A stretch of 25,282 nt of DNA. It comes from a virus (taxonomy: Duplodnaviria > Caudoviricetes). The DNA lies in the IMG/VR virus record IMGVR_UViG_3300005805_000449, positions 1-25,282 of that record, one strand, 5' to 3'. Below the pieces are notes generated by a model, which was given only the letters and a program-made list of their open reading frames with translations, was not told where the DNA came from and did no database searches. Shown in pieces: positions 1 through 25,282 of this stretch (its first letter is position 1; each line of letters starts with the position of its first letter). The translations under genes were made by a program, and so were the position numbers.

Positions 1-58
1 GGTGCAACATTTCCATGAAGTCAACACGGCGCTGGTCAAGTTCAACAGGCGTCAGCAT
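1..58 (-). CDS. Small phage protein, runs off window edge (MLTPVELDQRRVDFMEMLH...)
   Basis: ATG at 58 overlapping the end of ORF 42..242; open to the window edge; not in the ORF track. Confidence 0.6.
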   Translation of the reverse strand, partial: MLTPVELDQRRVDFMEMLH

Positions 59-242
59 GGCTTTTAGCGATTGCAAGGGCTTCTGATCTGGTGTCGCAAA
101 GGGGGCCGTACCAAACGGCGGTGCCATCCCAGCACCAAGGCTGAAAGGCGGACATCACACCGTAACCGACCCAATCAGCTCCGTAGCAATGATGCCTAGG
201 GCTGTCGTAAAACTCTTGGGTGGCCTTAATTGGCGGCGTCAT
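42..242 (-). CDS. Hypothetical phage protein (66 aa)
   Basis: Tiles with neighbours in the leftward operon. Confidence 0.7.
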   Translation of the reverse strand: MTPPIKATQEFYDSPRHHCYGADWVGYGVMSAFQPWCWDGTAVWYGPLCDTRSEALAIAKSHADAC

Positions 243-423
243 TGGCTATCGGGCAGTTGCCTTGTTGATAGCGAATAAAGGGCTGCAGTGCAGCGTACAT
301 ACGGGCACAGTGGTCAATGGTTAGTTCGTTGAACCGTGGCGCCCAGTATTCCGCCAAACATTGCTGCAGGATGGCCTCAATTTCTTTGGTAGAGATCGCA
401 GATGGTGGCAAAGGTTGGTTCAT
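226..423 (-). CDS. Hypothetical phage protein (65 aa)
   Basis: Tiles in the operon; overlaps both neighbours. Confidence 0.65.
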   Translation of the reverse strand: MNQPLPPSAISTKEIEAILQQCLAEYWAPRFNELTIDHCARMYAALQPFIRYQQGNCPIANDAAN

Positions 424-709
424 CTATGGCCTCGGGAAAGCCATAAGCGCATTCACCATGTTGGTATTCGGTGCAGTTGTGGCAATGTTTGGATTGTTGA
501 ATGTAATCTTTGCGGATTGATTCTTTAACCCGAACTGGTACACGCGGCACGTCGGGGCAAATATCAGTCCAGTTTTTACCGTTGCGAATCAATGAAATTG
601 CCTGCCGTGTTACCCCGTATTTTGCCGCCAGTGCAGAGTTTGGCTCTGTTGACTGCAGGATTTGAGTTACAACAGCAGGCGTTAATTTTGTTCGCCTTAC
701 CCGTGCCAT
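377..709 (-). CDS. HTH DNA-binding protein with C-terminal Cys cluster (110 aa)
   Basis: LTPAVVTQI...NSALAAKYGVTRQAISLIRNGKNW resembles the C-terminal HTH of phage HNH endonucleases; CHNC..C..C tail. Start moved to ATG 709 (TGATG coupling). Confidence 0.75.
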   Translation of the reverse strand: MARVRRTKLTPAVVTQILQSTEPNSALAAKYGVTRQAISLIRNGKNWTDICPDVPRVPVRVKESIRKDYIQQSKHCHNCTEYQHGECAYGFPEAIDEPTFATICDLYQRN

Positions 710-888
710 CAAAAAGCAGGTAGTTTGACCTCTTTGGCTTCCATGGGTTGCCGCCATTTAATAAAGCGGTAATACGGCCCCCATTCGTCAAAAGCAATTT
801 GTTTGGCTTCTGTTGGGCCGTAGGCATCTACCCAGTTGTAGATATTGGCGTCGGGGATTTCAAAATAGAAGCGACGTAGTTTGGTCAT
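709..888 (-). CDS. Hypothetical protein (59 aa, MTKLRRFYFEIPDANIYNWV...KLPAF)
   Basis: Read manually; ATGA overlap upstream (885-888) and TGATG overlap downstream. Confidence 0.8.
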   Translation of the reverse strand: MTKLRRFYFEIPDANIYNWVDAYGPTEAKQIAFDEWGPYYRFIKWRQPMEAKEVKLPAF

Positions 889-1184
889 CGGTTTTCAATG
901 GGTCGTTTGGAGAGGTAAAGCTGAGAAATTTTGTAGACGGCGCCAGAGTCAAAGGCTTGGACTAAGTAGGTTGGCCAAGTGCAACCTTCAACCCTGTCAA
1001 CAATGGTGGCTTCATAGGCAGGCCAGCCACGGACGTAGCAGGGCATACCTGCGTTGAATTTCCAAAGTGGGCGTTCAGCGCGGACGCCGCGACTATTGGG
1101 CGACATCTTGTAGGTCTTTTGGCCGGTCGGGATGGTTGAAACGACAATGCCGGAGCACTGAGCGGTTAAAACAACGAGACTCAT
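885..1184 (-). CDS. Hypothetical protein (99 aa), possibly small beta-barrel
   Basis: ATG 1184 in ATGA overlap with the upstream gene. Confidence 0.75.
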   Translation of the reverse strand: MSLVVLTAQCSGIVVSTIPTGQKTYKMSPNSRGVRAERPLWKFNAGMPCYVRGWPAYEATIVDRVEGCTWPTYLVQAFDSGAVYKISQLYLSKRPIENR

Positions 1185-1339
1185 TTTGGGCAATCTGGAT
1201 GAATGGACGGGTGAATTGGACAGTTGATTTGAGTTCCGCTGTGTTGCGGGGTTTGGAGTGTGAGGCCGTCATGGATGATGACAGCAAAAATTGCGGCAGG
1301 CAGCAGAAACACAAAGATGCTGCAAATGCGATTCTTCAT
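1181..1339 (-). CDS. Small protein with N-terminal hydrophobic segment (52 aa, MKNRICSIFVFLLPAAIFAVII...)
   Basis: Read manually; first gene after a hairpin plus CA-rich leader; ATGA coupling to the next gene. Confidence 0.75.
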   Translation of the reverse strand: MKNRICSIFVFLLPAAIFAVIIHDGLTLQTPQHSGTQINCPIHPSIHPDCPK

Positions 1340-1412
1340 GGCTTTGTGTGGTGAATCGGTTGGCCGGGTCGCCCCGGTGCGTCAAAGATAACGGATGTGC
1401 AAGCGGTTGCAA
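1340..1412 (-). promoter_or_regulatory. Leader with GCGA-tetraloop hairpin and possible weak promoter
   Basis: On - strand TTGCAA-N16-TATCTT, then CCGGG-GCGA-CCCGG (1364-1377), then CACCACACAAAGCC-ATG. Confidence 0.5.
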
Positions 1413-1485
1413 GGGGGAAATTCGCCTTGTCGCAATTTTTAGCCTTGTTGCAACGCCTAGCGTTAATGTGCTATGCGCCAATCCA

Positions 1486-1713
1486 GTGGACGACAACGCT
1501 TGGGAGTGGATGCTGTTAAAACCTGATCCATCGTCGGCGTTCAACGTCGAAAAAGAGGCCCGACGCCTAGAGAGCACTCCAAACGCCGGACCTATTGCCG
1601 CTCAGTTATTTAGAGCGTGGAACATGCAGCAAACGCTGCTGCAGCAAGCCACCAACAGGATCGCAGCCCTAGAGCTGCAACTGATGGAGCGTGACCGTCA
1701 GGCCGGAACCTGA
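1486..1713 (+). CDS. Small helical protein (75 aa, MDDNAWEWMLLKPD...), lone + strand gene in the early arm
   Basis: GTG 1486 in frame with track ORF 1291..1713; fills the gap between - strand genes; coiled-coil-like C-terminus. Confidence 0.7.
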   Translation: MDDNAWEWMLLKPDPSSAFNVEKEARRLESTPNAGPIAAQLFRAWNMQQTLLQQATNRIAALELQLMERDRQAGT

Positions 1714-2039
1714 ACCTCCTTCCACGTCTTCCCGTATTTGATCAGGTTGACGGTGGTGACGTGAACGCCGTAATCCCGAGCAATCTTTGCGGCTGATTCG
1801 TTGCCGGCAGCCAGACGCCGCTTGATCTCTACAACCTGAGCGGTGTTGAGCATGACGCGACGAGCACGGGCCTTGCGGCGTTGTTTTACGACCGGCTTGG
1901 GCGCCTGAGCACTGGCTTCGGTGACGGTCTTGGGCTGTGCAGCGGTGGCCTTAATGACCTGTGCGCTGTCAATAATGGTGCGAATCTGATTGATTCGATT
2001 GGTCAGTTCGACGAGTTGAGCGTCAGTAAGAATGATCAT
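1698..2039 (-). CDS. HTH DNA-binding protein (113 aa)
   Basis: LNTAQVVEIKRRL...SAAKIARDYGVHVTTVNLIKYGKTW; same HTH type as 377..709. Confidence 0.8.
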   Translation of the reverse strand: MIILTDAQLVELTNRINQIRTIIDSAQVIKATAAQPKTVTEASAQAPKPVVKQRRKARARRVMLNTAQVVEIKRRLAAGNESAAKIARDYGVHVTTVNLIKYGKTWKEVQVPA

Positions 2040-2048
2040 GGTGGTAAA

Positions 2049-2330
2049 TCAGAAGAGGTCGGTTTCGGCTTTGGGGCGCTGTTCGCTGATGGCCAGTTTC
2101 AGGTATTCACGGCCAGAGGATTCAGCAGTGCGAGGCATCAGATTGGCGCGGAGCTTCACGCAGGCTTCGCCGCGTTGGTTCTGCACAGGGTCTTGCTTGA
2201 GCGCCCAGTTGTAGAGCTTCTCAAGTTCCTCCACGGGAATTTCAGCGGCTGCCCAGTAGTGCCCATCTTTTTTCTGATCGGGCATACAGTTAAACCAAAG
2301 GGTGAACTCGTTTTTGGGATAGTCAACCAT
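2049..2330 (-). CDS. Probable single-stranded DNA-binding protein (93 aa)
   Basis: Beta-rich, SGREYLKLAISE motif, acidic-aromatic tail ETDLF, two genes from the annealing protein; function inferred. Confidence 0.55.
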   Translation of the reverse strand: MVDYPKNEFTLWFNCMPDQKKDGHYWAAAEIPVEELEKLYNWALKQDPVQNQRGEACVKLRANLMPRTAESSGREYLKLAISEQRPKAETDLF

Positions 2331-2505
2331 GAGTGGCGAAAAAGGTAGTGATGATGTGGCGAAGAGCTTGGTTGATGTTCTGCCCTGATTTAGTGCAGTA
2401 CGACCGAAGCTGGCGGTGCAGATCAGCCGAAAGTTTGGCCGCTACAACGAAGCGGTTTTTCTTCCGGTTGATTTCAGTGGGTGATTTGGGCTTGGGCGCC
2501 CTCAT
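2323..2505 (-). CDS. Ribbon-helix-helix-like DNA-binding protein (60 aa)
   Basis: FVVAAKLSADLHRQLRSYC..SGQNINQALRHII fits a strand-helix-G-helix pattern. Confidence 0.65.
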   Translation of the reverse strand: MRAPKPKSPTEINRKKNRFVVAAKLSADLHRQLRSYCTKSGQNINQALRHIITTFFATHG

Positions 2506-3212
2506 GGGTTCTGCGCGATGTAGGTGTCAATAAATTCCTTGTGTTCAGGGAATTGAATACGATCAGCGATACGCGGAGCGATGATCTTGAAATGCTTTTT
2601 GAAGGCAGTAATCAATTCATCACGTTTCTCGTATGCCTTAACGGCAGCCTTGACCTCTTCCACCTGTTCATCGGTCAGAAACACGACCTTTGATTCGGGC
2701 TTAGGTTCGGCCTTGGCTTTGGCCTTGGGCTGAGTGTCCCGCACTTGGGACGGTTCTTTCGGAACGTCTTGCTGTAAGGCGGGCTTACCAGCTTCCTCCC
2801 GATGTGGGTTTTCTACTGGCTCTCGCGCCCAGAGCTGCCAAGCAAGGCCAAACTGAGCAGCAGCAGCAGTGCAGAGGCAGCGGCGATGCGCGTCTGTGAG
2901 ATCGCGGGCCGTGACCTTTTCAAAAAGGATGGCGTTATTGCGGTTATCCATGATCGCCTGCGGGAAGGGCGGCGTATCGGATCCGTTGATGTGCTCAAAG
3001 CACCCGACCACATAAGCGGTTCCGTCGGGAGCCTTCCAAACGTGGCCGGTCTCCTCGTGAGCCTTGAGAGCAAATTGCCATCCGGGAGCATTGTCATGCA
3101 GCAGGTGGGTAACGCGGCACCAGTTGACGTAATCAGCGGCGTAAGAGCCAGTGCCCTTCGTTGATACGTCAGCCTGCGTAATGACAGCCCCGAGGTTGGG
3201 GTATTCGGTCAT
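2502..3212 (-). CDS. Single-strand annealing protein, Sak3/DUF1071-like
   Basis: DYVNW, AIMDNRNNAI, DAHRRCLCTAAAAQFGLAWQLWARE match my recollection of the DUF1071 core. Confidence 0.75.
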   Translation of the reverse strand: MTEYPNLGAVITQADVSTKGTGSYAADYVNWCRVTHLLHDNAPGWQFALKAHEETGHVWKAPDGTAYVVGCFEHINGSDTPPFPQAIMDNRNNAILFEKVTARDLTDAHRRCLCTAAAAQFGLAWQLWAREPVENPHREEAGKPALQQDVPKEPSQVRDTQPKAKAKAEPKPESKVVFLTDEQVEEVKAAVKAYEKRDELITAFKKHFKIIAPRIADRIQFPEHKEFIDTYIAQNP

Positions 3213-3261
3213 AGGGGTTGTGTGCGGTTGTCGGATTGAGGACGGGGCTTCGGACCCAGAC

Positions 3262-3292
3262 GGAGTATACCCCTAAATTCAACGGAGCGCAA
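3262..3292 (-). promoter_or_regulatory. Sigma70-type promoter with overlapping palindromic operator candidate
   Basis: TTGCGC (3287-3292)-N17-TATACT (3264-3269); GGAGTATACCCCTAA at 3262-3276. Confidence 0.65.
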
Positions 3293-4019
3293 CCCAGTGA
3301 TACCCAGCAACCCTGTGCCCCTTTCTCGCTGCCCCGTGGATGGCCGATGGATCGACAAAGAATATCCGCGCCGCCGCCCGACAACTTGGGTATACGTTTC
3401 CAGTTTCAACGCACTTCACCTTGGTTGGGTTGTAACGGTTGGGCTTGCGCTGAATTGGCTGCTCCATGATCAAATCAATCAGCTCTTCGTTTTCCAGTAC
3501 GACAAACAGACCGTCTCGCTTGAATTCCCTAAATAACCCCGGATTCTTCCGTGCAAATCGCTTTAGCTCAACGCGGCTTACAAAATACGGCTGGTTTCGA
3601 TGGTTCGATTCTTTTTTGGCCTTTAGCCCTTGCTTGACCAACTTGAACATCGCGTGCCGTGTTGCACCGAACAGATCAGCTAGTTGATGCAGCGTGTACC
3701 AATCAATTTCTGGCATCAGCGGAATGCCCATTGATTGCATCTTCGCCCGCAATGACGCCTCACTTCGCTTGGGCAGACCAGCCTTTGCCGCCATGTTGCA
3801 ATAGGTCATATACAACATCCTTGGCGGAAGTGAAAGGCTTAGGTGCTCAATAATTTCAACCTCGGCCTTTGTCCATTTCTTTGCTGTTTGCCCAACCAAT
3901 CTGCGGTGGCAAATCAGGCTGCATGTTTTGCGTGGACTTTTAACGTTACCCCTCAGAAGCGGGATGTTGAAAACGGTCTGACAGATGACGCATTGGCGCA
4001 GATACTTTGAACCCTTCAC
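3279..4019 (-). CDS. Multi-module DNA-binding protein (Zn ribbon, helical core, NUMOD1-like C-terminus)
   Basis: CVIC...CSLIC; KKWTKAE; YTLHQLADLFGATRHAM (HTH-like); KVKCVETGNVYPSCRAAAR...GYHW (NUMOD1-like). GTG start overlaps the rusA stop. Confidence 0.7.
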   Translation of the reverse strand: MKGSKYLRQCVICQTVFNIPLLRGNVKSPRKTCSLICHRRLVGQTAKKWTKAEVEIIEHLSLSLPPRMLYMTYCNMAAKAGLPKRSEASLRAKMQSMGIPLMPEIDWYTLHQLADLFGATRHAMFKLVKQGLKAKKESNHRNQPYFVSRVELKRFARKNPGLFREFKRDGLFVVLENEELIDLIMEQPIQRKPNRYNPTKVKCVETGNVYPSCRAAARIFFVDPSAIHGAARKGHRVAGYHWVALR

Positions 4020-4426
4020 AGTGGATTGATGGTGATTAGTGCTCCTGGCAGTTCGCCTTCGTTGGCGTAAATTTTCGTGCAGATCAAATTAACAACCTGC
4101 GAATCGTCTTTTAATAGGACATTCGTGAGGCCATCCAAGGTTGAACGGCACAGCTTATCAAGATCGGGCTTGGTCTGTTTGTAGAGCGGCGCCGTCTGCT
4201 TTAGCTGGCCTTTGCTGTTGTAATGCGATTTCGGCCTGCTGAACATGAACGTGATCTGCACCATCACGGGTCGATCAACCAGTTGCCAACCAGTTTCAAG
4301 TGCAGCCTGACTGACGGCAAATCGCCAAGGCTTGACCTTTTTAGATGCTTCGATCATGCGGCCATTGCCAACATGGCGCTTGCTGCCTTGCGGTGCGGGC
4401 TCAATACCCTGTACGGCAAACTTCAT
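4016..4426 (-). CDS. rusA: RusA-family Holliday junction resolvase (136 aa)
   Basis: PAPQGSKR, KPDLDKLCRSTLDGLT, DDSQVV motifs; start moved to ATG 4426. Confidence 0.92.
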   Translation of the reverse strand: MKFAVQGIEPAPQGSKRHVGNGRMIEASKKVKPWRFAVSQAALETGWQLVDRPVMVQITFMFSRPKSHYNSKGQLKQTAPLYKQTKPDLDKLCRSTLDGLTNVLLKDDSQVVNLICTKIYANEGELPGALITINPL

Positions 4427-4542
4427 CGGCCCGAGGTGCTGTAGCAGCGTTCCAAGTAATTGACTGGACTGCCAACGTTCACTTTGACAACATCGGGCCG
4501 TGTTGACAGCATCCACAACAAAAAGCGTGTGAACAGTGTCAA
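4423..4542 (-). CDS. Small hypothetical protein (39 aa, MTLFTRFLLWMLSTRPD...)
   Basis: TTG start just after the upstream stop; ATGA coupling to rusA; exactly fills the gap. Confidence 0.55.
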   Translation of the reverse strand: MTLFTRFLLWMLSTRPDVVKVNVGSPVNYLERCYSTSGR

Positions 4543-4543
4543 G

Positions 4544-4765
4544 TCATGTGGGTTGTTGGTCATCAGGTGAGTTTTTCAAACAGCGTTCAAGGTGGATCTT
4601 GTCGTTGATGCGTTGGTAATACAGGCTGTTGACCGTATCGCGTCTTTTCAAAGTGATTAAGTAGCTGGTCAACTCAGAAACGGCGCTGATGTATTGAGCT
4701 TTGTCCCGTAGGTCGTACTTGGCGAGGATGGCGTCAATCCGGCGATCTACGGGATGGTCGGCCAT
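4544..4765 (-). CDS. Hypothetical protein (73 aa)
   Basis: Abuts the upstream stop. Confidence 0.75.
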   Translation of the reverse strand: MADHPVDRRIDAILAKYDLRDKAQYISAVSELTSYLITLKRRDTVNSLYYQRINDKIHLERCLKNSPDDQQPT

Positions 4766-5074
4766 TTAGAACTCTGCCTTTGGCAGCGTAACCCTCCAGT
4801 ATTCTGTTTCCTTCTTTGTGGCCACGCCTTCAAACTGCTCTAGCTGCTGCAGCTCCTTCACGGCCTTGCTGTAACTCCAACTGGTGCGGGTACAACGGGT
4901 GACCTTGACCCCCTCGCCAATCAGGTTGCCGTCATCGTCTTTGATGGCGTCTAAATCGCCGGAGGCGTAGAGCGCGGTTAAGTCGTCCATCAACGCCTTT
5001 AACTTTTCCTCTTGATAGGCAATTTCCAGCTTGACGCTGGCGATGTCGAATAGAAGCTGTGCGTGGTCGGTCAT
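4766..5074 (-). CDS. Hypothetical phage protein (102 aa, coiled-coil N-terminus)
   Basis: ATGA coupling; typical codon usage. Confidence 0.8.
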   Translation of the reverse strand: MTDHAQLLFDIASVKLEIAYQEEKLKALMDDLTALYASGDLDAIKDDDGNLIGEGVKVTRCTRTSWSYSKAVKELQQLEQFEGVATKKETEYWRVTLPKAEF

Positions 5075-5241
5075 GGCAAGTCGTTGAATTTGGTGGTGGG
5101 GTCGTCAATCAGGTCTTGATACGCCTTGGTTTTGCCGTACATCCATGCGTCAACGGATTGACCGTCTTTCGGACCGTTCGGCTTGAGCTTGGTGACCTTG
5201 AACTCAGTGGCCGCAGTCCAAGACTGCTTTTTCTTGAGCAT
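5071..5241 (-). CDS. Small basic protein (56 aa, MLKKKQSW...)
   Basis: ATG 5241 lies downstream of the promoter at 5271-5300; the longer track start falls inside that promoter. Confidence 0.7.
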   Translation of the reverse strand: MLKKKQSWTAATEFKVTKLKPNGPKDGQSVDAWMYGKTKAYQDLIDDPTTKFNDLP

Positions 5242-5268
5242 TTCCTGCGTGGGGGCATCGCTGCAAAA

Positions 5269-5300
5269 GGAGTATACCCCTAAGGGCAAGGGGCTGTCAA
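5269..5300 (-). promoter_or_regulatory. Near-consensus sigma70 promoter with overlapping operator candidate
   Basis: TTGACA (5295-5300)-N18-TATACT (5271-5276); GGAGTATACCCCTAA at 5269-5283, identical to 3262-3276. Confidence 0.8.
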
Positions 5301-5389
5301 TCCTGCGTCCCGACCCACGCCAACAGCACCATCACGCCCAGCAGCCCAACGGCCAGCAGCACCCCAACAGACCAAACAGGTTCCGTCAT
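5297..5389 (-). CDS. 30-aa single-pass membrane peptide (MTEPVWSVGVLLAVGLLGVMVLLAWVGTQD)
   Basis: TGATG coupling to the nuclease stop; continuous hydrophobic stretch. Confidence 0.65.
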   Translation of the reverse strand: MTEPVWSVGVLLAVGLLGVMVLLAWVGTQD

Positions 5390-6069
5390 CAGAACTCCGG
5401 CTGGTTCAGCATCAGGAACGCATCTCTGGCGCCCTGCCATTCAATAACGGCCTCGTCAACGTCCACCTTCTGCAACGTCGTTGCTCCGGGCCTTGACCAC
5501 AGCACCCCAGCCTTCTGTACGTACAGCTTCGGCCAGTGCAGGCTCAGCATCCCCAAATACCCGCCCAACTGCGGGCTCACGTCGTACGGGCTGGAATCCG
5601 CTCTGCTCTGCGTCTTCAGATCCACCAGCACCAACTGCGTGTGATCATCCTTGCGCCGCAGCAGGCAATCAAAGCTGCCGGCAATGCTGCGCTCTACATC
5701 GCACAACCTGTATTCACAGGCAATGGCCTCGTAGGTCTGCCAAACGGAATGCTCCAGCAACGGTTCAATCCATTCGTTGTATTCCGCTGGATACTCGCCA
5801 GCGTCACCAGTCGTCAGGAAGTCCTCTAACGCCTTGTGTACCGTCTTCCCCCGAGGCTCCCAAATATGTTTCGTCTCCATAATCCGCTTCATCGCCCAAG
5901 CATCTTTCTTGCTCTTGCAAACTTGGGTCACTGAATGATTCAGCCACTTCCCAGTCGGTTCGTGGTAATACCGGTGCGCCTCCTCGTTGAACAGGATCGG
6001 CAGTGGCTTCAACCACCGCGAAGTCTCTGGGGCTGACGATTTCGACGCGCTCTGTTGGTGTGGGCTCAT
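5389..6069 (-). CDS. PD-(D/E)XK (Cas4/RecB-like) exonuclease
   Basis: FNEEAHRY, SVTQV, RGKTVHKALE, IAGSFDCLL, VDLKT, QLGGY; start uncertain (ATG 6069 or TTG near 6012). Confidence 0.88.
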   Translation of the reverse strand: MSPHQQSASKSSAPETSRWLKPLPILFNEEAHRYYHEPTGKWLNHSVTQVCKSKKDAWAMKRIMETKHIWEPRGKTVHKALEDFLTTGDAGEYPAEYNEWIEPLLEHSVWQTYEAIACEYRLCDVERSIAGSFDCLLRRKDDHTQLVLVDLKTQSRADSSPYDVSPQLGGYLGMLSLHWPKLYVQKAGVLWSRPGATTLQKVDVDEAVIEWQGARDAFLMLNQPEF

Positions 6070-6244
6070 CTCTGAGAAGGTTGCGGTACGTGGGCGGTGT
6101 GAAGCCGGGAATGCGCTTGGCATCCTCCATTGTGATGACCCAGCCCCGCGATGGGATGTCAAGATCCTGAAGCGTCCAGTGCCCAGCGTCCACCCCACGA
6201 CGGAGTAGACGCCGAACCTCTGCCAGCTCAAACGCCGGTTTCAT
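5804..6244 (-). CDS. Hypothetical phage protein (146 aa) overlapping the nuclease gene
   Basis: ATG start overlapping the upstream RHH gene end; protein-like N-terminus VRRLLRRGVDAGHWTLQDLD. Confidence 0.7.
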   Translation of the reverse strand: MKPAFELAEVRRLLRRGVDAGHWTLQDLDIPSRGWVITMEDAKRIPGFTPPTYRNLLRDEPTPTERVEIVSPRDFAVVEATADPVQRGGAPVLPRTDWEVAESFSDPSLQEQERCLGDEADYGDETYLGASGEDGTQGVRGLPDDW

Positions 6245-6380
6245 CTTTATCTAGCTCGCGCTTAATCACTTCACGAACCCAAGTTGTAACCGGCATATCT
6301 CTTTTGCTTGCCTCTCGCTTTGCTGCCTCATACAAGTTTGGCAACATCGTTACCGCTAGAAACTTTCGTTTGGTTTGCAT
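6228..6380 (-). CDS. Ribbon-helix-helix-like protein (50 aa, MQTKRKFLAVTMLPNLYEAAKREASKRDMPVTTWVREVIKRELDKDETGV)
   Basis: Read manually; strand-helix-helix pattern; below the track cutoff. Confidence 0.75.
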   Translation of the reverse strand: MQTKRKFLAVTMLPNLYEAAKREASKRDMPVTTWVREVIKRELDKDETGV

Positions 6381-7314
6381 TGTTTTTAGATGACGAAAGA
6401 AATTTGTTCCCGCGCTTAGCGTGACGCGGCAAAGTTTTGTCTAAACGATGAAGTAATTTTTTGTATGCCTTTGGATCATCGGACTTGCTGGCGGTGTTGG
6501 CAAGTTGATTGGTTACTGCCATCACGATTCCCTTTACGTGATCGCGGAGGCCATCGGTCATCAACTGGCTATGGGTGTACTGACGCCAACCGCTTGCCGG
6601 ATCAGAGGGGTTCAGGTCTTTGAGTGCATCGTAAATTTCCTTGGGCAGACGGTGGTAAACCAGTTCCGCTAGGCAGGTTCTGGCGTAGTTGTGGCCGATG
6701 GCGACGCCGGTAACGCGGGCGAAGTGCTTGTGAAACTCCCGCCCGAACATTGGGAAGTGGCTGGCGGTATCAAGGCGAATGCCCCATTCCAGCAATCGTT
6801 CCTCCGTTGTTCGCGCATCGGTAACACCAAAGGCCTCTTGGTAGGCGCGTTCAAGTGAATGAATTGCGGATAGGCCAAGCAACTCAAGTGCCTGACGTGA
6901 ATATTTGCCGCCGCCGATTGCAATGTGCTTCCACGCTTCAACAACCATCGGAAGGTTGATCGTGTAGGCGTAATTACCGCTGTGGCCAGCAACATTCGGG
7001 CAGATGATCGGCAGGATGACCGGCTGGGGGTCATGGCCTTTTTCGGACTTTGTGAGGCCAGAATCCAGTTGCTGCAAGGCTTCTTGGGTCAGGCCCGTCA
7101 GGACCGCAGACGATCCCTTGTAGCGCGGAATCAGCATCCGCTGAATCAACTTGGATCCTTCGGCGCCCAGTGCGCGTTCGGTGCTGGTGATCGACTGGCG
7201 AAAACTGCCGTCTTCCAGCATGTAACCGTCAAGGGTGACGGGACCAAAGGAAATGGTCTTGGGGTACGCAACGACAGGTTTAATGCCTTGCGTTAGATCA
7301 GCTAACGATGCCAT
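6328..7314 (-). CDS. P63C-domain protein (antirepressor-associated family)
   Basis: LDGYMLEDG near N-terminus; FGREFHKHFAR, LVYHRLPKEIYDALKDLNP...RQYTHSQLMT match the P63C pattern. Confidence 0.8.
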   Translation of the reverse strand: MASLADLTQGIKPVVAYPKTISFGPVTLDGYMLEDGSFRQSITSTERALGAEGSKLIQRMLIPRYKGSSAVLTGLTQEALQQLDSGLTKSEKGHDPQPVILPIICPNVAGHSGNYAYTINLPMVVEAWKHIAIGGGKYSRQALELLGLSAIHSLERAYQEAFGVTDARTTEERLLEWGIRLDTASHFPMFGREFHKHFARVTGVAIGHNYARTCLAELVYHRLPKEIYDALKDLNPSDPASGWRQYTHSQLMTDGLRDHVKGIVMAVTNQLANTASKSDDPKAYKKLLHRLDKTLPRHAKRGNKFLSSSKNNANQTKVSSGNDVAKLV

Positions 7315-7324
7315 GATGAATTAA

Positions 7325-7425
7325 GCCGTGGCCAACGGCGTAGAAGTGGCCCGGTCGGGTGAACGGGGTGGCTGCAACCACCCTGCCCGTTGAACAGTTA
7401 TAGCGCAATGGTGGGCTGGCGTCAA
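7325..7425 (-). promoter_or_regulatory. Promoter and structured 5' leader of the P63C gene
   Basis: TTGACG (7420-7425)-N17-TATAAC (7397-7402); hairpins at 7366-7383 and 7325-7339. Confidence 0.6.
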
Positions 7426-7709
7426 ATCTCCCGCCAAAGCCGTTCACGGTCGGCACGGTCACGCTCAGCAGCGGCCATGGGGTGCAGCACGTAGCGGGCC
7501 GCCTGCGGGCTCTTCGGGTCGTCAGCGCCGACATTCGGGCAAAAGGTCAGGTACAGGCCTGAGTCGTCGTACTTGCCCATGGGATGGCCGTAACAGGCAT
7601 CAGGCGGGGCCGTGCGGCTTGTGGTCACGGAATAGGACACGGCGCGGGTCTTGGCATCGGCGGTCTGCCAGACGTATTTGCCCTTGTTCTCGGGTGCGTA
7701 CAGCTTCAT
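7422..7709 (-). CDS. Hypothetical protein (95 aa)
   Basis: Strong codon bias; follows the replication gene. Confidence 0.8.
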   Translation of the reverse strand: MKLYAPENKGKYVWQTADAKTRAVSYSVTTSRTAPPDACYGHPMGKYDDSGLYLTFCPNVGADDPKSPQAARYVLHPMAAAERDRADRERLWREI

Positions 7710-7742
7710 GGTTGGTTGATGGTGGTGGACGGTGGGGCGTGA

Positions 7743-8354
7743 TCAGTCGTCGTAGACCCAGCAGCGGTTTTCCTCATCCCAATACTTCCCGCCGCTCTGT
7801 CGCTTGTGTTCCTCCAGATAGACCTCGTACTTTCCGTCTCGGAGCCAGCGAAACAGGTCAGGAAGGCTGCCCACGAACTCGCCGGCTGCCATCTTCCGCT
7901 TCTGCTCCTCTATCGCCCTTGTAGCGGCTCTCAGAAGGGTCTCAGGGCCTTCCAGCGCCACAATACCCTTCCACTCGTCGTAGGCCTTGGGTTTCGTCTG
8001 AGATGAGACGCGATCAGGGGCTGACTGGTACAGCTTCCAGAACTCGTTGAACTCCTCGGAATATTCCGGGCGCTTCCGGGATTTCCCGGTTTTCTTAGCC
8101 GTTTTCGTTAATTTAACAGCCGTACTATTAATATTATTAGAAGATAATTCTTTTAAAGAAGAAGTATCAATAATATTATTAATAGAAGAAGAGGCTTCGC
8201 TTCCCTTCGGTCGCTCCGCCAGCGTAACGTCCCTGTCAACCCCTAGCTCGATCAAATAGGCACAAAACCCAGTCAGTGACATGGTTCTGGGCTTGTAACG
8301 CTCCAAGTCATAGACCAAATCATCCGGTAATCGGAGAAAAACACCCTTAGCCAT
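7743..8354 (-). CDS. Phage replication initiator / replisome organiser-like protein with N-terminal RHH-like motif
   Basis: EEFNEFWKLY...KPKAYDEWK...LPDLFRWLRDGKY resembles initiator C-terminal domains; S/N/I/K-rich linker encoded by AT-rich DNA. Confidence 0.7.
   Translation of the reverse strand: MAKGVFLRLPDDLVYDLERYKPRTMSLTGFCAYLIELGVDRDVTLAERPKGSEASSSINNIIDTSSLKELSSNNINSTAVKLTKTAKKTGKSRKRPEYSEEFNEFWKLYQSAPDRVSSQTKPKAYDEWKGIVALEGPETLLRAATRAIEEQKRKMAAGEFVGSLPDLFRWLRDGKYEVYLEEHKRQSGGKYWDEENRCWVYDD
8107..8192. other. Candidate replication origin inside the initiator gene
   Basis: Sharp AT-rich island; TAATATTATTA at 8129-8139 and 8171-8181; palindrome AATAATATTATT 8169-8180; inverted repeat 8125-8133/8177-8185. 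Confidence 0.6.
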
Positions 8355-8576
8355 TGTTTGCGGTTAGTAGCAGAAAATTTCAGAGAGCAAGGAATTGCTA
8401 GCAAAGCTAGCGGGCACAAGATTAGCCAGATTTCCGGGGCTGACAAGCCCTTCGCGCCATCTTCCAGAAAGTCTTCATATCCCCCAAGCCCGTCCCAAGT
8501 GCCACAAGATGAGACGCGCTAGCTTCCATTCTCTTTGCTTTGGGTTTATCCTGTTCGTATCAATTTCTCCGCAAAC

Positions 8577-8894
8577 TTGGCACGCTCAACTGCTGCCGAA
8601 GTCAACTTCCGCGTTGACACTGTTTACGGTCTTTTGACCGAAGGACAATCGCGTGGTCAGATTGTTCAATTCGGATCGAATCAGTGGAAATGCTCGGCCA
8701 GACAAGTTGACGAATACATCCAACGCGCACGAATCCGCCTAGAAGAAGACGCCGCCATGACCCGACCCTCGTGGATTGCCGAAGCCCTAGGCCGTGCTCG
8801 TACCTACGAACAGTCCGCTTACAAGCGTGGTCAAACTCAAGTTGCCCTTAACGCCATCCAGCTTCAAGCCAAATTGATCGGCCTTGAAATTTGA
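8577..8894 (+). CDS. Probable terminase small subunit (105 aa)
   Basis: HTH-like N-terminus, 4-nt overlap with terL; TTG start at 8577 proposed (MARSTAAEV...). Confidence 0.65.
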   Translation: MARSTAAEVNFRVDTVYGLLTEGQSRGQIVQFGSNQWKCSARQVDEYIQRARIRLEEDAAMTRPSWIAEALGRARTYEQSAYKRGQTQVALNAIQLQAKLIGLEI

Positions 8895-10231
8895 GCCTCC
8901 TCGCCAACGCTCCCGGTGGCTTCCTTCTTGATCCACCGTCAAGCCAAGCCTCAGGACCAACAGCCCAACAGGCTTTAGATCGCATTCGGCAAACGCTGCT
9001 GCCGCATCAACTGGCCTTCTGCGACGACACTGAGCACCGCAAGCTTGCCCTTGTCTGCGGGTTCGGTGCCGGCAAGACCCATGGCCTCGTAGCCAAGGCC
9101 GTTCACATGGCAGCCCTCAATATCGGTCACGTCAGCGCCCTGTTTGAACCTGTCGCCCCGATGCTGCGTGACATCCTGCAGCGCACCATGGATGACCTGC
9201 TGGAAGAGTGGGAGATCCCTTTTGACTTCCGCGTTAGCCCGCTGCCGGAATACACCCTGCACTTTGCCGAAGGCAGCCACACCATCCTTCTGCGGACGAT
9301 GGAGACATGGAACCGCATTCGTGGGCAGAACCTCTGCGCCATTGGCTTTGACGAGGCCGATACGGCAAACAAGCGGGTAGCAGAGCAGGCAACACGGATG
9401 GCTCTGGCCCGTCTTCGTGCTGGCAATGTGCAGCAGTTTTACGCCGCCACCACGCCAGAGGGTTACGGCTGGGCATTCGATACGTTCGACCGCAACGCCG
9501 GTGAAGACACGGCCCTGATCCGTGCTCGCACTATGGATAACCCATACCTGCCCGACGGGTTTGTTGACAGCCTGATGGCGAATTATCCGCCGCAGCTAAT
9601 CAAGTCGTACCTTGAAGGCCAATGGGTGAACTTAAATACCGGCCAGGTGTACGACAGGTTTGATCGTGCAAAGCACGTAGTCGCAACCGTTAATGACTTC
9701 AGTAACGAACCATTGCGTGTGGGCGTTGACTTCAACGTTGCCAATATGTCTGCCGTGATTGGTGTTAGGAATGGCAACAGACTCACGATTGTTGATGAAA
9801 TTAGCGGCGCACATGACACTGATGCATTGGCGCAAGAAATTAAGCGTCGTTATCCGCATCATCGTGTTTACGTTTACCCTGACGCCTCAGGCGGCAATCG
9901 CTCCACCAACGCCACCCGCACTGACATTCAGATTTTGGAGTCCTACGGGTTTAGCAATCAATCTGGGCGGTCTAACCCTGCCGTTCGTGACCGTGTGGCC
10001 GCCGTTCAGGCACTGCTGGAAAACGGGAAGGGCGAGGTGCGGTTGACCGTGGCGCAGGGCTGCACGCGGTTGATCGAGTGTCTGGAGCTGCAGAGCTGGA
10101 CAGAGAAGGGCGAGCCGGACAAGGAGGCTGGGCACGATCACATGGTTGATGCCTTGGGGTACGTGGTCTGGCGTGAGTTCAACCCGCTACAGGCAAACGC
10201 GGGCCGTGGCACTGGCATCAGGCTGTATTGA
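8891..10231 (+). CDS. terL: Terminase large subunit
   Basis: LLPHQ adenine motif, Walker A GFGAGKT, Walker B IGFDE, TTPEG, nuclease motifs GVDFN, DASG, DHMVDALGY. Confidence 0.97.
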   Translation: MSLLANAPGGFLLDPPSSQASGPTAQQALDRIRQTLLPHQLAFCDDTEHRKLALVCGFGAGKTHGLVAKAVHMAALNIGHVSALFEPVAPMLRDILQRTMDDLLEEWEIPFDFRVSPLPEYTLHFAEGSHTILLRTMETWNRIRGQNLCAIGFDEADTANKRVAEQATRMALARLRAGNVQQFYAATTPEGYGWAFDTFDRNAGEDTALIRARTMDNPYLPDGFVDSLMANYPPQLIKSYLEGQWVNLNTGQVYDRFDRAKHVVATVNDFSNEPLRVGVDFNVANMSAVIGVRNGNRLTIVDEISGAHDTDALAQEIKRRYPHHRVYVYPDASGGNRSTNATRTDIQILESYGFSNQSGRSNPAVRDRVAAVQALLENGKGEVRLTVAQGCTRLIECLELQSWTEKGEPDKEAGHDHMVDALGYVVWREFNPLQANAGRGTGIRLY

Positions 10232-10264
10232 TTGGGTATATTCCCGCCGTTTGGCTGGGATCTG

Positions 10265-10453
10265 GTGCGCGTCTTCAAGTTCCGCACGGTCAAGGCTGTT
10301 CGCTCGGTGCTGCTGCACAACGGTGGCTGGCTTGACGTGATCCGCGATGACCGGCAACTGCAGTACGCGCCGCGCCTGTCTGCTGATCAGTCTGAGCCGT
10401 ACGGGCCGTGGGATCGGCTTGGCCTGCTGGAATGGGCGCACGACAATTTGTGA
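10265..10453 (+). CDS. Hypothetical protein (about 62 aa, MRVFKFRTVKAV...)
   Basis: GTG start proposed; phage-like codon usage. Confidence 0.6.
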   Translation: MRVFKFRTVKAVRSVLLHNGGWLDVIRDDRQLQYAPRLSADQSEPYGPWDRLGLLEWAHDNL

Positions 10454-10470
10454 ACTGACCACTGGGGTGC

Positions 10471-10536
10471 TTGCCAAGCCCAAGGGGTATACCCCATAAT
10501 TAAGGGACAGGGGGCGACCCCACCACACACAAGACC
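10471..10536 (+). promoter_or_regulatory. Moron promoter with palindromic operator candidate and GCGA hairpin leader
   Basis: TTGCCA (10471-10476)-N18-CATAAT (10495-10500); perfect palindrome GGGGTATACCCC 10484-10495; GGGG-GCGA-CCCC 10510-10521. Confidence 0.72.
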
Positions 10537-10707
10537 ATGACCCGCCAAGAAATCGCCTGCGCCATCCAAGAGAACGCCAAGATGGCTGAGTTCTTCAAGG
10601 CGCGTAACGCTGAGGGCGACGCAGCAAAAGCCCAGCAGTGCCTTGAGTGGAACATTCGTCTGCTTTCCGCGCAGCCCGACGACGACACCCACTTTGACAA
10701 CATCTGA
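10537..10707 (+). CDS. Moron-encoded small protein (56 aa, MTRQEIACAIQENAKMAEFFKARN...DDDTHFDNI)
   Basis: Read manually; bracketed by its own promoter and terminator; strong codon bias. Confidence 0.82.
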   Translation: MTRQEIACAIQENAKMAEFFKARNAEGDAAKAQQCLEWNIRLLSAQPDDDTHFDNI

Positions 10708-10712
10708 TCACC

Positions 10713-10737
10713 GGCCCCTTCGGGGGCTTTTTCTTTT
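10713..10737 (+). terminator. Rho-independent terminator
   Basis: GCCCC-TTCG-GGGGC stem with cUUCGg loop followed by TTTTTCTTTT. Confidence 0.9.
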
Positions 10738-10768
10738 GCCGCTACCCTGAAGCCGCCGCAACACCACA

Positions 10769-10957
10769 ATGTCTGCACCCCTTTGGCGCGATCTTGAAGC
10801 CGCCTTCGATTCAACCGTTGACGACGCCTGTTACGAGTTCAACGAGGCCGCTTCCGCCATGCTCACCGCCATTCAGCAGTGGCTCTACGACGAAGGCTTT
10901 GACGAAGCTGCCGAGGCCCTAGAAGATGAAATCAGCCGCGCTGACGAAGGCGAATAA
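10769..10957 (+). CDS. Very acidic small protein (62 aa)
   Basis: 18 Asp/Glu versus 2 Arg and no Lys. Confidence 0.78.
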   Translation: MSAPLWRDLEAAFDSTVDDACYEFNEAASAMLTAIQQWLYDEGFDEAAEALEDEISRADEGE

Positions 10958-10967
10958 ACTGCCATCG

Positions 10968-11024
10968 CTGGGTCGGTTCTGTCCGTAAGGCTGAACGCCG
11001 TGTGTGGCGGTATCGGAGGCCCGG
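10968..11024 (+). ncRNA. Candidate structured RNA element (three-way junction) upstream of portal
   Basis: Closing stem CTGGGTC/GGCCCGG, GTTC/GAAC arm capped by CC-GTAA-GG, GCCG/TGGC arm; manual fold only. Confidence 0.4.
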
Positions 11025-11080
11025 CCATTATTTACAACTAACCTAGAGCCATAGAATTTGTGTATGGCTAGGCGCAAAGA

Positions 11081-12571
11081 ATGACCTACACCGGTTTTCG
11101 GCATTACGACCGGCTGCTGACGCGCACAGCAACGCAGGTGCAAGACCCCAACGGTGCTTGGGCTGCACAGGAAGCACATTGGATATTGATTGAAGACCTA
11201 CTGGAAGGCACTTACGGAATGCGGCGCAAGCATCGCCGTTACCTGCCGCAGGAACCCCGCGAACAAGACGAGTCCTACGACAACCGTTTGGCCCGTTCAG
11301 TGTGCCCGCCGTATTACCAGCGCCTTGAGCGGATGCTGGCCGGCATGTTGACCCGTAAGCCGGTGCGTCTTGACGATGTGCCCGATGTTCTGCGCGAACA
11401 ACTGTTTGATGTAGACCTGCAGGGCAATGACCTGAATATTTTTGTCTACGAGCTGGCCAGAAAAATGGTCCGCTACGGTCACGCCGGCGTTTTAGTTGAT
11501 TTCCCTTCTGACTCTGAAGACGAACTGCAGAACATCACCGACGCTGCCAACCTTCGTCCTTATTGGGTCACCTATACCCCGCGTGACATCCTTGGTTGGC
11601 GCTCTGAAGTAACCAACGGCGCCCAGCGTCTGACCATGCTGCGCCTGATGGAGCGGGTAGTGGTGCCCGACGGTGAATTTGGCGAAAAGTACGTTGAACA
11701 GGTTCGTGTCCTGCGTCCGGGCTCCTATCAAGTCTTCCGCCAAGACGACACCAAGGGTGCGTTCACTGAAGTTGCCTCCGGCACCACCAGCCTTGATTAC
11801 ATCCCCTTTGCTGTTGCCTACGCAAACCGCGCTGGCCTGCTGGAATCCCGCCCGCCGCTGGAAGACATTGCAGAGCTAAACCTGAAGACCTACCAGATCC
11901 AAAGCGATCTAGACAACATGCTGCACATCAGCGCCGTGCCGATGCTGGCGTTGTTTGGCTTCCCAAGTTCCGCCGAGGAAATCAGCGCCGGCCCGTCTGA
12001 AGCCCTTGCCCTTCCTGCCGAGGGTCGCGCCGAGTACATCGAACCGGGTGGCCGCAGCTTTGAGGCTCAGTTCCGTCGCCTTGAGCAGATCGCCGCGCAG
12101 ATCAACGAATTGGGTCTGTCTGCTGTGCTGGGCCAGAAGCTGAGCGCCGAAACTGCCGAGGCCAAGCGGATTGACCGCAGCCAAGGCGACAGCACCATGA
12201 TGGTCATTGCTCAACAGGTTCAGGATCTAATCGACAACTGCCTGCGGTATCACGCCGACTTCCTTGGCCTGCCGCAATCGGGCAGCAGCTTCGTTAATCG
12301 TGACTTCATTGCTGCACGCCTTGAGCCCGCCGAAATCCTTGCCCTGCTGCAGACCTACACCGCTGGCGTGATCAGCCAGAAGACGCTGTTGGATCAACTG
12401 GCCGAAGGCGAAGTGCTGGGCGATGACTTCGACGTTGAGGAAGAACTGGAAGCCACCCAGACCGGCGGGTTGATTGAAATGGGCGGCCCTGAAAACCTTG
12501 GCAGTGAGGATGTCATCGGTGAGGAGATGACCCAAGAGGACAACGAAGAGCCCGTAGCGTCCGCTCAATAA
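11081..12571 (+). CDS. Portal protein (DUF4055-type)
   Basis: YLPQEPREQDESYDNRLARS, DVDLQGNDL, PPLEDIAELNL, AETAEAKRID; size and position. Confidence 0.93.
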   Translation: MTYTGFRHYDRLLTRTATQVQDPNGAWAAQEAHWILIEDLLEGTYGMRRKHRRYLPQEPREQDESYDNRLARSVCPPYYQRLERMLAGMLTRKPVRLDDVPDVLREQLFDVDLQGNDLNIFVYELARKMVRYGHAGVLVDFPSDSEDELQNITDAANLRPYWVTYTPRDILGWRSEVTNGAQRLTMLRLMERVVVPDGEFGEKYVEQVRVLRPGSYQVFRQDDTKGAFTEVASGTTSLDYIPFAVAYANRAGLLESRPPLEDIAELNLKTYQIQSDLDNMLHISAVPMLALFGFPSSAEEISAGPSEALALPAEGRAEYIEPGGRSFEAQFRRLEQIAAQINELGLSAVLGQKLSAETAEAKRIDRSQGDSTMMVIAQQVQDLIDNCLRYHADFLGLPQSGSSFVNRDFIAARLEPAEILALLQTYTAGVISQKTLLDQLAEGEVLGDDFDVEEELEATQTGGLIEMGGPENLGSEDVIGEEMTQEDNEEPVASAQ

Positions 12572-12608
12572 CTTCCCATTACAATCAAGTCAGGTTTTTG
12601 GTTGAGTC

Positions 12609-13358
12609 ATGGCAGCTCGTCGTTATGCCCGTGACAACAAAGGGCGCTTTGCTCCTGCTGGACAAGGTGCCACGGCGCGAGGTGGGCGACTGCGAACGGC
12701 TGCCGGGAATAAACGCGCCACTCAAACAAAGGAAATTAACAAATCAAAACCATCAAATACTGTTGCTAAGCCTAAAAACCTCAAGGCTGATAAAAATGCA
12801 ATGGTAAAAATTGAGACGAATCAACGTTTGAGAGCTAGAGCGGCTGCGAGGGCTTCTGAAATGACCGCCAAACCAAGCGACAGTAACGCAACAACCGCAA
12901 AACCGACAACTCAAAAACAACGATGGGCTGCAAGGTCAGCCAAGCTAAGCGAAGCTGCTGCAAAAAACGAAGCAAAAGCCAAGCGTATGTTTGAAGCTGC
13001 GAACACCGCTGGAAATACTGCTTTTAATACGCAATCTGGACGTATTCCTGGACGCGCACGCATGAACGCACAAACTGAACGGTCCTTTCAGTTACAAGAA
13101 AAAGCCGCACAGCAAAGATCAAGAGCGGCAAACCTTGAGAGAATGGCGACCACCAATAAAGGTGACGCGGCCAAGGCAAGAACACAAAAGGCTGAAGCAA
13201 TCAAAGCGAGCCATAAAGGGCTTAAGAAGGGCGACACCATTGAAGGCACCCTATACGGGGTACGTGAAGTCGTTAAGGTGAACGCAAAAAGTGTTACCGT
13301 TAAAGGTGGAATTAAAAACTTTACGATTCCATGGGAGTTCATTAAACCCAAAACTTAA
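12609..13358 (+). CDS. Basic Ala/Lys/Arg-rich protein with RDxxGRF N-terminus and DUF3560-like C-terminal half
   Basis: YARDNKGRFA; AFNTQSG..., KGDTIEGTLYGVREVVKVNAKSVTV; family similarity from memory. Confidence 0.7.
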   Translation: MAARRYARDNKGRFAPAGQGATARGGRLRTAAGNKRATQTKEINKSKPSNTVAKPKNLKADKNAMVKIETNQRLRARAAARASEMTAKPSDSNATTAKPTTQKQRWAARSAKLSEAAAKNEAKAKRMFEAANTAGNTAFNTQSGRIPGRARMNAQTERSFQLQEKAAQQRSRAANLERMATTNKGDAAKARTQKAEAIKASHKGLKKGDTIEGTLYGVREVVKVNAKSVTVKGGIKNFTIPWEFIKPKT

Positions 13359-13392
13359 TTTTTGTTAATTTTGTGGTAAATTGTTTTTCGCC

Positions 13393-13530
13393 ATGGAAAA
13401 TTTTCTCTTTTGCTTGACTGAGCTAATAAGCGAATCTAACTTGCCTGCTGCCGAGCTTATTGGTTGCCTTGAAATCGCCAAGGCGGAACTTCTTGAGTCT
13501 CTTTTTGCCAACTCCGAAAATGAAGCCTGA
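13393..13530 (+). CDS. Small acidic protein (45 aa, MENFLFCLTELISES...)
   Basis: Read manually; fills the gap; AELIGCLEIAKAELL amphipathic helix. Confidence 0.65.
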   Translation: MENFLFCLTELISESNLPAAELIGCLEIAKAELLESLFANSENEA

Positions 13531-13648
13531 AATCACTGCTGTTGGTCGCCTCTTGAAGAAAAAAGGCGACGCGCCTCGGATTCACAAGGTCATCGCCGTG
13601 AAATCTGACGGCCAAGTGCGTACCATTATTAATAAGGAAATGACCTAG
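13520..13648 (+). CDS. Small basic protein (42 aa, MKPEITAVGRLLKKK...)
   Basis: Internal ATG of track ORF 13460..13648. Confidence 0.65.
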   Translation: MKPEITAVGRLLKKKGDAPRIHKVIAVKSDGQVRTIINKEMT

Positions 13649-13658
13649 GCGGGACGCC

Positions 13659-14972
13659 ATGACCCAATCAGGCGTTACACCCCGCCTGCTCAACATTGAG
13701 CAATTCAAGCGGCGTGTCAACCGCAAAGATCCTGTTGCCAATATCTACCGCAACGCCATTGATCTAAACCGCTTCAGCAATGCTGTCGCCGGCCAAATCG
13801 TTCGTGATTACAACAGCATTATCCTTAGCGCCGTTGATGACCTGCGGCGTATTGATATTGGCGTTCCTACGGCAGGTGGTGGCATCGTTAGCCCTGCATC
13901 AGTTCAGGCACAACGGTTGCGTGTAATCCTTGCTCAACTGCGGGAATCACTAGACGGGTGGACTAATCGCAGCACGGCATATGTAGCCGGCGAGCTACAA
14001 GGTTTAGCCGAACTGCAGACCGAATTTGTTACGGATCAAATCAAACTGGCGCTAACCGGTGGTGTTGTTGACGAGCGCCAATTACTGCCGTCACAGATCA
14101 ACGCCGTAGCCCAAGTCAATACGGTTCAGGTTGCCCCGAACTTTGCCGCGACCGTCGCCACAGTTGACCCGACCGATCTGAACTTCACGCTGCCGGGCAC
14201 TGGTGGTTTCAATCTGACCGCTGGCCAAGGTGCTGCCATCACGCTGCCCAATGGTGATGTAGTGGCCAAAGCATTTCGCGGCCTAGCAGAATCTCAAGCT
14301 CAGCGGTTTAACGCCATTGTGCGAACAGGCATCTTGACGGGTGAACCTACAGCGCAGATTGCCCGCCGTCTTGTTGGCAGCCTTGAATTTGGCGAACTGG
14401 CACGTACCGCAAAGCAACAGGCCTTAGCCGGCGGCGAACTAACCAAGATGGCCGACCATCAGATCATGACCGTTGTTCGCACGAGCGTTCAGCAGGTTTC
14501 CAATGCCGCTAGCCAGCAGGTTTACGAGGCCAATGAAGACATCACCAAAAAATACCGTTGGCTTGCTGCGTTGGAGTCCAGAACTTGCCCGATCTGCCGC
14601 AACCTTGACGGCAAAGAATACAAGTACGGCAAGGGTCCAACCCCGCCAGCGCACTTCAACTGCCGCTGTACAACGATTGCAATTATTGATTACAAGGGTT
14701 TGGGAATTGATCCGCCTGATTGGGGCGTTGGCCCTTCTGTTCGCGCTAGTTCAACGGGTCAGGTTCAAGGCAATGTGACCTTTGGCCAGTGGTTACAGAA
14801 ACAGCCTGCACAGGTCAAGGAAGACACCTTGGGCAAAAGTCGCGTGCCTTATTTCAACAAACTTGCCAACAAGTACGGCCCACAGGAGGCGTTGGCGCGG
14901 ATGGTGCGCGAAGACGGCAGTGAAGTTACGCTGGCTCAGTTGCAGCAGCGGTATGGACCTCCCAAAGATTAG
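13659..14972 (+). CDS. Minor head protein, MuF / SPP1 gp7 family
   Basis: VVRTSVQQVSN, WLAALESRTCPICRNLDG, PPAHFNCRCT; no obvious C-terminal toxin extension. Confidence 0.92.
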   Translation: MTQSGVTPRLLNIEQFKRRVNRKDPVANIYRNAIDLNRFSNAVAGQIVRDYNSIILSAVDDLRRIDIGVPTAGGGIVSPASVQAQRLRVILAQLRESLDGWTNRSTAYVAGELQGLAELQTEFVTDQIKLALTGGVVDERQLLPSQINAVAQVNTVQVAPNFAATVATVDPTDLNFTLPGTGGFNLTAGQGAAITLPNGDVVAKAFRGLAESQAQRFNAIVRTGILTGEPTAQIARRLVGSLEFGELARTAKQQALAGGELTKMADHQIMTVVRTSVQQVSNAASQQVYEANEDITKKYRWLAALESRTCPICRNLDGKEYKYGKGPTPPAHFNCRCTTIAIIDYKGLGIDPPDWGVGPSVRASSTGQVQGNVTFGQWLQKQPAQVKEDTLGKSRVPYFNKLANKYGPQEALARMVREDGSEVTLAQLQQRYGPPKD

Positions 14973-15243
14973 GTATTACCTAGACGGTCGCGTTTATTCC
15001 GATTGGGTGGAGGTTGAGCACGGCGAGGCAATCATTGAAGCCAGATTGCAGAAGCTGGACAATGGCGGCATTGGCTGGGTTGATAAGTCGGGCCTAAAGT
15101 TGGATCACTTGCCGTTGCCCCATGGCCAAGAAACCGACCAAAGCCGAAAAGAAGATTGGCAAGGTGATGAAGGAATACAAGGAAGGCGAACTGCACAGCG
15201 GCAAAGCCGGAAAGGGCAAAGGCCCCGTGGTCAAAAGCCGTAA
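14953..15243 (+). CDS. Hypothetical protein (96 aa, MDLPKIRYYLDGRV...)
   Basis: Internal ATG of track ORF 14782..15243; fills the gap after MuF. Confidence 0.6.
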   Translation: MDLPKIRYYLDGRVYSDWVEVEHGEAIIEARLQKLDNGGIGWVDKSGLKLDHLPLPHGQETDQSRKEDWQGDEGIQGRRTAQRQSRKGQRPRGQKP

Positions 15244-15310
15244 ACAGGCCATTGCTATTGCCCTGAGTGAAGCCGGCAAGGCCCGCAAGCAACCCAAAGG
15301 TAAAAAGTGA
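15122..15310 (+). CDS. Lys-rich small protein, DUF6496-like
   Basis: KVMKEYKEGELHSG...VKSRKQAIAIALSEA. Confidence 0.85.
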   Translation: MAKKPTKAEKKIGKVMKEYKEGELHSGKAGKGKGPVVKSRKQAIAIALSEAGKARKQPKGKK

Positions 15311-15540
15311 TGGCTATTGGCATCGGCTCCCGCGTTAGCTGGGTTTATCAAGCCACCACCACCTACGGCGTCGTCACTGGCAAGGCTGGGCGTCGTGCCA
15401 GCATCACCGGCCCATCCGGCGGCACTGTCACCCGTGTTGGCACCGACGAAGACCCTGTATTGCGGATTGAATCGGAATCAACCGGTAATCCGGTGTTGAA
15501 GAAACGGTCAGAATTAAAAGAAGCGCCGAAACGGAAATGA
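15310..15540 (+). CDS. DUF2945 / Hva1 Tudor-like protein
   Basis: GSRVSW...GVV...VTRVGTDEDPVLRIESESTGNPVLKKRSEL. Confidence 0.75.
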   Translation: MAIGIGSRVSWVYQATTTYGVVTGKAGRRASITGPSGGTVTRVGTDEDPVLRIESESTGNPVLKKRSELKEAPKRK

Positions 15541-15716
15541 ACGGCAGAATCTGGGAAGGCAGTTGCACTTACCTCAAGTGCGCTGACGGCATGATTGAAG
15601 GCCGGTTTATTTTCCCGACGCCCAACAACCCAGAAATTCTCGGCGCATTGATGGGCAGACTGGCTGAGGGCGTTGAGGTGATCACCTGCACGGAGGACGG
15701 GGAAGATGGCGATTGA
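15537..15716 (+). CDS. Hypothetical protein (59 aa, MNGRIWEGSCTYLKC...EDGEDGD)
   Basis: Read manually; ATGA coupling; fills the gap. Confidence 0.7.
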   Translation: MNGRIWEGSCTYLKCADGMIEGRFIFPTPNNPEILGALMGRLAEGVEVITCTEDGEDGD

Positions 15717-15981
15717 ATACCGAGGCGAAAAGTTCGACGGCTACAACAAGCCGAAGCGCACGCCAAGCCACCCGACCAAATCGCACGCCGTCTTGGCTAA
15801 GGAAGGCGATCAGGTCAAACTGATCAGGTTCGGTCAACAGGGCGTGTCAGGCTCACCACCGCGAAAAGGAGAGTCAGCAGCAGACAAGGCCAGAAGGGCA
15901 TCATTCAAGGCACGCCATGCGGCCAATATCGCCAAAGGCAAAATGTCAGCGGCGTACTGGGCTGACAAGGAAAAATGGTGA
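15706..15981 (+). CDS. Basic phage protein (91 aa)
   Basis: YNKPKRTP, KLIRFGQQG, RRASFKARH...SAAYWA motifs familiar from aquatic phages; function unknown. Confidence 0.85.
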   Translation: MAIEYRGEKFDGYNKPKRTPSHPTKSHAVLAKEGDQVKLIRFGQQGVSGSPPRKGESAADKARRASFKARHAANIAKGKMSAAYWADKEKW

Positions 15982-15982
15982 T

Positions 15983-16177
15983 CTACCGACCTTCATCGCG
16001 GTGGATTCGATCCTTTAGCTCTGAGACGTAGCGGCGCAGGTCGTTGGCTGCGTCAACGTGCCACCGCTCCCCAGTTTCCAAATACCGTTGGGTATGTAGG
16101 TCAATCGCCTTGAGCAGCCAATAAATCACCGGACACCAAGGCTCACGAATTGGCGTGTTCCATTCCCGCCGTGACAT
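15983..16177 (-). CDS. Hypothetical protein (64 aa) oriented against the head operon
   Basis: Occupies an otherwise empty gap; ends 1 nt from the convergent stop; helical protein-like sequence. Confidence 0.72.
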   Translation of the reverse strand: MSRREWNTPIREPWCPVIYWLLKAIDLHTQRYLETGERWHVDAANDLRRYVSELKDRIHRDEGR

Positions 16178-16234
16178 GACGTGCCTTTTGGCTGGCTTAC
16201 GTATACACTTTGGCGGTAAACCCTACGGGTCACA

Positions 16235-16930
16235 ATGTCTGACGAACAACTGCAGGAAGCTACGCCCACTGCAACCGATAACGAATCGGAAAAGCTCAAG
16301 CGCAGCATTGAAGCGTTAGAGCGTAAAAACTTTGAACTGATTGGCAAGCTCAAAGAACAGAAGGAAAAATCAGTTGCCGTTCCCGATGGCGTTGACATTC
16401 AGGAACTTCTGGAGTTCAAACGGAAAAAGGAACAAGAGGAACTGGAATCAAAGGGTAAGTACGACGAAGCCCTAAAGCAGTACGCCCAACAATTTCAGGA
16501 GCGGGAGGAAGGCTATAAGAAACGCATTGCCGAGCTGGAGTCCAAGCTGACCGTCAATCAGTTGGACAATCGCGTTGTTGCCATCCTTGCCGAACAGGGT
16601 GCTCACAACCCGCACGATGCTCTTCGTCTGGTCCGCGATCAACTGAAGCTGGACGAAAACGGTAATCCCGTGGCCGTTGATGGCTACAACGAAGTGCCCA
16701 TGGATCAATGGGTTGAACGCCTGAAGGCCGAGCGCGGTTACCTATTCAGGGCTCCGAACGTCAAAGGTTCCGGCGCTCCCGTTGGCACCAAGCCCGTGTC
16801 GTCTGATGTTCCGGCAGGCACCAAAAACCCGTTCACGCGGGAATATTTCAACCTCACCGAGCAATCACGCCTTTACCGAACTGACCGCGATCTGTACGAA
16901 CGCTTGAAGGCAGCGGCAAACAATGCTTAA
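16235..16930 (+). CDS. Capsid scaffolding protein
   Basis: Charged coiled coil, YLF...GSGA linker, NPF...NLTEQSRLY C-terminal helix pair; directly before the capsid gene. Confidence 0.85.
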   Translation: MSDEQLQEATPTATDNESEKLKRSIEALERKNFELIGKLKEQKEKSVAVPDGVDIQELLEFKRKKEQEELESKGKYDEALKQYAQQFQEREEGYKKRIAELESKLTVNQLDNRVVAILAEQGAHNPHDALRLVRDQLKLDENGNPVAVDGYNEVPMDQWVERLKAERGYLFRAPNVKGSGAPVGTKPVSSDVPAGTKNPFTREYFNLTEQSRLYRTDRDLYERLKAAANNA

Positions 16931-16943
16931 TATGTAACTGCTA

Positions 16944-16983
16944 GACGCGATTGGTTACGCCACTCCGTCATTGGGTTACGCCC
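16944..16983 (+). promoter_or_regulatory. Twin TTACG-loop hairpins in the capsid leader
   Basis: TGG-TTACG-CCA (16952-16962, extended by GACG/CGTC) and GGG-TTACG-CCC (16973-16983). Confidence 0.6.
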
Positions 16984-17012
16984 GCAACCAACAAATTCCC
17001 TGAGGATTCATC

Positions 17013-18035
17013 ATGGCGACTCTTCGCTCTGATGTCATCATCCCCGAGATTTTTACTCCGTATGTGATCGAGCAATCGACTCAGCGGAACCAGTTTCTTG
17101 CCAGCGGCGTTGTGCAGCCCATGGCGGAACTGAATGCAACCGAGGGTGGTGACTTTGTTAACGTGCCTTTCTGGAAGGCCAACCTGTCCGGCGATCTGGA
17201 AGTTCTGACCGACTCCACAAGCCTGACCCCCGGCAAGATCAGTGCTGACAAGCAAGTTGGCGTGATCCTGCACCGTGGTCGTGCCTTTGAGGCCCGCGAT
17301 CTGGCTGCTCTGGCTGCTGGCTCCGACCCCATGGCCGCCATTGGCGCCAAAGTTGGTGAGTACGTTGCTAACCAGCAGCAGGCTGACCTCTACAAGTGCC
17401 TGGAAGGTGTGTTCGGTAGCCTCACCGGCTCTGACTCCCCTGCCTTCGACGCTCTGCGTTTTGACACCAGCGGCGCAACTGCCCTCGGTCCCCGTCAGGT
17501 GGCTAAGGCCCGCGCAATTCTGGGCGATCAAGGGGACAAGTTGCAGGCCGTCGCCATGCACAGCTCCTGCTACTACGACTTGGTAGAGCGCAAGGCGATT
17601 GACTACGTGACCAACACGGAAGCCCGTCTGAGCACCCTTGCTACCGGCGCTAGCACCATCAACGCTGTTGGCGGTTCTGTGGCTGCTGCGTATGGCGACG
17701 TGAGCGTTCCGACCTACATGGGTCTGCGCGTGATCGTGTCCGACGACATCAGCAACAGCGCCGGCAACTACGCCTGCTATTTCTTCACTGCTGGCGCTAT
17801 CGCCTCCGGTGAGCAGGCTGCCATGCGGACTGAAACCGACCGCGACATTCTCGCCAAGTCGGATGCCATGTCGCTGGACATGCACTACATCTACCACCCC
17901 GTTGGTGCCAAGTGGGCCGTGACCACCACGAACCCCACCCGTGCTCAGCTCGCAACCGTGGGCAACTGGAGCAAGGTGTACGAAACCAAGAACATTGGAA
18001 TCGTGCGTGCCACCATCACCTCCAACTTTGATTGA
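17013..18035 (+). CDS. Major capsid protein
   Basis: 340 aa after scaffold; DVIIPEIF, GGDFVNVPFW, TYMGLRVIVSD, ETDRDIL; strong codon bias; GAGGA RBS. Confidence 0.93.
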   Translation: MATLRSDVIIPEIFTPYVIEQSTQRNQFLASGVVQPMAELNATEGGDFVNVPFWKANLSGDLEVLTDSTSLTPGKISADKQVGVILHRGRAFEARDLAALAAGSDPMAAIGAKVGEYVANQQQADLYKCLEGVFGSLTGSDSPAFDALRFDTSGATALGPRQVAKARAILGDQGDKLQAVAMHSSCYYDLVERKAIDYVTNTEARLSTLATGASTINAVGGSVAAAYGDVSVPTYMGLRVIVSDDISNSAGNYACYFFTAGAIASGEQAAMRTETDRDILAKSDAMSLDMHYIYHPVGAKWAVTTTNPTRAQLATVGNWSKVYETKNIGIVRATITSNFD

Positions 18036-18050
18036 TAGGAGGAACTAACG

Positions 18051-18419
18051 ATGGCTTCTCAATTTGAAGTTTCCGCTGGCAAGGCGCTTGGCTACACCTC
18101 CGGTCTCGGCGGTGCTGTTACTCAGGCCACCAGCAAGTCCACTGGCGTCACGCTGAACAAGCCCTGTGGCTCCATCACCATGCACAACGCTTCGCTCGCG
18201 GGCGATGCTGAAGTGTCCTTCACTGTGACCAACAGCGAAGTGGCCGCTACCGACGTGGTGAACGTGTCCGTGAAGTCTGGTGCTACCACCGGTAAGTACC
18301 TTGCTTTCGTGACCGCTACCGCTGCTGGCAGCTTTGAGATCACTGTTTCCAACGTCGGTTCTACCGCTGGTGAAGCTGTGGTGCTCAACTTTGCCGTGCT
18401 CAAGTCGGCTGCTGACTGA
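18051..18419 (+). CDS. Probable capsid decoration protein
   Basis: Beta-rich A/T/S/V/G protein right after the capsid gene with strong RBS AGGAGG. Confidence 0.6.
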   Translation: MASQFEVSAGKALGYTSGLGGAVTQATSKSTGVTLNKPCGSITMHNASLAGDAEVSFTVTNSEVAATDVVNVSVKSGATTGKYLAFVTATAAGSFEITVSNVGSTAGEAVVLNFAVLKSAAD

Positions 18420-18625
18420 TGGGCATGTTCGCCTTCCGGCGACTGCGTGAAATGGAGGCTCTGGCTTCGGCTGGGGCCTCTTTTCCTATTGCAGAGCCCA
18501 CGCCTAAACTTGAAGTAACAGAAGAACTGCCGCTGTCTACCGATGGCAATAACAATCGACGCAACGGTGGGCGGCGCAAACGCCAACTCCTACCTGACGC
18601 TGGCAGCAGCGGAACTGATCATTGA
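18419..18625 (+). CDS. Small hypothetical protein (68 aa)
   Basis: TGATG coupling; tail overlaps the adaptor gene. Confidence 0.6.
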   Translation: MGMFAFRRLREMEALASAGASFPIAEPTPKLEVTEELPLSTDGNNNRRNGGRRKRQLLPDAGSSGTDH

Positions 18626-19109
18626 AGGTTTCGTTCAGGACGACGACGTAACGGCTTGGGCTACTGCCACGACGGATCAAAAAAATCGGGCGCTGTATAC
18701 GGCAACTCAGCGTCTAGATCGTGAACGGTTCCTTGGGGCACGGGCTACTGATACCCAAGCCCTGCAATGGCCCCGCACTGGTGTTCGTAAGCCCGACACC
18801 TATATCAACACCTACGCCGTCGGCTTCCCGTTCCGCATCACCACGGATTATTACACCGACACGGAAATTCCCGATCAGATCAAAAAGGCCCAGTGCGTGC
18901 TGGCCACCTATCTGAACAACAACAAAGATGGGATGGGCTTGAGCGGGATGGAGGATTACAAGTCCGTCACCATCGGCAGTCTGAGCGTGGTTAATGCTGG
19001 TGCTAGTGCATCGGCCACCGGTGCTGATCGCCTCCCGCCGATCTATGAAAGGTATTTGACTGGACTTAGAATCAGTGGACCGGGCAACTTTGCCATTCGC
19101 CGTAGCTGA
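18543..19109 (+). CDS. Head-tail adaptor (family often annotated DnaT-like)
   Basis: ANANSYLTLAAA, FLGARATDTQALQWPR, IPDQIKKAQCVLA. Confidence 0.82.
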   Translation: MAITIDATVGGANANSYLTLAAAELIIEGFVQDDDVTAWATATTDQKNRALYTATQRLDRERFLGARATDTQALQWPRTGVRKPDTYINTYAVGFPFRITTDYYTDTEIPDQIKKAQCVLATYLNNNKDGMGLSGMEDYKSVTIGSLSVVNAGASASATGADRLPPIYERYLTGLRISGPGNFAIRRS

Positions 19110-19111
19110 CC

Positions 19112-19348
19112 ATGGCCGACAACGACGCTTACAACATTGGCTTTGAGTACATCAGCGACACTGCGGCCCATACCGGTCGTTTCTGGAAGCTGTATGCAGT
19201 GGCCGACGCCGTGATCAGCACTGCCACGATTCAAAACGCCAGCGGCAATACCTTTAGCTCCGTTCCTTTGGGTAAGGGCGATCAGATTGAGGGTGTGTTT
19301 ACCAGCGTGACGCTGGCTAGCGGCAAAGTCATCGCCTACAAAATCTGA
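19112..19348 (+). CDS. Small beta-rich virion protein, paralog A
   Basis: SDT..HTGR, GVFTSVTLASGKVIAYK; paralog of the next gene. Confidence 0.75.
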   Translation: MADNDAYNIGFEYISDTAAHTGRFWKLYAVADAVISTATIQNASGNTFSSVPLGKGDQIEGVFTSVTLASGKVIAYKI

Positions 19349-19599
19349 TGATGAGCGACTCCAACCTGCTGGGCATTGATTACGCCAAGGGCGCAACCTT
19401 TTTCAGCGATACCACAACGCGCACTGGCCGTTGGGCAGCAATTCATTTCACGACAAACACCCAAATTGACACAATCGTTGCTCAGAACTGGGACGGTTCC
19501 ACTTTGTCTGGTCAGTCCATGAGTTCGGCCACAACGATTTATGGGGTGTTTACCAGCATCAAACTGCAGAACGGCCACTGCGTTGCCTACAAGCTCTAA
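19348..19599 (+). CDS. Small beta-rich virion protein, paralog B
   Basis: SDT..RTGR, GVFTSIKLQNGHCVAYK. Confidence 0.75.
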   Translation: MMSDSNLLGIDYAKGATFFSDTTTRTGRWAAIHFTTNTQIDTIVAQNWDGSTLSGQSMSSATTIYGVFTSIKLQNGHCVAYKL

Positions 19600-19955
19600 T
19601 GGCACTTGCAACTTCGCTTCGTAAAACTGCCAGTAAGGTTATTAACCGTTTTGGCGGGGATGCGACCTATCGCCAAGTCAGCGGCGGTGCGTACAACACG
19701 ACGACCGGAGCGATCACCGAAACCGAAACCGATACTTTCATCAAAGGTGTTGTTGATGCTGTTCGCAAGCAAGAATTAAACGAGTTGGTTCACGAGCAAG
19801 ATAAAAAACTGATCATTGCCGCATCTGATCTGACGATTACACCTAGCCTTTCTGATCGTGTTGTTATCAGCAGCATTGTGCATCAGATCGTAAAAATCAA
19901 CGTCATCGAACAAGACAACACCGCCATTGCGGTCGAACTGTTCTTGAGGGCTTAA
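19599..19955 (+). CDS. Head closure (stopper) protein
   Basis: INRFG, GAYNTTTG, DKKLII, PSLSDRVVI; position. Confidence 0.75.
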   Translation: MALATSLRKTASKVINRFGGDATYRQVSGGAYNTTTGAITETETDTFIKGVVDAVRKQELNELVHEQDKKLIIAASDLTITPSLSDRVVISSIVHQIVKINVIEQDNTAIAVELFLRA

Positions 19956-19957
19956 CG

Positions 19958-20353
19958 ATGGCTAGGCGCATCAGGCTCGATCAAATCGGTGATTACAGCG
20001 AGGAAAAGCTGAATCAACTGATGCGCGTGGTTGTTTTTGAAACTGACGCCGAACTGAAAGCCCGTAGCCCCGTGGATACAGGGCGCTTCCGCGCTAGCTG
20101 GATTATCGGCGAAAACGCAACTGGCAATTATGACGCAGGCAATACAAGGTCGGACGCGCCCGTTGGCCTCAATTATTCGATTGGCGAAGAAAAAATTGGC
20201 AACACCTATAACGTTCATAACAGCTTGGTTTACGCCGAACCGCTCGCCAATGGCCATTCGCCCCAAGCCCCTGCCGGCTGGATTGACATTGTTGCAAGGC
20301 AAATGACCAATAGGGCGCGACAATTAGCTGAACAGATTGGGAGGCAAGACTGA
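19958..20353 (+). CDS. HK97 gp10-like neck/tail completion protein
   Basis: SPVDTGRFRASW, NSLVYAEPL, GHSPQAPAGW. Confidence 0.85.
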   Translation: MARRIRLDQIGDYSEEKLNQLMRVVVFETDAELKARSPVDTGRFRASWIIGENATGNYDAGNTRSDAPVGLNYSIGEEKIGNTYNVHNSLVYAEPLANGHSPQAPAGWIDIVARQMTNRARQLAEQIGRQD

Positions 20354-20778
20354 TGGCTGCCGTCAACCTCAACACAATTCGCTCCACGATTGAAGGCCGG
20401 CTGGCAACGGAGCTGGCCTTGTCACCGGCAATTCCTGTGGTTTTCCACAACATGCCGTACAACCCAGTGAACAACGGCACTTGGGTTCAATGCCTGACTT
20501 CGTTTGGCAATAACAGTTACCTGACGATGGGCGGCACAACCGGCAGTAGCAACAGCGTTATTGGTGTTGTGGTCATCAATATTTTTTCCGCTAAGGGCGT
20601 CGGCCCCGGCGCCAACCTCACCGTTGGTAAAAGGATCCGTGATCTTTACAATAGAATCGTTGTAAGTGGGGTTCACTTTGATCCCCCGACAGGGCCCGAG
20701 GTGGTGGCTACCCCATCTCCAGAGGGTTTCTTCCAAACACAGGTCAGATTGACCTTTGAAACCTTTGAGGATCTGTAA
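20353..20778 (+). CDS. Tail terminator protein
   Basis: Size, position before tail tube, GVVVINIFSAKGVG motif. Confidence 0.78.
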   Translation: MAAVNLNTIRSTIEGRLATELALSPAIPVVFHNMPYNPVNNGTWVQCLTSFGNNSYLTMGGTTGSSNSVIGVVVINIFSAKGVGPGANLTVGKRIRDLYNRIVVSGVHFDPPTGPEVVATPSPEGFFQTQVRLTFETFEDL

Positions 20779-20780
20779 CC

Positions 20781-21197
20781 ATGGCATTTTTCCGTGGACA
20801 GCAGGGCTCCGTCAAATTCGACGACGCGGGCTCCACTGCTGCAACCATCACCAGCACCCGCTCTTGGTCTTTGACCGTTGAGAAGGAATCGCTGGATACC
20901 ACCGCTCTTGGTGCTACCTATCGGGCAAATGTTGGCGGCTTGATCAGCGGCTCTGGCACCTGCGAAGTGCTGTATACCGCCAGCAGCGCAGACGAAACCA
21001 ACGCCTTTATCGAAATGGTCAATACGGCCAACGATGAGGGTGCCGCTCTGTTTGAGCTGTATCTGGACACCACCGGCACCAAGAAAATCAGCTTTGATGG
21101 TGTTATCACCTCGGCTGAATACTCTGCCACTGTCGGTGAAATCGAAGTCATTACCCTGAACTTCGTGACCAACGGCGCCATCACTCTGGACATCTGA
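20781..21197 (+). CDS. Tail tube protein, copy 1
   Basis: RSWSLTVEKESLDTTALG..YRANVGGLISGSGT, ELYLD, ITLNFVTNG: minimal tail-tube pattern. Confidence 0.88.
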   Translation: MAFFRGQQGSVKFDDAGSTAATITSTRSWSLTVEKESLDTTALGATYRANVGGLISGSGTCEVLYTASSADETNAFIEMVNTANDEGAALFELYLDTTGTKKISFDGVITSAEYSATVGEIEVITLNFVTNGAITLDI

Positions 21198-21199
21198 TC

Positions 21200-21619
21200 A
21201 TGGCTTTCTTTCGCGGCCAACAAGGCACCGTCTTCTTTGACAAAGCTGGCAGCGGCGGTCTTTCCGAGATTGCGGCTGTGCGCTCTTGGTCTATGACCGT
21301 TGAAAAAGAGTCGTACGACGTGTCTTCTCATGGCGCCACTTACCGCGCCAACGTTGGTGGTCTGATCAGCGGGTCGGGCACCATCGAAGTCATGTACGAC
21401 GCTCCCGGTTCTGGCGACAAACTTGATCTGATCAAGGATGTGAACCAAGCCACCGACGAGGCCGATGCAGCAGTTGAGCTGTATTTGGACGAAACCGGCG
21501 GTAAAAAGATCACGGGCACCATCGTGGTGACGAGCACCGAATACAGTGCTACGGTTGGCGAGATCGAGATTGTTACCCTCAATTTCGTTTCTAGCGGAAC
21601 CCTGACTCTGAGCATCTAA
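21200..21619 (+). CDS. Tail tube protein, copy 2
   Basis: About 89 of 140 positions identical to copy 1 by manual alignment. Confidence 0.88.
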   Translation: MAFFRGQQGTVFFDKAGSGGLSEIAAVRSWSMTVEKESYDVSSHGATYRANVGGLISGSGTIEVMYDAPGSGDKLDLIKDVNQATDEADAAVELYLDETGGKKITGTIVVTSTEYSATVGEIEIVTLNFVSSGTLTLSI

Positions 21620-21978
21620 TGCCCGCCGCAAATCAGCGCCCTGTTGATCTTCTCACTGGGGCGTTTGACCTGAACCAGCGTCGTCGGTTTGACATTAAGG
21701 GAGCTGACGGCGCTGTTGTTTTGTCGCTGTATTTCAAGCCGATCACCCGTGCTGACCGGAAGCGGGCAACGACTTTGGCGGGCAGCGAAGAGGCTCTGGA
21801 GATCAGCACGCAGATGCTGTGCCAGATGGCTGAGCTTGAGGATGGCACCAAGGCCTTTGCTGCTGCAGACGCCGCCAAACTGCAACGCGAACTGCCTGAA
21901 TCGGTGCTGAATGAGCTGGAGCTGTTCCTGTTTGGCTTGGGTGCTCCGCCGCTGCTGGACGAAGCAAAAAAAGACTAG
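21619..21978 (+). CDS. Tail assembly chaperone (lambda gpG analogue)
   Basis: Between tube and tape measure; ends GCA AAA AAA GAC TAG. Confidence 0.85.
   Translation: MPAANQRPVDLLTGAFDLNQRRRFDIKGADGAVVLSLYFKPITRADRKRATTLAGSEEALEISTQMLCQMAELEDGTKAFAAADAAKLQRELPESVLNELELFLFGLGAPPLLDEAKKD
21966..21972 (+). other. Programmed -1 ribosomal frameshift site A AAA AAA
   Basis: In-phase slippery heptamer just before the chaperone stop; -1 frame open to 22157. Confidence 0.82.
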
Positions 21979-22157
21979 AGGAAGACTCTTGGCTGTTCTT
22001 TGAGTTCTTCCTGGCGACGGAACTAGGTAAAACCGTCAGCGAATTACGCACTCAGTTGACGGAAGCCGAATTTGTAATGTTCGCCGCCTACCACGAGGTC
22101 AAGGCAAAGCGCGAAAAAGACGAGATGGACAAGGCCAACGCAAGAGCACGGCGATAG
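21972..22157 (+). CDS. Frameshift extension of the chaperone (gpT analogue; fused product 21619..22157)
   Basis: RLEEDSWLFFEFFLATELGKTVSELRTQLTEAEFVMFAAY...; no own start codon before the conserved-looking part. Confidence 0.82.
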   Translation, partial: RLEEDSWLFFEFFLATELGKTVSELRTQLTEAEFVMFAAYHEVKAKREKDEMDKANARARR

Positions 22158-22185
22158 ACTGCAAAGACAGGGTTAGTGCGCTGCT

Positions 22186-24273
22186 GTGGCCGTAGCTGTC
22201 GTTGACGTACAAGTAAATAGTCGTGGCGCGGTTGATCAGCTTCGCAATATCAACAATGCTTCAAAACAGGCACAGGCCGGCATTAGTGGCTTAACGGCTG
22301 CAGTTGGCAGGCTTGCGGCTGGGTTTTCTGCGATTCAAGCGGCGCGGTTCGTCTTCGCCAAAACGGCGGAAATAGAAAGTCAAACAAAGAGCCTGCAGGT
22401 ATTGACTGGCAGCGTGCAGCAGGCCAAGCAAATCATTCAGGAGTTGCAACAGCTTGGCGCCGTAACGCCATTTACTAGCACCGAACTAATTGACGCTGCA
22501 AAGCGGTTGCAGGCATTCGGCGTTGAGGCCAATGCAGTTGTTGAAACAACCCGCCGTCTAGCCGATGTTTCGGGTGCAACTGGCGCCGAACTGCAGGGGT
22601 TAGTCACCGCCTACGGTCAGGTGCAGGCCAAAGGACGCTTGCAGGGCGAAGAGCTGCTGCAATTCCAAGAGCGTGGCATCGCACTGCAAAAAGAACTGCA
22701 GCGCATGTACGGAATGAGTGGGGAAGAATTTAGGAAGGCGTTGGAGAAAGGAAGGTTTAGCGCCAAAGCTGTTGAGCAAGCCATTAAAAATTTGACAAGT
22801 GCTGGAGGTAAATATGCCGATGGTGCTGTTGCTCAATCAACAACGCTTCAAGGTAAATTCAGCACTTTGCAAGATGGCGTTGATGCCTTGGCGAGAGAAA
22901 TCGGCAATACCCTTGCGCCAGCATTAAAAATTGCGTTGGATGATTTAACTAACTTTGTAAACGGATTTGTTCAGGGCTTGCGATATATGCAGGCTCAATA
23001 CAGTGCGTTTTTGGCTAGTTTGCGTGGTAAAAATGCAGATGAATTGCAAGGGCAAATTGCAGGCATCAACAAATTTATTGCGGCGAACCAAGGCCAGCTA
23101 AATAAAATCCGCCCCGGCAGCCTTGCCGAAAAGCAAGTGCAAGCAAAATTGGTTGAATTGAGAAAACTCCGTGGCAGCCTGCAAAAAGATTTAGACAAAA
23201 CACTTGGCCTTGTTGCTCCGCAGGGCAGATCAACCCTTTTACCTACCACTCGTCCCGCTACAGGTGCACCGCCGGCATTGCTTGGCGAAACTGGAGGGGG
23301 TCAAGGTTCGTCGAAAGCCGCAAATGCTGCGAAACGATTGGCGGAAGAATTAAGACGGTCGGTTGAACAAGGCGACAATATGGGCCGTGAGCTTAGTCGT
23401 CAAATCTTGCTTCTAAACAACATTACCGACCAAGAGGAAGAACGCTATCGAATACAGTTTGAGTACGAAGATCGCCTCCGTGAAATTAACGAGCTAAAAA
23501 ATAAAGAGCAGCAGGTAAATCTAAGGGCCTTAAATGAGGAGATTAGGCGGCTTGAGCTTCAAAAATTAGCCACCGAAGAACTTAAAAAGCAAAACGAAGA
23601 ATTTTACAAGCGTGCTGGCCTCGTCGCCCAGATTTACGGCGCTGGCGCTGGTGGATTCCGTACTGATATTGATCTGTTGGGACAGCAGCAGAAGGCATTG
23701 GACGAGGTGCTTAAGAAATACCCGCAGATTGGTGAGGCCGCTACCGCCGCCAGTCAACTTGCTACGCAGGGGACGATGGAAATGATTAACGGCACAAAGA
23801 CAGCGCAGCAAGCATTTGCCGACTTCCTTAACAGCATCGTTGATATTTTGATGAAGTCTGCGGCGCAGATGATTGCCCAATACATTGCCATTGGTGTTGC
23901 TCGCAGCTTTGCGGGCGTTGGCGGTCTATTCAGTGGTGCGGGCCCCGTTCAGTTTCCGGGCAGCACAAGTGTTGGCGTAAGTGGCTTTGGTTTACCCAAC
24001 CTGATGGCTCGTGCAGGCGGCGGCTCAGTGATGGCTGGCCAGCCTTATGTGGTTGGCGAAAATGGCCCCGAACTATTTATGCCCGGTCGTAGCGGTGGCA
24101 TTGCTCCTGCTGGTTCGTTTGGCGGTGGAAGCAATATTGTGGTGAACGTAGACGCGAATGGCTCTAACGTGCAGGGCGACGGCGCACAGGCCAACGCACT
24201 CGGTAAGGCCATTGGGATTGCCGTTCAGCAAGAATTGATTAAACAGAAGCGTCCCGGAGGCTTGCTCGCCTAA
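22186..24273 (+). CDS. Tape measure protein (695 aa)
   Basis: TPFTSTELIDAAKRLQAFG, YGQVQAKGRLQGEEL, ARAGGGSV..GQPYVVGENGPELFMP, RPGGLL terminus. Confidence 0.95.
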   Translation: MAVAVVDVQVNSRGAVDQLRNINNASKQAQAGISGLTAAVGRLAAGFSAIQAARFVFAKTAEIESQTKSLQVLTGSVQQAKQIIQELQQLGAVTPFTSTELIDAAKRLQAFGVEANAVVETTRRLADVSGATGAELQGLVTAYGQVQAKGRLQGEELLQFQERGIALQKELQRMYGMSGEEFRKALEKGRFSAKAVEQAIKNLTSAGGKYADGAVAQSTTLQGKFSTLQDGVDALAREIGNTLAPALKIALDDLTNFVNGFVQGLRYMQAQYSAFLASLRGKNADELQGQIAGINKFIAANQGQLNKIRPGSLAEKQVQAKLVELRKLRGSLQKDLDKTLGLVAPQGRSTLLPTTRPATGAPPALLGETGGGQGSSKAANAAKRLAEELRRSVEQGDNMGRELSRQILLLNNITDQEEERYRIQFEYEDRLREINELKNKEQQVNLRALNEEIRRLELQKLATEELKKQNEEFYKRAGLVAQIYGAGAGGFRTDIDLLGQQQKALDEVLKKYPQIGEAATAASQLATQGTMEMINGTKTAQQAFADFLNSIVDILMKSAAQMIAQYIAIGVARSFAGVGGLFSGAGPVQFPGSTSVGVSGFGLPNLMARAGGGSVMAGQPYVVGENGPELFMPGRSGGIAPAGSFGGGSNIVVNVDANGSNVQGDGAQANALGKAIGIAVQQELIKQKRPGGLLA

Positions 24274-24617
24274 TGGCTACTTTCCCCGCTATCACGGCCA
24301 CCTACGGCGCCACAAAGAACAATCAGCCTGTTGTTCGCACGGTGCAGTTTGGAGACGGTTACCAGCAACGCCTGACCTATGGCTTGAATCAAAATCCAAA
24401 GTCATGGGATCTGACGTGGCAGAACATTACTGAAACCAACGCTGACACCATCGAAACCTTCCTGAATAACCGCGCTGCTGATAACGCCAGCTTTGATTGG
24501 ACACCACCTGACGAGGCAACGTCTTACAAGTGGATTTGCCCGCAATGGAATAAAACCATCACGTACAACAACCGCGCCACTATTACAGCTACGTTCCAAC
24601 AAGTATTTGAACCCTGA
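24273..24617 (+). CDS. Distal tail protein, lambda gpM-like
   Basis: PVVRTVQFGDGYQQR..GLN, FDWTPP, ATFQQVFEP. Confidence 0.92.
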   Translation: MATFPAITATYGATKNNQPVVRTVQFGDGYQQRLTYGLNQNPKSWDLTWQNITETNADTIETFLNNRAADNASFDWTPPDEATSYKWICPQWNKTITYNNRATITATFQQVFEP

Positions 24618-25282
24618 TGGCGTACTCGGCTTGGGCTAGTTCAACTGCATACGTCGTTGGCGATATTGTCCGCGCTAGCAGCCTGCAGGCGTCCGGTCTT
24701 GTCTTCCAGTGCACCACGGCTGGCACCAGCTCCAGCACCCAACCCGCGTGGCCAACCGACATTGGCAGCACCATCACCGATGGCACGGTTGTCTGGACGG
24801 CGATTAGCAGCGTCTACGAGGAGCTGGCCGCACTGGCACCAAGCGCCATTATTGAACTGTTTGAGATGACGCTGGACACAACCCTGCACGGCAGCAGCGA
24901 CACCTACCGTTGGCACAATGGCTGCAATGCCAATATCAGTGGCAACATCGTCTGGAACGGCAATACTTACACCCGCCTACCTGTTAAGGCCGAGGGCTTT
25001 GAATACAGCAACACAGGCACCCTGCCGCGCCCCACGCTGACCATCAGCAATCTGGATGGCACCATGACCACGCTGCTATTGCTGGTCAACGCCACTACGC
25101 CCGGTAACGACCTCGGTGGCGCCACGGTTAAGCGGATCCGCACCCTGAAAAAATACCTTGACGGCGAGACCGCAGCAGATCCCCACGCCAAGTTCCCCGA
25201 CGAAATCTGGTACGTGGACCGCAAGGCAAGCGAAAACCGCGACTCAGTGAGCTTTGAGCTAGCAAGCAAATTCGACCTTGCT
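24617..25282 (+). CDS. Tail tip protein, lambda gpL-like, with extra N-terminal module; truncated by window end
   Basis: Read manually: MAYSAWASSTAYVVGD...APSAIIELFE...WNGNTYTRLPVKAEGFE...LPRPTLTISN...RIRTLKKYLD...YVDRKASENRDSVSFELASKFD. Confidence 0.92.
   Translation, partial: MAYSAWASSTAYVVGDIVRASSLQASGLVFQCTTAGTSSSTQPAWPTDIGSTITDGTVVWTAISSVYEELAALAPSAIIELFEMTLDTTLHGSSDTYRWHNGCNANISGNIVWNGNTYTRLPVKAEGFEYSNTGTLPRPTLTISNLDGTMTTLLLLVNATTPGNDLGGATVKRIRTLKKYLDGETAADPHAKFPDEIWYVDRKASENRDSVSFELASKFDLA

Follow-up and report, generated by a model that had tools for sequence, protein, structure and literature searches.

Paired tail tube genes in a cyanophage-like virus group as candidates for a heteromeric tail shaft

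Two adjacent genes for tail tube proteins, here called A and B, were found in a 25-kb virus record (25,282 nucleotides, analyzed as a whole and referred to below as the window) whose nearest cultured relatives are cyanophages. The pair is a real, conserved feature that is widespread in an abundant aquatic cyanophage-like group, and the two proteins likely co-polymerize at about 1:1 along the whole non-contractile tail, with their loop tips docking crosswise between rings. The tail tube is the textbook example of a homopolymer. The case for a heterotypic 1:1 tube draws on co-retention of the two genes, purifying selection on both, a codon score, a crossed combination of residues at the loop tip and at site 26, concerted change of the two proteins, and the precedent of phage P74-26. 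In the proposed mechanism, coupled A and B genes would give similar amounts of the two proteins, which would polymerize on the tape measure; the hydrophobic tip of A would enter the socket of B in the next ring, the polar tip of B would enter the socket of A, and stacking would be obligately heterotypic.

Two intact open reading frames of 138 and 139 aa, 2 nt apart, had been described from the letters of the sequence alone, and both are present (Table 1). The operon follows a lambda-like order of terminase, portal, scaffold, capsid, adaptor, closure, neck, terminator, A, B, chaperone, tape measure, gpM-like, and gpL-like genes, which places A and B between the terminator and the chaperone/tape measure genes, the slot of the siphovirus tube gene. 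No match to a sheath family was found among the genes scanned in the window. The 2-nt spacer makes translational coupling of A and B likely, and the start of the chaperone gene overlaps the stop of B. The chaperone is presumably gpG-like, and we take its slippery run and open -1 frame to be the gpG/gpGT arrangement. The small phrog_34166 tandem pair of the window is represented by a single gene in some relatives.

Table 1. Positions of the tube genes, their marker residues, and neighboring features in the window
Feature	Position	Strand	Remarks
Small, very basic ORFs	12609-13358, 15122-15310, 15706-15981		near portal/head genes
Small tandem pair, 78 + 83 aa	19112-19348 and 19348-19599		both phrog_34166; between adaptor and head closure
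Tail terminator gene, 141 aa	20353-20778	+	phrog_179
GAGGA, conserved	20767-20771	+	within the terminator's final codons, upstream of A
Tail tube gene A, 138 aa	20781-21197	+	ATG start; PHROG 10528
A marker T26	20856-20858
A marker L43	20907-20909		hydrophobic loop tip
A marker Y-T-A-S-x-x-D-E-T			motif before helix
A-B spacer, 2 nt	21198-21199	+	TGA-TC-ATG
Tail tube gene B, 139 aa	21200-21619	+	ATG start; PHROG 10528
B markers K15 and E98			K15 is an insertion
B marker V27	21278-21280
B marker H44	21329-21331		polar loop tip
Tail assembly chaperone	21619-21978	+	by position and slippery site; no named family match; phrog_20784 (unknown function)
Slippery run A AAA AAA	21966-21972		end of chaperone gene; -1 frame open to 22157, ~60 codons
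Tape measure protein, 695 aa	22186-24273	+	PHROG tape measure families and Pfam TMP_3
Lambda gpM-like minor tail (distal tail) protein, single gene	24273-24617	+	phrog_14 and Pfam PF05939

A and B are members of the siphovirus tube family. Both match the phrog_10528 "major tail protein" (E 1e-22 for A and 2e-18 for B), B matches PF06199 below the curated cut-off, and A gave no Pfam match at E 0.01. The AlphaFold model of A (pLDDT 74) has a helix at 71-80 and its best structural match to tube proteins reaches Z 12.5; for the AlphaFold model of B (pLDDT 74) the top Foldseek matches are all tube proteins, the helix region being poorly defined in the model. Both models show a beta-sandwich with a long loop, and the N-terminal arm, the long loop, and all strands are kept in both proteins. 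Structural matches to R4C (8GTB) and RcGTA were obtained with Z 10.7 and 12.1 and rmsd 4.1 and 3.4 over 122 and 124 residues, respectively. The R4C tube protein is also the sole sequence match in the PDB (E 0.002), and its M38 aligns with L43 of A and H44 of B.

BLASTP aligns A and B with 87/139 identities (63%) and one gap, in agreement with the ~63 percent first estimated by hand; 252/414 nucleotides are identical. The sequence blocks first described as invariant are identical in the window's two proteins but vary across the family. Residues that are fixed in a paralogue-specific manner concentrate in the loop and the start of the helix, with others at 10, 15, 23, 25-27, and 97/98. The A motif before the helix (Table 1) occurs in 162/162 A proteins and the motif Y-D-A-P-x-x-G-D-K-L-D in 161/162 B proteins. 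The earlier suggestion that the A/B differences lie at the surface stood in part; they are partly exposed, but they also fall on the loop tip and the putative socket, which would form a stacking contact.

To gather relatives, IMG/VR was queried with A, B, the B protein of S-H1, and the MED4-184 protein (best 80 loci each) and scanned with an N-terminal pattern, from which 120 of about 770 stretches were taken. After removal of duplicates and truncated loci, at least 162 pair loci and at least 86 single-gene loci remained. Seven records of the GenBank phage set match A; Synechococcus phage S-H1 has the pair, and MED4-184, MED4-117, and P-HS2 have one tube gene each. A scan of prokaryote genomes yielded three loci, none informative. 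Across 432 loci, repeats of the same contig included, a second tube gene follows the A-type gene in 241/241 cases with at least 150 nt downstream, and a tube gene precedes the B-type gene in 250/250 with at least 150 nt upstream. Of 146 unique pair loci, 144 have the 2-nt spacer, as does every one of the 30 further pairs listed. The proteins of complete pairs are 138-140 aa long without a C-terminal extension, and in every complete pair A ends in a stop and B lies in another frame. A fused A-B protein was sought among 4468 longer candidates, and the one match is a half-length chimera, a weak negative.

In quick phylogenetic trees, A and B form separate clades (SH-aLRT 95 and 99), with the stem of B longer than that of A (0.36 versus 0.17) and A-B identities of 45-66% across representative pairs. 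The grouping of A with B against the two single-gene groups has a support of only 55, and FastTree placed A with the singles. Relatives thus keep both copies as separate clades, as the sequence-only reading had proposed to check, and the pair was never seen split. The pair arose once, so the 162 loci are not independent. The close relatives L007, L098, and L110 carry different combinations of A and B alleles (e.g. 99% identity to the window in A and 85% in B, or 82% in A and 94% in B), a sign of recombination inside the pair.

Synonymous sites between A and B are saturated (pS 0.75, pN 0.27), and 49 of the 82 codons for identical residues differ. This synonymous difference is no greater than that between distant orthologues (0.53 versus 0.54) and therefore shows age and purifying selection, nothing more; its interpretation as selection against recombination between the copies was rejected as ordinary saturation. 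When comparisons with dS of 0.1 to 1.5 were kept, median dN/dS against orthologues was 0.068 for A (86 usable of 161) and 0.050 for B (94 of 161). These values of 0.05-0.07, rather than near 1, support the earlier claim that both copies are under selection. Recent gene conversion was rejected, with the longest shared run at 9-16 nt (30 pairs sampled) and no synonymous homogenization near parallel changes; conversion at an earlier time may have occurred. Saturation, dN/dS, and the two clades all stand against a recent or neutral duplication, and an assembly artifact is ruled out by the same pair in the cultured phage S-H1, by the distinct loci (at least 162), and by exactly two tube copies in 5/5 near-complete pair genomes; the probability left to these explanations is negligible.

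The crossed residue combination was examined in a wider-family set of 162 representatives (150 + 12), which gave 174 aligned segments, 113 of them with both sites; exclusion of 10 A/B-like entries and 7 with other residue classes left 96 representatives for the covariation count. Outside A/B, a hydrophobic loop tip (site 43) pairs with a hydrophobic site 26 (47 versus 7) and an H/Q tip with T/S at site 26 (34 versus 8). The association (p 1e-11) ranks at the top of 137 columns and at the top of 442 column pairs, the latter drawn from columns at which A and B differ. Single-tube loci follow the same rule in 86/86 cases (79 polar tip with T, 7 M with V), and in one lineage of the MED4-type singles Q gave way to M at the tip as T26 became V (7/7 versus 51/51). 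A combines an L/M tip with T26 in 162/162, and B an H/Q tip with V/I in 162/162. By this pattern each paralogue appears mismatched with itself and matched with the other, the tip of A fitting the site of B and the tip of B that of A.

A contact within one chain is expected to come out in cis, as do the cross-strand neighbors 12 and 22; the site 26-43 pair comes out in trans. In the monomer model of A, the two sites lie at opposite ends of the long 15-residue strand 26-40, from which we infer that the contact must be between subunits, most simply between rings, so that sites 43 and 26 would meet there. Several observations qualify the covariation. It is partly phylogenetic: the tree carries no more than 11 and 8 changes, and of 10 independent contrasting pairs, 4 follow the rule, 1 runs against it, and 5 are tied. 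The rule is broken by 15/96 representatives, which may come from loci with one or two tube genes. Four rule breakers were used as queries: two returned no locus, one only ordinary A-B loci, and one a locus (L454) that is single within 2.5 kb. This locus carries an A-like tube gene with a two-residue loop insertion (L454:2501-2920), has no second tube gene within 2.5 kb, and has only one other plus-strand ORF of 70 aa or more, which suggests that a mismatched homomer may be viable. Across the wide family, sites 105/107 vary with site 26, which they do not in the M-tip singles or in the B proteins of the S-H1 clade. A link between the tip and site 66, in the loop before the helix, was dropped (p 0.11); M tips go with D-N-A in MED4-type singles.

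The terminator was compared with the tube at the same loop. In one MED4-type lineage (terminator genes of L219, L221-L223, L225, L228, and L230), the loop tips of terminator and tube change class together, as one shared change. Among the pair phages this tip of the terminator has alternated between M/L and Q five times or more, and the tips of A and B never change class. Such toggling fits either of the two lattices weighed below. The tip class of the terminator showed no pattern with tape-measure length (ring parity), for which start calls are unreliable.

Whether both proteins are made in quantity was approached through a codon score trained for each clade on capsid versus tape-measure/neck/Dit genes, with terminator, closure, and adaptor held out; neck proteins served as a low-copy class on their typical copy numbers. 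In the window's clade the score was +0.04 for A, +0.01 for B, +0.10 for the small gene after the capsid gene, -0.04 for the chaperone, and -0.24 to -0.27 for the held-out adaptor, closure, and terminator. B scored above the terminator in 87/87 loci, head closure in 79/79, and the adaptor in 54/54 of this clade. A second clade agrees with this pattern; in the S-H1 clade the signal is weak, with B above the terminator in only 28/44. A scores above B in 68/95, 41/48, and 10/14 loci. A simple NNC/NNT codon index did not distinguish high-copy genes from low-copy ones. An SD-like word precedes A in 156/162 pair loci, B in none, and the sole tube gene of single-gene phages in 0/86. The chaperone start overlaps the stop of B in 155/161 loci and an SD-like word of its own is absent in 161/161, so the chaperone probably depends on ribosomes leaving B. 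Judged by these proxies, in loci that are related to one another, B is probably translated at a high level and expression of A and B would be near-equal. No promoter or terminator excess and no notable RNA fold was found at the starts of A, B, or the chaperone; contigs from RNA libraries touch both A and B at low depth and neither rank expression nor indicate habitat.

The roles of A and B are not fully symmetric: an SD-like word is present only before A, the codon score of A exceeds that of B, and the stem of B is longer. The first two points would also suit a shaft in which both proteins occur unordered or unequally, with A as the major subunit and B interspersed or in blocks, as would the faster evolution of B between clades (conservation of the long loop between clades is 0.44 for B versus 0.63 for A) and its invariant outer motif, a private motif that would bind a partner or tune flexibility. 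The tail of SPP1, with gp17.1 and gp17.1* at 3:1, is a precedent (excerpts of PMC8718954). This explanation, which we hold to be unlikely, leaves unexplained the tip/site-26 combination of A, found in 0/86 single-tube loci and complemented by B in every pair; B is moreover without a decoration domain, and neither gene was seen lost.

Less likely again is that A is the major tube protein and B forms one dedicated ring, at the tip or under the terminator. The longer branch of B and its lack of an SD-like word are compatible with this, and T5 p140, a duplicate of pb6, forms a single ring (excerpts of PMC10038345). The codon score of B, however, groups with those of high-copy genes and not with the terminator, head-closure, and adaptor genes, although this is a proxy and is weak in the S-H1 clade. 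The long loop of B also tracks that of A across clades, whereas the loop of a first ring docks on Dit (excerpts of PMC7296036). p140 is only 9% identical to pb6 compared with 45-66% between A and B, and the tube-like proteins in the tip module of a relative show much greater divergence (E 5e-16 and 2e-4). An all-A shaft, finally, would repeat the disfavored tip/site-26 mismatch at every layer. The dedicated first or last ring raised in the sequence-only reading is consequently disfavored.

In solved tubes the long loop is the main ring-to-ring contact (excerpts of PMC8718954 and PMC7296036). Between A and B, identity in this loop (36-56) is 0.57 within a clade versus 0.43 across clades (p 0.011, five clades); in eight other regions the same comparison was not significant. 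Between clades 0 and 2, 10 columns are concerted and 1 is crossed. On a tree of 140 pairs, 17 identical same-branch substitutions occur in A and B, as against 4.7 expected from a branch shuffle (p 0.0005) and 10.6 from a type-preserving shuffle (p 0.009); this count is inflated by recombination, and parsimony created at least one of the events (site 63) as an artifact. Synonymous sites near the parallel changes are not homogenized (0.64 versus 0.59), and the Y4F change of the window's subgroup runs from TAC/TAT to TTC/TTT (3/4), which together indicate that at least some are parallel mutations. The concerted change suggests to us that A and B share the same docking partners.

These results support the heteromeric tube first proposed for the pair as far as co-retention, separate clades, selection, and the crossed tip and site 26 are concerned; its architecture can be drawn in more than one way. 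We incline towards a shaft of two separately encoded subunits in which obligate alternation would be enforced by the swapped tip and socket residues, whether as an unfused stage of the T5/P74-26 type or as an A6/B6 tube. The preferred lattice, put forward tentatively, consists of mixed A3B3 rings in which each layer is offset by one subunit, as an unfused counterpart of P74-26 and T5; on an equation that is our own, the 39.1 degree twist of T5 would correspond to 60 minus about 21 degrees. Alternating A6 and B6 rings are only slightly less probable; they would follow automatically from the template offered by the single-gene Dit. The lateral contact of R4C (D67/E70 with R91) maps onto residues changed on both sides in B (K74, E98) and unchanged in A, which fits alternating A6/B6 rings, the mapping being soft because it crosses a deletion. 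A prediction of the complex of three A and three B subunits scored 0.22, 0.39, and 0.20 against a mark of 0.32, with no contacts, and counts neither way.

Single-tube relatives have a further small gene. An ORF of ~50 aa, phrog_38229 (MED4-184 CPAG_00053; L002:5819-5971), directly precedes the single tube gene in 83/86 loci and moves with it (e.g. L337, L341, and L319); one complete single-tube genome is without it. It was present in 0/162 pair loci and 0/9 near-complete pair genomes, with the positive control found, and is likely a tube-associated factor. Its replacement by the pair would allow B to have taken an accessory role, so that one copy would not be a virion subunit and would instead be an assembly regulator, a decoy against host defense, or a condition-specific alternative tube. 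This is very improbable, given that both proteins retain the arm, loop, and strands of the fold, change in parallel, and cross reciprocally, and that the small ORF shows no significant resemblance to B (E 0.22). At the same value, the ORF was also rejected as a remnant of B.

In a low-GC sister group (L319, L322, L335, L351, L370, L387, and others; G001), the only tube gene sits between terminase and portal, flanked by small basic ORFs similar to those near the window's head genes, and the tail operon runs terminator-chaperone-tape measure without a tube gene. Neither one complete genome with a relocated gene nor the MED4-type genomes proved to hide a second copy in these "single" relatives. 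L447 (G002) has two distant tube-like ORFs (14295-14726 and 14730-15224) in the tail-tip module after a 1498-aa protein, and these are candidates for dedicated tip rings.

An origin by duplication followed by fusion is generally assumed for the two-domain tubes of T5 and P74-26, and no unfused stage was found described in the literature searched. If the proposed tube is correct, this lineage offers such a stage or, alternatively, an alternating-ring tube. The group includes a cultured member (S-H1) and close single-gene controls (MED4-184), and 63% identity with few named differences would make it a clean system for the passage from homomer to obligate heteromer. Ordered protein nanotubes could then be specified by a simple code of tip and site 26. 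Phage tail maps averaged helically with C6 symmetry would not reveal such heterogeneity.

Among known systems, the closest is S-H1 (MK105819.1), in which AZB50577 and AZB50578 form the same tandem pair, 2 nt apart and in the same gene order as in the window. These proteins are 70% identical to A and 64% to B, and both are annotated "hypothetical protein"; no account of the S-H1 tail was found in the literature searched. The major tail proteins of MED4-184, MED4-117, and P-HS2 belong to the same family (PHROG 10528) and occupy the same slot, with 48% identity to A and 36% to B. In these phages a single tube gene follows the 50-aa ORF, and tip and site 26 are matched within one chain, unlike in A and B; a second match in MED4-117, partial and located where the record ends, was taken for an end overlap. 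The R4C and RcGTA tube proteins share the minimal fold of A and B but are homohexameric products of a single gene; the R4C tip residue M38 inserts into a pocket of the next ring (excerpts of PMC10276861). The second tail protein of SPP1 arises from a frameshift that adds a C-terminal Ig-like extension, whereas A and B are two separate genes with no extension.

Phages with more than one tube gene were known before. In siphoviruses of the actinobacteriophage clusters AU, AM, BI, CC, DJ, and EL, a conserved duplicate of the major tail gene has been annotated (excerpts of bioRxiv 2020.01.10.891226, PMC11080557, and PMC10652937); in the two phages for which these excerpts give gene numbers (18/23 and 17/19) the duplicates are non-adjacent, unlike A and B, a comparison made by annotation alone. 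Mixed rings of unfused paralogues are described for Hcp2-Hcp3 of the Bacteroides fragilis T6SS (PDB 9VND), at 3:3 and 4:2 (excerpts of PMC13035841), and for DTP1/DTP2 of Nocturne116, alternating 3+3 (excerpts of PMC13595954). In those excerpts the rings are minor, cargo-carrying or terminal structures, whereas the proposed A/B tube would be a whole phage tail shaft. No unfused alternating tail shaft and no tail of two or heteromeric tube proteins was found in the literature searched, which covered few subscription papers.

T5 p140, a baseplate tube protein, is like B a separate tube paralogue, but the excerpts consulted (PMC10038345) place it in one ring only, where it anchors a collar, whereas B looks high-copy. 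P74-26 gp93 and T5 pb6 have a duplicated tube domain, as do A and B taken together, but theirs is fused and trimeric. The two domains of P74-26 are 16% identical, compared with 63% for the separate A and B genes, and domain 1 of one ring sits on domain 2 of the next through loop-in-socket contacts (excerpts of PMC10034513 and PMC5717097). Of the T5-like intermediate first suggested for the pair, the structural analogy stands, but the search turned up no fused A-B protein and the virus is not closely related to T5. By this analogy, the A/B system would work like the pseudo-hexamer of T5 and P74-26 but would not be a member of that class, its genes being unfused.
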